A program made the translations under genes and the position numbers. From positions 39,231 through 103,230 of the forward strand of contig JAWKOJ010000013.1 in NCBI GenBank assembly GCA_041391245.1: a DNA stretch of 64,000 nt. Direction: 5' to 3'. This document shows, piece by piece, positions 1-64,000 of the stretch; position 1 is the stretch's first letter; the number at the start of each line of letters is the position of its first letter. Below the pieces are notes generated by a model. The model did no database searches and was not told the origin of the DNA. It worked only from the letters and a program-made list of their open reading frames with translations. Source of the DNA: Caldilineales bacterium. GTDB taxonomy: Bacteria > Chloroflexota > Anaerolineae > JAAEKA01.

Positions 1-532
1 CTTCCTGCACGCTGTAGCGATACTTCTTGCGTGCGTCCAGCATGGCGCGCCGCAGGATCTCGTGGACCTCGACGGGATCCTTGACGTTGCGCAGGACGGC
101 ATGCGGCTTGGACGGATCGGCGCTGGCGACGCGGATGTCGCCGATGTTCAGCGCCCGCTCGCCGAGCCCCTGGTCGTGGTCGATGTCCTGGATGCGGACC
201 AGCTCGATGTCGTCGCGGTCCTTGCCCAGGAAGCCGCTCTCGATGCGCACCCGCTGGTTGGTGATGCGGTAGTGCGTGACCAACGACAGGAATGGGCGGC
301 CTTCCCAGAGCACGATCTCCTCGTCTGTCAACGGCGCGAGCACGCTGTCGGTGCGCCCGGCAACGCCGCTGTCCTCCAACATGTCGTCCACCGCCACCAG
401 GACGCCGTCGGTGATGGCGTTTACCAGCGCATCAAGCTGATCGGCAGGCACGGCGTCGATCTGCACGCCGCTCCTGGCGATGGACTGCCAGATGCTGGCC
501 TTGACTTTCTCGCGAGATTGTTCGACTGTCAT
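1..532 (-). CDS. Bacterial PH-domain (bPH_2/YdbS-like) protein, 3' end runs off the window
   Basis: Absent from the ORF track because there is no stop inside the window. Manual translation of the minus strand from ATG 532-530 (GGAAGG upstream) gives MTVEQSREKVKASIWQSIARSG...EEIVLWEGRPFLSLVTHYRITNQRVRIESGFLGKDRDDIELVRIQDIDHDQGLGERALNIGDIRV. The listed + ORFs 27..272 and 62..658 are Arg/Ala-rich shadows. Confidence 0.6.
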   Translation of the reverse strand, partial: MTVEQSREKVKASIWQSIARSGVQIDAVPADQLDALVNAITDGVLVAVDDMLEDSGVAGRTDSVLAPLTDEEIVLWEGRPFLSLVTHYRITNQRVRIESGFLGKDRDDIELVRIQDIDHDQGLGERALNIGDIRVASADPSKPHAVLRNVKDPVEVHEILRRAMLDARKKYRYSVQE

Positions 533-853
533 AGATGTTCCTTCCAGTGTGTTGGTGTCAGAAGCGCTGCCGGAATCGGCAATTGCAAGCATACAACGAA
601 TCGGCCCCTGCTGCAACTCGCGCGGGCTGTCCGGCGCATGGAGATTCACCGGTTCTAGCGGATTCTGTAGGTGTGTGACCGCCCGACCGTCAAACGGATC
701 GGGCTACGATGTGAAAGGCCCTCCAGGCCTGCGGATTCCGTAGCCCAGCGGGCTTGCATTTCGTAGCCGGATGGCTTGTTGCCACCGGCGGGCGCCCTTG
801 CGACGACAGCTTCCCGCATCAACAGAATCCGGTAAAACCAGAAATTTCACCCT

Positions 854-912
854 GTAGGATAGCCCCTTGTGGGCGTTCCGGGGTGCAGAACGGGCACAAG
901 GCCCTATCCTAC
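854..912. repeat. 59-nt quasi-palindromic element, copy 1 (arms 854-875 and 891-912)
   Basis: gtaggatagccccttgtgggcg-loop-cgggcacaaggccctatcctac. Its reverse complement matches 10018-10076 at every arm position and differs by 2 nt in the loop. Confidence 0.85.
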
Positions 913-943
913 AAGAGGCCAGAATAGGTTTTTATGTCAACCT

Positions 944-972
944 TTGACGCATTTGCCGGGCCGTGCTACAAT
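944..972 (+). promoter_or_regulatory. Sigma-70-like promoter of the hydrolase/otsA operon
   Basis: TTGACG (944-949), 17-nt spacer, TACAAT (967-972), 20 nt upstream of ATG 992. Confidence 0.6.
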
Positions 973-991
973 TCGGCTACCGGAGAACACG

Positions 992-2749
992 ATGACCAAT
1001 ACCTACAACGAACTTCTCAAGAACCATATCAACCTCACCCTCGTACCTTTCAGCGACCGCGGATCGCGCTTGCTGGTGTTCAAGACCCTGGACCACAACT
1101 CGCTGTACATCAAACTCGCCGAACGCCTTACGGCCCTGCAGCCCGGCCTTGACACCTATCGCTTTCGCCCGCCGTACATTCAGGACCTGACCTTCATCGA
1201 CGCCGACAGCATGGCGCTGGCCTTCAACCTGACGACCTATCCCCACATGCTGGTCTTCGAAACGCGCATCGGCGACTTCCGGCTGGCATTCAACAACAGC
1301 GACACAATCGCCATTGGCCTGCCGGCGGACACCGACGCCGGGATACGGTTTCGGGTCAGCACCCAGTTGTGGCAGCGGTCGGACGACGGCGGCAGCCTGC
1401 GGGCCGTGCGCAACCTGGCCTATCACTGCACAGGCAAGCTGCTGCGCAACGAAATCGGGCTGGAGCGGGAAGCCTACATCGTCGAACTGGCTCTGGAAGC
1501 CGGCAAGGACGTGACCGTTCACCTCAACATCCGCAACGATCCCAACGTGGACGGCGCGGCTGTGCCTTTTTCACACACGGTGGCCGAGCGCCAGCGAGAC
1601 TGGGAAGAGTGGTTCGACAAGGTCCCAAAGGTGGACGAGCGCTTCAGCCGCCACTACTACTACGCCTGGTGGGTGATGCGCAACAACCTGGTTGCGCCGC
1701 TGGGACGCGTCAGCAGGGAGGCGATGATGCCGTCCAAGATCAACTATGTGGGCATCTGGAACTGGGATGCCTGCTTCCATGCGCTGGCCTACCGCCATGT
1801 GGACGCCGAGTTGGCCCGCAACCAGTTGCGGACCATGATCGATTGCCAGTTGCCCGACGGCATGATCCCTGACGCCGTCTACGACGAGGCGGTAGTCGCC
1901 TCCATCGAACATCCCTTCAAGGCCGAGGTGACCAAGCCGCCGATCATGGCGTGGGCCGCGCTGAAGCTGCACGAGACCGACCCCGATCCCGCCTTCCTGG
2001 CCGAGATCTACGTACCGCTGGTCCGCTGGAACGCCTGGTGGTTCAGCATGAACGACGACGACGCCGACGGGCTGGTGCAATACAACCACCCCTACAGCTC
2101 CGGGCTGGACGATAGCCCGCTCTGGGACTACGGCATGCCGGTCGAGTCGCCTGACATCAACACCTATCTCTGCGTCCAGATGGGCTCGCTGGCCGTGATG
2201 GCCGAGGCGTTGGGCATGGACGCCGAGGGCGCCATGTGGCGCAAGCGGGCGGCGGCCATCGTCCGGCGCATGGTCGCCGACTTCTGGGACGGCGAGAGCG
2301 GGGTCTTCCGGGCGCTGCACGACCAGGTGCCGATCCCCGTGATCACACCTTTCAACCTGTACCCGCTTTGGACCGGCCAGTTGCCGGACGACATCCGTGA
2401 GCGGCTCATCGGCCACCTGACCGATCCGGCCAGATTCTGGGGCGACCACGTCATACCCACCGTGGCCAGGGACGACGTCAAGTTCGATCCCAAGACCATG
2501 TGGCGCGGCCCGGTGTGGGCCAACATCAACTACATCTTCATCGAAGCGCTGGAACAGATCGGGCGACACGATCTGGCACGCGATCTGCGCGAGAAGACTC
2601 TCGACCTTATCATGGCCCACGACGGCATCTACGAGTACTACAACGCCGAGACAGGCGAGCCGCCTGAGACTGCCGCGGCCATCTTTGGCTGGACCGCGGC
2701 GGTGTTCATAGACCTGGCGATCCGCGCCAGTGCAGAGAACGGCGCATAG
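992..2749 (+). CDS. (alpha/alpha)6-barrel glycoside hydrolase, GH63/MGH-like (glucosyl-/mannosylglycerate hydrolase- or trehalase-like)
   Basis: ORF 869..2749. Start moved to ATG 992 because the promoter lies inside the longer ORF. Motifs NWDACFHALA, YNHPYSSGLDDSPLWDY, WRGPVWANINYIFIEAL, YEYYNAETGEP. Confidence 0.8.
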   Translation: MTNTYNELLKNHINLTLVPFSDRGSRLLVFKTLDHNSLYIKLAERLTALQPGLDTYRFRPPYIQDLTFIDADSMALAFNLTTYPHMLVFETRIGDFRLAFNNSDTIAIGLPADTDAGIRFRVSTQLWQRSDDGGSLRAVRNLAYHCTGKLLRNEIGLEREAYIVELALEAGKDVTVHLNIRNDPNVDGAAVPFSHTVAERQRDWEEWFDKVPKVDERFSRHYYYAWWVMRNNLVAPLGRVSREAMMPSKINYVGIWNWDACFHALAYRHVDAELARNQLRTMIDCQLPDGMIPDAVYDEAVVASIEHPFKAEVTKPPIMAWAALKLHETDPDPAFLAEIYVPLVRWNAWWFSMNDDDADGLVQYNHPYSSGLDDSPLWDYGMPVESPDINTYLCVQMGSLAVMAEALGMDAEGAMWRKRAAAIVRRMVADFWDGESGVFRALHDQVPIPVITPFNLYPLWTGQLPDDIRERLIGHLTDPARFWGDHVIPTVARDDVKFDPKTMWRGPVWANINYIFIEALEQIGRHDLARDLREKTLDLIMAHDGIYEYYNAETGEPPETAAAIFGWTAAVFIDLAIRASAENGA

Positions 2750-2775
2750 GCCGGCTCTCTGCGAGGGGCAACTTT

Positions 2776-4281
2776 ATGACAACTTCGACATCGAGCAGCG
2801 GGCGGCGCCAGGCGCTGATCGTGGCCGCCAACCGCGGCCCCGTGACGTTTCAAACGGCCGGGGACGGCAGCCGCACGTTTACCCGCGGCACGGGCGGGCT
2901 GGTCACGGCGCTGACTGGCCTGGCCGGCAGGATGCCAATCACCTGGATCGCCTGCGCGCGCACCGAAGATGACCTCAACTGGGGTCAGGGCAAGGTCACG
3001 CTGGACATCGGCCGCAAGCCAGCCACCCTGCACGTCAACTTCATCTCGCCCGACCCCGACGCTTACGACGGCTACTACAACACCATCGCCAACCCGCTGC
3101 TCTGGTTCCTGCAGCACAGCATGTGGGACCTGCCGTTGGCGCCGGTTATCGACCGCAAAACATGGCAGGCATGGACGGACGGCTATGTGGCAGTCAATCA
3201 GCGGTTCGCCGACGCCATCGCCGTTCAGGCGCGCGCCAACGATGAGCCGACCATGGTGATGTTGCAGGATTATCACCTATATCTCACTGCGCGCATGATC
3301 CGGTCGCAGATGCGGCCCGCCGAGCGGCCGTCGCTGCTGCACTTCGTCCACATCCCCTGGCCGGGCACCGAGTACTGGCGCATCCTGCCGCCTGACATGC
3401 GGCTGGCGATTCTGGACGGCCTGTGCGCGGTCGACCTGTTGGGCTTTCAGACGCGCGCCGATGCGCTCAACTTCATGCGCACCTGCGAGGCGTACCTGCC
3501 GCGTGCCAGCGTCAAGTTCAGAAAGGGACGGGTCTGGTATCGCAACCACGCCACCCATGTGCGTGAGTTCCCGATCTCCATCGACGTCAAACGCCTGCGC
3601 CAGTTCGCCCGAACGCCCCAGGTCGCCGACCTGCGCGCCGACCTCGAAACGCAGCTGGCGGACCAGAAAATCATCCTGCGCATCGAACGCACCGAGCCGA
3701 GCAAGAATATCGTGCGCGGCTTTCTGGCGTTCGAGGAGATGCTGGAGAGCCATCCCCAACACATCGAGAAGGTGACCTTTGTGGCGATCCTGGTGCCGTC
3801 GCGGCTGGAGGTGCGCGAGTATCGCACCTATCTCGACGCGCTGATGGCGGCCGCCGGACGGGTCAACGCTCGCTTTGGCACCGGTGAATGGGAGCCGATC
3901 CGCTTGCTGATGGGGGAAAGCTACCCGCGGGCCGTGGCTGCCATGCAGCTCTACGACGTGCTGCTGGTCAACTCCATCGCCGACGGCATGAACCTGGTTG
4001 CCAAGGAAGGCCCCATCGCCAATCAACGATCGGGGGTGCTGGTGCTTTCAGAGAGCACCGGCGCGCGCGAGGAACTGGAGGCGGGCGCCCTCGTCATCTC
4101 GCCATGCGACGTGCATGCGACCGCCGAGGCGCTGCACCGCGGGCTGACCATGCCTGCGGCTGAACGCAAGGATCGCATGACAATGCTGCGCACGGTCATC
4201 GAGCAGAACGACATCACAACCTGGCTTGACAACCAGTTGGACGCCGCCGCGCGGCTCAAGCTGAAGGGAGCCGTCGCATGA
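2776..4281 (+). CDS. otsA: GT20 alpha,alpha-trehalose-phosphate synthase-like glycosyltransferase
   Basis: 501 aa; ANRGPVTF, GGLVTAL, NPLLWFLQH, LQDYHLYL, DGMNLVAKEGP; GAGGGG RBS. Confidence 0.85.
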   Translation: MTTSTSSSGRRQALIVAANRGPVTFQTAGDGSRTFTRGTGGLVTALTGLAGRMPITWIACARTEDDLNWGQGKVTLDIGRKPATLHVNFISPDPDAYDGYYNTIANPLLWFLQHSMWDLPLAPVIDRKTWQAWTDGYVAVNQRFADAIAVQARANDEPTMVMLQDYHLYLTARMIRSQMRPAERPSLLHFVHIPWPGTEYWRILPPDMRLAILDGLCAVDLLGFQTRADALNFMRTCEAYLPRASVKFRKGRVWYRNHATHVREFPISIDVKRLRQFARTPQVADLRADLETQLADQKIILRIERTEPSKNIVRGFLAFEEMLESHPQHIEKVTFVAILVPSRLEVREYRTYLDALMAAAGRVNARFGTGEWEPIRLLMGESYPRAVAAMQLYDVLLVNSIADGMNLVAKEGPIANQRSGVLVLSESTGAREELEAGALVISPCDVHATAEALHRGLTMPAAERKDRMTMLRTVIEQNDITTWLDNQLDAAARLKLKGAVA

Positions 4282-5531
4282 CGCCGAACCATCCGCGCAC
4301 CGCCATACTGCACTACAGCGCGCCGCCGGTGGTCGGCGGCGTCGAGGCTGTCATGCTGGCCCACGCGCGCACGTTCACCGAGGCCGGTCTGCCGGTGACG
4401 GTCATCGCCGGGCGCGGCGACCAGGCTGCGCTGCCGGCCGGTGTCGCGCTGGCCGCGCTGCCGGAGATCGACTCGCGTCACCCGCAGATCATGGCAGCCT
4501 CCGCCCAGTTAGCGGACGGACAGATACCCGCCAGCTTCGACGAGTTGCCGGGCAGGCTGGCCGCAGCGCTGCGGCCGCTGTTGGAGCCGGTGGACGCGCT
4601 GATCGTCCACAACGTGTTCACCAAGCAGTTCAACCTGCCGCTGACGGCCGCGCTGGACCGCCTGCTGGACGACGGAACGATCCGCCGTTGCATCGCCTGG
4701 TGCCACGACTTCGCCTGGACCAGCCCGCGCTCGCGCGCCGATGTGCATCCCGGCTATCCCTGGGATCTGCTGCGGACTATGCGCGATGACGTGACCTACG
4801 TGGTCGTCTCGCGCGAGCGCCAGGCGACGCTGGCCGGGCTGTACGGGTGCGCCGAAGACGAGATCCACGTCGTCTACAACGGCGTCGATCCGCAGGAACT
4901 GCTAGGGCTGGCGCCGGCTGGCGCCGACCTGATTGCGCGTATCGGCCTGTTAGAAGCCGACCTGGTCCTGCTGATGCCGGTGCGCGTCACGGTCGCCAAG
5001 AACATCGAGCTGGCGCTGGAGGTGGTAGCGGCGCTCAAGCACCACGTCGACCGGCCGCTCTTGGTACTGACCGGCCCGCCCGATCCGCACGACAGCGAAA
5101 GCATGGCCTATTTTCACAGCCTGCAAGACCGCCGCGCCGCGCTGGGCGTGGAGGACGAGGTGCGCTTCGTCTTCGAGTCAGGACCGGACCCGGACACCCC
5201 GTATCTGATCGATGCGGCGGTGGTCGGCGACCTGTTCCGCGTCAGCGACGTGATGTTCATGCCCAGCCACCGCGAGGGGTTCGGCATGCCGGTGCTGGAA
5301 GCCGGGCTGGCCGGCGTTCCCGTGGTGGCCACCGGCGTGCCGGCGGCGCGCGAGATCGGCGCCGACGATGTAACGCTCTTCGGCCTGGACGAATCGCCGC
5401 GCCGGATCGCCCAGCGCATCGTGGCGCGGGTTGAGGGCGACCCCGTCTGCCGCTTGCGCCGCCTGATACGCCAGCAATACACCTGGCAGGCGATCTTCCA
5501 GCGCGATATCCTGCCCCTGCTGACACGGTGA
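4278..5531 (+). CDS. GT4-family (GT-B) glycosyltransferase
   Basis: 417 aa; ATGA overlap with the otsA stop; MPSHREGFGMPVLEAGLAGVPVVAT motif. Confidence 0.85.
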   Translation: MTPNHPRTAILHYSAPPVVGGVEAVMLAHARTFTEAGLPVTVIAGRGDQAALPAGVALAALPEIDSRHPQIMAASAQLADGQIPASFDELPGRLAAALRPLLEPVDALIVHNVFTKQFNLPLTAALDRLLDDGTIRRCIAWCHDFAWTSPRSRADVHPGYPWDLLRTMRDDVTYVVVSRERQATLAGLYGCAEDEIHVVYNGVDPQELLGLAPAGADLIARIGLLEADLVLLMPVRVTVAKNIELALEVVAALKHHVDRPLLVLTGPPDPHDSESMAYFHSLQDRRAALGVEDEVRFVFESGPDPDTPYLIDAAVVGDLFRVSDVMFMPSHREGFGMPVLEAGLAGVPVVATGVPAAREIGADDVTLFGLDESPRRIAQRIVARVEGDPVCRLRRLIRQQYTWQAIFQRDILPLLTR

Positions 5532-5538
5532 TCTGTCC

Positions 5539-6351
5539 ATGACCCCTCCTGCATGTGAGACAGCCGCGCTGGCGGAACGCCTGGCAGGCGCCGCGGCGCT
5601 GCGACTCTACCTCGACTACGACGGTACACTGGCCGACTTCGCGCCGACGCCCGACGACATCCTGCCTGACCCGGCCATCGCCGGCTTGCTGCTCCGGCTG
5701 GCGCAGTTGCCGCGAACCGAGGTTGCCATTATCAGCGGCCGCCGGCTGAGCCACATCGAGGCACTCGTTCCGGTGCCGGGGATTCTGCTGGCCGGCACCT
5801 ACGGCATCGAGCTGCGCTGGCCCGATGGCGCCCTGTCGCAGCGGGTCGAGCTGGCCGCGATTCGCCCTGTGCTGGACAACCTGAAGCCGCGCTGGGCCGC
5901 GCTGATCGACGATCGCCAGGGCTTCTACCTGGAAGACAAAAGCTGGTCGATGGCGCTGCACGCCCGTTTCGCCGACGATGCCGCGGCCGGTGAGACGCTG
6001 GCTGGCGCGCGCCGCCTGGCTGACGACGCGCTGCAAGGCGCGCTGCCCGGACAGTTCCGCATCCTGGGCGGGCACAAGTTCCTTGAGATCGGCCCGGCGC
6101 AGGCCAACAAGGGGGACACCATCCGCTTTTTGGCAGAACGTGATCCGCAGCCAGGCGCGCTGCCGGTCTACATCGGCGACGACGACAAGGACGAGGAAGC
6201 GTTCGCTGTGATCAACGCGCTCGGCGGGCAGTCCTTCGTGGTGGCCGCGGCCGACCGCCCATCGCTGGCAGCCTGCCGATTCTCCTCTCCCGCAGCGGTC
6301 CGCCAGTTTCTGCACGCGCTGGCCAAGCGCCGCAGTCCCTCGCCTGTCTGA
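5539..6351 (+). CDS. otsB: HAD-IIB sugar-phosphate phosphatase (trehalose-phosphatase-like)
   Basis: 270 aa; LDYDGTLADF (HAD motif I) and GDDDKDEEAF (motif IV). Confidence 0.85.
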   Translation: MTPPACETAALAERLAGAAALRLYLDYDGTLADFAPTPDDILPDPAIAGLLLRLAQLPRTEVAIISGRRLSHIEALVPVPGILLAGTYGIELRWPDGALSQRVELAAIRPVLDNLKPRWAALIDDRQGFYLEDKSWSMALHARFADDAAAGETLAGARRLADDALQGALPGQFRILGGHKFLEIGPAQANKGDTIRFLAERDPQPGALPVYIGDDDKDEEAFAVINALGGQSFVVAAADRPSLAACRFSSPAAVRQFLHALAKRRSPSPV

Positions 6352-6402
6352 CCCAAGACTGCCCCTCTCGTTTCCCATCCGTCCATACCGACGCGCGCAG
6401 TT

Positions 6403-6430
6403 TTGTGCGCCGGTTGATGTTCGGTATACT
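6403..6430 (+). promoter_or_regulatory. Candidate promoter of the AAA+/RF-like fusion gene
   Basis: TTGTGC (6403-6408), 16 nt, TATACT (6425-6430), about 57 nt upstream of ATG 6488. Confidence 0.4.
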
Positions 6431-6487
6431 TGAGACCGTTGTTTGCTCATTCCGCCCTCGTCAACTGTCAGGGAAAGGGAACACCGG

Positions 6488-9400
6488 ATGGAAATCGCCA
6501 TCACAATCTTCGTCCGCCGCCACCAGAACCAGACCTACACCGTGACCGTGCCCAGCGCTCCCGGCATCACGGCCTTCGGCCCGACGCTGGAAGAGTGCAA
6601 GGGCGAGATTACCCTGGCCCTGATGCAGCGGCTGGCCGACATGGATCCGGCCCACGTCAACGATCTGGCCGCGACGCCCGGCACGCAACTGTTCAAGACG
6701 CAGGTGGAGCTGTTCCCCAGATACCCCGACGGCCGGCGGCGGCGCAACTCCTTCCACCTGCTCGTCAGCCTGATCCTCATCCCGGCCGACGGCCAGTTCA
6801 TGGTTCAAGCGCCGCTGCTGACCATGCAACCCTACAACCAGCCGCTGGTGTTCTTCAGCCGCCCGGAGGACGACCTGGAAGAACTGGCGAAGGCCGAGAT
6901 CAGCGAGTATTTTGGCGGCGCGCCGCTGGAGGTTCTCCAAAACTTCCAGGGAATGCGCTACGAGAACATCGAGACTCTGACCGTTGAGTTCACGCCCAAG
7001 TCGCCGATCCAGTCCGACAAGGATCGCAAGGAGATGGAGGAGGCGGATTTCTGGGCGCTCCGTTCCAGCGGCGTCAACCTGACCGCGCAGGCCAAGGAAA
7101 AGCAGCTAGGCCGCGCCTATCGCCGCGAGCCGGTCGTCGAGGAGGTGCTGCGCATCCTGGCGGGCGACAGCCGGCCGAGCTTGATCCTGCTGGGCGACTC
7201 TGGCGTCGGCAAGACCGCCATCGTGCACGAGGTGGCGCGCCGCATCCAGCGCAAGGAGTGCCCGGAGACGCTGCACGACCGCGAGCTGTGGTCGGTGACC
7301 GGCTCGTCGCTGCTGGCCGGCATGCAGTTCATCGGCCAGTGGCAGGAGAAGCTCACCAACCTGGTGCACGAGGTGCGCAAGAAGCGCCACATCCTCTTCG
7401 TCGAAGATATCGCCGGGCTGGCCGACGCCGGCCGCTGGTCGAAGAGCGACGAGAACATGGCCAGCTTCCTTAAGCCGTACATCCAGACCGGCGACGTGGT
7501 CATCATCGGCGAGAGCACGCCCCATCGGCTGCGCTACACGGACCGCCTGACGCCCGGATTTGTCAGCCAGTTCCGCACCGTGCCGGTTGAGGCGACCAGC
7601 ACCAGCGACACGCTGGCGGTTCTGGCGACCGTGGTCCACCGGCTGGAGAAGGAGAGCAACGTGCGCCTCCAGCCGTCGGCGCTGGAGGCGGCGGTCGAGC
7701 TTACCACCCGCTACCTGCCCTACCGCGCCCTGCCGGGCAAGGCAATCAGCCTGGTGGAGCAGGCCGTCGGCGACGTTGACGGGCAGCGGGGCGTCAACGA
7801 CAAGCGGCTGACCATCGATCGCCGCCACGTGGTCGCCAGCTTCACGCGCCAGACCGGCCTGCCGGAGTTCCTGCTCTCCGACGCCGCGCCGCTGGACATC
7901 ACCGCGGTGCGCAGCTACTTCGCCGAGCGTGTCATCGGGCAGGACGCGGCCGTCGACGCCATGACCGACCTGGTGGCCGTGATCAAGGCCGGACTGAACG
8001 ACCCGCACAAGCCGCTGGGCAGCTTCCTGTTCATCGGCCCGACCGGCGTCGGCAAGACCGAGATGGCCAAGACGCTGGCGTCCTACCTGTTCGGCGACGA
8101 GAAGCGGCTGCTGCGCTTCGACATGAGCGAGTACATGGACCCGGCGGGCGTCCGGCGGCTGATCGGTATGCCCGGCAGCGACAGCGAAGGCGAGCTTACC
8201 GGCCGCGTGCGCGCCCAGCCCTTCTGCGTGCTGCTGTTGGACGAGTTCGAGAAGGCCGATCCGCAGATCTACGACCTGTTCCTGCAGGTCATGGGTGAGG
8301 GGCGGCTGACGGACGCCACCGGCCAGACCACCTCCTTTCAGAACGCGGTGGTGCTGCTGACGTCGAACCTCGGCTCCGGCGCGCGCGAACAGCGCGGGCT
8401 TGGCCTGGCGGCCAGCAACCGCGCCGCGGGGGCGAGCGATGATCCGTCCTACTGGCGCAGCAAGATCGAGCAGTATTTCCGGCCCGAGTTCATCAACCGC
8501 ATCGACCAGGTGGTGGTCTTCCAGCCGCTCAGCCCGGAGGTGATGCGCCAGATCGCCCGCCGTGAACTGGGCCACGTGCTGATGCGCGAGGGGCTGGTGC
8601 GCCGCAACGTGCTGGCCGAGGTGGACGACAACGTGATCGACCTGCTGGTGGAGCAGGGCTTCGACGCGGCCTACGGCGCGCGCCCGCTGAAGCGGGCCAT
8701 CGAGCGTCTGGTGGTTGTGCCGCTGGCGCGCTTTCTGGCGGGACGGCCCGACGGCGGCGGCGACTTGCTGCGCCTGCGGCGCGCCGGCGACCAGGTGACC
8801 CTCAGCGCGATTCAGCTCAGCAACGCCGACCGGACGGCTACGGTGGAGTTGGGCGCATCGCCGCTGGAGGCCGATGGCAAGCGCCGCCGGCTGACCGACC
8901 GGGAGTTGGTCGAGGGATTCGCGTCGCTGCGGCTCAAGCTACAGGTCTGGAGCGAGCGGCCGGACGTCCTGAGATACGAGGATGAGCGCAGCCAGGCGTT
9001 GGCGGCGATGAACAAGCCGTCCTTCTGGGACAACACCTACGGGGCGCAGGAAACTGTGGAGAAGTTCTATCGCCTTGACAGGGTGCTGAAGCGCCTGCGC
9101 CAACTGACCGAACGCGCCGAATACCTGGAGGAGTTGGCCGGGCTGGTGCGGCGCGAGCGCGACTCCAGCTATCGCGGCGATCTGGCCGATGGCCTGGCCC
9201 GCCTGGAGCGCGACGCCGCCTACCTTGAGATCGAGCTGATGAGCGCCGGCAGTGTGGCCGGCAAGTACGCAATGCTGATCCTGCGCGTCGTCGGCCAGCG
9301 CCACGAGGAGGACGCGCAGGCGCTGATCCAACTGGCGCAGATGTATGCCCGCTGGGGCCAGCGCAAGGGCTACGAGATCAGCATGGCCAGGCTGGACCCG

Positions 9401-10021
9401 CTGGAGCTGACGGAAGCCCGCATGCGCGAGGCGCGCGAGCGTGTCGCACGCATGGCGGCCGACTACGATCCCGACGATTTCGAGGATCTTTCTGACCTGC
9501 CTGACATCGAGTTGGTAAGCTGCTCTGATGTGACAGCGGCCTATTTCCCCTACCGCTGGTATTCTCTTTCGGCCGGCGACGATGACAACAAGATCAAGCA
9601 ACTGGCGGGCCAGGGCGACGCGCGCGAGCTGGCCGTCCTGTTGGAAGGGGTCAACGTGCGCGGCTTCGTCACTGGCGAGCAGGGCCTGCACCGTTTCAAC
9701 GAGAAGCGTCCCAGCGGCGAGCGCAGCCAGACCCTGGTGGAAGTGGTGGTCGAATGGTTCGGTCCGCAGTGGATCGACCGGGAGCCCTGCTATCGCGCCA
9801 TGCGCTCGCCGGACTACATCCGGCTGTTTCTCCCCGACTACGCCCCGCCGGCAGGCCAGGCCGACCTGGAGGTCGCACGAGTCTACCAGCTTGGCGGCCA
9901 GGGGCACGTCCTAGACCCGCGCACCCGGGTCCGCCGCAACGACGTCCAGGCCGTCCTCGACGGTGATCTGGACGACTTCATCCTGGCGTTCCTGCGCGTG
10001 CAGCAGGAGCTTCTGTCGTAG
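6488..10021 (+). CDS. Fusion protein: HicB-like N-terminal fold + ClpA-type two-ring AAA+ ATPase + RF2-like (PCRF plus decoding-domain) C-terminal module without a GGQ domain
   Basis: ORF 6443..10021. Start placed at ATG 6488 (GGGAAAGGGA upstream). N-terminus: [33 protein letters not shown]. D1: [44 protein letters not shown]. D2: [80 protein letters not shown]. C-terminus: [87 protein letters not shown], which aligns from memory to RF2 domains 1, 2 and 4. Confidence 0.85.
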   Translation: [1177 protein letters not shown]

Positions 10022-10076
10022 GATAGGGCCTTGTGCCCGTTCTGCCTCCCGGAACGCCCACAAGGGGCTATCCTAC
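10018..10076. repeat. 59-nt quasi-palindromic element, copy 2 (inverted relative to copy 1)
   Basis: gtaggatagggccttgtgcccg-loop-cgcccacaaggggctatcctac. It starts on the stop codon of the fusion gene and overlaps the stop of the minus-strand gene ending at 10073. Confidence 0.85.
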
Positions 10077-11397
10077 AGTGATTCGGTAATCTGGCGCGTT
10101 TCGATGAACTGGATGCCCAGCGACTCCAGCTCCGCCAGCACCGGCTCGTAGATCTCCGGCACCACCGGCACCTGCACGCCGGTCAGATCGATCTGGCCCG
10201 TCAGGATCAGCTTCACGGCGATGGCGGCCGGCAGGCCAACCGTGCGCGCCATAGACGTGTCACCGTAGGGGATGCCGAAATCGACCATGGTTGACGTCAA
10301 CTGCTCGCGCCGGTCGGGGAACTCGGCCTCGAAGATGTGCTTGAGTATCAGCATGTCGCGCTCGCCGGGGGCGTAGCGCATCTTGTCCAGCATGGTCGCG
10401 GTCAGCACGTCGATGGGTGAACGGACGCCGGCCGGCAGCGCCTGGTCGCTCAGCAGCCCCAGCCAGATCAGGTTGTCCAGCACGAACGAGTCGGGAGGCA
10501 GATCCAGATGTTCCGCCAAATCGCCGCGCAGGCTGCCGGCGCTGTCGGTCAGACTGGCAGTCAGGCCGGCGTAGGTCAGGCCAGCCAGGTCGCGCGGCGT
10601 CTCGTCCAGCATGCCAAGCTGGGCCAGCTTGCGCAGCGTCTGGCACCAGCCCACGTTGCGCAGCGTGCCGCGGAAGAACGTCAACGGATTGGTGATGCCG
10701 TAGGTCTGCATGTAGGGTAAGCTGTCGCGGTTGGGATAGCCGTCGTAGTCGATCTCCTCGCCCTCCACGGCCACCGGCACAGTGACATAGTGGGGTCGAA
10801 CAGCTCGTCGCCCGGTATCTCCACGTCCTCACCGTTCCACAGGTAGTGCGCCGGGTTCTTGCCGGCCAGCAGCACGCCGCGGCTCCAGGAAAACTTGTAG
10901 CCCAGCGGGTTGTCGTTGGCGTCAGGCGCCGGAAGGCCGCCGCACCAAGACACGAAGCTGGTCACGCGCCCGCCGTCGCCCCGCACCGTGGATGATACGC
11001 ATCGCGGTCATGTGGTCGATGCCGGGATCGACCCCGATCTCGTTGAGCAGGATGACACCCGCGGCCCTCGCCGCCTCATCCAGCTCCGCCATGGCCGGCT
11101 TGACGTAGGACGTCGTGACCATGTGCACCCGGTTGGCGACGCACAGCCGCGCCACGGTCGGGTGATAGGCGTAGGGCAGCAGGCTGACGGCCAGATCCGC
11201 CCCGCGGATCAGCGCCTCCAGCGCGGCGGGGTCGTCGGAGTCGACGGCCAACGCGGCCGTTGGGATGGCCGGCCACCAGCGCCTCGGCCTTGCCGACCGT
11301 GCGGCTGGCGACCGTGACGTGAAAGTCGGGTTGGTCCAGCAGATAGCGCACCAGCGCGCCGGCGACCATGCCGGCGCCGAAAACTACGATCTTTCAT
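10073..11397 (-). pseudogene. Saccharopine dehydrogenase (NADP+, L-glutamate-forming type), reading frame broken about 4 times
   Basis: Conserved sequence is spread over minus ORFs 11209..11397, 11076..11369, 10922..11251, 10681..10986 and 10073..10780 (MK|IVVFGAGMVAGALVRYL, GVDPGIDHMTAMRIIH, PLGYKFSWS, VAVEGEEIDYDGYPNRDSLPY). Frame changes lie near 11389, 11265, 10985 and 10790; the last is in a C-run (gaccccac). Confidence 0.75.
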
Positions 11398-11413
11398 GTT
11401 TGGCGTCCTTTCC

Positions 11414-11509
11414 GTCCTCCTCTACTCATCCTCCTACTCATCCTACTCCTACTCTTGTCCGGACGAGTAGGAGTAGGAGTAGGAGGATGAGTAGGAGTAA
11501 GAGCAGGAG
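11414..11509. repeat. Tandem-repeat hairpin, CTCCTACTC / GAGTAGGAG family
   Basis: Left arm tcctcctctactcatcctcctactcatcctactcctactc, loop ttgtccggac, right arm gagtaggagtaggagtaggaggatgagtaggagtaagagcaggag. Intercistronic between two minus-strand genes. A second copy type lies at 54221-54312. Confidence 0.85.
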
Positions 11510-12816
11510 TTACAAGTACTGCTCCAGATAGCGGTAATCCGGCGTCAGCTCGCCGCGGTGGGTGATGACGGCGCGCTTGATGGGCGCGGGCAGGTCGAGG
11601 TCATCGAACGACATGTTGTAGTCGGCGGCGACCAACGCGGGGATGAACCCGGCCAGCACGCGGCTGAAGTCCTCGGATGCGTCGCGCGGCAGCTCGCTGG
11701 GCAGGATGTCCACTGCCATGTCGACGACGCCGCGGCCAGCCACGCCGTCGGTCGTCCCGCCGGTCAGCGGGTCGTAGACAAAGCTCGGCTCACCTGCCTC
11801 GGTGGCGCGCACGGTGCACTCGATCGCGCCGTCGATGTCGCAACTGATGTCGCCGATGACCTGCAGGCGCAGCGCGTGTCAGCCTCCAGCGCATTGCGCA
11901 GGTACGCCGCCGTCACCAGCCGCGGGTACTGCGGCGCCCAGTAGATGGCGTTGACAAGCACGTCGAGATACGGCAGGTATTGCTCGAAGGCCGGCCGGAA
12001 CTCCTCCGGGTGGCGGTAGTAGCGCTGCAGGTCGAAGGGCTGGCCGGCTGCCAGCGGCGCCGCGATGTGTTCCTCGCGGAAGGTGGTCGCGCAGATGACG
12101 TGCCGCGACGCGGATGGATCGCTTGCCAGCGCTGCCAGCTCACCCGGATCGACGACCTCGACCGGCAGGTGGTCGAGGATGTGCCAGACGCCGCGCGCCA
12201 CGTTGCCGTAGCCGGCCACACCCAGGGTCAGCGGCGCCAGCCTGGCAGGCAGTCCGTAGCGGTGGATCGCGCCGCCCAGCGCCCTGAGATCGACCAGCGC
12301 CTCGTCCAGGTCGTGGTACTGGTAGGGCTGGCGCAGCGCTGCGAACGGGGTGTCGATCCCTTGCCACGCCAACCGCAGCCCCAGCGCCCGCAACGTCTCC
12401 AGCGCCCCGGCTACGCCCGCGTGCCAGCCAAAAAAGATCAGCCGCCGGCCGCCTTCGTCGATGATCCTTTCGTAGTCGATCAACGTGCAGCCCAGGTCCA
12501 GCAGCCGTTGCAGCATCGGCATGTTGAACGGCTGACCCTTGATGACATGCGCGAAGAAGACATAGGCCTGGCCGGGCAGAAAGACCTCCTTCGGTATCTC
12601 CTTGATCGCCAGGACCACAGGACAGCCGGACAGATCCTCATCGACCTGCGCGCCGGCCTGGCTAAACTCGTCATCGGAGAAGGCGCGGATCGACGAGGGC
12701 TGGACGCGCGTGTCGATGCTGTGCTGCTCGCGCAGATGGCGCGCGCCGACCGGTGTCAGCGGGACACGCCGCTCCCAGATGCTCTTGTCCTCCCGCCGCA
12801 CGCCGACGGTTGTCAT
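11510..12816 (-). pseudogene. Lysine-ketoglutarate reductase / saccharopine dehydrogenase (AlaDH/PNT-type domain), one frame break
   Basis: ORF 11764..12816 (MTTVGVRREDKSIWERRVPLTP...LVNAIYWAPQYPRLVT) continues in ORF 11510..11812 (EAGEPSFVYDPLTGG...ITHRGELTPDYRYLEQYL) after a frame change near 11870-11900. Confidence 0.75.
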
Positions 12817-12860
12817 GGTTGTCGCTCCTCGGTTTGGAAAGTATAATCGCGGTCAGACGG

Positions 12861-13038
12861 ATGATGTGAAACGGAGTTGTGATGCGTGATGCGTAATGCG
12901 TGATGCGTAATGCGTGACCGGTCCAGACAAGTACCTGAGCGCCTTCACGCCACACGCTTCACGTATTCACATTTCACGCATCACGTTTCAGCCTTCACGT
13001 TTCAGCCTTCACGTTTCACGTTTCACGCTTCACGTCAC
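12861..13038. repeat. Tandem-heptamer hairpin, GTRATGC / CGTTTCA family, in a divergent promoter region
   Basis: gtgatgcgtgatgcgtaatgcgtgatgcgtaatgcgtgac on the left. On the right, cacgcatcacgtttcagccttcacgtttcagccttcacgtttcacgtttcacgcttcacgtcac. Confidence 0.8.
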
Positions 13039-13061
13039 GGGCGAACGGAGGCCAACGATCC

Positions 13062-13517
13062 ATGAACACCCTCGACTCGATCACCAACTTCTTTCAGATC
13101 CTGCCGTTGATCGGCACGGCCGGCCAGCCGACCGCCGGCCAGTTCACCGCCATACGCGATGCCGGCTTCGAGTTAGTGGTCAACCTGGCGATGGCCAGCT
13201 CGGACAACGCGCTGGCTGATGAGGCAGGCATCGTGGGGGCGCTAGGAATGGAGTACGTCCACATACCGGTGGTCTGGACCAACCCGACGCCCGACGACCT
13301 GGCGCGGTTCTTTACGACGATGGAAGCGAACCGGGGTCGCCGCGTGTTCGTCCACTGTGCGCTGAACTACCGCGTGTCCAGCTTCATGTACCTCTACCGG
13401 GTGCTGCGGCTCGGCGCAGACGAGGAGGACGCCCGCTGGGACCTGCTCTCGATCTGGGAGCCGGACGAATGCTGGTCGAACTTCATCGCGGCGGCGCTGG
13501 CACCGGATCATCGATAG
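13062..13517 (+). CDS. Protein-tyrosine-phosphatase-like (DUF442-type) protein
   Basis: 151 aa; GTAGQPTAGQFTAIRDAGFELVVNL...VFVHCALNYRVSSFMYLY; GGAGG RBS upstream. Confidence 0.6.
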   Translation: MNTLDSITNFFQILPLIGTAGQPTAGQFTAIRDAGFELVVNLAMASSDNALADEAGIVGALGMEYVHIPVVWTNPTPDDLARFFTTMEANRGRRVFVHCALNYRVSSFMYLYRVLRLGADEEDARWDLLSIWEPDECWSNFIAAALAPDHR

Positions 13518-13568
13518 GCGGGCAGGCTCGGTCAGGAGACCCGCCCAAGCTATGGATCTCGCTGGCTT

Positions 13569-13602
13569 AGAAACCGAGTTTCTCTGAAGAAACTCGGTTT
13601 CT
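13569..13602. terminator. Bidirectional hairpin terminator between convergent genes
   Basis: Perfect 15-bp stem agaaaccgagtttct / agaaactcggtttct with a 4-nt loop. Confidence 0.7.
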
Positions 13603-13609
13603 TGGCGTC

Positions 13610-15253
13610 TCACTTCAGCACTAGCAGCAACAGTTGCGCCATCACGATCTTGGTGACGGTCGCGATGGGGAAGGTCAACGCATAGCCGGTGTTGGGCATC
13701 TCGTCCTCCGATTGCTCCAGCGCAAAGCCGAGAACCGCGGGCTGGGTATGCACGCCGGCCAACATGCCGGTTAGCAGGCCGTAGGGTATCTTGAACACCT
13801 TGTAGCCGATCACCACGATCAGAAGTGACACAGTCAGTGTGATCAGCGCGCCGGCGGCGAAGAGCGTCAGCCCGTTGCCGCTGCCGAGCGTCTGCACGAA
13901 GGTGTAGCCGGAGCGCAGCCCGATGCTGGCCAGCAGCAGGATCAGGCCGATCTGGCGAATGGTCAGGTTGGCGCTGTAGGGCAGCGTCCAGACCACGCGG
14001 CCGGTACGCCGCAGCGAGCCCAGGATCAAGCCGGCGAACAGCGGCCCCAGCGCATTGCCCAGCTTGAAGCTGGCGCCGCCCGGCAGCGGGACGGTGATCA
14101 TGCCGATCAGCAGGCCGATGCTGATGCCCAGCCCCAGCGCCAGCAGGTCGATCTCGCTCAACGCCTTGTACGAGTCGCCAAAGAAGGCCGACACATCATC
14201 CATCCGATCGCGCGGCGCCACCACCCGCACCCGGTCGCCCAGCTCCAACACAGTGCTGCTCTCGGCCAGCAGGTCCACGTCACCGCGACGCACACGGGTT
14301 GCGATCGCGCCATATTCCTGCGGCAGTTGTAGGTCGCCCAGCTTGCGGCCGGCAATCTGCGGGCTGGACACGAAAACGCGGCGAAAGTCGTAGCGGCTGC
14401 GGTCCAACTCCAGGTGGTAGTCGGTCAGCTCACCCAGCGCGGCCACTACCACATCCACATCCTCGGGCGCGCCGATGACGCTCAGCAGGTCGCCGGCCTG
14501 CAGCACGGTGGCGCCCGTGGCCAGTTGCTCCTCATCGCCGCGCTGCAGGCGGGCAAAGACGACGTGCCAGCCATAGGTCGCCACCAACTGCCGGATCGAC
14601 TGGCCGACCGCCGCCGTCTGCGTGATGCGGACCGTGCGGTTGTACAGCTCCTGCTCTACCAGGTAGATGCCGCGCAGCTTGCGCGCCTCGTCGCGGTAGT
14701 TGATGCGCCAGACGCGCTGCAAGACGTAGCCGGTGAGGATGACCCCCATCACGCCGATCGGGTACGCCACCGAGTAGCCGACGGTCGGCTCGTTGGCCAT
14801 CTCCGACGACAGGCCGGCCGGTGTGTTGTTGGCGATGGTGTCAATGACGCTGGCCAGCGCGGGCGTGTTGGTCAGCGCGCCGGCATACAAACCCGAGGTC
14901 ACGGTGGCCGGCATCCGCAGCACAAGGAACTCGACTACGGCAACCCCCGCGGCCAGCACCAGCACCACCACGGCAAACAGGTTGTCGCGCAGCCCCTTGC
15001 TCTTGAACGAGGCAAAAAAACCCGGCCCGCTGGTCAGCCCGACGGTGTACACGAAGAGGACGAGGCCGAGGTCGAACAGCGCCGGTGGTATCTTCAGATC
15101 CGGGTCCAGCGCTCCCACCGCCAGGCCGACGAAGAGCACCGCTGCCACACCCAGGCTGGCGCCTTTGATGCGGATGCGGCCCAGCGCGTAGCCGGCCGCC
15201 GAAACCAGGAAGAGCAGCAACAGCGAGTTCTCGATCAGCACCTGGATGATCAT
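13610..15253 (-). CDS. AspT/YidE/YbjL (AAE) family transporter with two RCK_C-like domains
   Basis: 547 aa; two hydrophobic halves flank a soluble duplicated segment (VRVVAPRDRM..., LLSVIGAPEDV...). Confidence 0.8.
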   Translation of the reverse strand: MIIQVLIENSLLLLFLVSAAGYALGRIRIKGASLGVAAVLFVGLAVGALDPDLKIPPALFDLGLVLFVYTVGLTSGPGFFASFKSKGLRDNLFAVVVLVLAAGVAVVEFLVLRMPATVTSGLYAGALTNTPALASVIDTIANNTPAGLSSEMANEPTVGYSVAYPIGVMGVILTGYVLQRVWRINYRDEARKLRGIYLVEQELYNRTVRITQTAAVGQSIRQLVATYGWHVVFARLQRGDEEQLATGATVLQAGDLLSVIGAPEDVDVVVAALGELTDYHLELDRSRYDFRRVFVSSPQIAGRKLGDLQLPQEYGAIATRVRRGDVDLLAESSTVLELGDRVRVVAPRDRMDDVSAFFGDSYKALSEIDLLALGLGISIGLLIGMITVPLPGGASFKLGNALGPLFAGLILGSLRRTGRVVWTLPYSANLTIRQIGLILLLASIGLRSGYTFVQTLGSGNGLTLFAAGALITLTVSLLIVVIGYKVFKIPYGLLTGMLAGVHTQPAVLGFALEQSEDEMPNTGYALTFPIATVTKIVMAQLLLLVLK

Positions 15254-16038
15254 TGTGCCGGCTCCCAGTTATAGTCGCACGCGGTCGTGATTTGGCGAAA
15301 CCCGAAGCGCTGCACGATGGGCCGGCTCATGGGGCTGGCGTCGATGGTCAGGAAGCGCGCCCCGCGCCGGATCGCCTCCTGCAAACGCACGGCCAGCAGC
15401 GCAGTGTAGTAGCCGCGCTTGCGATACGCCGCCAACGTCGATCCGCCCCACAGGCTGGCAAAGGGCCGGCCCTCTTCAAGATAGAGCCAGGCCGCGCTGA
15501 CCGGGATGTCGTCGTCGTAGGCCACGTAGATCGACATCCATCCGTCCTTGTCGAGCAGGGAGTCGGTGAGATAGGCGATAATCCTGTCCTGATCTTCGTC
15601 CCATACGGCCCGCTCCACGGCTTCTACATCGCGCAGCAGCGCGGGATCGCGGATCTGGCGAATGTCCGCGTTGACGGGCTGGAGCAGCTCGGCCGGCGCG
15701 CTGTCGAGCTCCAGCGCCATGATGCTCTCGGGCTCGTCGGCCGTGAACCCGTGCAGCAGCAGACGCGCGTCCAGATCGGCCGGCTGATCGTGGGTGTAGA
15801 GCTTCCAGCCAACCTTCAGCCCCTGCCCGCTGGCATACTCGATCTGTTCCTGGATCACGCGGTCGGCGTTGTCGGTGTCCAGGCAGGTGTAGGCGATGAA
15901 CACGCTGTCGCGGTGCTCGCCGGGGTTCCTGGGCAGGTGGCGCACCACCAGCCCGGTCTCCTCGCGCACAATGTCCGGCCACACGGCCTTGACACGCTCT
16001 TCCTGATCGTAGAGCGCCAGCAGTTCGTGCAGTTCCAT
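15250..16038 (-). CDS. GNAT family N-acetyltransferase
   Basis: 262 aa; RKRGYYTALLAVRLQEAIRRGARFLTIDASPMSRPIVQRFGF; 4-nt overlap with the downstream gene. Confidence 0.8.
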   Translation of the reverse strand: MELHELLALYDQEERVKAVWPDIVREETGLVVRHLPRNPGEHRDSVFIAYTCLDTDNADRVIQEQIEYASGQGLKVGWKLYTHDQPADLDARLLLHGFTADEPESIMALELDSAPAELLQPVNADIRQIRDPALLRDVEAVERAVWDEDQDRIIAYLTDSLLDKDGWMSIYVAYDDDIPVSAAWLYLEEGRPFASLWGGSTLAAYRKRGYYTALLAVRLQEAIRRGARFLTIDASPMSRPIVQRFGFRQITTACDYNWEPAQ

Positions 16039-16042
16039 GGGG

Positions 16043-16384
16043 TTACCTTCCTACGCCGGCAAATCCAAGGCCGACGACGCCCGCGATGATCAGCCCGATG
16101 GACGCCAGCTTCAGCGCCGTCATTGGTTCGTGGAACCAGACAACGCCAATGGCCGCGATCAGCGCTGTGCCAAGGCCGGCCCAGATCGCGTAGACCAGGC
16201 TGACCTCCAATTGCTTGAGCGCCAGCGCGATCGCGCCCAGACTCAGGGCATAGCAGACGAACATGGCCACGGCATAAACCGGCCGGGTCATGCCCTCAGA
16301 CAGTTTCATGCTTGTGGTGCCGATGACCTCGAGCACGATGCCGACGAACAAGATCACCCAAGCCGTTGCAGGACTTCCTATCAT
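16043..16384 (-). CDS. SMR-family small multidrug efflux protein (EmrE/SugE-like)
   Basis: 113 aa, four predicted TM helices, LEVIGTTSMKLSEG and VYAIWAGLGTALIA motifs. Confidence 0.85.
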   Translation of the reverse strand: MIGSPATAWVILFVGIVLEVIGTTSMKLSEGMTRPVYAVAMFVCYALSLGAIALALKQLEVSLVYAIWAGLGTALIAAIGVVWFHEPMTALKLASIGLIIAGVVGLGFAGVGR

Positions 16385-17025
16385 TCGGCGGCCGCGTCGG
16401 CTTCCTCCGGCTCAACGTCCGGCTGGACCGTCTCGCCCAGCAGTTCGGCCAGGTTGATCTGCAATGCGGGGAACAGGTGCGGCTGGAACACCTCGCCGGC
16501 AGCTACGCGTGTCAACGCCAGGTAACCCTCCGGCGTCAGGCGGTATTCCTCCACCGTCAGGGATTGGCTGTCGATCAGCCAGTACCATGGCACACCAGCC
16601 TCGCGATAGGCGTTGAACTTGTCCACGCGGTCGCGGCTGGCGCTGGCCGGCGAGACGATCTCCACCACCAGATCCGGCGCGCCGATGATCCGCCCGCGCT
16701 CGGCCGAGTAGCGCTCCAGGTTATCCTCCGCCAGAAACACCAGGTCGGGAACGTAGACGCGCCGGCGCGACAACTGGACATCGATTTCAGGCCAAACAGA
16801 GCCAGAGTTCGACGCTGAGATGTGCTCATCGAGCGCGGCGCCCAATCGCATGATGATCTTCTGGTGGCGCGGATATGGACGAGGCATGGCAACCAACTTC
16901 CCTCCATCAAATTCATAGTCAGGCGGTCCCTCGGGCAGCGCGTCGAAGTCGGCCAGGGTCAGCGCCTGGCGGACAGGCAAGGCCGGCGCGCGGCTTTCGG
17001 TCATCGGTTTCACTGCTACAGCCAT
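16381..17025 (-). CDS. Uma2-family (DUF820) endonuclease
   Basis: ORF 16381..17100; start moved to ATG 17025 (GGAG 9 nt upstream). PDYEFDGGKLVAMP, PDLVFL, PDLVVEIVSPAS, AGVPWYWLID. Confidence 0.8.
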   Translation of the reverse strand: MAVAVKPMTESRAPALPVRQALTLADFDALPEGPPDYEFDGGKLVAMPRPYPRHQKIIMRLGAALDEHISASNSGSVWPEIDVQLSRRRVYVPDLVFLAEDNLERYSAERGRIIGAPDLVVEIVSPASASRDRVDKFNAYREAGVPWYWLIDSQSLTVEEYRLTPEGYLALTRVAAGEVFQPHLFPALQINLAELLGETVQPDVEPEEADAAAE

Positions 17026-19790
17026 GATGCAAACTCCCGGAAAGGATGCGGGGACAGCAGGCCAAGCCTGCCTGCCGCCATTTCGCGGATTATAGCGCAT
17101 GGTCTATCCATGGTCAATGTAGGGTCAACGCTTGCCACCTGGTGGACTCCGCGGGTGATTCGCGCGGCGCGCCGCGCGGCTACAGGACCTTGCTTGGCGC
17201 CGCGGCCGTATCTTGTGCACGGGATGCGGCAATCTACCATATATAGGGCCTGACTGACGCCGCCGTCGACCGCCGCACGCCGCTGGCAAAGGGCGCGGAA
17301 TTGGGATAAAACGGTGTTCTGTGGTATAATTTGGTCAACCAAAGTCAGTCGCACCACGGGGTTGCTGCCAGCTAATCAGCAGCCCCGTATTGTTTGAAAA
17401 TGCTACAAGGGAAACCCTCCTCTTTATGACACAACCCGATCCGCTGGAAATGGCTGAGCCGACCGAGGCGCCCGAAGACAACAACGCCGGAGCGATCCGC
17501 TCCGTCAACATAGAAAGCGAGATGCGCGAGGCGTATCTGGACTACGCCATGAGCGTCATCGTGTCGCGCGCGTTGCCCGACGCCCGCGACGGGCAGAAGC
17601 CGGTGCAGCGCCGCATCCTCTACGCCATGCACGACATGGGGATGCGCCCCACATCGCCCTATCGCAAGTCGGCCCGCATCGTCGGCGAGGTGCTGGGCAA
17701 GTACCACCCCCACGGCGACACGGCCGTCTACGACGCGATGGCGCGCATGGCCCAGGACTTCAGCCTGCGCTACCCGCTGGTGGACGGCCAGGGCAACTTC
17801 GGCTCGGTGGACGGCGACAGCCCGGCCGCCATGCGCTACACCGAGGCGCGCATGGCGCGCATCGCCGAGACGCTGCTGCAGGACATCGACATGGACACGG
17901 TGGATTGGCGCGAGAACTTCGACGGCAGCCTGCAGGAGCCGGAGGTGCTGCCGTCGATCCTGCCCAACATGCTGGTCAACGGTGCAGCGGGCATCGCCGT
18001 CGGCATGGCAACCAACGTGCCGCCCCACCACCTGGGCGAGGTCGCCGATGCGGTGGTGCATGTCATCGACAACTGGGAGCGGCTGGAAGAGATCACGCTG
18101 GAAGAGTTGATGGAGTACGTCAAGGGGCCCGACTTCCCCACCGGCGGCATCATCCTGGGGCTGGACGGGATCCGCTCGGCCTACGCCACCGGCCGCGGCC
18201 ACATCCAGATGCGAGCCGTCGCCGACATCGAAGAGTCGCGCGGCCGCTTCCAGATCATCATCACCGAGATACCCTACCAACTGAACAAGACCAACCTGCT
18301 GGAGCGCATCGCCGAACTGGCGCGCGAGGGCCGTCTCGACCAGATCAGCGACCTGCGCGACGAGTCGGACCGCACGGGCATGCGCATCGTCGTCGAGCTG
18401 AAGCGCAACAGCGCGCCGCGCAAGACCCTCAACCGCCTGTTCAAGTACACGCCCCTGCAGTCCACCTTTGCCATCAACATGCTGGCGCTGATCAACGGCG
18501 AGCCGCGGCTGTTGTCGCTCAAGCGGGCGCTCTACATCTTCATCGAGCACCGCCAGGAGGTGATCACCCGCCGCAGCCTGTTCGAGCTGGAGAAGCTGCG
18601 CCAGCGCGCTCACATCCTGGAAGGGCTGCGCATCGCCTTGCAGTTCCTCGATGAGGTCATCCAGACGATCCGCGAGTCCGAAAGCGCCGATGCCGCCCGC
18701 AACGCCTTGATGGAACGCTTTGGCCTCAGCGAGTTGCAGGCCCAGGCGATCCTCGACCTGCAACTGCGGCGGCTGGCCGCGCTGGAACAGCAGAAGATCG
18801 AGGACGAGTACAGCCAGGTCATGGCGCGCATCGAGTGGCTGGAGGACCTGCTGGCGAACCCGGAGAAGATCCTGGCCATCATCCGCGAGGAAACGGTCGC
18901 GCTGAAGGAACGCTTCAACGACGAGCGGCGGACCGTCATCTCCAACGAGGCCGTGGGCGAGATGCGCGAGGAAGACCTGACGCCCAACGACCCGGTGCTG
19001 ATCACCGTCACGCAGAACAGCTACGTCAAGCGGACCGGCGCGGCCCAGTTCCGCCCAGGGCCGCGGCGGCCGCGGCGTGCTGGGCATGGCGACCCGCGAC
19101 GAGGACGAGATCGCCCACCTGCACTTCGCACGCACACGACCACATCCTCTTCTTCACCAACCACGGACGCGCCTACTCAGACCGCGCCTGGAACCTGCCC
19201 GAGGCGGCCCGCACCGGCAAAGGGCTGCCGCTGGTCAACGTCCTCAACCTGGCGCCGCGCGAGACGGTGACCTCGCTGGTGCTGGTGGAGGACTTCGACG
19301 AGGCGCTACATCAGCCTGCTGACCACCCAGGGCCGCATCAAGCGGGTGGAGATGAGCGAGTTTGCCAACGTCCGTTCGACGGGCATCATCGCGATGAACC
19401 TGGACCCCGGCGACGAGCTGAGCTGGAAACGCACCACCAGCGGCGACCAGGAACTAATCGTTGTCACCGCCGGCGGGCTGGCGCTGCGCTTCGACGAAAC
19501 GCGGTGCGTCCCATGGGCCGCACCGCGGCCGGCGTCTGGGCGATTGCCTGCGCCCCGGTGACCGTGTGACCGGCTTCGACGTCGTCAACCCCCACGGCGA
19601 CCTGCTGGTGGTGACCGCCAAAGGCTACGGCAAGCGCACCCCGCTGGACCAATACGCCCCCAAGGGCCGCTACACTCAGGGGATTCTCACCATCGACCAC
19701 AACCGGCTGGATGAGACCGGTCCGGTCATCACCGGCCGCGTCGTGGACCCCGACGACCAGATCTCGCTGATTACCAGCGGCGGCATCATC

Positions 19791-19943
19791 ATCCGCATGA
19801 AAGTCAGCGACGTCAGCCAGATGGGCCGGGCCACCCGCGGCGTCAAGATGGTCAACCTGGACGACGGCGACCTTGTATCCGCCTGCGCCCGCATCCGCGC
19901 AACGGAGGCCAGCAAGGTCGCGGAGGAAGCGGCTGGCCCGGCG
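19791..19943 (+). repeat. Direct repeat copy 1 (gyrA 3' coding segment); 65-bp identical core at 19819-19883
   Basis: Aligns to 20788-20940 at a constant offset of 997 bp. Confidence 0.9.
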
Positions 19944-20070
19944 GCGAGCTGGCGGTGGCGCTGTCAGCTACCGCAGCGCAAGGCTGAAGCGCAGCGCGGC
20001 TGCAACTACGGCAATTCCAGGGCTGGCGACAACCCGACTCCTGAACAGCCTCGCACATCGTCAATAGTGC

Positions 20071-20099
20071 TTGTTGGCGCCCCTGCGCTGTGCTATACT
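20071..20099 (+). promoter_or_regulatory. Promoter of the vapBC cassette
   Basis: TTGTTG (20071-20076), 17 nt, TGc-TATACT extended -10 (20091-20099), 33 nt upstream of ATG 20133. Confidence 0.55.
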
Positions 20100-20132
20100 C
20101 GATGCGACTTCTGATTCCAGAGGATCGAAACT

Positions 20133-20384
20133 ATGAACACCGCGACTACCCAGCAGATCATCGATCAGATCAGATCCCTGCCGCCGGAAAGCCTGGATGA
20201 CCTGGCAGTTTATGTTGACTTCCTGCGCTTCAAGGCCAGCCAGGCTGGAGACGCTGAGCCAGGCGAGAAGCCGCTGCGCGTCATCAACCTGCGCGGCATA
20301 TTGAGGGGCCACGACTTCTCGCCTGAGGCACTGGCTGAGGCCAGGCACGAGATGTGGCACAGCCTGGAAACCAGCGAGCCATGA
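20133..20384 (+). CDS. Type II antitoxin (DUF2281/VapB-like)
   Basis: 83 aa; MNTATTQQIIDQIRSLPPESLDDLAVYVDFLRFK; stop overlaps the toxin start (ATGA). Confidence 0.7.
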   Translation: MNTATTQQIIDQIRSLPPESLDDLAVYVDFLRFKASQAGDAEPGEKPLRVINLRGILRGHDFSPEALAEARHEMWHSLETSEP

Positions 20385-20785
20385 AGCGCTACGTGGCCGA
20401 CACCCAGTGCTTGCTCTGGTATTTGTCTGACGATCGCCGCCTGCCTCGGTCAATCAACCGAGTATTCCGGGCCGCAGACGACGGCAATGCTCAGATTCTC
20501 GTGCCCAGTATCGCACTGGTCGAGGCCATTTTTCTTTCCCAGCGGCAACGTGTCAGTGACGCCCTGCTGAAACGCGTGCTTGACCTGTCGGAAGATCCTG
20601 AGACCAGCATTGCTGTCGTTCCGCTTGACATGGCGGTTGTGCGTACCGTGAATGACTTCGGGCCGGCAGGGGTGCCCGAACTTGCTGATCGCGTTATCGC
20701 CGCGACCGCACGCGCGTTGAATCTCCCTCTCCTTACCGTGGATCATGCCATCGCAGTCAGCGGGCTTGTCGATGTGGTCGCGTGA
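20381..20785 (+). CDS. vapC: PIN-domain toxin (VapC-like)
   Basis: ORF 20354..20785; start at ATG 20381 (MKRYVADTQCLLWYL...). Acidic residues and a C-terminal DRVIAATARALNLPLLTVD typical of PIN. Confidence 0.8.
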   Translation: MKRYVADTQCLLWYLSDDRRLPRSINRVFRAADDGNAQILVPSIALVEAIFLSQRQRVSDALLKRVLDLSEDPETSIAVVPLDMAVVRTVNDFGPAGVPELADRVIAATARALNLPLLTVDHAIAVSGLVDVVA

Positions 20786-20787
20786 AT

Positions 20788-20970
20788 CGGTATCATCATT
20801 CGTATAAAGTTCAGTGACGTCAGCCAGATGGGCCGGGCCACCCGCGGCGTCAAGATGGTCAACCTGGACGACGGCGACCTCGTCTCCGCCTGCGCCCGCA
20901 TCCGCGCGACGGAGGCCAGCAAGGCAGCGGAGGAAGCGGCCGCGCCCAGCGGAGAGCCAACGGCAGCATA
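20788..20970 (+). other. Displaced native gyrA 3' end (direct repeat copy 2 plus original stop)
   Basis: Reads GIIIRIKFSDVSQMGRATRGVKMVNLDDGDLVSACARIRATEASKAAEEAAAPSGEPTAA-stop (TAG 20968-20970), followed by a terminator. Confidence 0.75.
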
Positions 20971-20990
20971 GACGCCCGCTCGCACGACCA

Positions 20991-21028
20991 ACGAGAAACG
21001 CCGCCAGTAAGTGGGCGGCGTTTCTCGT
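20991..21028. terminator. Hairpin terminator of the original gyrA 3' end
   Basis: 15-bp perfect stem acgagaaacgccgcc / ggcggcgtttctcgt, 8-nt loop. Confidence 0.65.
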
Positions 21029-21054
21029 TGAACTACAAAAGACTGCGACGTTTC

Positions 21055-21385
21055 TTATGTTGGATACGCCCGCAGCCCGGCGCGCATCGCCCCTTCGATG
21101 GTGCCATCGAGCCTGCCGGCGCCGGGAAATAACCATTCATCAGGGTCGTACCCCTCATCGCTGTACTTGTAGATGGCGAACTCCCAGTTGATCATGTCGC
21201 CAGTGTAGGTCAGCCGGCAGACAGGCCAGAATCCCCCGCCGCGGCGTTCATGCCCCAGATACATGAACGCGCCCGCGGTAGCTGGTCACGTAGTGCGCCC
21301 AAGGCTCGTCCTTCAGCGTCCCGGTATTAAATGGGCCACAATGGCATCCGCTTGCTGCTTGATTTCAGGGGTGATCTTTGGTTTC
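21055..21385 (-). pseudogene. Hypothetical protein, frameshifted
   Basis: ORF 21055..21264 (MYLGHERRGGGFWPVCRLTYTGDMINWEFAIYKYSDEGYDPDEW...). It continues upstream in other frames (MPETK..., ...AIVAHFNTGTLKDEPWAHYVTSYRG). Confidence 0.4.
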
Positions 21386-21434
21386 CGGCATCTGCGGCAT
21401 CCTCGACCAGTCAAGCCATCACTCTACTAACGCT

Positions 21435-21712
21435 TTACTCGTCGAGTGGCAGTTGAAACCGTCCAAGCACCACACCAGGCACGGTGATGTCTTCATCCGG
21501 AAGCCCCAACGCATTGCATATCCGTCCAGGCGCAGCGCTACATCTTTGAGTTGTCTGTTGGTAGCGGTTTGCAGAATGCGAAATCGGGATCGGCAGGAAA
21601 GCCGACGATCTGCCCGTCGGTGAGCTCCAAAAAAGATATATGATCTCGCACCAAACGCGGATCGCGGTTGGTTCTACCAGAAATCGGGTTCACTGTTTGT
21701 CATGGTACTCAT
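21435..21712 (-). pseudogene. DUF2442-like protein, degraded (3 or more frame breaks)
   Basis: Pieces LELTDGQIVGFPAD / RILQTATNRQLKDVALRLDGYA / LPDEDITVPGVVLGRFQLPLDE lie in different frames. About 50% GC. Confidence 0.45.
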
Positions 21713-21926
21713 GATAGGCTTTCAGCAGAAGGTCGTGAAACTCGAAGATTCAGGCGCTCCATCTCGCGGCAACGTACGGCGAGATCTTGCTGCGGGCAAG
21801 CTGCACGGATCTGAACCAGAACTTGCACTCGCTATCTGATGTGGCAACATGAATATGGGGTGGTTCGCCGCGCCTATCAGAGTAGAAATGAAAGCGAAAT
21901 CCGCGAACTCGTAGTACGGTCGGGAT
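21690..21926 (-). pseudogene. DUF4160-like protein, degraded (no ATG, internal stop and frame breaks)
   Basis: IPTVLRVRGFRFHFYSDRRGEPPHIHVATSDSECKFWF...LLLKAYHEYHDKQ. The listed ORF 21722..22042 is partly out of frame. Confidence 0.45.
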
Positions 21927-22091
21927 GCTACTAGCTTCCGACCGTTGGCGAACTTAAGCGCTACGCCCGACGCCTCGGGCAAGATTACAGTATAAAGCAG
22001 CATGGGCAAAGGATGCGTTGATAGCCTACCGAAACAATTCAAGCATGATGTTGCTGGAAGATGGCGTCTTTAAGGCACCGGCGGCGCGGAA

Positions 22092-22102
22092 CTGTGGTAC
22101 AA
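22092..22102 (+). promoter_or_regulatory. Extended -10 promoter-like box, copy 1 (TGTGGTACAAT)
   Basis: Part of a 48-nt segment (22062-22109) repeated at 22274-22321. Confidence 0.45.
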
Positions 22103-22108
22103 TACGGG

Positions 22109-22282
22109 CCATGGAAACCCAGTCTGCGGTGGAGAAATTTGGCGCCGGACGTTTTGGAGCGCTGCGCGCCGACATGCTGTTGACGCCGATCCAGCGACCG
22201 GCGAATCAGCTTCTGGTAAGAAACGTGATGCCTGGTGAGTGAAGTTGCATCCAACGGACGCCGCCGGAAAGGCGGCGTCTTT
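22109..22282 (+). other. Candidate small transcription unit (sRNA or 43-aa peptide METQSAVEKF...)
   Basis: Bounded by promoter copy 1 and an intrinsic terminator. I recognise no known RNA family. Confidence 0.3.
22257..22282 (+). terminator. Intrinsic terminator
   Basis: gacgccgcc-ggaaa-ggcggcgtc followed by TTT. Confidence 0.7.
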
Positions 22283-22303
22283 GCTGTGCCGGCGGCGCGG
22301 ATG

Positions 22304-22314
22304 TGTGGTACAAT
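22304..22314 (+). promoter_or_regulatory. Extended -10 promoter-like box, copy 2 (TGTGGTACAAT)
   Basis: Lies 38 nt upstream of ATG 22352. Confidence 0.5.
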
Positions 22315-22351
22315 ACGGGCCAGTGATTCCCGATCCTTGATACATACGACC

Positions 22352-23728
22352 ATGCCTCTCAAACCCATCCTCAAGCAAGGCCCCGGCCTGCACACCGAGA
22401 CCATGGCCGAGCCGGACGCGGACCGGCTGGCGGAGACGCTGGTCGCGTTTGCCAACGGCGACGGCGGCGTGATCGTGCTGGGCGTCAACGCCGATGGCAC
22501 GCCGGCCGACGGGCTGCTGGGCGACGAGATGGAGGAAGCGCTGCGAGCTGCCTTGGTGCAGTGCCGGCCGCCGATCCGCACCGAGTGGGAACAGATGGAG
22601 ACGGCCCACGGCGCGGTGGCCGCGATCCGGGTGCCCCGCTCCACCGAGCTGCACTCGCTGGCCGACGGCCGTGTGCTGATCCGCAGCGGCGCCGAGAACC
22701 ATCCCCTCAGCGGCGAGCAGGTGCGCCAACTGGCGTCGGGCAAGTCGTCGGGCGACTTCGAGATGCAGGACGTGGCCGGCGCGCTCCTGGCCGATCTGGA
22801 CAACGACATCATCAAGGACTACATCGCCCGCCGCGAGGAAAAGCAGGGCCGCCAGATCAAGCTGCCCCAGGACCGCCTCCTGCAGCAGATCGGCGCGCTG
22901 ACGCCCGATGGCAAACCGACGGTGGCCGGGCTGCTGCTGTTCGGACTGGAGCCGCAGTTCTATCTGCCGCAGTCGGGGCTGACTTTTGTGCGCTTCAGCG
23001 GCACGGAGCTGCGCGGGCCGGGCGGGCTGCCCGGCTACAGCCGCCGCGACGAGATCACCGGCCCGCTGGCGCAGATCATCGAGCGCACGTGGTCGATCCT
23101 GATGCAGGAGATGCGCCTGGAGGCGGTGGTCACCGGGCTGCGCCGCGAGGAACGCACCGAATACCCGACCATTGCCGTGCGCGAGGCGCTGGTCAACGCG
23201 GTCTGCCACCGCGACTACCGGCTGACCGGCCGGCGCATCGAGATCCGCATGTTCGACGACCGCATGGAGATCCACAGCCCCGGCGGGCTGCCAGGCTACA
23301 TCACCATCGACAACATCGTCGAGGAGCACTTCAGCCGCAACCCGCGCCTGGTCAATGGGTTGTATCACTGGAACTACATCGAGGAGCTGGGGCTGGGTGT
23401 GGACAAGATGATCGAAGCCATGGTGCAGGCCGGCCATCCGCAGCCGGAGTTCAAGGCGACGCCCCACAGCTTCACCGTAACCCTGAAGAACGCCAAGGAG
23501 CGCGCCACGCAGCAGGCCGGCCCGGCCTGGGAAAGCAGCATGAACGAGCGCCAGCTGCGCGCCATCCAGCACATGCGCGAGAACGGACGCATCACAAGCC
23601 GCGACTATCAGGACCTGTGTCCCGACGTGTCGCCGGAGACGCTGCGGCTGGATATGGTGGACCTGACCGACCGCGGCATCGTGATGAAGGTCGGCATGAA
23701 GCGCGGCACGTATTACATCATGAGGTAG
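22352..23728 (+). CDS. AlbA_2 (Schlafen-like) + HATPase_c_4 + winged-helix DNA-binding protein
   Basis: ORF 22235..23728; start at ATG 22352. ETLVAFANGDGGVIVLGV, REALVNAVCHRDYRLTGRRIEIRMFDDRMEIHSPGGLP, C-terminal ITSRDYQDLCPDVSPETLRLDMVDLTDRGIV. Confidence 0.8.
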   Translation: MPLKPILKQGPGLHTETMAEPDADRLAETLVAFANGDGGVIVLGVNADGTPADGLLGDEMEEALRAALVQCRPPIRTEWEQMETAHGAVAAIRVPRSTELHSLADGRVLIRSGAENHPLSGEQVRQLASGKSSGDFEMQDVAGALLADLDNDIIKDYIARREEKQGRQIKLPQDRLLQQIGALTPDGKPTVAGLLLFGLEPQFYLPQSGLTFVRFSGTELRGPGGLPGYSRRDEITGPLAQIIERTWSILMQEMRLEAVVTGLRREERTEYPTIAVREALVNAVCHRDYRLTGRRIEIRMFDDRMEIHSPGGLPGYITIDNIVEEHFSRNPRLVNGLYHWNYIEELGLGVDKMIEAMVQAGHPQPEFKATPHSFTVTLKNAKERATQQAGPAWESSMNERQLRAIQHMRENGRITSRDYQDLCPDVSPETLRLDMVDLTDRGIVMKVGMKRGTYYIMR

Positions 23729-23732
23729 TGCC

Positions 23733-24323
23733 ATGAACAACACACGAAACAACACCTGGGCAATGGCCATCGTCGCCGTACTCGTTGTCTTGTTGGTGGC
23801 GATGTGCGCCTGCCTGTTTGGGCTGGCCGTAGGCGTGGGCATCGGCCAGGCGCGGGCGCGCGTCCAGCTTGAGAACATTGTGCCGATAGTACCAGAGGTC
23901 GTCCCCCGTGCCACGCCGGCATTTCCCCTGCTTCCGACGATCCCGGAGTCGCCCGATACGCCGGACATGCCGGACATGCCCGAGATGCGCGACCTGGAAG
24001 AGATGCTGGACATGATGAGCGGCGCGCTGGTGAGCGAAGTGGTCGCCGACGGTCCGGCTGATCAGGCCGGCATCGCGCCGGGCGACGTGATCGTGGCCGT
24101 CGATGGCGAGAACGTCACCCGCGACACGTCGCTGGCCGAACTGGTCAGGCAGTATGCGCCGGGGGACGAGGTAACGCTTACGCTGGTGCGCATGAGCCAG
24201 GGAGACATGAACCAGGACGAGGTCGTCGTCACACTGGGCGCCAACCCAGACGACGACTCGGTTGGGTTCCTGGGCGTTTTCGTTGTGCCTTTCCTTCAGA
24301 GCGATGAGCAAGGCACGCCCTAG
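23733..24323 (+). CDS. Membrane-anchored PDZ-domain protein
   Basis: 196 aa; one N-terminal TM helix; GALVSEVVADGPADQAGIAPGDVIVAVDGENV; 4 nt after the upstream stop. Confidence 0.75.
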   Translation: MNNTRNNTWAMAIVAVLVVLLVAMCACLFGLAVGVGIGQARARVQLENIVPIVPEVVPRATPAFPLLPTIPESPDTPDMPDMPEMRDLEEMLDMMSGALVSEVVADGPADQAGIAPGDVIVAVDGENVTRDTSLAELVRQYAPGDEVTLTLVRMSQGDMNQDEVVVTLGANPDDDSVGFLGVFVVPFLQSDEQGTP

Positions 24324-24433
24324 GTTCGGCCGGTAACTGGCCACAGCTGCCGTATCGGACGCCTGCCGCGGCAGCGGCATTGGGCGCCAGCTACAGCCCC
24401 CACACATTTGGGAAGACGTTTGCAGGGATCCTC

Positions 24434-25325
24434 ATGCGTTCACGACGCGTAACGCTTGCCGCGTTTGCCGTTCTTTCGGGTATTCTGGTGCTGATCGCAG
24501 TTCCCACGTCGGTCGCGCAGAGGCCAAGAGAGTTGCAGCCGGACCTGGCCTGCTTCGAGCCAGAGCTGCCACATCAGTTGGGCCGCCGCACCCACGCCGA
24601 GGTGCCGGACTACGCCGTGGTGCCGGCTCGCCTGCGCAGCGAGTCGGCTGCCTACGATCTCGTCCAGGACCAGATCAGCTTCTTTGGCGCGCCCGGCAGC
24701 GCTCCGCTGCTCCATGGCCGCCAGGATGTCCTTGCCAACAGCGAGTTGATCCGGCGGTTTGCGGTTCAGGACCTGGAACTGATCGTAGCCGCCTCCATCG
24801 CACATCAGGCCAGCGACATCAAGGATCGCCCTTTCGGTGCGGACGCAGTGGAGACCTTCGTGCTGGAGAACGTCAACCCTGACGCGTCGGTGGGAATCGC
24901 CCAACTGCGCCCCAGCGAGGTGGTCTACTGGGCGCCCGAGCTGATCGGGGCAGATCTGCTGGAGCCGGAGATTGCGGTACGGGTGATGACCGCCAAGCTG
25001 GAGAAGGCCGACCATTACATTGCCCGAACCTATCCTGAGGCCAGCGTCACGGATCGCACCATGCTGCTGGCGTTGGCGCAGAACGACAGCAGCGAGATCG
25101 CGATGCACAAGACCATCGGCGCGTTCTTCGTAGGCGCGGGGCGACTGGGACACGATGCTGTCGCTGGAGCAGGCCCAGTCACGCGACTGGATGGAACAAC
25201 TGCGGCTGGTCCTGGTGCAGCTTGACTGGCTGGTCGGCGAGGGATGGCAGAAGCCGGCCGGGCTGGACCGCGACCGGTGGGCACAGATAGCCTTTCCACG
25301 GGCAGGCAGGTCGACTCCTCCGTAG
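24434..25325 (+). pseudogene. Secreted/membrane hypothetical protein, one frame break
   Basis: MRSRRVTLAAFAVLSGILVLIAV... from ORF 24380..25225. It continues as WDTMLSLEQAQSRDWMEQLRLVLVQLDWLVGEGW... after an extra G in a G-run near 25138. Stop TAG 25323-25325. Confidence 0.5.
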
Positions 25326-25442
25326 CCCGGCCGGCTGCGATCAAAGAATGCCGCGGCAGGTTGCCCGAAGTTCGTAGCGGCGCCCCATCCGGCAGCCACC
25401 AGAAATTTGCGCGATCGCCCAAGGCGTGCTAAAGTCGCCGGC

Positions 25443-26522
25443 ATGCACAAACCACCAATCGACCTGCGTCGGCTGTTGCCCCTTGTGCTGCTCACCCTGA
25501 CCCTTCTCACGCCTTCTCTGGCCAGCGCTGCCAACTCTGCGCAGCCTGCCGACCCCGAGCAGCCCATCATATCTGAACAACCCGCCGATATTCCGCGCGC
25601 CAACGAAGCGGCGCCCTTTGGCTATGTCTATGTCGTGCAGCCTGGCGACGACCTCTGGCAGATCGCGACAGCCCATGGCCTGGACATGGAAGCCCTGGCT
25701 GCAGAGAACAACCTGGAAGCACCCTACTGGCTCCAGCCGGGCGACAAGCTTTGGGTGCCCGCCAAACCCGCCCCGGTGCGTCCTCCTGTGCCGGCAGCCG
25801 CACAGCCAGCGGCAGCGGCGGCATCGTATGTAGTCCAGAGCGGCGATGACGTTTGGCAGATCGCCGTTGCCCACGGCCTGAGCGAGGAAGAGCTGGCAGC
25901 GGCCAACAACCTCCAACCACCCTACTGGATCCATCCCGGCGACAGGCTGGTAATTCCTGGCCTGCCGGCCCAAGAGCCTCAGCCCGCCCCAACGCCGTCA
26001 GAGGCCCAGCCCGTTGCAGTCGCGCCCGAGCAACAGGAGGCCGCGCCTGAGCAACAGGAAGCTGCGCCAGAACAGCAGGAAGCCGCTGCGGCAGCCAACG
26101 AGCTATCCACCCAGAGCACAGCCAACGACGGCATCTCCCCCGACGCCGCACTGATCCTCAACAACATGAACGAGCGGCGCGCTGCCTTCGGACTGGCGCC
26201 GCTGAGCTGGTCCGGCCAACTGGCCGCGGCTGCCCAGGCCCATGCGGATGACCTGGCGCGGCGCGGCTGGGGCGGACATGTCGGCTCTGATGGCGCGCAT
26301 CTGCGCACCCGCCTGGGCCGCGTCGATTACTGGGCGGTCTATGCCAGCGAGAACTGGGCCAACGCCAGCGGCCCTCAGCACGCCTTCGAGATGTGGTGGT
26401 ACGAGCCCGACTGGGGTCCCCACCGGCTCAACATTCTCGGCCCCAACTACACCGAGATCGGCATCGGCATCACCCAAGGCGGCTGGGGCTACTACTTTGT
26501 GGCTGACTTCGGCAGCCGGTAG
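25443..26522 (+). CDS. Secreted protein with two LysM domains and a CAP/SCP (PR-1-like) domain
   Basis: YVVQPGDDLWQIATAHGL, YVVQSGDDVWQIAVAHGL, three 21-nt repeats (EQQEAAP), C-terminal NERRAAFGLAPLSWSGQLAAAAQAHADDL...HRLNILGPNYTEIGIGI. Confidence 0.8.
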   Translation: MHKPPIDLRRLLPLVLLTLTLLTPSLASAANSAQPADPEQPIISEQPADIPRANEAAPFGYVYVVQPGDDLWQIATAHGLDMEALAAENNLEAPYWLQPGDKLWVPAKPAPVRPPVPAAAQPAAAAASYVVQSGDDVWQIAVAHGLSEEELAAANNLQPPYWIHPGDRLVIPGLPAQEPQPAPTPSEAQPVAVAPEQQEAAPEQQEAAPEQQEAAAAANELSTQSTANDGISPDAALILNNMNERRAAFGLAPLSWSGQLAAAAQAHADDLARRGWGGHVGSDGAHLRTRLGRVDYWAVYASENWANASGPQHAFEMWWYEPDWGPHRLNILGPNYTEIGIGITQGGWGYYFVADFGSR

Positions 26523-26552
26523 ATCACCCGCGTGACAAAGCGCCTATCAACA

Positions 26553-26583
26553 ATGCGCAGGCTGCAATGGCCTGCGCATTTTG
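26553..26583. terminator. Hairpin terminator between convergent genes
   Basis: aatgcgcagg-loop-cctgcgcatt followed by TTT. Confidence 0.65.
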
Positions 26584-26628
26584 ATTCCAAGCGATTTGAG
26601 CCAGGTGGTGGCCTCCGACGGTCACAAG

Positions 26629-27453
26629 TCACAGGTCGCGCCTGTGAAACACGATTACCGCCAGCGCCAGCACGACCACGATGAAGAGCAGGGAATAGAC
26701 CACCATCGCCGGGCTGGGGGAGCTCAACGTCACAAAGGGGCAGACGTTCAACTGCCGCAGGTAGGATGGCTGACTGAGGTAGGATGCCCGCCGCCAGATC
26801 GCTTCGCTGGGGAGCACGAAACTGATGAGGATGCCGATGTTGGTTGCCGCCTGGTTGCCGGCGAACGCGGCGATCTGCTCGATCCAGCCGCCGATGAACA
26901 CCAGCCCATAGAGCATGAAGACGAAGATGCCGTTGGCCAGCGTGTTGAGGAAGGTCCCGCCCAGGATCGATACTGTCAGGACCAGAAGCTGCGCCAGGAC
27001 CATCAACGCAATGCCTTCCGGCAGGTTGTCCGGCAGGTAGCGCGAGATGATCCACGCCACCAGCACCAGGCTGGCAGACACCAGCGTCATGATGATGCTC
27101 AGCAGCGCTGCCAGCCCCAGCCATTTGCCCAGCACCACATGCCAGCGACGCAGCGGCTTGGTCACCAGCGTCTGGATGGCGCCCGAAGCGATGTCGCCCG
27201 CGATCACGTCCACCGACATCACCACGGCCAAAACGACGCCCAGGAAGTTGGCGGCGTACAGGCCCATCAGCAACAGGATGTTGGATGCTTCCAGCCGCTC
27301 GCCGACGATGGAGAAGCGGCTCTCGCTGTGGATCAGGTAGTAGCCGGCAGCGAACAGCGCCACGAAGGCGATGCCCATGACCAGCACCAGTTGCAGCAGC
27401 CGGCGGCGGCGTGCTTCCAGAAACGTCAGGCGGGCAACAGTGAAGACGCTCAA
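26629..27453 (-). CDS. ABC-2 type transporter permease
   Basis: 274 aa, six hydrophobic segments, 4-nt overlap with the ATPase gene. Confidence 0.8.
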   Translation of the reverse strand: MSVFTVARLTFLEARRRRLLQLVLVMGIAFVALFAAGYYLIHSESRFSIVGERLEASNILLLMGLYAANFLGVVLAVVMSVDVIAGDIASGAIQTLVTKPLRRWHVVLGKWLGLAALLSIIMTLVSASLVLVAWIISRYLPDNLPEGIALMVLAQLLVLTVSILGGTFLNTLANGIFVFMLYGLVFIGGWIEQIAAFAGNQAATNIGILISFVLPSEAIWRRASYLSQPSYLRQLNVCPFVTLSSPSPAMVVYSLLFIVVVLALAVIVFHRRDL

Positions 27454-28358
27454 CCGCTATCCCCCTCGACCAGGCGCACGAACAGATCCTCCAGCGACAG
27501 CCGCCGGGGCGTCAGGGCATACAGGTGCGCGCCGCCGTTGACCAGCAGCGCAGCCATGGCCGGCAAGACGCTGTCATCTGCGATCTGCACCGTCAGGCGA
27601 TCGCGGTCCTCGGCAACGATCCGGCCAAACGCGGCCAGTCCGGCGCGCAGGTTATCCGTGACGCCGCTGGCGCGCACGTCCACCTCCAGTTGCATCCCGG
27701 TCAGCTCCTCGATGGTGCCCAGGCCAGCAACGCGGCCGCGGCGCATGATGGCAACCCGGTCGCAGGTCGACTCAACCTCGCTCAGCAGGTGCGAGTTGAG
27801 GAATACGGTCACCCCGTCGCGCCGCAGCTCGCGGATCAGGTCACGCACCTGGCGGCGGCCCAGCGGGTCCAGGCCGGAGGTCGGTTCGTCCAGAAACACG
27901 ACCGCCGGCCGGCTGAGCAGCGCCTGGGCCAGACCGATGCGCTGCGTCATCCCCTTGGAGAACTCGGACAGCCGTGAGCCTTCCCGTCCACCCAGGCCGA
28001 CCCGCTCCAGCAAGACCGGGATGCGCTGGCGCCGCTCCGCATCGGGTATGCCATACAGCCGCCCGTGGAAGTCCAGGAAATCTTTGGCAGTCAGCCACGG
28101 GTGATAGTGAAAGTGTTCCGGCAGAAACCCAACCTGCGCCATGGCCTGCGGCTCGCCCGGCTTGCCCCCAAGCAGGCTGGCCGACCCGCTGGTCGCATGC
28201 ACCAGCCCAAGCAGCATCTTGACCGTGGTCGTCTTGCCCGCGCCGTTGGGTCCCAGAAAGCCGAAAACCTCACCCTGCTCCACGGAGAGGGTGAGGCTGT
28301 CCACTGCGACCACATCGCGGTAGACTTTTCGCAGGTTCTCGGTTTCGATTACAGGCAT
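27450..28358 (-). CDS. ABC transporter ATP-binding protein
   Basis: Start moved to MPVIETENLRKVY; GPNGAGKTT, LSEFSKGMTQR, VVFLDEPTSGLD. Confidence 0.9.
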   Translation of the reverse strand: MPVIETENLRKVYRDVVAVDSLTLSVEQGEVFGFLGPNGAGKTTTVKMLLGLVHATSGSASLLGGKPGEPQAMAQVGFLPEHFHYHPWLTAKDFLDFHGRLYGIPDAERRQRIPVLLERVGLGGREGSRLSEFSKGMTQRIGLAQALLSRPAVVFLDEPTSGLDPLGRRQVRDLIRELRRDGVTVFLNSHLLSEVESTCDRVAIMRRGRVAGLGTIEELTGMQLEVDVRASGVTDNLRAGLAAFGRIVAEDRDRLTVQIADDSVLPAMAALLVNGGAHLYALTPRRLSLEDLFVRLVEGDSG

Positions 28359-28404
28359 GTGACCATGGACGAGCCGGTGTCTTTGGTGAATGGTTGCCGG
28401 CGCG

Positions 28405-28758
28405 TCATTTCGCTGCCGGCGCCTCGACACTGTTGATCAGCACCGTACCGTGATCGACCTTTACCTCATCTCCGGCGTTGAGCAAGCCGTACGACTGACC
28501 GTTCACGACCAACTCTTCGTCGCGGATTAGCACATCGGCATCCCGGCACGGGGTGAAACGATACGAAACAGAACCGGTGTCTCCGACCTGTTGCGGCTGT
28601 GGAACCTCCGTCCGGTAACAGTCGGTGACGATTACCGTGTGGCTGCCGACCGCGGCCTGGACCTCACCGAACAGGAGGTTGTTCGACCTGCTGCACGACG
28701 CCAGGAACACCAAACATCCAACCGCGGCAACTACTGTGATTCTGCGCATCTCAATCAA
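28405..28758 (-). CDS. Small lipoprotein, unknown function
   Basis: 117 aa; signal peptide with lipobox LASC. Confidence 0.6.
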   Translation of the reverse strand: MIEMRRITVVAAVGCLVFLASCSRSNNLLFGEVQAAVGSHTVIVTDCYRTEVPQPQQVGDTGSVSYRFTPCRDADVLIRDEELVVNGQSYGLLNAGDEVKVDHGTVLINSVEAPAAK

Positions 28759-28778
28759 CTCCTTGTGAACGCGGTTCT

Positions 28779-29975
28779 CTACCGCAGCGAGTCGGCCGTC
28801 TGGAGCATTGCCGAATCGGCAACGTTCCAGGCCATCAGACCGTAGACGACGCCATCGCGCTGCCAGAGCAGCGCACGCTCGCGGCCGCGCCTGCTGGGTG
28901 AAGCAGCCTCGAACAGCAGCGCCGGCACACCATCGGCGGTGACCTCGCTGTAGCTGCCCATGTCGCCGGTCATCGGGATCACCACGGTCGACGTCCAGTC
29001 GATGGTCTGGGCGAGGCGGGCCGCGTCCTCAGCCGGCAGACCCACCGCCCGCAGATAGATCTCGCCCATCGTGGCCGGGTCGATGCCCGGCGGCAGGTCG
29101 ATCTCAGGACTGGGCGCCTGCATCAGCGTCATCCCTGCGTCGCGCGCGCCGTACGGATTGTCCACTGTGTACTCGGCTGCCACCACGGCCGCGGCGTCGA
29201 CCTCGATAGCCGCGGTGTCGAACTCCGGCAGGTTCACATCGGCGACCCCGGCCATGTCCAGCGCCATTTGCACGGTGGGCCGATCCACCTCCAGACGAAT
29301 GTGCGGCCCCTGGGTAACGGCGAGCTTCTCAAGAGCCGTCCCCTCCGGCATTTTGGCCGGCAGCCGGACAGCATAGCCTGCCAGGGCGGCGGCTGCGTTC
29401 TGATCCGCCGCCACCTGCTCTTCACCGAAATCGCGGATCACCTCCGGCTCTCCCAGAATCCCGGACTGCAGGACATCCTCGAAACTGCGCATGCGGGCCA
29501 GGTCTTCGATGTTGACCACGGTGAACTGCTGCACCCTGAACAGGCCGAGAAACTGCGCCATCGCCTCGCGAGCCGGGGCAAAGCTCATCGTGCCGACCAG
29601 CAGCAGGAGCACCAGCGCGCCTATCGCCGCTGCCCGAAGCGCCACCGGCGTACCCCGCATCAGACCGTTCCTTCGTATCTCGCCACTCATGTTTTTGTAC
29701 CTCCTCAACCAGGCCGACCACGGCGCTTGTTTCGCCACAGGCAGGCCGGCGCGCAGCCGGGCCAGCGCGGCCGGAGCCGCAGGAACGGCTGCTGTGACAG
29801 GTTCCAGTCCGGCCAGCAGCGAGGCCGTCTGACCGGCGTACTCTTGCAACGCTTCCACCTCCCGGCGGCACGCCTCGCAGCCTGCAAGGTGCTTCGCGAC
29901 GTCGGCCCGCTCGTCGGTGCTCAGCGCGCCGTCGAGGTAGGCCTGCAACGTTCCGCTATCACGTGTCATCGTCAT
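28779..29975 (-). CDS. Anti-sigma factor (zf-HC2) with a large extracytoplasmic domain
   Basis: LQAYLDGALSTDERADVAKHLAGCEACRREVEAL, one TM segment; overlaps the sigma gene. Confidence 0.8.
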   Translation of the reverse strand: MTMTRDSGTLQAYLDGALSTDERADVAKHLAGCEACRREVEALQEYAGQTASLLAGLEPVTAAVPAAPAALARLRAGLPVAKQAPWSAWLRRYKNMSGEIRRNGLMRGTPVALRAAAIGALVLLLLVGTMSFAPAREAMAQFLGLFRVQQFTVVNIEDLARMRSFEDVLQSGILGEPEVIRDFGEEQVAADQNAAAALAGYAVRLPAKMPEGTALEKLAVTQGPHIRLEVDRPTVQMALDMAGVADVNLPEFDTAAIEVDAAAVVAAEYTVDNPYGARDAGMTLMQAPSPEIDLPPGIDPATMGEIYLRAVGLPAEDAARLAQTIDWTSTVVIPMTGDMGSYSEVTADGVPALLFEAASPSRRGRERALLWQRDGVVYGLMAWNVADSAMLQTADSLR

Positions 29976-30576
29976 CACCTCCTGTTGGTCCGGCGGCTGC
30001 ATCCTGATAGGCGGCGGCAAAGGCAGCGTGTGCCCGGGCCCGCACCGTTCCTATCGACCCGGGAGCAACATCCAGCACGCTGGCCAGCTCGTTGTAGCTC
30101 AGGCCGGCATGTCTCAGGAGCAGCAGACTTGCCTGCCGCTCGGGCAGCCGCTGCAACACCAGCCGCACACGCTCTTGCTCATCCCGGCGCACCACGGCGT
30201 CTGCCGGATCGACGGCGACGGGTTGATGGCCGTAGACCACCTCCTCACGCCGGTCCCGGCGGCGGTTGCCGCGGATGGCGTTGAAGGCCAGGTTGGTCAC
30301 CACCTTGAGCAGCCAGGCGCGCTCGCTGTGGTCGCGGTCGGGACTGAAGGTCTGGCCGTGTAGACGCACAAACGCCTCCTGCGCCAGATCCTCGGCCTCC
30401 TGCGCGTTGCCGGTCACCCGATACGCCTGGCGGAAGACGCTCTCGTAGTGCGCCAGGAACAGGGCATCGAACGCGCCTTCGGTGCGCCTGGCATGGTCGC
30501 GGGCCGTGTGGGCGCCCGATTGCCGTGGCAGTTGATCTGTCATCATGTGAGACTGTCGCTCCGCATCGGTTCTCAC
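29959..30576 (-). CDS. ECF-type RNA polymerase sigma-70 factor
   Basis: 205 aa; region 2 (YRVTGNAQEAEDLAQEAFVRL) and region 4 (LSYNELASVLDVAPGSIGT). Exact start uncertain. Confidence 0.85.
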   Translation of the reverse strand: MRTDAERQSHMMTDQLPRQSGAHTARDHARRTEGAFDALFLAHYESVFRQAYRVTGNAQEAEDLAQEAFVRLHGQTFSPDRDHSERAWLLKVVTNLAFNAIRGNRRRDRREEVVYGHQPVAVDPADAVVRRDEQERVRLVLQRLPERQASLLLLRHAGLSYNELASVLDVAPGSIGTVRARAHAAFAAAYQDAAAGPTGGDDDDT

Positions 30577-30755
30577 CTTTACAACACCGCAGAGCGCGAA
30601 CTTGTGACAGCGTTGGGTGTGCTGCCGGTGGCCAGGAAGAACTGGGCGCCGGATCAGGGGCCGGCCGTCACGAGGATTATACAGCGGTGGCTATAATGGC
30701 GGCAACCAACTACATCGCGCCGGCTGCCGGGGCCGGCCACGCACAGGAGACCACC

Positions 30756-31244
30756 ATGACCCAGCAAGCGCAGCTTCAGACCCTGTTTGCCTACAACTGG
30801 CACACAACGCGACGACTTATGGAATGCGCCGCCCAACTGAGCGATGACGCCTACCATACCAACCCCGGTTACGGCCACGGATCGATCCACGACCTGTTCT
30901 TTCACCTGCTGCGCGCCATCCGTAGCTGGCGTATCGCCCTGGAGACCGGCCGGCAGCAGGCTGGCATTCAACCAGACGACTACCCGACCCTGGCCGCCAT
31001 CAGCTCAGCCGTCGACGCCGAACAGGCCGACTGGGAAGCCTATCTGGGGGCGCTGGACGACGACCGGATCGCGGCGGACATCACACTGATCAACTGGCGC
31101 GGCGATCCGTGGACGCTGCCGCTCTGGCGCATCCTGCACCACCTGGTGTTGCACGGCATGCAGCACCACACCGAACTGGCGCAGTTGCTGACCGCGGCAG
31201 GCCAATCCCCAGGCGACATCGACTTTCTGTTCTACCGCGGGTAG
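30756..31244 (+). CDS. DinB-family protein
   Basis: Start at ATG 30756 with an AGGAGA RBS; HGSIHDLFFHLLRAIRSW, HHLVLHGMQHHTELAQLL. Confidence 0.75.
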   Translation: MTQQAQLQTLFAYNWHTTRRLMECAAQLSDDAYHTNPGYGHGSIHDLFFHLLRAIRSWRIALETGRQQAGIQPDDYPTLAAISSAVDAEQADWEAYLGALDDDRIAADITLINWRGDPWTLPLWRILHHLVLHGMQHHTELAQLLTAAGQSPGDIDFLFYRG

Positions 31245-31383
31245 GCGCACCCGCCATCACGAGCCAGTATCGGAACGACGATTTGGAGAATCGTCCTACG
31301 ATGGCAACACATCGTAGAGCAGTCTGGAAAACTGCCCCACCGCTCTCAAGCTGGCATACCCGTTACTTTAGCTTCGGCCGGTC

Positions 31384-31812
31384 TCAGACCGTGCCGGCCT
31401 GCCTTGACTGCGCGATCAGCACCTCCATGCCGGCCGCGACGGCCTGCAGGCCGCGCAGCGGGCGGATCATGACGCGCAGCTCGCTGATCTTGCCGGCTTC
31501 GTCGAGCTGGAAGATGTCCACCCCCTCGATCTCCAACCGTTTGTCGCCATCGGGCGAAGCAACTGTTGTGGCGAACTGCATCACCACCCCACCGTTGTCG
31601 TTAGCCCACCAGTTGGTGTAGGTCAGCGGGCCAAACACCTGCACCACCATCGACAGAATGCCGGCGATAGTGCTGCGTCCCCCATACGGTTTGTAGACGG
31701 CCGGTGAACGAAAGATCGCATCCTCTGCGAACATAGCTGCCATGGCGCGCAAGTCGTCCCGGGCGACGACATCTTCCCAGGCAGCCACGAACTCCTGCAT
31801 TTGTTGGTCCAT
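31384..31812 (-). CDS. NTF2/SnoaL-like protein
   Basis: 142 aa; about 140-aa alpha+beta pattern, FVAAWEDVVARDDLRAMAAMFAEDAIFRSPA. Confidence 0.6.
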   Translation of the reverse strand: MDQQMQEFVAAWEDVVARDDLRAMAAMFAEDAIFRSPAVYKPYGGRSTIAGILSMVVQVFGPLTYTNWWANDNGGVVMQFATTVASPDGDKRLEIEGVDIFQLDEAGKISELRVMIRPLRGLQAVAAGMEVLIAQSRQAGTV

Positions 31813-31995
31813 GAAGGCTTCTCCTTGATCGGGTGTTTGAGTCGAATGGTGCCACAGGTGCTCCGCTTCACCAAACCGTCAGGCCAGAAGCAGGCGATCC
31901 GCCGGGTTAATGGAAGCGCGCTTGCGGCCCGGCCCCCATTCCTGTAGTATCGTTCTTGGGTAGTGCGCATCAAAACAAAGTAAAAGGATCAAACC

Positions 31996-32955
31996 ATGAA
32001 ACTTCAACTCACCGGTATTCACCACCTGACAGCCGTCACCGCTCAGGTACGGCGCAACCTGCAGTTCTACACCGACACGCTGGGCATGCGGCTTGTCAAA
32101 CGCTCCGTCAACCAGGACGACGTCAGCGCGTATCACCTGTTCTACGCCGACGGGCTGGCCAGCCCTGGCAGCGATCTGACCTTCTTCGATTGGCCGCATG
32201 TGCCGCAGGAAGGACGCGGCCGCCAGAGCATCACCAGAACAGGGTTGCGGGTTGACAGCCGCGCCAGCCTGGCATGGTGGGCCGACCGGCTGGACACCCA
32301 CGGCGTCGTGACGGCCGGGATCGGCGAACGCGATGGCCGGGCCGTGCTGGATTTCGAGGACTTTGAGGGCCAGCGCCTGACGCTGGTCGCCGAGGCGCCG
32401 CGTGCCGAGACGCACCCCTGGGAGCGCAGCCCGGTGCCGGCCGAGCACCAAATCCGCGGCCTTGGCCCGGTCACCATGACAGTGGCGCGGCTGGAGCCCA
32501 CCGAGCGCGTGCTGACCCAGGTGATGGGCATGCGGAAGCTGCGCGTCTACCCAAACCCCGAGGCCCCTGAGTGTGCCATCCATGTCTTTGCGATGGGCGA
32601 GGGCGGCGCGACCGCCGAGCTGCACGTTGCCGAGCGGCCCGACCTGCCCTTCGTTCAGCCGGGGGCCGGCGGCGTACATCATGTGGCGTTTCGGGTGTCG
32701 ACCCGGGAAGAACACGTGGAATGGGAGCGCTTCCTGAGCTCGCGCGGCGTGCGCAACAGCGGCATCATCGACCGCTACTACTTCCGCAGCATCTACTTCC
32801 GCGAGCCGAACGGCGTGCTCTTCGAGTTGGCCACCGACGGTCCCGGCTTCGACGTGGACGAGCCGATGGCAACGCTCGGCGAACGGCTGGCTCTGCCCCC
32901 GTTCCTCGAACCGCACCGCACGGAGATCGAGGCGCAACTCAAGCCGCTGAACTGA
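31996..32955 (+). CDS. Ring-cleaving dioxygenase (two-module VOC, MhqO/YfiE-like)
   Basis: 319 aa; [66 protein letters not shown]. Confidence 0.8.
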
Positions 32956-33030
32956 TCAACTGCTGAGCATCAGCCCGCAAAGCGGAGGAGTCGCAAATTT
33001 CTTGGCTGCATCTGTACAAGGAGGTTCACG

Positions 33031-34566
33031 ATGCGTATTCTGGTTTCAGGAGGTGGATTGGCCGGATTGACGGCCGCCTATTGGCTGCATCGCCACGGCC
33101 ACGAACCGGTGGTGATCGAGCGGGCGCCCGATCTGCGGCGCGACGGCTACGGGCTGGACTTCTTCGGCAGCGGCTACGATGTGGCCGAGCGAATGGGAAT
33201 CATTGACGCCCTCGCACAGCGGCAGATCTTCCAGAACAAGGAGGGCGGCATTGCTTTTGTGGACCAGGACGGCAATGCGAAAGCCGAGCTAAAGATCGAT
33301 GCCGTTCGCCAGGTGCTGGGCGGCAAATACATGGGGTTGATGCACTACACCCTGGAAGAGGTGCTGTTCGATGCGGTGAAGGACAGCGTGGAGATACGGT
33401 TCGGCACCTCGATTGCGGCCGTCCATCAGTCCCCCGACGCCGTCACCGTCACATACGAAGGCGCCAGACGCGAGAACTTCGACCTGCTGGTCGGCGCCGA
33501 TGGCATCCACTCCAACGTGCGCAGCCTGGTGTTTGGCCCTGAAGAGACCTTCGGCGTGTACCTGGGACTGTACCTGGGGTGTTACTTCGTACCCGACCGC
33601 GATCAACTGCACGCACTGTGGGAAAACTACAACGAGCCGGGACGGCAGGCAGGCGCCTACTACACCGACCGGGACGGCCAGCTTGCCAGCCTTTTCCTGT
33701 GGCAGGCGGAAGACGAGGGCTATATTCCCCACGGACAGCGGGCCGCGAAGCTGCGGTCTGCTTTTGACGGCATGGGCTGGATCGTGCCACAGCTTCTGGA
33801 TGACATGCCCGCCAGCGGCGGCGACATCCTGGTGGACACAGTGACGCAGATTCGCATGGACACCTGGCGCAAGGGCCGGGTGGTGCTGGTGGGCGACGCG
33901 GCCGGCTGCATGACTTTGATCTCAGGACAAGGCGCTTCAATGGCGATGGCCGGTCCTTACGTGCTGGCCGAGGAACTGGGCCAGACAAGCGACTGGCAGC
34001 AGGCGCTGGCCAACTACGAGCACCGGGTCAAACCGCAGAACGACCTTCGCCAGCGCAAGGCGCACGACTTCGCCAAACAGTTCGTGCCCGGCAGCGAATT
34101 GGGCATCAAGGCGCAGACGGTGATCATGAAGCTGGTCACGTATCAGGCCTTTTCTGGCCTGCTCAAGGCCCAGTTCGTGGGGGACAGCTTCCTGCAGACG
34201 GCCGCGCTACACCGGCTGCCGGAAAGTCAGGGCAACGCCATCGGCTATCGCATTGCCGGCAAGCTGCACGAGACCGACTATCAGACGCTGGAAATGGGCC
34301 TGGATGAAGCGCTGCTTGCAAGCACTTCGGTGAACCTGCTGCTGCACATCGAAGAACTCCCCGGCATCGAGCGGGGAGCGCTATGGGAGGACTGGAGGTT
34401 CGGCCGGCGCTACCACGACAGCATCGATAGGCTTGCCGTCGTGGGCGACGGGCGCCTGAGCAAGTGGCTGGCCCGGCTTTCTGAACCGCTGTACGCCAAA
34501 GACGCCCGGCACTTTGCTCAAAGTGATATCGAGCAAGCGTGGGACTGGATGCACGAAGGCGCCTGA
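33031..34566 (+). CDS. FAD-dependent monooxygenase fused to a SpoIIAA/STAS-like (DUF3478) domain
   Basis: MRILVSGGGLAGLTAAYWL, LLVGADGIHSNVR, VVLVGDAAGCMTLISGQG; C-terminal about 120 aa IGYRIAGKLHETDYQTLE...IDRLAVVGDGRLSKWL. Confidence 0.75.
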   Translation: MRILVSGGGLAGLTAAYWLHRHGHEPVVIERAPDLRRDGYGLDFFGSGYDVAERMGIIDALAQRQIFQNKEGGIAFVDQDGNAKAELKIDAVRQVLGGKYMGLMHYTLEEVLFDAVKDSVEIRFGTSIAAVHQSPDAVTVTYEGARRENFDLLVGADGIHSNVRSLVFGPEETFGVYLGLYLGCYFVPDRDQLHALWENYNEPGRQAGAYYTDRDGQLASLFLWQAEDEGYIPHGQRAAKLRSAFDGMGWIVPQLLDDMPASGGDILVDTVTQIRMDTWRKGRVVLVGDAAGCMTLISGQGASMAMAGPYVLAEELGQTSDWQQALANYEHRVKPQNDLRQRKAHDFAKQFVPGSELGIKAQTVIMKLVTYQAFSGLLKAQFVGDSFLQTAALHRLPESQGNAIGYRIAGKLHETDYQTLEMGLDEALLASTSVNLLLHIEELPGIERGALWEDWRFGRRYHDSIDRLAVVGDGRLSKWLARLSEPLYAKDARHFAQSDIEQAWDWMHEGA

Positions 34567-34735
34567 CAGGGTATGTGGAAACTAGGCAGCAAGGCGGCCG
34601 GTACTTGACCCTACACCCCCAGCCTCAGCACACGAGTCGTCGCCCCGAGACTCCGGACATGCTTTGTCATCCGTGCGCGCCCATCGGCCATCAGCTGTGC
34701 GTGACAAAGCATGTCCGAGGTCTTTCCACGGTCTC

Positions 34736-35618
34736 CTAGAGTTCGGCCACGGCCGGGATGATCTCCCTGGCAAAGGTTTCCAGTGGCGTGATCTCGTAGA
34801 CATCCGGCATGTTGAAGATCGCGTGGGTGAACCCCATCGCTGAAAGATCCTGGATGTGCTTAATGACGCCGTCGACCGTGTCTTTGCCCGACAGGTGTAC
34901 AGTGCCGAGGGTGGTTTTCTCGACGGTGTCGTAGTCGCGGCCCAGCGCCTCGCAGTGGGCTTTGAGGGTATCGAGCGCCTCCTGCATGTTCTTCCTGCCG
35001 ACCCAATCGCCGATGTTGCAGGCATCGGCATACTGGGCCACCATGCGCAGTGTCTTCTTCGGACCGGTGCCGCCGATCATGATGCGCGGGTGCGGCTGCG
35101 AGAGTGGGCGCGGATTGTTGGTGATCGCCGGGGCCGAAAGATGCGTGCCCTCGAAGGAAGTCTCATGGCCGGCCCAGAGCGCCTTGGCCAGCCGCAGATT
35201 GTCCTCCAGCAGCTCGAAACGCTCGGCGGTTGACGGGTAGGAATCCCGTAGCCGAGTGCCTCGTCCTCGTACCATCCTGCGCCGATGCCAAGATAAGCGC
35301 GCCCGCCGGAGACAACGTCCAGGGTAGTAACCATCTTCATCAGCACCGATGGGTGACGATAGATAACGCCCGTCACCAGCGCGCGAGATAGGCCCGCTCC
35401 GTCAGCCCGGCAAGGTAGCCAAGCACCGTGTAGCTCTCCAGCATCGGGTCGGTGTAGGCTTCGCCGAACAGCCCCTTGATCTGATAGTAGTGGTCCATCA
35501 CCCAGAAGCTGTGAAAGCCACCGTCCTCAGCAGCGGTGACGATTTCCTTGAGCTTGGGCCGGATGGCGGCTGTGCCGCCGGGATACTTGAACGATGGAAT
35601 CTGTAGTCCGATGTGCAT
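34736..35618 (-). pseudogene. LLM-class (F420-dependent-like) oxidoreductase, two frame breaks
   Basis: MHIGLQIPSFKYPGG...FWVMDHYYQ (ORF 35373..35822), then [35 protein letters not shown] (35077..35376), then [17 protein letters not shown]...PAVAEL (34736..35275). Confidence 0.75.
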
Positions 35619-35620
35619 GG

Positions 35621-36020
35621 TTAGTCTCCTTGTCGATACTCTTGGTCGCTCACGTGCTCCATCCAGTCGACCGCTTTGCCGTCCAGGTATTCGTGAATCG
35701 CGATGTGGCTCATGGCCGTGGTGGCGCGGCGCCGTGCCAGTGCTTCTCGCCCGGTGCAAACCGAACCACATCACCGGGATGGACTTCCTCGATCGGACCG
35801 CCCCAGCGCTGCACCCGGCCACAGCCGGTGGTGATGATCAATGTCTGACCCAGCGGATGGGTATGCCAGGCGGTGCGCGCGCCTGTCTCGAAGGTTACGC
35901 TGACACCCGCCACGCGCCCGGTTCGGCGGGGTCAAACAGTGGGTCCATCCGCACCGTGCCGGTGAACCAGTCCACGGGACCCTTCGCGGAAGGTTGTGAA
36001 CCTATTCGTTTGATTTCCAT
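35621..36020 (-). pseudogene. Cupin-domain protein, two frame breaks
   Basis: [26 protein letters not shown] | [27 protein letters not shown]...GEKHWHGA | [21 protein letters not shown]; GGAGGA RBS. Confidence 0.65.
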
Positions 36021-36248
36021 GTTTCCTCCAATGTCGCTCATCAAAATGCCGGTGGCGTACGGGGCAAACAACCCGCTGAAGATCGTCTAGCTACAGGTTC
36101 AATTCTCCGTTGCTTCAATCTCGTCGCTGCGGCGCCAGCCTGATCGTCGCGGCCCGCACCTCCGATGTCACCATGGGAGCAACATACAGGGGCGACGTTG
36201 TTTTGTCAGGTAGGCGGCATCCATAGAGAGAGTTTTTGGTCGAAAACG

Positions 36249-37245
36249 TTACCAGGCGTATGCCTGAGGCGCTTCGCCGCCGGGGCCGGGCCAGATCTCA
36301 TCAAGCCGTCTCAGGGTTTCGTCGTCAAGTTGATGCTGGCGGCGCGCACTGCGCTTTCCAGTTGCTCCAGGGTGCGCGGGCCGATGATCGGCGCGGTCAC
36401 CACGGGGTTGTGCAGCAGCCAGGCCAGCGCAACCTCGCCAGGGGATGTCCGATTTCCCGGCACAGATGCTCGTACTTCTCCAGTTGCCCGCGTTGGCTTC
36501 GACTTCTTTAACGAAGTTCTCGTCGGTGCGGCGACCCGACTCGTATTTCTCCAGCGCCCCGCCCAACAGTCCGCCAGCCAGCGGGCTCCACGGGATCAGC
36601 CCCAGACCGTAGTGGCGGCAGGCGGGGATCACCTCCAGCTTCGATCATGCGGTTGTCCAGATGGTAGATACTTTGCTCGCTCACCAGACCCATGAGTCCC
36701 CGCCTGGAGGCTTCCTGGCAGGCGGTGGCGATGTCCCATCCGGCGAAGTTGCTGGAACCGACGTAGACGACCTTACCCTGCTTGACCAGCGCGCCGAAGG
36801 CTTGCCAGACTTCGTCCCAGGGACAGGCGCGATCGATGTGGTGCATCTGATAGAGGTCGATCCAATCCGTTTGCAGGCGCTTCAGGCTGCCTTCGCAGTG
36901 CTTGCGGATCTTGTAGGCGCTCAGGCTGCGGCCGTCGCTGTTGACTTCCGGCAGATTCGCCTTACGGTCCACGGGATTGAAGACCTTGGTTGCCAGGACC
37001 ACGGCATCGCGCCGTCCACCGCCCTGGGCGAACCAGCGCCCGATGATCTCCTCGGTGTGGCCGCGTTCCACAGTCCAGCCGTACACATCGGCTGTGTCGA
37101 AGAAGTTGATTCCCAGCTCCAGGGCACGATCCATGATGGCAAAGCTGTCCTCTTCGGATGTATGCCAGCCAAAGTTCATCGTTCCCAGGCAGAGGCTGCT
37201 GACCAGCACGCCGTGCTTTCCAAGTCGTTTGTTCGATACGGACAT
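36249..37245 (-). pseudogene. Aldo/keto reductase, about three frame breaks in the C-terminal third
   Basis: ORF 36508..37245 (LGKHGVLVSSLCLGTMNFG...IDLYQMHHID). It continues in 36249..36632 and a third frame (IPACRHYGLGLIPWSPLAGG, LALAWLLHNPVVTAPIIGPRTLEQL, LRRLDEIWPG). Confidence 0.75.
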
Positions 37246-37418
37246 GGTGTCTCCTTTTGGTGAAAGTGCTCGTTATACCACCAACCGGGTTGGTTGCTAT
37301 ACTGGCGCAAAACGTAAACGTGTCTGATACGAAGGCGCTCGTGCAGAGCGATGCAACAGGTTTGACACACTACGTTTCACGCATCACGCTGCAAAACCGG
37401 AGCAATCTGGTAGCGGCG

Positions 37419-38483
<1,065 letters not shown>

Positions 38484-38582
38484 TTAGCACCGCGCTGCGC
38501 AGCGCGGTATAATGATCCTCGCCAATCGTTGAACGATTCTGCAAACCCATTAAACACCGATGTGTCGGACAAAGGACTCACC

Positions 38583-39524
38583 ATGGGCGCGATGAACCTG
38601 CACTCGGAAGCCAACGGGCCCGATCGTACGCAGGCGAACAAGGCCGAGCTTGCCCAACGGATCGCGCGGGCCGTCCCCACCGATGGAGGCGCTGAGCCGT
38701 TGAAGGGTCTGCACCTGTTCCGCTCCTCGCGGCCAACGAAGCTGCACAGTGTATCCACCCCTTCGTTTTGTGTGATCGCCCAGGGCAGCAAGGAGGTCTT
38801 TCTCGCCAACGAGCGTTACCAGTACGATCCCGCCCACTACCTGCTCTACACAGCCGAACTGCCCATCCTGGTGCAGATCACCGACGCATCGCCGGCACAG
38901 CCATATCTCAGCCTGAGTCTGGACCTCGATTCCGTCCTGGTTGGCTCCGTTCTGGTTGAGGCCGGCCAGCCATCACGGCGCCGGCACGCGGATGTGAGAG
39001 CCATCAACGTTAGCGCACTGGACGGAGACCTGCTGGACGCCGTGGTGCGGCTGGTCAGACTCCTGGAGACCCCAAGTGAAGCCCGCTTTCTGGCACCGCT
39101 GATCACGCGTGAGATTATCTATCGGCTTCTCAGAGGTGAACAGAGCGATCGGCTTCGCCATCTGGCAGCCGTAGGCGGCAACACCCACCGCATCGTCAGG
39201 GCCATCGAGCGATTTCGCGATGAGCTGGACCAGCCGCTGCGCATCGACGACGTCGCCCAGGAGCTTGGCATGAGCGTCTCCAGCTTCCACCACCACTTCA
39301 AGGCCGTCACCGCGATGAGTCCCTTGCAGTTCCAAAAACAGTTGCGTCTGCAGGAGGCGCGCCGGCTTATGCTGGGCGAGCAGCTTGACGCGGCCAGCGC
39401 GGGCTACCGCGTGGGCTACGACGACGCGTCCCACTTCAACCGCGAGTACAAACGGCTGTTTGGCTCACCCCCCATGCGTGACGTGGAGCGGCTGCGCGCG
39501 ACCACTGGGGATGGTTTGAACTAG
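38583..39524 (+). CDS. AraC-family transcriptional regulator (AraC_N + HTH_18)
   Basis: SFCVIAQGSKEV, C-terminal SVSSFHHHFKAVTAMSPLQFQKQLRLQEARRLML...YDDASHFNREYKRLFG. Confidence 0.85.
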   Translation: MGAMNLHSEANGPDRTQANKAELAQRIARAVPTDGGAEPLKGLHLFRSSRPTKLHSVSTPSFCVIAQGSKEVFLANERYQYDPAHYLLYTAELPILVQITDASPAQPYLSLSLDLDSVLVGSVLVEAGQPSRRRHADVRAINVSALDGDLLDAVVRLVRLLETPSEARFLAPLITREIIYRLLRGEQSDRLRHLAAVGGNTHRIVRAIERFRDELDQPLRIDDVAQELGMSVSSFHHHFKAVTAMSPLQFQKQLRLQEARRLMLGEQLDAASAGYRVGYDDASHFNREYKRLFGSPPMRDVERLRATTGDGLN

Positions 39525-39652
39525 GTTCTCTTGCCATTGCGCAGTGGCAGCTTATCGTCGCCGGGGTGAAAACGCCAACGCAGCCTGGCCCCACGTCATT
39601 GGCAAGTCAACTTGACACAGGGTTCTGTTGACATACCACCTTGCAGAGTGAG

Positions 39653-39704
39653 CATCCACAGATGCCGGGCGTCACTGGCTCTCTACGCCCGGCATCTGTG
39701 GATG
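39653..39704. terminator. Bidirectional hairpin terminator
   Basis: Perfect 19-bp stem catccacagatgccgggcg / cgcccggcatctgtggatg between convergent genes. Confidence 0.7.
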
Positions 39705-39770
39705 CCTACTGCTCGGTTCAGGGTGTCGGGAAGCCAACAACAAGCTCTGACTGCGGAGTCTCAGCAGATC

Positions 39771-42236
<2,466 letters not shown>

Positions 42237-42363
42237 GATGGTCTCGTATTGCGTGTTGCGTAATGCGTAGCTGATATGGGGCGCGTGTTCGCGACAGTGG
42301 CATTGTAAGGGTAGGCGCTCTGCCTTTCCCTTCTTTCCGTGGTTTCCTTCATTTCCTGTCAGT

Positions 42364-43722
<1,359 letters not shown>

Positions 43723-43757
43723 GGGTTAACCTCTCAGTATGATGAGTTCGATCCAGT

Positions 43758-44531
43758 TCAGACCTGGATGACCGTCGCGCGGGCTGCGCGCACTTGTGCG
43801 ACCAGGTCGGCCGGCGCGTCGCAGTCCGTAATGATGGTGTCGATCTGGCTGACGGATGCAAAGGAGGCGAGACCGACCCGTCCCCACTTGGTGGCATCCA
43901 GCACCGCATATACCTGCCGGCACATTGCGGCCAGTTCCCGTTTGACATCCGCCTCATCGGCGCTGACATCGGTCAACCCCTCCTCCAAGGTGATGCCGTG
44001 AGCGCCGAAGAAGCCCTTCTGGATGTTGTACTGGGCCAGCATCTCCAGCCCGTCGAGGCCCACCAGCGAGAACGTGTCTCGGCGCAGCCGGCCGCCCGGC
44101 ACGACTACCTCCAGGTTGGCGTAGTCGGTCAGCTCCTGCACGATAGCGATGCTGTTGGTGATGACGGTGACGAAGCGGTGATCCGCCAGGTGGCGGGCGA
44201 TGGCCAGCGCGGTGCTGCTGGTGTCGAGGAAGACTGAGTCGCCGTCCTCGATCTGCGCCGCGCCCGCCTCGCCGATGTGGTCCTTGGCCTGCACCTGCTG
44301 CTGGCGGCGCAGCGCCAGCGACAGATCGCGCGACAGGCGGTTGGCCGGGATCGCGCCGCCGTGGGTCCGCACCACCAGGCCTTGATCGGCCAGCGCCTGC
44401 AGGTCGCCGCGGATCGTGACCTCGGAGACATCATGCGCCTGGCTCAGCTCGGCGACCGAAGCGCGGCCGTCGCGCTGAATGCGGTCGAAAATGTTGTGGC
44501 GGCGTTCCTGAGCGGACTGGGGGGTGGACAT
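43758..44531 (-). CDS. DeoR/GlpR-family transcriptional regulator
   Basis: 257 aa; [36 protein letters not shown], DeoR C-terminal sensor domain. Confidence 0.9.
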
Positions 44532-44615
44532 CGGGCGACTTTCGTTTGCTTTCGAGTGGTTTCATTCTATGCCAAATCACAAGAAATGTCAAGAGGGTGC
44601 GAAGATGAATCTGGG

Positions 44616-44676
44616 CGCGGATGCACGCGGATCTCGCGGATTCGTTGAACAAATCCGCGAGATCCGCGTGCATCCG
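44616..44676. repeat. Perfect 25-bp palindrome (CACGGATC-type repeat family) in a divergent promoter region
   Basis: cggatgcacgcggatctcgcggatt / aatccgcgagatccgcgtgcatccg with a 10-nt loop. A related element lies at 58631-58696. Confidence 0.85.
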
Positions 44677-44767
44677 TGTCCCCAAGTCCGGCAAGTAGTT
44701 TTGACATCCGCTCGATGTAGCCTATCATAGCCAGACGATATACTACTATCTGGAGACACCGCCAACC

Positions 44768-46012
44768 ATGCCTGAACTACCCGTTGTCATCGAACCCGAC
44801 GCCGTACCATCCCTGACCAGCTTTTTGCACGAGCGCGGCGTCGCGAGCGTCAATCTGGTGGCCGACCACAACACCTGGCGCGTGCTGGGTGAGCGGGCTG
44901 CCGGCGCGCTGGCCGCGGCCGGGATCGACGTCCACACAATCCTGCTGGCGGGCGAGGAGGTCACACCCGACGAGCAAGCCATCGTCGAGGTGCTGTTGGC
45001 AGCCGGCCGCGAGCAGCGTCCCTACGTCGCCGTTGGCTCCGGCACGATCACCGACGTCGTCCGCTTCGCCAGCCATCGCACCGGCAACGACTTCGTCTCG
45101 CTGCCGACCGCGCCGTCCGTGGACGCCTATACCTCCACCGCTTCATCGCTGATCATCCGCCAGCTCAAGCAAAGCGTCTACGGCCATGCGCCGGTCGCCG
45201 TGTTCGCCGACCTTAACACCCTGTGCGCCGCGCCGCGGCCGATGATCGCCGCTGGCTTTGGCGACGTGGTGGCGAAATTCACCTCGGTAGCCGACTGGAA
45301 GCTGGCTGCGCTGCTGTGGGACGGGCCGTTCAGCGAGCCGGTCGCGCAGCGCATGGAGATGGCACGCGACCGCTGCATGGCGCAGGTCGACGCGGTGGGC
45401 GCGGCCGAGCCGCAGGGCATCCGCGACCTGATCGACGCGTTGATCGAGGCGGGGCTGTGTATGCTGGCGTTCGGCGGCTCGCAGCCGGCAGGCCAGTCCG
45501 AGCACTACATCTCGCACTATCTGGAGATGAAGTTGGTGCGCGAGGGCCGCCGTCCCGTGCTGCACGGCGCCAAGACCGGCATGGCGACGGTGATCGTCGC
45601 CCGCTATTACGAGCAGATCCGCCGCATGAGTCGCCAGGACGCCGCACAGCGCCTGGCCGCATCGCCCCTGCCCGATCGCGGGCGCGAGATCGAGCGCATC
45701 CACTATGCCTACGGCGACCTGACGGATGCGCTGATCGTCGAGCAGGCGGACTTTCTGGACATGACTGAAGCGCGCTGGCAACAGCTCAAGCAGCGCATTC
45801 TGGACCGCTGGACAGTCGTGCAAGCTATCGCGGCAGGGGTGCCGTCGCCGGCTGTCTTGACCGACTTACTGGAACGGGCTGGCGGGACTGCTGACTACCG
45901 CGCGTTGGGGCTGGGCGACAAGGAGATGGCGCTCGCCGAGGAATACGGCCACTACGTGCGCAACCGCTTCACTGTCATGAAGTTAAGCCGGGTGTTGGGG
46001 CTGCTGGAGTAG
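44768..46012 (+). CDS. Iron-containing alcohol dehydrogenase family, sn-glycerol-1-phosphate dehydrogenase (AraM/EgsA)-like
   Basis: 414 aa; GSGTITDVVRFAS, SLPTAPSVDAYTS, AAGFGDVVAKFTSVADWKL, SEHYISHYLEM. Confidence 0.7.
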   Translation: MPELPVVIEPDAVPSLTSFLHERGVASVNLVADHNTWRVLGERAAGALAAAGIDVHTILLAGEEVTPDEQAIVEVLLAAGREQRPYVAVGSGTITDVVRFASHRTGNDFVSLPTAPSVDAYTSTASSLIIRQLKQSVYGHAPVAVFADLNTLCAAPRPMIAAGFGDVVAKFTSVADWKLAALLWDGPFSEPVAQRMEMARDRCMAQVDAVGAAEPQGIRDLIDALIEAGLCMLAFGGSQPAGQSEHYISHYLEMKLVREGRRPVLHGAKTGMATVIVARYYEQIRRMSRQDAAQRLAASPLPDRGREIERIHYAYGDLTDALIVEQADFLDMTEARWQQLKQRILDRWTVVQAIAAGVPSPAVLTDLLERAGGTADYRALGLGDKEMALAEEYGHYVRNRFTVMKLSRVLGLLE

Positions 46013-46054
46013 CCGGCTGGTGCTGGCTCGGTCGGAGACCGGCCAGAGCGGAGG

Positions 46055-46131
46055 GATCGTGGAGACGTGAAGACGTGAAACGTGATCACGCCCAGTCGGG
46101 TTGGCTCTCACGTTTCACGTTTTGCGTTTCA
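46055..46131. repeat. Tandem-heptamer hairpin (ACGTGAA / TTCACGT family) between convergent genes
   Basis: gagacgtgaagacgtgaaacgtgatcacg ... ctcacgtttcacgttttgcgtttcag. Confidence 0.75.
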
Positions 46132-46172
46132 GCCCGAAGTCACGGACCGCGAAACATACCCGGACCTCGAAG

Positions 46173-46637
46173 CTATGGCCGAGCGGGCGCCTGGATGATC
46201 TCCAGCGTGATGTCGTCCGGGTCGAGGAAGTAGCAGGTGTAGCCGCCGGTGTTGATGCCGGCCTCGATGGCCACCGGCTCGCTGCGGAAGCGCACCCCCA
46301 GCGCGGCCATGCGGGCGTGTTCGGCGTGGATGTCGTCCACCTGGAACGCCAGGTGCGCGGTGCCGGGGTTGAGCGTGCGCGCGTCCACTTTGACGCCCTT
46401 GGGGGCAACGTATTCCACCAGTTCCAGCACGTGGCCGGAGCGGGGTGTTGGCAGGCCGGCGATCCGGAATTGCGCCACCTTCAGGTGGGCGTCGGGATAG
46501 CCCACAAACTTGCGGGTGTAGGCGTTGGCCTGTTCCTGCGTGTGGACCAACTCCATGCGCAGGATGTCGCGGTAGAAGCCAATGGAGCGCTCGATGTCGC
46601 TCACAGTGAAGCTGAAGTGCCAGGTGTTGATGAGCAT
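46173..46637 (-). CDS. VOC (glyoxalase/bleomycin-resistance/dioxygenase) family protein
   Basis: 154 aa; HFSFTVSDIERSIGFYRDILRMELV, GTAHLAFQVDDIHAE. Confidence 0.8.
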   Translation of the reverse strand: MLINTWHFSFTVSDIERSIGFYRDILRMELVHTQEQANAYTRKFVGYPDAHLKVAQFRIAGLPTPRSGHVLELVEYVAPKGVKVDARTLNPGTAHLAFQVDDIHAEHARMAALGVRFRSEPVAIEAGINTGGYTCYFLDPDDITLEIIQAPARP

Positions 46638-46659
46638 GAGGTAACTCCCAGTTACAGAC

Positions 46660-47997
46660 TTATTGCCCTGCTACGCGATCCACGAACAGCCCCGACAGCC
46701 CAACATACGCCTCAGGCTGCAACATCGCGCCGATCTGCTCCGGCGACAGGTAGCGGGTGACGCGTTCGTCCTCGGCCAGAAGGTCGCGCAGGGGACGGTC
46801 CTGCTCGAAGGCCAGCATCGACGCCTCGTGGACGACTTCGTGGGCGGTTTGCCTGCCCACGAAGTCGCCCAGCCTGAGCATCACCGCCTCAGACAGGATC
46901 AGGCCGTGCAGCGCGCCCACGTTGCGCCGCATCCGCTCCGGGTAGACGATGAGATGCTCGATCACCCGCAGCGTGTGCGCCACCGCGCCGCCGGCCAGGA
47001 TGCTGGCCTCGGGCACGCACGCCCATTCGATGTGCACCGCCGACCAGTCGCGCTCGTGCTCCGACTCCATGGCCGACAGCACGGTGTTCTGGATGCCGCG
47101 CACCATCCTCGCCTCGGCCATGATCCCCTCGCAGACCATCGGGTTGCGTTTGTGGGGCATGGTGCTGGACCCAACCTTGCCGCGCACGTAGGGCTCTTCC
47201 AGTTCGGCCACTTCCGACTTCTGCAACAGGATCACCTCGTGGGCAATCTTGCTCATGGTCATGGCGATCATGGCCAGCAACGAAACGTACTCGGCGAAGC
47301 CGTCTCTCGCCGGGTGCCAGCAGATCTCCGGCACGCGGAGCCCTAGCTCGGCCATCAGCAGCCGCTGGATCTCCAGTCCTTGCTCGCCCACCGAGGCCAG
47401 TGTACCGGCGGCACCGGCGAACTGGCCGACCAGCACCGCGGCCCGGCCTGCTCCAGCCGTTCGATGTGGCGGCGCACCTCGGCCAGCCAGATCGCGACCT
47501 TGAAGCCGAAGGTGATGGGCAGCGCGTGCTGGCCATGGGTGCGGCCGGGCAGGATCGTGTCGCGCTCGCGGCGCGCCAGATCGGCCAGCGCGCCGGCCAG
47601 CGCCTGCAGGTCGCGCAGGATGATCGCGCACGCCGCTTTGACCTGCAACACCAGCCCGGTGTCGGTCACGTCCTGAGTGGTGGCACCCCAGTGCACCCAG
47701 CCGCCGGCGTCCCCTTCGCACAGCCTCGCCAGTTGCCAGATCAGCGGCACCAGCTCGTGAGTCGTGTCGTAGATGCCCTGGCGCAGCGGCGAGGTCGATG
47801 TTTTCGACGCGCGCCTGGCGGGTGATCTCAGCGGCCGCGGCCGCGGGCACCAGACCGACCGCCGCTTCAGCCCGCGCTAACGCGGCCTCGTAATCGAGCC
47901 AGCACTGCAGCAGCGCCTCGTCGCTGAACACAGCGCGCAGCTCGTCGGTGCCGTACATGTCGCGGAAGATGAGAGAGTCGATGGCGTTGGATGGCAT
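46660..47997 (-). pseudogene. Fumarate-lyase superfamily enzyme (adenylosuccinate lyase / 3-carboxymuconate cycloisomerase-like), two frame breaks
   Basis: ORF 46660..47997 carries GSSTMPHKRNP. Its middle (about 47440-47780) is garbled. The correct frame there is ORF 47355..47750 (VHWGATTQDVTDTG, PGRTHGQHALPITFG). Confidence 0.8.
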
Positions 47998-48034
47998 GGC
48001 AAATGGCTAGTGGTTGATGAGCAACGGTTAATGG

Positions 48035-49125
48035 TTAATGGCCGGAGACGGATTGGGCGATAAGGGTGGGTATGGCACGAAGACGGGCCAGGTCGGCGTG
48101 AATGGGGACGACATCGGCGATGCCGAGGATCGTGTGCGGGTCGGCGCTGGCCTGCGGGCTGCTCGGACAACCATAGCCTCGAACTGGTCCTGGTCGAAAT
48201 CGGGTAACAGGGCGTCCTGCGGAATGCCGCCCCACAGAGTGAACGCGGGTCCGGTCAACAGCCGCGCTTCGGACAGGGTAGCGTCGCTCTGCGGCGGACC
48301 GCAGACGCCCTCAACGCCGTCCACACTTGCGTCTGCCAGAGGCCGCAGCAACCGGCCAATCGGCCCGCCGGTGCCGGCCAGCAACATCTTGTCGCTGCCG
48401 TGCAGGAGCATGGCAGTGCGGCGGTAGCTGTATGCCAGGTAGCGCTGAAACAGGGCTGGTGAGATGAACTGGGCATCCAGGTTGTCGGGCGAAACGACGA
48501 CCTTGCCAGGCAGCACAGTGATCTGTTCGACCAGGGCCTGCATCTTGTCCTCCAAGACAGCAACGACCTCTGCCACGAGATCCTGAGCGTCGAAGAACAG
48601 CAGCAGACCGTCGCTCCAGCCCAGCCATTCCAGGAAGACCTGCGAAAATGGTCGCCGCGGCAGTTCCAGCGCGACGATTCCATCGTCGCCAACCTCGACA
48701 GTCTTTCGCTCCAGCGCGGTTGGGTCAACGTCGTAGCGGCGTTGCGAGACGATTTGAAGCAAAATGTGCAGGTCCGATGGCGACTTGACGGAATACTCGG
48801 TTTGCCACCAGTCGCCGTCCGGGCCGAGGGTCCAGCGCTCGGTCAGCTCGCCGGCCGCGGCGCAGTAACGAACCAGCCGCTCGCGGGGCGTTTCAACCCT
48901 TTGCACCGCGACGTCGCCGTGATCGACGCCGAAGGCACAAACGGTCAGCCAGGCCGGCACGCCGAGACTGCACGCAATCTGCGGCAGCGACCAGCCTTGC
49001 CACCCGGCAGGCAGCGTCCCGCGCCGGTTGTGCCATTCGTACCACAGCATCAGGTCGGGGAGGAAGCGCGCTCCGCTCCCGCCGGCTAAGCTGAACAGAT
49101 GTGCAAACCGATTGTTGTTTATCAA
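48035..49125 (-). pseudogene. URO-D-like (uroporphyrinogen decarboxylase / methyltransferase family) protein, one frame break
   Basis: ORF 48028..49125. The true C-terminus is in ORF 48035..48235 (ILGIADVVPIHADLARLRAIPTLI) after a frame change near 48165. Confidence 0.55.
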
Positions 49126-49146
49126 TGGATTATTCAGCCGTATCGG

Positions 49147-49536
49147 TCACGGTAACTGGACTGTCATCATGATCTCGTCCAAAACCTCGGCGAGATCCGG
49201 CGCAGTTGATTCCACAACTCTGTCTTCGTCGGCGACATGTTTATGATGGGGATAAGTTGTCAAGCCAAGCTTGCGGTGATGGCCCGTGTTGTCGTACCGG
49301 AACATGAGGCGCTGCTCGGAATCCATGTACTGGTAAACATAGGTGAAGCGATCAATCGTGTCTTCTGCATCGACAAATTCTCGCAGATGCAGTGTCGAAC
49401 CATCGATGAAGTCAAGCTCCCCGCGGATGTACCCCTGAAACGGCGCACGCTTCTCGTAGGTCATATTCGACGATTGGACTATCGGACAAGCAGCGATCAC
49501 TACGCCGAGCTGAAGGAAGTAATCGTCAATTGACAA
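49147..49536 (-). CDS. DUF6516 (TumE-like putative toxin) protein
   Basis: 129 aa; GYIRGELDFIDGSTLHLREFV...YVYQYMD...FRYDNTGHH...YPHHKH; about 50% GC. Confidence 0.7.
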   Translation of the reverse strand: MSIDDYFLQLGVVIAACPIVQSSNMTYEKRAPFQGYIRGELDFIDGSTLHLREFVDAEDTIDRFTYVYQYMDSEQRLMFRYDNTGHHRKLGLTTYPHHKHVADEDRVVESTAPDLAEVLDEIMMTVQLP

Positions 49537-49816
49537 TACTGATACCCCGGTAGGCGTCTGCTTTTTCGCGCAAGCGAATCAACAATCGATATTCCCCGAT
49601 CCATTCGACAAATTCCAGGGTTTCGGGGAACTCGTCCTTCTCGAAGCGTTCGATGAACTGGCGAGTGTCCATTCCGTGTACTGCCTCAAATTCACCCAAA
49701 CGACGCTCAGATCGTTGAATCGCCGCTTCCAGAATGCGCAATTCATTGTTCAACGCAGCCTCGACCAGAGGTTTCAGCGGTTGACGGGTGGTTGCAGTTA
49801 GGGTAAGTTGACTCAT
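49526..49816 (-). CDS. Small partner protein of DUF6516 (putative antitoxin)
   Basis: 96 aa; 11-nt overlap with the downstream gene; LRILEAAIQRSERRLGEFE...EFVEWIGEYRLL. Confidence 0.6.
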   Translation of the reverse strand: MSQLTLTATTRQPLKPLVEAALNNELRILEAAIQRSERRLGEFEAVHGMDTRQFIERFEKDEFPETLEFVEWIGEYRLLIRLREKADAYRGISIVN

Positions 49817-49909
49817 CGAACCTCCTTAGCGCGGGCCATTGAAGCGTCCTGCCTCACCTGAAGGGTTATTCTTGGGTGACAGGATTGTAGCACCGGCGGT
49901 CAATGGGCG

Positions 49910-50812
49910 TCAAGGATTCGTGCCGCCTGGGTATTCCGCCTGCCAGTCCTCGCCGAAGTCCGGCGCATCGGGTGGTGTGGGCACGCCGGTCCGCGGATAG
50001 TGATATGCGCGCGTCTGGTCCTCGTCCTTGTAGATATACCACGTGCAGGGCGCATCGGGGTTCATGACGTGGTCCAGCGGGCGCAGCAGCCGGCCGCGCT
50101 GCCGGCCCGGCAGCCACTCCATCGCGATGGCGCAGTGGCTGCAGTACCAGTGGATGCCGGTCTTCTGCCAGGTCCAGTCATGCGGCTGCTGGTTGACGCC
50201 GTGCTCGTCCACCGGGTAGGGCGGGCGCCCAGTCTCGGGATCGCCGCGCCGCAGCACGCCGCCGCTGCCGCACAGTTCCATGGCCATCACCAGCCGGTCG
50301 CCGTCGTCGCGTACGGTCACGTCGCCGCGGCGGCGCTCGCCGCTGAAGTGCCCGCCGCGCATCCCTTCCACCGTCAGCGCTAGCCGCTCGTGCGGTGTCA
50401 TCCTGGACCAGTTTTCGTAGCGGTCGCCCCAGATGCTCTGATGCGTCTCGAGGATCGACTCAAGCACAGCTTCCTCACCCCAGCGCACGGCGATCGTGGT
50501 CAGCAGGTTCTGCACCCAGGCCACCAGCACGTCGTGAGGATATTTGAACTCCAGTCGCATCTGGTCGAGCAGAAGGACTGGCAGTCCTTCGGAAGGACTG
50601 CCAGTCCTCAGCGCGCGGATCGCCTCCTTGCAGCGCTCGCGCAGCGCCTCGCCCAGCGGGTAGGTGCGCCAGATGTCCAGCAGCGCGGTCGAAAGCTCGC
50701 CGGCGTTGTCCGACGGCCCGCCGCGGGCGATGATGTAGCGGGTAATGTCGGTCAGCCAGGTGCGCATGATGGTGTGCATGATGCGCATCTCCTGATGGAA
50801 GTAGTCCACCAA
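49910..50812 (-). CDS. Hypothetical Cys-containing protein, probably the 3' part of a longer frame-broken gene
   Basis: 300 aa, TTG start in the track. Upstream frames (50823..51098, 50752..51213, 51272..51463) read on without an obvious start. Confidence 0.45.
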   Translation of the reverse strand: MVDYFHQEMRIMHTIMRTWLTDITRYIIARGGPSDNAGELSTALLDIWRTYPLGEALRERCKEAIRALRTGSPSEGLPVLLLDQMRLEFKYPHDVLVAWVQNLLTTIAVRWGEEAVLESILETHQSIWGDRYENWSRMTPHERLALTVEGMRGGHFSGERRRGDVTVRDDGDRLVMAMELCGSGGVLRRGDPETGRPPYPVDEHGVNQQPHDWTWQKTGIHWYCSHCAIAMEWLPGRQRGRLLRPLDHVMNPDAPCTWYIYKDEDQTRAYHYPRTGVPTPPDAPDFGEDWQAEYPGGTNP

Positions 50813-51618
50813 CTCAATGGCTTCATCCGCCGCCCGGCCCGATCGCTTCCTCGGCCAGCGTCTGCGTCGAGACGCCCAGCGTCAGGTCGTCGACACGCAA
50901 CGCGCGACCGAGGATCTCTGAATTCCAGTTTGACCTGGTCTGCCAGCCTGGGGGCAAAAAGCAGCGCGGCCGGGGTAACGATGTAGCCTGCCAGAAACCG
51001 TCCTCGAACACCGGAGCCGAACCAGCCAGCGAATATCCATTGCTTTGGCCGTCCGCCAGCCAGCCCTGCCAGTCCGGCCACCAACGCCTGCAGTTCATCG
51101 TGGTTCAGAGAGCCGTCGATCTTGAGTGGAAAGAGCTTCTCGAGTTCTCTGTTTCTCTGCCACAGTCTCGGCGCTTGTTTGTCTTGGCAACGGTGCCAGC
51201 TTGAGGCTGCCATGCGGCGGAGACCTCAGAGCCACCTGATCAGTCTGTCCCGCGGCCTCGACCAGCCGCGCTTAAGCTCGTCGAACAGTTCGATGGAAAG
51301 CTGATGAAGTTGAGATAATTGCCGGTTTGGTGGTGCCGGGCAATCCGGTCTTAGCGGCCAATCCCGCTGCACCGGCGGCTGTGTTCCAGACCGTTTTTTG
51401 CGACTTCCATGCCTGAGGCCCTGGGATCAGATAACCCTCGCGCAACTTCAAGGGCGGGTTCACCAGAACGTTTGCGAGGATCGCTGCATCGCTGCCGGGG
51501 AGACCAGGATCAGCAGCGAATGGCTCGGCTGCAAAGTGATCTCCCGCGCCTTATCACTACGACACCGATGTCGCGATAGTGCTTGTAGGCGAGATCGACA
51601 GAAATGACTGTCACGACA

Positions 51619-52656
51619 TTACGCAATCTCGGCGCGTACCAGCGCCGCAGCTTCGACCATCACCTGCATTTTCTGGTTGGCCAGGAAGCGCGGCGTCTGG
51701 CTGAAGCCGCAGTCGGGCGCCAGCCACAACTTGTCCGGTGCACAGTGGCGCAGGCAGGCGCGGATGCGGTCGGCCACCACGTCCACCGGCTCCAGACTGC
51801 GGCCCTTGACGTCGATCACGCCGGCGCAGAGAATCTTGTCGCCGCCGTACTGCTCCCACAGCTCGACCTCGTACATGTTGCGGTTGGCAAACTCGATGTG
51901 CAGCACGTCCACATTGAGGTCCTTGAAGTGCGGGGCGAACACGGCGAAGCTGCGGTGCGACGTGGCCGGCCGGCCGCGGAAGTTGCCGAAGCAAAGATGA
52001 AATCCGATGGTCGCCTCGACACCTTCGACGCAAGCGTTGAAGATCTCCACCATCTCCTCCGGCCCCCCGTCGGCGATCCAGTAGGCCGGCTCGTCAAACT
52101 GGACGTGGGTGCAGCCTGCTGCCACGACTTCCTTCAGCTCCTGGTTGATGTAGGGCACCAGCGCCCAGGCAACCTCGGTCTTGTTCTTGTAGACCGTGCC
52201 CGGATCGATGCGGAACGCCTGGGTGACAGGGCTTTGAATCGGCGAGATCAGCGGCTTGTCCGTCAGGGTGCGGGCGTAGCGAAACTCCTCAGCGTGGCCG
52301 TAGCCGTCGGGCACGGTCAGCGGGGCGACGGCGCGGAAGGCGTCGAGCTGGTCGGGGCCGGGATAACCCAGCCGGCGCGGGAACTCCTGCGGCTCCAGTC
52401 CGTGGACCTTGCCGTGGAAGTGCCAGGTGAAGTCGGCGCGCTGCATCTCACCGTCGGAGATGATATCGACGCCGGCTTCCTCCATGTCGATGATGGCTAG
52501 CCGCGTAGCGTCTTTGAGCGCCTCGTCGATGTCGAAGGGCCCCATCTTGCCCTCGCCGACCGCGTCGCGCACGATCCAGATCCAGCCCGGCACGCCGTGG
52601 CTGCCGATCACTTGGGTGGGGAGAAGGGGAAGGTCAGTCGATTTGTAGGTTAGCAT
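51619..52656 (-). CDS. Cobalamin-independent methionine synthase II (MetE C-terminal-like) family protein
   Basis: 345 aa; LPTQVIGSHGVPGW, GVDIISDGEMQR, HLCFGN, LWLAPDCGF; GAGGAG RBS. Confidence 0.85.
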   Translation of the reverse strand: MLTYKSTDLPLLPTQVIGSHGVPGWIWIVRDAVGEGKMGPFDIDEALKDATRLAIIDMEEAGVDIISDGEMQRADFTWHFHGKVHGLEPQEFPRRLGYPGPDQLDAFRAVAPLTVPDGYGHAEEFRYARTLTDKPLISPIQSPVTQAFRIDPGTVYKNKTEVAWALVPYINQELKEVVAAGCTHVQFDEPAYWIADGGPEEMVEIFNACVEGVEATIGFHLCFGNFRGRPATSHRSFAVFAPHFKDLNVDVLHIEFANRNMYEVELWEQYGGDKILCAGVIDVKGRSLEPVDVVADRIRACLRHCAPDKLWLAPDCGFSQTPRFLANQKMQVMVEAAALVRAEIA

Positions 52657-52734
52657 AGTGTGACTCCTCAGAGCGGGGAAACGAGGGAACCCGAGGCAAA
52701 TGAGGGAAACATATAAACCGAGAGATTGGATCGA

Positions 52735-52998
52735 TCAGCGCAGAATACGATCATAGATGTCGTGTTTGCCGATCCAAAACCAGGTGATGGTGTCGCCGCT
52801 CAATACGCCAAGCGCCCGATAGTTCCTGGAAATTCGAACCGAATAGATCGGCTCTTCTGAGTCAACCCGCTTGAATTGGAGACTCGAAGCATTCGGCTCA
52901 ACTAGCCAGAGTCGATACGCCTTGTCCGCACGCAATTGAATGTCGACAGGCAAGGCATTGTACTGCTCCCAGAATTTCCTGGTCGTCCGCGATTTCAT
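52735..52998 (-). CDS. ParE/RelE-superfamily toxin
   Basis: 87 aa; FWEQYNALPVDIQLRADKAYRLW...YSVRISRNYRALGVLSGDTITWFWIGKHDIYDRIL. Confidence 0.7.
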   Translation of the reverse strand: MKSRTTRKFWEQYNALPVDIQLRADKAYRLWLVEPNASSLQFKRVDSEEPIYSVRISRNYRALGVLSGDTITWFWIGKHDIYDRILR

Positions 52999-53306
52999 CT
53001 GGCAGACAGCTTGTCATCTTCAATAGTCATCTCGCTGTTTCGCCTGCTTCGTATTCCTCAAGCGCCTCGCGCCATAGCTCGAAACAACTCGCGATTTTGG
53101 AGATAGACTTGATCCCAAGCTGCGTCTTCGGACGTTAGTTCCTCCGGTGTGATGTCCTCCCCAGGCCACTCATCCGCGACAGTTTGCGTCCGCAGCCAGC
53201 GGGCAAAGTCCAGTACCTGCACGGCGCGACTGGGCGCCAATTCTCTGACCGTCCTGATCAAAGTTTCCTCGAACCTGGTTTGCGGTTCAGCAGGTTGAGT
53301 CGTCAT
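52995..53306 (-). pseudogene. Antitoxin (DUF2281-like), one frame break near 53060
   Basis: ORF 53058..53306 (VRELAPSRAVQVLDFARWLR). It continues as EALEEYEAGETAEMTIEDDKLSAR, ending in an ATGA overlap with the toxin start. Confidence 0.55.
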
Positions 53307-53323
53307 TTTGAACCTCCGATTCG

Positions 53324-54208
53324 TCAGTTCATTTCATAGCCGCCGTCGACGTTGATTGCCTGGCCGGTGATGTAGTCGGCGTCGGCTGAGCAGAGGAAGG
53401 CGACGACGCCGGCCAGATCCTCGGGCGTGGCGGCACGCTTGAGCGGCACCTGCTGGATGAAAGCGGCCATGGCTTGCCCCTCCTTGGCGCCAAACAGCTC
53501 GGCCCGGTCCTGGTCGATCTTCGTCCACATGGGCGTGGGCACGATGCCGGGACAGACGGCGTTGACGTTGATGCGATACGGGGCCAGCGCCAGCGCCGCC
53601 GACTGGGTGATGCTGATAATGGCAGCCTTGCTGGCCGCGTATGGCGTGGACAGCGCGCGTCCGTGCCGCCCGGCGATGGAGGAGAAGTTGACGATCTTGC
53701 CGTAGCTGCCGGCCAGGGCCGGTTCGTCTGCGCCCGTGCCGCCCGGCTGGCTGAGCTGGTTTGTCAACACATCTGCCAATGCAGCGCCGCTGCGCAACTC
53801 CTCGGGCAACTGGCGGACCATCTGCTGCGCCACCGCCTGCAGGCAGAAGAAGGTGCCGCGCTGGTTGACATCTATCACGCGATCCCAGTCGGCCTCGCTG
53901 AGGTCCATCATCGGCTTGGTCTGGACCACACCGGCGTTGTTCACCAGGATGTCGATGCGGCCATAGGCAGCTACCACGTCGCGCACCATCGTCTGCGCCG
54001 CGTGGACGTCTGCAATGTTGACAGTGTAGGGCAGCGCCTGCCCACCGGCTGCCTGAACTTCAACGCTGGTCGCGGTTGCCGTGCCCGCGTTGTAGTCGGC
54101 GATCACCACAGCGGCGCCCTCACGCGCCAGCCGCAGCGCAACGCCCTTGCCGATGCCCTGCCCTGCCCCGGTGACGATGGCGACTTTGCCAGAAAATCGT
54201 TGTTCCAT
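53324..54208 (-). CDS. SDR-family NAD(P)-dependent oxidoreductase
   Basis: 294 aa; VTGAGQGIGKG, NNAG, YAASKAA. Confidence 0.9.
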   Translation of the reverse strand: MEQRFSGKVAIVTGAGQGIGKGVALRLAREGAAVVIADYNAGTATATSVEVQAAGGQALPYTVNIADVHAAQTMVRDVVAAYGRIDILVNNAGVVQTKPMMDLSEADWDRVIDVNQRGTFFCLQAVAQQMVRQLPEELRSGAALADVLTNQLSQPGGTGADEPALAGSYGKIVNFSSIAGRHGRALSTPYAASKAAIISITQSAALALAPYRINVNAVCPGIVPTPMWTKIDQDRAELFGAKEGQAMAAFIQQVPLKRAATPEDLAGVVAFLCSADADYITGQAINVDGGYEMN

Positions 54209-54220
54209 GAACGCCTCTTT

Positions 54221-54312
54221 CTCCTCCTCCTACTCGTACTCCTACTCCTTCTCCTGCTCAATCCGTATGTGGGAAGACCAGAAGAGTAGGAGTAAGAGGA
54301 TGAGTAGGAGTG
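54221..54312. repeat. Tandem-repeat hairpin, CTCCTACTC / GAGTAGGAG family (second locus)
   Basis: ctcctcctcctactcgtactcctactccttctcctgctc ... gagtaggagtaagaggatgagtaggagtg; intercistronic. Confidence 0.85.
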
Positions 54313-54317
54313 CGGGG

Positions 54318-55421
54318 TCAGTCCGGACAGGGCACCGCCTGGCACTCGTCGATGTTGACCGAGCGGTTCTCGGCGGCCGACAGGTAGGCAGCCTCCACGA
54401 CGCGCAGGGTCTGCAGGTTGTCGTGGCCGTCGGTCTCGGGCACCCCGTCCTCCTGGATGGCCTGCATCAGCGAGGCGGTGGGACCGATGAACGCGTCGGG
54501 GATCCACTTGCCCTCCAGCTTTGCCTCGAAGCGCTTCTCGGGATAATAGCGGGTGCTGCTCCACTGCAGCGTGTCCGGCCGGCCGTCGGGGTAGTTGTAC
54601 ATCGCACCCAGCGTGCCGGTGATGTGCCCTTCGGTGCCGATGAAGCGGAAGATGGCGAAATAGTCGTCGCTGTGGTTGTAGTGGTTGTCGGCGATCAAAA
54701 CTTGCAGGTCGGTGTCGTAGTCCATCACGGTGATCGTCTTGGTCTCGCCGACGATCTCGCCTTGCAGCGGGTTGCGGGCGTGGCGGCTGGTGATCCAGAT
54801 CGGGTCGCCCAGGATCGAGCGCATGGCGTCGATGTAGTGGATGCTGTGGTACTGCACTTCCAGGCGGGGCGATATGGCCAGCCACGGCCACATCTGCCAC
54901 GGCGTGTTGACGCTGACCTGGATCGACGCATCGACCACCTGGCCGATCCAGCCTTTGCGGATCAGCGTCTTGGCGGCCCGCAGCCCCTGGCCCCAGCGCA
55001 ACTGCTGGTTGACGGCCAGCTTGACGCCGCCTTCCCGCGCCAGCCGCACGATCTCAGCCGCGTGGGGCAGCGTGTCGGCCAGCGGCTTCTGGCAGAGCAG
55101 GTGCTTGCCGGCCGCGATGCAGGTGCGGGCAATCCCCAGTTGATACTGCGGCGGCACCGAGATCTCGACGATTTCGATGTCCGGATTGGCCAGCAACTCC
55201 TCGAGGCTGTCGTAAACGTGGGGGATGTCGAACTCTGCGGCCACCGACTCGGCGGTCGTCCGGTTGATGTCGAAGCATCCCTGCACGTTCAGCCCGTGCT
55301 TGATGTACGTCGGCAGCACGGCATATTGCACGATCCCGCCACAGCCGACGATGCCGATGCCGTAGTCGGTCTTGGGCGGCATGTGGGGTTTGTAGTCCAG
55401 GTCGAGTAGATCGTCGCTCAT
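54318..55421 (-). CDS. Gfo/Idh/MocA-family oxidoreductase
   Basis: 367 aa; IGIVGCGGIVQYAVLPTY, EKPLA-like QKPLADT. Confidence 0.9.
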   Translation of the reverse strand: MSDDLLDLDYKPHMPPKTDYGIGIVGCGGIVQYAVLPTYIKHGLNVQGCFDINRTTAESVAAEFDIPHVYDSLEELLANPDIEIVEISVPPQYQLGIARTCIAAGKHLLCQKPLADTLPHAAEIVRLAREGGVKLAVNQQLRWGQGLRAAKTLIRKGWIGQVVDASIQVSVNTPWQMWPWLAISPRLEVQYHSIHYIDAMRSILGDPIWITSRHARNPLQGEIVGETKTITVMDYDTDLQVLIADNHYNHSDDYFAIFRFIGTEGHITGTLGAMYNYPDGRPDTLQWSSTRYYPEKRFEAKLEGKWIPDAFIGPTASLMQAIQEDGVPETDGHDNLQTLRVVEAAYLSAAENRSVNIDECQAVPCPD

Positions 55422-55434
55422 GGTGGTTGACTCC

Positions 55435-55519
55435 TGCGTAGCGTAGTACGTAATGCGTAATCCGTAATCTGCACAGTCACTCTACCACACGCATCACGCA
55501 ATACGCATTACGTTTCAGC
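55435..55519. repeat. Tandem-heptamer hairpin (GTAATGC / GCATTAC family)
   Basis: tgcgtagcgtagtacgtaatgcgtaatccgtaatctg ... cacacgcatcacgcaatacgcattacgtttcag. The right arm overlaps the stop of the E1beta gene. Confidence 0.75.
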
Positions 55520-56491
55520 ATAGGTCACACGCTTGACAGCTTGCAGAATCTTGTCGGCATCCGGCAGCGCCTCGTCCTCCAGCGGCTTGCTGTAGGGCGT
55601 CGGGATGTCAAGCGCGCCGACGCGTTCGACCGGGGCGTCGAGATAGTCGAACGCCAGCTCCTGAACCAGCGCGGCAACCTCGGCGCCGACGCCCAGCCGG
55701 CGGTGCGCCTCGTGGGCCACCACCAGCCGGCCGGTCTTCCTGACCGATTCGACCACCGTATCGATGTCCAGCGGCACGGTGCAGCGCAGATCGATCACCT
55801 CGACGTCGATGCCATCCGCAGCAGCCAGCTCGGCGGCTTCCAGCGCGTGCAGCACCGTCCGCGACCAACTGACCACGGTCGCGTCGCTGCCGGGCCGTTT
55901 GATGTCGGCCTGGCCCAGCGGGATCGTGTACTCGCCGTCAGGTACCAGGCCCTTGGTGTTGTAGAGCAGCTTGTGCTCGATGAACATGACCGGGTTTGGG
56001 TCGCGCAGGGCCGACTTGAGCAGGCCCTTGGCGTCGTAAGGGGTCGAGGGCAGCACAACCTTCAGGCCGGGGATGTGGGTGAAGAAGGTTTCCAGGCTCT
56101 GTGAGTGCTGGGCCGCGTTGCCCCGCCCGCCGCCCTGCTGGGTGCGGATGGTCAACGGCACCTGCGCCCGCCCGCCCGACATGTAACGCATCTTGGCAGC
56201 CTGGTTGAAGATCGAGTCGGCGGCGACGTAGGCGAAGTCCATGAACATCAGCTCCGCCATGGGGTGTTTGCCGGTCATGGCCAGCCCGACCGCCGCGCCG
56301 ATGAACCCGGCCTCGGAGATGGGCGTCTCGATGACCCGCTCCGGCCCGAAGCGCGCCAGCAACCCTTCGGTCACCTTGAACACGCCGCCGTAGACGCCGA
56401 TGTCCTCGCCCAGCAGCACGATGTCCGGATCGCGCGCCATCTCCTCGATCAGGGCCTCGCGCAGTGCCTTGGAATATGTCAGTTCACGCAT
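55508..56491 (-). CDS. 2-oxoacid dehydrogenase E1 beta subunit
   Basis: Start at MRELTYSKALREAL; ETPISEAGFIGAAVGLAMTG, transketolase C-terminal-like end. Confidence 0.9.
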   Translation of the reverse strand: MRELTYSKALREALIEEMARDPDIVLLGEDIGVYGGVFKVTEGLLARFGPERVIETPISEAGFIGAAVGLAMTGKHPMAELMFMDFAYVAADSIFNQAAKMRYMSGGRAQVPLTIRTQQGGGRGNAAQHSQSLETFFTHIPGLKVVLPSTPYDAKGLLKSALRDPNPVMFIEHKLLYNTKGLVPDGEYTIPLGQADIKRPGSDATVVSWSRTVLHALEAAELAAADGIDVEVIDLRCTVPLDIDTVVESVRKTGRLVVAHEAHRRLGVGAEVAALVQELAFDYLDAPVERVGALDIPTPYSKPLEDEALPDADKILQAVKRVTYAET

Positions 56492-56509
56492 GTTTCGTAG
56501 CTTCCTCTG

Positions 56510-56664
56510 GGTAGGCAAGTAGACAAGTATACAAGTACACAAGTACACAAGAAACACGGAGACAAGGCGACAAGTACACTAGGGAAACAAGTAACCAAGG
56601 ATCCGAGTTCCGCACGTCCCCACTTGTCTACTTATGTACTTGTTTACCTGTCTACCTGTCTACC
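56510..56664. repeat. Tandem-octamer hairpin (ACACAAGT / ACTTGT family)
   Basis: ggtaggcaagtagacaagtatacaagtacacaagtacacaag ... cttgtctacttatgtacttgtttacctgtctacctgtctacc; intercistronic. Confidence 0.8.
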
Positions 56665-57514
56665 CCAAACTCACACCATAGAACGCCTGCGCCGTCTTGT
56701 AGCTGATCTGCTCCTGCTCGGCCGGCGAGCGCTCGGCCAGGATTTGCTTGTAGACGGTGAAGGCTTTGACATAGCCGCCGGCCAGCACCGAGACCGGCCA
56801 GTCGCCGCCCAGCATACAGCGTTCGGCGCCGAACAGATCGATGGTCCAGTGGACGAGCTTGCGGATGCTGTCGGCAGTCCAGCCTTCCCAGTCGCCGCTG
56901 GCCGTGCCGAGGCCGGAGATCTTGACGTAGATGTTGGGGTTCGATGCCAACGCCTGCATGTCCTCGCCCCACTGGCCGGGTTCGCCAGCCTGGAAAGGCG
57001 GCTGGGCCAGGTGGTCGATGACCATCCGCAGGTTGGGAACGTGCTCGCTAACCGTGGGCAGGCACTCGAGGTGCTCGTGTTTGGTGGCCACCACGTCAAA
57101 GGTGTAGCCAGCATCGGCCAGCAGTTGCAGGCTTTCCCACACGGCCGGCTGCAGCAGCCAGTGCGGGTCCGGCTCCTCGTGGATCAGGTGACGCACGCCG
57201 CGGAACCAGCGATTCTTGCTGAAACGTTCGATGGCTTTGGCAGTGTCGGCGGGATCCAGCAAGTCCGTCCAGCCGACCACGCCGATCATCCACGGGTAGA
57301 CGTCGGCCTGGTCCAGCATGTAGACCGTGTCGGCGTAGCTGTTGGCCGACTGCACCATGATCGTGGCCGAGACGCCGGCCTCCTTGATCTGCGGCTCCAG
57401 CTCGGTTGGCAGATAGGTGCGAAAGAGCGGCCCGTAGGCCGGCACCAGCCAGGCATACTCGACCTTGCTCAGGTCCCACAGGTGCTGGTGGCAATCGATG
57501 ATGGGGATGGTCAT
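56660..57514 (-). CDS. Amidohydrolase-2 family protein
   Basis: Start at MTIPIIDCHQHLWDL. Metal-binding HxH at the N-terminus, DH near the C-terminal part. Confidence 0.85.
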   Translation of the reverse strand: MTIPIIDCHQHLWDLSKVEYAWLVPAYGPLFRTYLPTELEPQIKEAGVSATIMVQSANSYADTVYMLDQADVYPWMIGVVGWTDLLDPADTAKAIERFSKNRWFRGVRHLIHEEPDPHWLLQPAVWESLQLLADAGYTFDVVATKHEHLECLPTVSEHVPNLRMVIDHLAQPPFQAGEPGQWGEDMQALASNPNIYVKISGLGTASGDWEGWTADSIRKLVHWTIDLFGAERCMLGGDWPVSVLAGGYVKAFTVYKQILAERSPAEQEQISYKTAQAFYGVSLG

Positions 57515-57557
57515 GAGGATGTTCCTTCTGCTTCGGGTGACGCAGGTTTTCGGTAAC

Positions 57558-57626
57558 ACGTGATGCGTAATGCGTAGGCCGGAGCCGAGTGCATTCTCAG
57601 TCTGAGTAACGCATCACTCGTTACTC
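57558..57626. repeat. Heptamer hairpin (GTGATGCGTAATGCGT family)
   Basis: cacgtgatgcgtaatgcgtag ... gtaacgcatcactcgttactc. Confidence 0.7.
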
Positions 57627-58593
57627 ATTTCGCAAAGACATGCTCTGCAATCTCGCTCACATCCGGCCACGGGCTTTCGAGGGCGAAGCGCTTGATCTCT
57701 TCCATTTCGTCGGCGACCTCGGCCTCGATCTCGGCGATCTCGTCAGGGCTGAAACCGAACTCGTCGATCAGGCGCTGTGGAAAGGCGGTGATCGGATCCC
57801 TGGCCCGCCATTCGGCCACCTCTTCCTTGCTGCGGTAAGGCTGGGTGTCGCCGACCATGTGACCGAAGAGGCGGTATGTCATGGCTTCGATAAAGACCGG
57901 ACCGCCGCCGCTGCGGGCATGTTCGACCGCCTCCTTGGTGGTCTCGTAGACGGCGATGGGGTCGTAGCCGTCCACCGTCATCGTCCTCCAGCCAAAGCCT
58001 GCCGCGCGCTCGGCCAGCGTCTTCGTACCGATCATCGCGCTGATGGGTGTCATCTCCGAGTAGAGGTTGTTCTCGCAGAAAAAGATAACCGGCGCCTGCC
58101 AGGCAGCTGCCAGATTCAGCGCTTCCAGTAGCATGCCCTGGTTGATCGCGCCGTCGCCGAAGACCGCCATCGCGACCTGGCCGGTCCTGTCCAGCCTGGC
58201 GCGCAACGCAGCGCCGACGGCAATCGGTGCGCCCGCGCCGACGATGGCGTTTTCGCCCAGCAGCCCGACGCTGAGATCGGTGTAGTGCATGGAGCCGCCC
58301 TTGCCCTGGCTGCAGCCGGTGCGCCGGCCCAGCAACTCGGCCATGCCTTCCTTGGGGTCCAGCCCTTTGGCGATGGCCTGGCCGTGGCCGCGGTAGGTGC
58401 AGGTCAGGTAGTCGTCGCGGCGCAGCGGAAAGACCGCGCCGACGGCGGTGGCTTCCTGGCCGATGCACGGGTGCAGCGAGCCGCGCAGCTCGCCGGCCAT
58501 GAAAAAGGCTACAGCCTGTTCCTCGAAGCGGCGGATCAACAGCATGGTGCGGAACATGCGGCGCAGATTGGCGTGGTCAAGTGACATAGGCAT
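57625..58593 (-). CDS. TPP-dependent 2-oxoacid dehydrogenase E1 alpha subunit
   Basis: 322 aa; HPCIGQEATAVG, GKGGSMH, GDGAINQG. Confidence 0.9.
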   Translation of the reverse strand: MPMSLDHANLRRMFRTMLLIRRFEEQAVAFFMAGELRGSLHPCIGQEATAVGAVFPLRRDDYLTCTYRGHGQAIAKGLDPKEGMAELLGRRTGCSQGKGGSMHYTDLSVGLLGENAIVGAGAPIAVGAALRARLDRTGQVAMAVFGDGAINQGMLLEALNLAAAWQAPVIFFCENNLYSEMTPISAMIGTKTLAERAAGFGWRTMTVDGYDPIAVYETTKEAVEHARSGGGPVFIEAMTYRLFGHMVGDTQPYRSKEEVAEWRARDPITAFPQRLIDEFGFSPDEIAEIEAEVADEMEEIKRFALESPWPDVSEIAEHVFAK

Positions 58594-58630
58594 TTCTCGA
58601 TGGACGATAAGGTTTCAGAAATCGCTCAAA

Positions 58631-58696
58631 GATTTCACGGATCACACGGATCGGAAACGGGAAGGTCTGATCCGTGAAATCCGCGTGATCCGCGAG
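58631..58696. repeat. Hairpin of the CACGGATC repeat family
   Basis: gatttcacggatcacacggatcgg ... tgatccgtgaaatccgcgtgatccgcgag; intercistronic. Confidence 0.75.
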
Positions 58697-58702
58697 CAAT
58701 TC

Positions 58703-59071
58703 TCAGGTCAGCGGCGGTGTGAAGATGCAGAGCAGCTCCACCGTGTCGCTGCCGGTGTTGACAAGAGCGTGTTCCAGGCCGGCGGGAATGGCGACGATCT
58801 GGCCGGCCGCGAAGTCGTGGTCGGTGTCGCCCAGGGTGAGCACGCTCTGCCCGGCCAGCACGTAGACGGTCTCGGTCTCCTTGACGTGCAGGTGGCGGCC
58901 GATGACGCCGCCGGGCGGCACCTGGACCAGGTTGACGCCGGCCAGCGGGTTGTCGGCAGGGCCCAGCAGCGACTTCATGCCGATGTCGCGGAAGCGCGGG
59001 TGTTGTGCCCAGTCGATCGCGTCAGCAGTAACGACTGAGGCGGGCGGTGATGGTTGTTCCATGGTCTTCAT
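58703..59071 (-). CDS. Cupin-domain protein
   Basis: 122 aa; PGGVIGRHLHVKETETVYVLAGQ...IPAGLEHALVN. Confidence 0.8.
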   Translation of the reverse strand: MKTMEQPSPPASVVTADAIDWAQHPRFRDIGMKSLLGPADNPLAGVNLVQVPPGGVIGRHLHVKETETVYVLAGQSVLTLGDTDHDFAAGQIVAIPAGLEHALVNTGSDTVELLCIFTPPLT

Positions 59072-59838
59072 CCGTCAACGTGGGCGGACGCGCCGTTGCC
59101 GCCGGCCGTGCGCATCTGAACGCGTGCCTGCAAGATATCGAGATAAAAGGCGATGTGGCTGGCCATGGCCTGGCGCGCCAGTTCCGAATCGCCGGCAGCG
59201 ACGGCCGCGGCGATGGCTTCATGCTGCGAAAAAACGTTTTCCACCGGCCGTGCGCCGTAGTGCTCCCAGGCGTAGAGAAAATGGTCGTGCAGTTGCTGGA
59301 TCAGCGGGGTCAGCAGAACGCCAAACAACTCGTTGAGAGTCGCTTCGGCCAGCAAGAGGTGAAACTGAAAATCCATCTCGGCCAGAACGCGCGGCGCGCC
59401 GGCGTGTTTGCGCATCTCCTGGCACAGGCGGCGCAGCTCCCGTCGCTCCTCATCGGAAGCGCGCACTGCGGCCAGCGCCGCGATCTCCACCTCCAGGACC
59501 CGACGAATCTCGGCCAGGCGCAAGTCGATGTCGTCCTGGTCCATCAACTGCAGGTACATGCGCAGCGAGCGCGAGATAGCTGCCGAGTCGGGTTGGCGCA
59601 CATAGACGCCGCTGCCGGTGAGCGTCTCCAGCACACCGCGCGCTTCCAGCGTCTTGATCGCCTCGCGCACGACCGTGCGGCTGACGCCAAACGCCTCAGC
59701 CAGATCGCGCTCGGGCGGCAGGCGATCGCCCGCGGCCCAGGTACCGTCCTGGATCAACGCAAGAATCTTTTCGACGACGCGCTCATAGAGGCGCTGTTCA
59801 CGTTCGAGCGGTTCGATGGCGTACGGTTTCGCGTCCAT
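59068..59838 (-). CDS. GntR/FadR-family transcriptional regulator
   Basis: 256 aa; LPPERDLAEAFGVSRTVVREAIKTLEARGVLE plus an FCD C-terminal domain. Confidence 0.9.
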   Translation of the reverse strand: MDAKPYAIEPLEREQRLYERVVEKILALIQDGTWAAGDRLPPERDLAEAFGVSRTVVREAIKTLEARGVLETLTGSGVYVRQPDSAAISRSLRMYLQLMDQDDIDLRLAEIRRVLEVEIAALAAVRASDEERRELRRLCQEMRKHAGAPRVLAEMDFQFHLLLAEATLNELFGVLLTPLIQQLHDHFLYAWEHYGARPVENVFSQHEAIAAAVAAGDSELARQAMASHIAFYLDILQARVQMRTAGGNGASAHVDG

Positions 59839-60070
59839 GGCGGCAGGGCAAGCGGGTGGGTTCTACCAGGTGGTACGATGGAATACCATCATACCTCTCA
59901 CAGGCGAGTTGTCAACTTTGACGGTTGAACGTTACGGCGCTTGGCGAATGGCGGAGGTAATCTGTTTGACAGGCCCGCCGGGAGCTAGAACCTCCCGGCC
60001 ACCAAGTGGAAGCCCCTTCGGGCTGCGAAATCCAGGGCCGCAGGCCCTTGCACGTTGTAGCCCGATCCGT

Positions 60071-60856
60071 TTACGGTCGGGCGGCGCCCGCCAACCCAGT
60101 ATCAACCGTTTGCGCCGTCACAGCCGGCACGCAGCCGATCACGTCAGCATCGTAGCTCATCTTCAGGCGCTCGCCGGGCTGCAGGACCAGAAAGTCGCGG
60201 TCCCAGTCGCCGAACAATAGCCGGCGCACCAGCACCATGTCACCCACAACCTTCTCGAAGATCCAGCCGCGCCGCGCCGCATCGTCGCGCGCCATCTGCT
60301 CGACCCGGCTGCCGTCGCCGACGCCCATCTCGATGAAGGCGGCGCGCTTGTAATGCGCCTGCCACTGGCCCATGACCTCCATCAGGTAGTCGGCGTTTTC
60401 CTTGCCGTATTTCGCGACGTATTCCTCGTAGACCGCCTGGCCGTCCGTGCCGCTGCCCGCGCCCAGCCCCATGCTGCCGCCGGCGCCGTCGTCACGCTCC
60501 ATGTAGTCCAGCGCGTACCAGTAGGTGCCGGGCTGCTGCTCGAACTGGGCGTCGTAGCGCTCGCGGCCGCCGAGGAAGATGGTAATGCAGTCATGGGCGC
60601 GCGGTACCACAACAGGCACGTCGCGGGCCGTGAGGCCGGCCGTTGCCTGGCCGCAGAGGCCGTAGGCCATCACGACTGCGTCGTAACCCTGGCCGGCGGC
60701 CGCGTCGACGTTCTCCTGCAAGCGGCCGCGTAGAATACCCGGTGTGTTGTGCAGCCCGCGCGGGAAAAGCTGGATATCCACGATATGCGGCGAGTGGGCA
60801 GCGGAGAGGTAAAGCGGGCGGGCCAGCACGTCACAGGCCAGGCATTTGAGTTTCAT
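60071..60856 (-). CDS. DUF1638-domain protein
   Basis: Start at MKLKCLACDVLARPLY; YDAVVMAYGLCGQATAG, PRAHDCITIFLG. Confidence 0.75.
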   Translation of the reverse strand: MKLKCLACDVLARPLYLSAAHSPHIVDIQLFPRGLHNTPGILRGRLQENVDAAAGQGYDAVVMAYGLCGQATAGLTARDVPVVVPRAHDCITIFLGGRERYDAQFEQQPGTYWYALDYMERDDGAGGSMGLGAGSGTDGQAVYEEYVAKYGKENADYLMEVMGQWQAHYKRAAFIEMGVGDGSRVEQMARDDAARRGWIFEKVVGDMVLVRRLLFGDWDRDFLVLQPGERLKMSYDADVIGCVPAVTAQTVDTGLAGAARP

Positions 60857-61379
60857 GGGGCGGCTCCTTGGGTTTGCGGAAGTTGACGCGGGCATTGTAC
60901 CGGGACTGCGCCGGCGCCGCAAACCATGGTCTTCAGAAATGTTACCACGGACGGGAAGGATCAGAGATGATCCAGCAAAACGATCCGTGTTTCCTTCCCT
61001 CTGTGAGTCGCGAATCCGCATGGCCGCCGCCAGGAAAAATCACGCACCGAACCCCACAGGTTGCGCTACGCCCTGCCATCCACGAGCCGTTGTTGGGCGA
61101 AAAAAGCCAGCGAAGCGTCTCTTCTTGACGAGGCGAGACACCTGCGCTTGCGCCGCAGGTGCAAGTGTGTTTCGCTACGCAGTGTGCACGTGTCTGTTGG
61201 CTGACCGAGCCGCTCAACATGACAATGGTGGGCATGTGAGAAGCCTGAACGGACGAATTGGTGCTTGACAAACCGCGCTAAGTCTTGTATAGTAGGTCTT
61301 ATGAAACCGATATCATGATATCGGTTTTCAATTGCCCCTCTTGCCGCCGCGGTTCTGCCGCCACTTCGAAGAGTTGACC

Positions 61380-63638
61380 GTGACCACAATCAGCGACGTT
61401 GCTAAGCGAGCCGGTGTGTCCCCCGTGACTGTCTCACGGGTGCTCAACCGCGTCGGCAACGTCAACGTCGACACGCAGCGGCGCGTCGAAAAGGCTATCG
61501 AGGAGCTGGGCTATGTCCCCAGCGGCGTCGCCAAGAGCCTGCGCTCCAAGCGCACCAACTCGCTGGCGCTGATCCTGCCCGACATCCAGAACGCGTTCTG
61601 GACCACGGTCGCGCGCGGGGTCGAGGACGCAGCGCAGAGCCAGGGCTACTCCGTCTTCTTGTGCAACACCGACGAGAACCCGGCCAAACAGCTTCGCTAC
61701 CTCGACGTTGTCGTCAGCCAGCGGGTCGACGGCGTGATGATTGCACCGTTTGGGTCGGACGGTGACGACCTGGCGTTGCTGCGCACCCGCAACACACCGA
61801 CCGTCGTCATCGACCGCCTGATCAGCGACTGGGACGTGGACAGCGTAATCGGCGACTCGCTTTCCGGGGCGCGCGCGCTGACCAGCCACCTGACCTCCCT
61901 GGGGCACCGGCGCATTGCCGTCCTGTCAGGCCCCGCAGGCACCGCGACCGCAACCGAGCGCGTGGCGGGCTATCGCATCGCGCTGGCCGAGACGGGCATC
62001 GAAGCGGACCCGCGGCTGGTTCGTTTCGGCGAGTTCAAGTCCATCTCCGGCGAGCACATGATGGCTCAGGTGCTGGACTCGGGCGTCGAGCCGACGGCCG
62101 TCTTTGCCGCCAACAACGCGATCGCGATGGGCGTGCTGGACGAGCTGGAGCGGCGCGGTCTGCGCGTGCCACAGGACCTGGCGCTGGTCTGCTTCGACGA
62201 CCTGCCCAACACCTCGCGGCTCTTCCCGTTCTTGACCGTAGCCGTCCAACCGGCCTATGAGATCGGCGCCAACGCGGCCCAGTTGCTGCTCAGCCGGCTT
62301 GAGGCCAAGGTCCCGCTCCAGCCGCGCCACGTGGTGCTGCCGACCCGTCTGATCGTGCGCTACTCCTGCGGCAGCAAGCTGCAACGCGGCAAGGACCCGG
62401 TTCTCAGCCTGCCGCTGGCCATCTCCCCCGAACCCGCCCAGATTCACGTGCCGAAGGTGGATCCGGCGCTCATGCGGCTGGCAGTTCAGGGAACGGCGCG
62501 CGGCTACGCATCTGCCCCGCGGCGGACGCCTCTTCTGGCCGAGTTCGACCGCTCCGACGTGAACCGCCTTCTGAAGGTACTGCGCCACCAGGAAGCCGAT
62601 CGGGTGCCGTATCTGGAGTTCTGGATCGACAACCGGGCTGTTCTGGAGTACGTGCTGGAACGCAAGCTCGAGCATGGGCAGGGCAACGGCCGCGCGGCCG
62701 GCCAGGCGATTCTGCCCGAGGACCAGGTGGAGTTTGCCCAGCGGATCGGGATGGACGCCGTCACGGTCAGCTTCTCCTGGCGGCCCAACAACGTCCTTGC
62801 GCGCGCGGCGGACGGCAGCGAGCACTACATTGGCGGGTCGGTGCGCAACTGGTCTGATCTCGAGAACCTGGAGCCGCCGCCGCCGCTGGCCCAGCAGTTG
62901 AACACGCTGGAGCGCACCCTGCGCGCCGCCCAGGGCACCGGCGTCGGCGTGATCGTCAGCTTCACGTCGTTCTTCGACAGCGCGCTCCTGGCCGTCGGCG
63001 TTACCGAGGCGCTGCTGCTGCTCTACGACAACCGCGCGTTTCTGGAGCGGCTGATGGATATCTTGCTGGATCACCAGCAGCGGCTGATGCAGGCAGTGTG
63101 CGACCGGTTCGGCGACGACCTGGCGTTCGTGCTGGTCTGCGACGACGTTGCGCACCAGACCGGCCTGCTGATCGGCCCGCACATGTTCCGGGAGATCGTG
63201 CTGCCGAGGATGCAGCGGCTGATCGCGCCCGCACGGGAATACGGCAAGCTGGTGGCGTTCCACACCGAGGGCCAGGTCGAGCAGGCTATGCCGATGTTGC
63301 ATGAGATCGGGTTCGACCTTGTCCATCCGGTGGCCCCTGAATGCAATGATATTGCGGCGCTGCGACAGGCCTGGGCGGGCAAGATGGCGTTTGCCGGCGG
63401 GATGCCCGCACTGCTGCTGGCCTATGGCCGCCCGGACGAGATCAGCGAGCGCGTGCGGCACCTGTGCGCCGGCCTGGCTGCGGGCGGCGGGTATGTGCTG
63501 GGCGCCGCACCCAGGATCACCGACGGAATTCCACCCGAGAACTTCCTGGCGATGGTTCAGGCGGCGCAGCGCTATGGACACTATGGGCGGCTGGGCCAGG
63601 CAGAGGGCGCCGATCGGCACCTGCCCGCCCTGGCCTGA
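61380..63638 (+). CDS. LacI-family regulator continuous with a URO-D-like domain (apparent fusion)
   Basis: GTG 61380: VTTISDVAKRAGVSPVTVSRVLN plus a periplasmic-binding-like core up to LIVRYSCG. A linker of about 60 aa follows, then LLKVLRHQEADRVPYLEF...FHTEGQVEQAMPMLHEIGFDLVHPV. No stop in any nearby frame. Confidence 0.7.
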   Translation: MTTISDVAKRAGVSPVTVSRVLNRVGNVNVDTQRRVEKAIEELGYVPSGVAKSLRSKRTNSLALILPDIQNAFWTTVARGVEDAAQSQGYSVFLCNTDENPAKQLRYLDVVVSQRVDGVMIAPFGSDGDDLALLRTRNTPTVVIDRLISDWDVDSVIGDSLSGARALTSHLTSLGHRRIAVLSGPAGTATATERVAGYRIALAETGIEADPRLVRFGEFKSISGEHMMAQVLDSGVEPTAVFAANNAIAMGVLDELERRGLRVPQDLALVCFDDLPNTSRLFPFLTVAVQPAYEIGANAAQLLLSRLEAKVPLQPRHVVLPTRLIVRYSCGSKLQRGKDPVLSLPLAISPEPAQIHVPKVDPALMRLAVQGTARGYASAPRRTPLLAEFDRSDVNRLLKVLRHQEADRVPYLEFWIDNRAVLEYVLERKLEHGQGNGRAAGQAILPEDQVEFAQRIGMDAVTVSFSWRPNNVLARAADGSEHYIGGSVRNWSDLENLEPPPPLAQQLNTLERTLRAAQGTGVGVIVSFTSFFDSALLAVGVTEALLLLYDNRAFLERLMDILLDHQQRLMQAVCDRFGDDLAFVLVCDDVAHQTGLLIGPHMFREIVLPRMQRLIAPAREYGKLVAFHTEGQVEQAMPMLHEIGFDLVHPVAPECNDIAALRQAWAGKMAFAGGMPALLLAYGRPDEISERVRHLCAGLAAGGGYVLGAAPRITDGIPPENFLAMVQAAQRYGHYGRLGQAEGADRHLPALA

Positions 63639-63668
63639 GGCCGACTGCGACAAGATGCGAGACCTTCC

Positions 63669-64000
63669 ATGAATTCACGCCAACGAGTATTGACAGCCTT
63701 CAGCCACCAGGAGCCGGACCGTGTTCCGGCATGGTTGGGCGCGTCGCCCGAGTGGAAGCAACTGGCGCGCGAGTATCTGTCCCTGGCAGACGACGAGGCG
63801 CTGCTCCGCTACCTGGGCGACGATTTCCGCCGCGTGTTTAGTCGCTACGCCGGGCCGTCTGAGCGCAGCCCGGACCTGCTCCTGTCGCCCGGTGCAACCT
63901 GGCGTTCACCGTTCGACATTGAACGGCATGGCTATGGCTACGGCATGCCGCTGGTCAACCCGCTGAAGCGCGCCACGCTGGCCGACGTGCACGCGTTTCC
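63669..64000 (+). CDS. URO-D / MtaA-like family protein, 3' end runs off the window
   Basis: Not in the ORF track (no stop). ATG 63669: MNSRQRVLTAFSHQEPDRVPAWLGASPEWKQLAREYL... Confidence 0.65.
   Translation, partial: MNSRQRVLTAFSHQEPDRVPAWLGASPEWKQLAREYLSLADDEALLRYLGDDFRRVFSRYAGPSERSPDLLLSPGATWRSPFDIERHGYGYGMPLVNPLKRATLADVHAF

Follow-up and report, generated by a model that had tools for sequence, protein, structure and literature searches.

Integration at the 3' end of a conserved gene, with the reading frame restored by sequence that the incoming element supplies, is a hallmark of elements that use tyrosine recombinases, and CIMEs are defined as integrase-less derivatives that retain attL and attR (PMC6323972, PMC5704250). 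Merodiploids and insertions are generated during natural transformation (PMC3784515, PMC3240628), and insertions that rely on one-sided homology have been documented in transformable bacteria (PMC3240628).

Here we describe a locus that resembles both kinds of event. Within the coding end of gyrA in an uncultured Chloroflexota bacterium lies a ~1-kb cassette consisting of a vapBC pair and its leader, bracketed by two copies of the gene end. Our verdict is that the cassette is real, a CIME-like TA islet that lacks an integrase and occupies a hotspot of variation behind gyrA.

A duplicated gyrA 3' end around a vapBC pair

The gyrA 3' end is present twice in the window (the whole 64-kb stretch of DNA analysed), as a direct repeat of 153 nt with 92% identity (19781-19933 and 20788-20940; start-to-start spacing 1007). 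The initial annotation had recognised this repeat and the length of its exact 65-nt core, but copy 1 was misplaced by 10 nt, which put its core at 19819-19883 instead of 19809-19873 (matching 20816-20880). The offset of 997 bp given there was rejected: sequences fail to align at that spacing (81/300 matches), compared to 185/300 at the true offset of 1007. In a gapped alignment, the copies stay similar as far as the native stop codon (90.6% over 170 nt). Just two direct repeats of at least 45 nt lying within 6 kb of each other occur in the whole 64 kb, this one and a 63-nt promoter duplication at 22058/22269, which argues that the repeated gyrA end is not a chance match. Copy 2 lies outside any long ORF and continues in frame directly after the vapC stop. 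A repeat search found no inverted repeats at the insert ends, and there are no RNA genes and no tRNA target in the window.

Between the copies lie solely a leader with an extended -10 promoter, vapB, vapC and 3 nt; ORFs and Pfam matches thus bear out an earlier reading of a promoter, an antitoxin and a PIN toxin as the only content. The VapC match to PF01850 is well above the cut-off (41.7 versus 23.6 bits), and the acidic residues D7, E48, D103 and D121 are invariant in 22 homologues, from which the toxin looks active. The antitoxin matches DUF2281 below threshold (E=0.003, 18.5 bits; cut-off 26.5), and neither protein has a sequence match in NCBIfam, PADLOC or PDB. The two genes are co-oriented, with the vapC start overlapping the antitoxin stop (ATGA). 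The pair has two of the traits of a type II VapBC TA system: a PIN domain with its acidic residues and a coupled upstream antitoxin gene. The toxin stop (20783-20785) was confirmed to lie 3 nt ahead of copy 2 and in the same frame. With GC of 0.58-0.61 and GC3 of 0.65-0.76 (antitoxin 0.76, vapC 0.65), compared to a GC3 of 0.89-0.92 for gyrA, the cassette is compositionally foreign. The promoter had been described as strong. Its motif (TTGTTG-17-TGcTATACT) is present, with an extended -10, and homologous cassettes carry TGnTAnAAT motifs in the equivalent position; "strong" is an overstatement, because the -35 matches at 3/6 positions and a consensus scan made no call.

Table 1. Features of the gyrA-vapBC locus (window coordinates)
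Feature	Position	Strand	Basis
gyrA body upstream of duplicated segment	17390..19780	+	three-frame translation, L015 alignment, Pfam DNA_gyraseA_C
Repeat copy 1 (attL-like)	19781..19958	+	apparently native 5' arm, identical core, apparently foreign 3' arm
Copy 1 5' arm (apparently native)	19781-19808	+	arm/core differences, outgroup polarity
Copy 1 core	19809-19873 in window; reaches 19900 in short-read contig	+	copy comparison
Predicted replacement GyrA C-terminal tail and stop from insert, ...KVAEEAAAPGGEPAVAPSATAAQG*	19901..19987, TGA 19985-19987	+	L001-window alignment
Putative vapBC promoter: -35 TTGTTG 20071-76, 17-nt spacer, TG-extended -10 TATACT 20094-99	20071..20099	+	sequence reading
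GAGGA ribosome-binding site (putative)	20121-25	+	sequence reading
vapB-like antitoxin, 83 aa	20133..20384	+	weak DUF2281 match
vapC PIN-domain toxin, 134 aa	20381..20785	+	PF01850, E=2e-10
Repeat copy 2 (attR-like)	20788..20971	+	DNA_gyraseA_C, E=1.7e-10
Copy 2 5' arm (apparently foreign/derived)	20788-20815	+	outgroup polarity
Copy 2 core	20816-20880, extending to 20907	+	identity with copy 1
Copy 2 3' arm (apparently native), tail ...KAAEEAAAPSGEPTAA	TAG 20969-71	+	synteny, outgroup comparison
Perfect 17-bp hairpin between convergent gyrA and small minus-strand gene	20989..21030	.	inverted repeat; same position in L029
Small conserved gene, right-hand native flank	21055..21264	-	homologous to 93-aa ORF, L029 1105-1386
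AlbA_2/Schlafen + HATPase_c_4 gene	22235..23728	+	Pfam; same gene after gyrA in L030, L029, L034

The window is a noisy assembly in general, with genes for saccharopine dehydrogenase, a luciferase-like protein, aldo-keto reductase and adenylosuccinate lyase fragmented. Exact-protein look-ups for the same cassette elsewhere yielded one hit, the 975-bp Logan short-read contig L001 (SRR32022564), which carries the cassette with gyrA-like sequence at both ends. L001 is identical to the window over 19963-20845, with six differences packed into 19874-19962. Its start lies 29 nt ahead of the first base at which the copies can be told apart, and its end 30 nt past the last such base, as fits a true repeat, because a k=31 graph assembler would break there; in such a graph, integrated, circular and empty forms are inseparable across the 92-nt core. 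An assembly artefact, in which reads of two strains were mis-joined or a noisy long-read assembly was expanded in error, would find encouragement in the many indels of the window, the frameshifts in gyrA (below), the other fragmented genes and the clustered differences from L001. However, in L001, an independent assembly, gyrA-like sequence adjoins the cassette on either side and shows the same copy-specific bases, the positions at which the copies differ are fixed across the two data sets, and the layout is biologically coherent (frame restored, stop codon, hairpin shared). We consider an artefact very improbable, and the repeat-flanked cassette to be a genuine insertion, so far a one-off.

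The insertion falls within the last ~60 codons of gyrA. Upstream of it, the window carries frameshifting deletions of 2, 2, 2, 1 and 1 nt at ~19050, 19126, 19302, 19497 and 19545 relative to the intact 879-aa gyrA of L015. These five frameshifts (19050-19545) were absent from the initial annotation and, given the noise of the assembly, leave a little room for a pseudogenised gyrA copy. The closest full-length GyrA, P0141, is 94% identical. Copy 1 had been thought to read on into cassette DNA, and in the window it does so, to 20114, because of a 1-nt deletion near 19934; in L001, by contrast, copy 1 has its own tail (...EEAAAPGGEPAVAPSATAAQG) and a stop at window position 19985-19987, and the replacement tail is readable in the window as well once the deletion is corrected. 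By this reading, copy 1 restores the gyrA ORF with an insert-borne tail and stop, keeping the gyrase whole. "PGGEP"-type tails are native in related GyrA proteins (e.g. P0273), and GyrA proteins identical over ~830 aa bear different tails after ...EASKAE. These swapped tails suggest that the gyrA end is a recombination boundary in this clade.

Synteny with a related locus, L029, supports the assignment of the natural GyrA C-terminus, stop and hairpin to copy 2. The claim of a terminator behind copy 2 holds in part: the hairpin (20989-21030) is there, but it is missing a T-run, and an intrinsic-terminator scan was negative. It is predicted to mark where the gyrA transcription unit natively ends, and to serve vapBC as well now.

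Related gyrA loci and relatives of the cassette

Five relatives (L015, L014, L031, L030 and L029) have a single gyrA 3' end and no vapBC cassette. Empty sites therefore exist, as a comparison of related genomes had been expected to reveal if the cassette was inserted. gyrA is intact in L015 and L014, and in L031 and L030 it is followed by the AlbA_2 gene, with a gap of 19 bp in L030. In L029, near-identical copies of the local hairpin flank another TA pair, BrnT/BrnA, on its two sides, from which it seems that insertions with local duplication may recur at this locus. In L034, which belongs to another lineage, unrelated DNA adjoins the last ~80 codons of gyrA; this segment has no Pfam match and no similarity to any locus compared, and perhaps represents a second insertion at the gyrA end. 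From its conserved position, the AlbA_2 gene appears to bound, on the right, the variable region that follows gyrA. The small minus-strand gene next to the hairpin has no Pfam or NCBIfam match; it is probably longer than annotated and frameshifted in the window.

Pfam scans of ~57 ORFs across the window detected no integrase, transposase or relaxase, in keeping with the earlier remark that the first two are missing, and no integrase adjoins gyrA in six related loci. Nor was a cognate integrase-bearing ICE, IME or prophage found in the six gyrA loci, the viral collection or the literature searched, an absence that is weak evidence given the thin coverage of relatives.

In Chloroflexota metagenomes, we found 150 VapC homologues, and all VapC relatives examined have a homologous small gene ahead of them. 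The closest vapBC homologues (56-84% aa) are spread over no fewer than four other settings, none with duplicated gene ends: behind DUF6079 genes, between cyclase and OMP-decarboxylase genes, beside PMT_2 and beside GFO/IDH genes. gyrA was near none of these homologues among the contexts examined. DNA similarity to homologous cassettes is confined to 20139-20780, i.e. to the coding sequences, and hence there are no conserved element ends. No evidence emerged that the TA-only cassette belongs to a mobile family targeting gyrA. Among the loci examined, the arrangement is confined to one lineage, and neither a second copy nor a circular form nor an excised site turned up; the 64-kb window holds no other repeat-flanked TA pair, and the literature searched held nothing relevant on integration at gyrA or on vapBC pairs flanked by repeats. 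A phage or prophage origin was rejected, since no relatives of VapC or of the gyrA end turned up in viral contigs.

Origin of the insert

Differences between the two copies are unevenly distributed (Fisher p=2e-5): the core has 0/92, compared to 7/28 for the 5' arm and 3/39 for the proximal 3' arm. Comparison with five outgroups polarizes them in opposite directions. Copy 1 is ancestral at 6/7 sites of the 5' arm, and copy 2 at 3/3 sites of the proximal 3' arm, where it also has the native stop position and downstream synteny. Copy 1 thus appears to join a native 5' arm to a foreign 3' arm, and copy 2 the reverse. Reciprocal hybrid arms of this sort would be the signature of one crossover between diverged partners. 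The hybrid repeats, the tail and stop brought by the insert, the empty sites and L001 sustain the initial view of an integration at the 3' end of the gene that delivered a replacement end. That one reciprocal crossover of some kind, whatever the enzyme, made the structure we regard as likely; for the more specific reading, single-crossover insertion by host homologous recombination, we see the case as evenly balanced.

The latter would have run as follows. About 1 kb of foreign DNA, presumably passing through a circular intermediate, would have recombined once, reciprocally, with chromosomal gyrA within the 65-92 nt of identity (Campbell-type). This DNA would have comprised the final ~60 codons of a closely related gyrA, complete with a tail and stop of its own; a promoter-bearing leader of 145 nt; and vapB-vapC. 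As a result, gyrA would end in the foreign tail (copy 1), with the cassette next to it, and beyond the cassette the native gyrA end, with its stop and hairpin, would remain, displaced and non-coding (copy 2). The crossover would most likely have been made by host homologous recombination acting on ~180 nt of gyrA homology. vapBC would be transcribed both from the extended -10 promoter of the cassette and by transcripts running on from gyrA, with termination at the native hairpin of gyrA. With its PIN toxin and a labile antitoxin, the pair would constitute an addiction module, such that cells losing the cassette through recombination between the repeats would be poisoned and an otherwise unstable insert would be retained beside an essential gene.

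Some observations on the copies themselves are relevant here. A 1-kb circle of gyrA' plus vapBC requires a prior event, which counts against a single crossover, and the identical core is equally explicable if the gene end was duplicated in situ and gene conversion between the copies came later. Of the seven changes that copy 2 shows in its 5' arm, six fall at third codon positions, and C>T changes predominate. We rejected this bias as proof of a foreign coding origin, as AT-biased neutral decay in this GC-rich gene would produce a similar pattern (estimate p ~0.2).

The main alternative to host homologous recombination is a tyrosine integrase acting in trans. The repeats would then be attL and attR, formed by the tyrosine recombinase of an ICE, IME or prophage with the gyrA 3' end as its target too, and the resulting CIME-like satellite would excise and move only when that integrase was present. 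Integration at a 3' end with frame restoration is a hallmark of such recombinases, the gyrA homology of the insert stops at about the gyrA stop codon, the GyrA tails are swapped among otherwise identical proteins, and the unrelated DNA against the last ~80 codons of gyrA in L034 is maybe a second insertion. The locus likewise has the flanking direct repeats, one of which completes gyrA, and is devoid of integration and transfer genes of its own; a related autonomous element with a cognate integrase at the same att site, which CIMEs also call for, was not found among the thinly covered relatives. Other results go against this scenario: the integrase is absent both from the 64 kb and from beside gyrA in the six related loci, viral contigs hold no relatives of the cassette or the gyrA end, and gyrA as an integration site was not found in the literature searched. 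The insert is fully explained by leader, vapB, vapC and 3 nt, and the absence of pseudogene debris argues against decay from a larger element. Finally, gene-derived similarity passes the core on both sides, which is needless for a pure att site. We think that a satellite of this type is rather unlikely, if worth serious attention.

A third scenario places the duplication in situ. A linear vapBC fragment would have been captured at the gyrA end by homology-facilitated illegitimate recombination or template switching, with ~180 nt of the recipient gyrA duplicated; the copies would then have diverged and the core been re-homogenised by gene conversion. The core copies are 0/92 apart, compared to 5/90 to 16/89 against relatives, the 5' arm of copy 2 has mostly C>T changes, as neutral decay in a GC-rich genome would give, BrnT/BrnA in L029 sits between near-identical hairpin copies, and one-sided insertions have precedent (PMC3240628). 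However, fresh copies are identical, and 7 changes in 28 nt beside 92 unchanged nt (p=2e-5) demand an extra gene conversion that ended at the arm borders. Moreover, the 3' arm is derived in copy 1, where it is coding and constrained, and ancestral in non-coding copy 2, the opposite of simple decay, and the foreign tail resembles the native "PGGEP" tails of related GyrA. For these reasons we find an in-situ origin improbable. Two further candidates were rejected: a transposon or insertion sequence, as there is no transposase, there are no terminal inverted repeats, and the duplication is ~180 nt long and non-identical; and an integron gene cassette, as the window has no integrase and an attC would not fit into the 3 nt that separate copy 2 from the vapC stop.

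If single-crossover insertion is correct, an addiction module can lodge in an essential gene harmlessly by bringing a spare gene end, with no need for a recombinase of its own, and the gyrA end is a small variable hotspot for TA pairs in the poorly studied Chloroflexota. One can go further and imagine a "homology-hitchhiking" selfish element, a TA pair whose only attachment device is the conserved end of an essential gene, although we hold this idea to be doubtful. A related cell would integrate the cassette by its own RecA, leaving gyrase unharmed, and the toxin would punish loss via the repeats. The footprints would be the swapped GyrA tails, the BrnTA pair between hairpins in L029 and the foreign DNA in L034, and in this Chloroflexota clade the gyrA end would offer small cassettes a recombinase-free landing pad. 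A single instance without demonstrated mobility makes a useful case rather than a new principle. On the practical side, duplication or swapping can affect the 3' end of gyrA, a gene in common use as a marker for phylogeny and resistance. Assemblies from short reads will break at this point; here, in one example, the cassette became an orphan contig of ~1 kb.

Comparison with known systems

CIMEs are like the gyrA insert in that their direct repeats include the 3' end of a conserved gene, which stays intact by virtue of element sequence, and in that they have small cargo and no integration or transfer genes (PMC6323972, PMC5704250); an example lies at the 3' end of fda in Streptococcus thermophilus. 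They differ in several respects. No cognate integrase-bearing element was found for the gyrA insert, which measures ~1 kb and contains no debris of a larger element. CIMEs have a short core, whereas the repeats here are gene segments of ~180 nt with an exact core of 65-92 nt. A Chloroflexota host and a gyrA target were not found for CIMEs in the literature searched.

As in other chromosomal type II VapBC systems, a small upstream antitoxin gene overlaps that of the PIN toxin (134 aa, all four acidic residues present), the pair is served by a (putative) promoter of its own, its GC is below that of the host, and its distribution is patchy, in varied contexts. Unlike typical VapBC, the antitoxin matches DUF2281 weakly and the pair has no NCBIfam, PADLOC or PDB match. 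Ordinary chromosomal TA pairs are intergenic and have no duplicated gene ends, whereas this one lies inside the coding end of an essential gene, bracketed by hybrid copies.

Integron attC cassettes and pdif modules, the latter moved by XerCD and often carrying TA genes, likewise have ~1 kb of cargo that is often TA-only, with the recombinase encoded elsewhere. The gyrA insert has no attC-like or dif-like site and no integron integrase, and it is flanked by direct repeats of a protein-coding gene end instead of short inverted sites. The Campbell-type integration of suicide plasmids produces the same order of homology, insert and homology, with hybrid repeats that switch polymorphisms at the crossover. 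Such cases, and those arising in transformation, are laboratory or transient events, whereas the gyrA insert is natural, apparently stable, and carries a putative addiction module.

A vapBC pair between two gyrA 3' ends

The window is GC-rich (64%) chromosomal DNA carrying housekeeping genes of an uncultured member of the Chloroflexota; the MAGs closest to it are labelled Anaerolineales, Chloroflexia or Caldilineae. The 64 kb contain just two direct repeats that reach 45 nt within 6 kb, and one of them, the outstanding one, duplicates the gyrA 3' end. Its copies (153 nt, 92% identical) are spaced 1007 nt apart in a repeat search, and gapped alignment lengthens the match to 170 nt at 90.6%. The initial annotation had located copy 2 and sized the exact core correctly, but its copy-1 start (19791) and offset (997) were each off by 10, and its core was misplaced in copy 1.

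Coordinates of features in the window and in related loci
Feature	Locus	Position	Strand	Details
ClpB/ClpC-like gene	window	6443-10021		1192 aa, double AAA
Uma2 nuclease gene	window	16381-17100		upstream of gyrA
gyrA	window	start ~17390	+	
gyrA-end repeat, copies 1 and 2	window	19781-19933 and 20788-20940		
Exact core	window	19809-19873 = 20816-20880		65 nt
Leader, promoter motif	window	20071-20099		145-nt leader; TTGTTG-17-TGcTATACT; GAGGA ribosome-binding site
Antitoxin-like gene	window	20133-20384		83 aa
PIN toxin gene	window	20381-20785		134 aa; PF01850, E=2e-10; start overlaps antitoxin stop
Single hairpin	window	20989-21030		= second hairpin of L029
Small gene	window	21055-21264	-	also in L029
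Low-GC stretch (~700 nt) with the 63-nt repeat after it	window	21340-22331		stretch 52-54% GC
63-nt direct repeat	window	22058-22120 and 22269-22331		79%
43-codon ORF	window	from 22111		
AlbA_2/Schlafen + HATPase_c_4 gene	window	22235-23728		
AlbA_2/HATPase_c_4 and PDZ genes	window	22235-24323		in L030, 19 bp after gyrA
Two hairpins	L029	352-383 and 1045-1074		GC-rich; AAACGCCGCC...GGCGGCGTTT
BrnT/BrnA pair	L029	419-932	-	between the hairpins
Foreign DNA/gyrA junction	L034	1-471		~230 nt, then last ~80 gyrA codons
vapBC in REP-like repeats	L002	5498-7463		
vapBC in REP-like repeats	L027	1266-1315 and 2133-2182		

Judging by domain content and gene order, the insert appears to be a member of the VapBC/PIN class, with the four PIN acidic residues (D7, E48, D103, D121) invariant across 22 homologues. 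The cassette is foreign by composition (GC3 0.65–0.76 versus 0.89–0.92 for gyrA). The toxin stop lies 3 nt from copy 2, as originally described, and the two also share a frame. The promoter motif, previously called strong, is present, but its -35 element is weak (3/6) and a consensus scan makes no call.

A look-up of the exact VapB and VapC proteins found them in a single further record, L001, a 975-bp Logan contig of run SRR32022564. This contig starts 29 nt ahead of the first base distinguishing the copies (19901) and ends 30 nt past the last distinguishing base of the other arm (20815). Logan assembles with k = 31, and a k = 31 graph assembly of a unique segment with a repeat on either side should produce such end points. 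Because the repeat bounds L001 at both ends, the cassette is, in the short-read data, physically linked to gyrA-like sequence on either side. Relative to L001, the window carries four C-to-T changes, all at CpG, one C-to-A change and one 1-nt deletion, all within 19874-19962; the next 883 nt (19963-20845) are identical. Where the window has GCTG-G, L001 reads GCCGCG. Once this base is put back, copy 1 codes for ...KVAEEAAAPGGEPAVAPSATAAQG and has its stop at 19985-19987; the proposed read-on into cassette DNA, as far as 20114, occurs in the window only because the base is missing. The insert thus supplies a complete replacement C-terminus. The exact core in the L001 sample is 92 nt (19809-19900).

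Compared with the intact 879-aa gene of the related locus L015, gyrA is broken by five deletions (2, 2, 2, 1 and 1 nt; ~19050-19545), mostly CG lost from CGCG. Since gyrA is also split in two related long contigs (L030, L031), and other window genes are fragmented (saccharopine dehydrogenase, a luciferase-like gene, aldo-keto reductase and adenylosuccinate lyase; split-gene intervals 10073-11251, 34736-35275, 36508-37245 and 46660-47997), we read the frameshifts as assembly errors, not as a dead gyrase. Together with the L001 mismatches, the CGCG losses look like errors of base calling or polishing linked to methylation, or like local heterogeneity among strains. Position 21265 is listed with 19030-19560 and 19874-19962 as an error-like site. 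Elsewhere in the window, an extra C-terminal region of the ClpB/ClpC-like protein matches the domain of peptide chain release factors (PCRF; E=1.2e-6), an unusual fusion if real and otherwise read-through from an assembly indel.

Variation around gyrA and vapBC in relatives

Empty sites of the kind proposed for comparison do exist: five related loci have a single gyrA end and lack vapBC. In L015 and L014, gyrA is intact and the downstream genes differ; L031 shows only the single end, and in L030 the AlbA_2 and PDZ genes follow. In L029, the gyrA end precedes a hairpin, the BrnT/BrnA pair, a second near-identical hairpin, the small minus-strand gene and the AlbA_2 gene. By its layout, BrnT/BrnA is probably a second toxin–antitoxin pair inserted here, with a local duplication on its flanks. 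In view of these contents, the gyrA–AlbA_2 gap is a small variable hotspot, with different toxin–antitoxin pairs per lineage. L034, a single 1015-bp JGI contig, may hold the right junction of a second gyrA-end insertion. Its foreign part, unrelated to gyrA, has no Pfam match; after its gyrA end come another small gene, on the minus strand, and then AlbA_2.

The window's low-GC stretch, which separates the small minus-strand gene from the AlbA_2 gene, holds no recognisable gene and is missing from L029. After it, the 63-nt repeat duplicates the AlbA_2 promoter region (GTGGTACAAT), and its first copy could express the 43-codon ORF. The AlbA_2 protein matches a pAgo-labelled PADLOC model (E=2e-30, residues 62–458) as well as SIR2-associated models, and the Uma2 nuclease matches candidate defence family PDC-S03, so that gyrA is surrounded by defence-like genes. 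The Uma2-family gene, in the SMR transporter–gyrA interval, occurs in both the window and L031 but in neither L015 nor L014; hence the upstream flank is variable as well.

The extreme end of GyrA also varies. Within the 90% cluster around P0141, which is the closest protein of full length, sequences identical over ~830 residues end in different tails after ...EASKAE (GEAQEPAG, GEVQQAAGPAPA, AEQGAIQGQS), and a second subgroup carries ETIEAEAAPPPPTS and EEASTPGGEPVTP. 'PGGEP' tails, of the type that the insert carries, are native to related GyrA proteins. In P0261–P0274, the members of this cluster, unrelated tails of at least five types follow ...EASKAE or ...EANKAEE. Such swaps on identical proteins mark the gyrA end as a recombination boundary of the clade, and suggest frequent breakpoints within its last 10–15 codons.

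Homologues of VapC number 150 at E<1e-5, and most of them come from metagenomes of Chloroflexota. The fetched vapBC contexts all differ (after DUF6079 genes, in a cyclase/OMP-decarboxylase interval, beside PMT_2 or GFO/IDH genes) and none has duplicated gene ends, so the search for the same arrangement elsewhere leaves it a one-off so far. Nucleotide similarity to the window (71–75%) is confined to the coding region (20139-20780), with no conserved element termini. At two homologue loci, vapBC lies between REP-like hairpins; in L002 and L027 it follows a DUF6079 (BREX/PglY-like) gene within REP-like palindromic repeats, which in L002 are arrayed in units of 59 and 210 nt, with a Y1 transposase (RAYT-like) gene 4 kb downstream.

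Origin of the repeat-flanked cassette

For comparison of the copies, the short-read version of copy 1 was used, and arm polarity was set with five outgroups. Differences number 7/28 in the 5' arm, 0/92 in the core (Fisher p=2e-5) and 3/39 in the proximal 3' arm, beyond which the tails diverge, with an indel. The outgroup state is found in copy 1 at six of the seven 5' sites and in copy 2 at all three 3' sites; the stop position shared with L029, the native hairpin and the downstream gene also go with copy 2. Copy 1 thus joins a native 5' part to a foreign 3' part, and copy 2 the reverse. This reciprocal mosaic is most simply the trace of a single crossover of the chromosome with DNA whose gyrA end had diverged. 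In the core, every relative is further from the copies (5/90 to 16/89) than these are from each other, pointing to a very close donor or to homogenisation during or after recombination.

The best-supported origin is a Campbell-type single crossover, which would have occurred in the 65–92-nt core between gyrA and a ~1-kb unit of gyrA', leader and vapBC. A less probable origin is in-situ duplication followed by gene conversion, as the derived 3' arm sits on the constrained copy and the changes are very unevenly placed, and L001 makes a pure assembly artefact unlikely. As for the enzyme, we lean towards host homologous recombination, given the minimal insert with no larger-element debris, the gene-derived similarity beyond the core on both sides, and the failure to find an integrase or cognate element. 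The main rival is a tyrosine integrase acting in trans on a satellite resembling a cis-mobilizable element (CIME), an integrase-less element that keeps attL and attR (PMC6323972, PMC5704250). Repairing a conserved gene at its 3' end is precisely what these elements do, and recurrence is hinted at by L034. Against it, a scan of ~57 ORFs across the window bore out the earlier statement, finding no integrase or transposase, and no relative was found in viral contigs. The window has no tRNA or Rfam match.

Transcription of vapBC would start at its own promoter and also come by gyrA read-through, ending at the native hairpin. As a putative addiction pair, it would penalise its own repeat-mediated deletion, which would explain the persistence of an intrinsically unstable structure.

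The gyrA-end insertion is real and neatly structured, a single instance whose mobility is only putative. We do not file it as a CIME, since one defining feature, a cognate integrative element, was not found. In its workings, the cassette resembles CIMEs and other integrase-less islets, as well as a laboratory single-crossover integrant.
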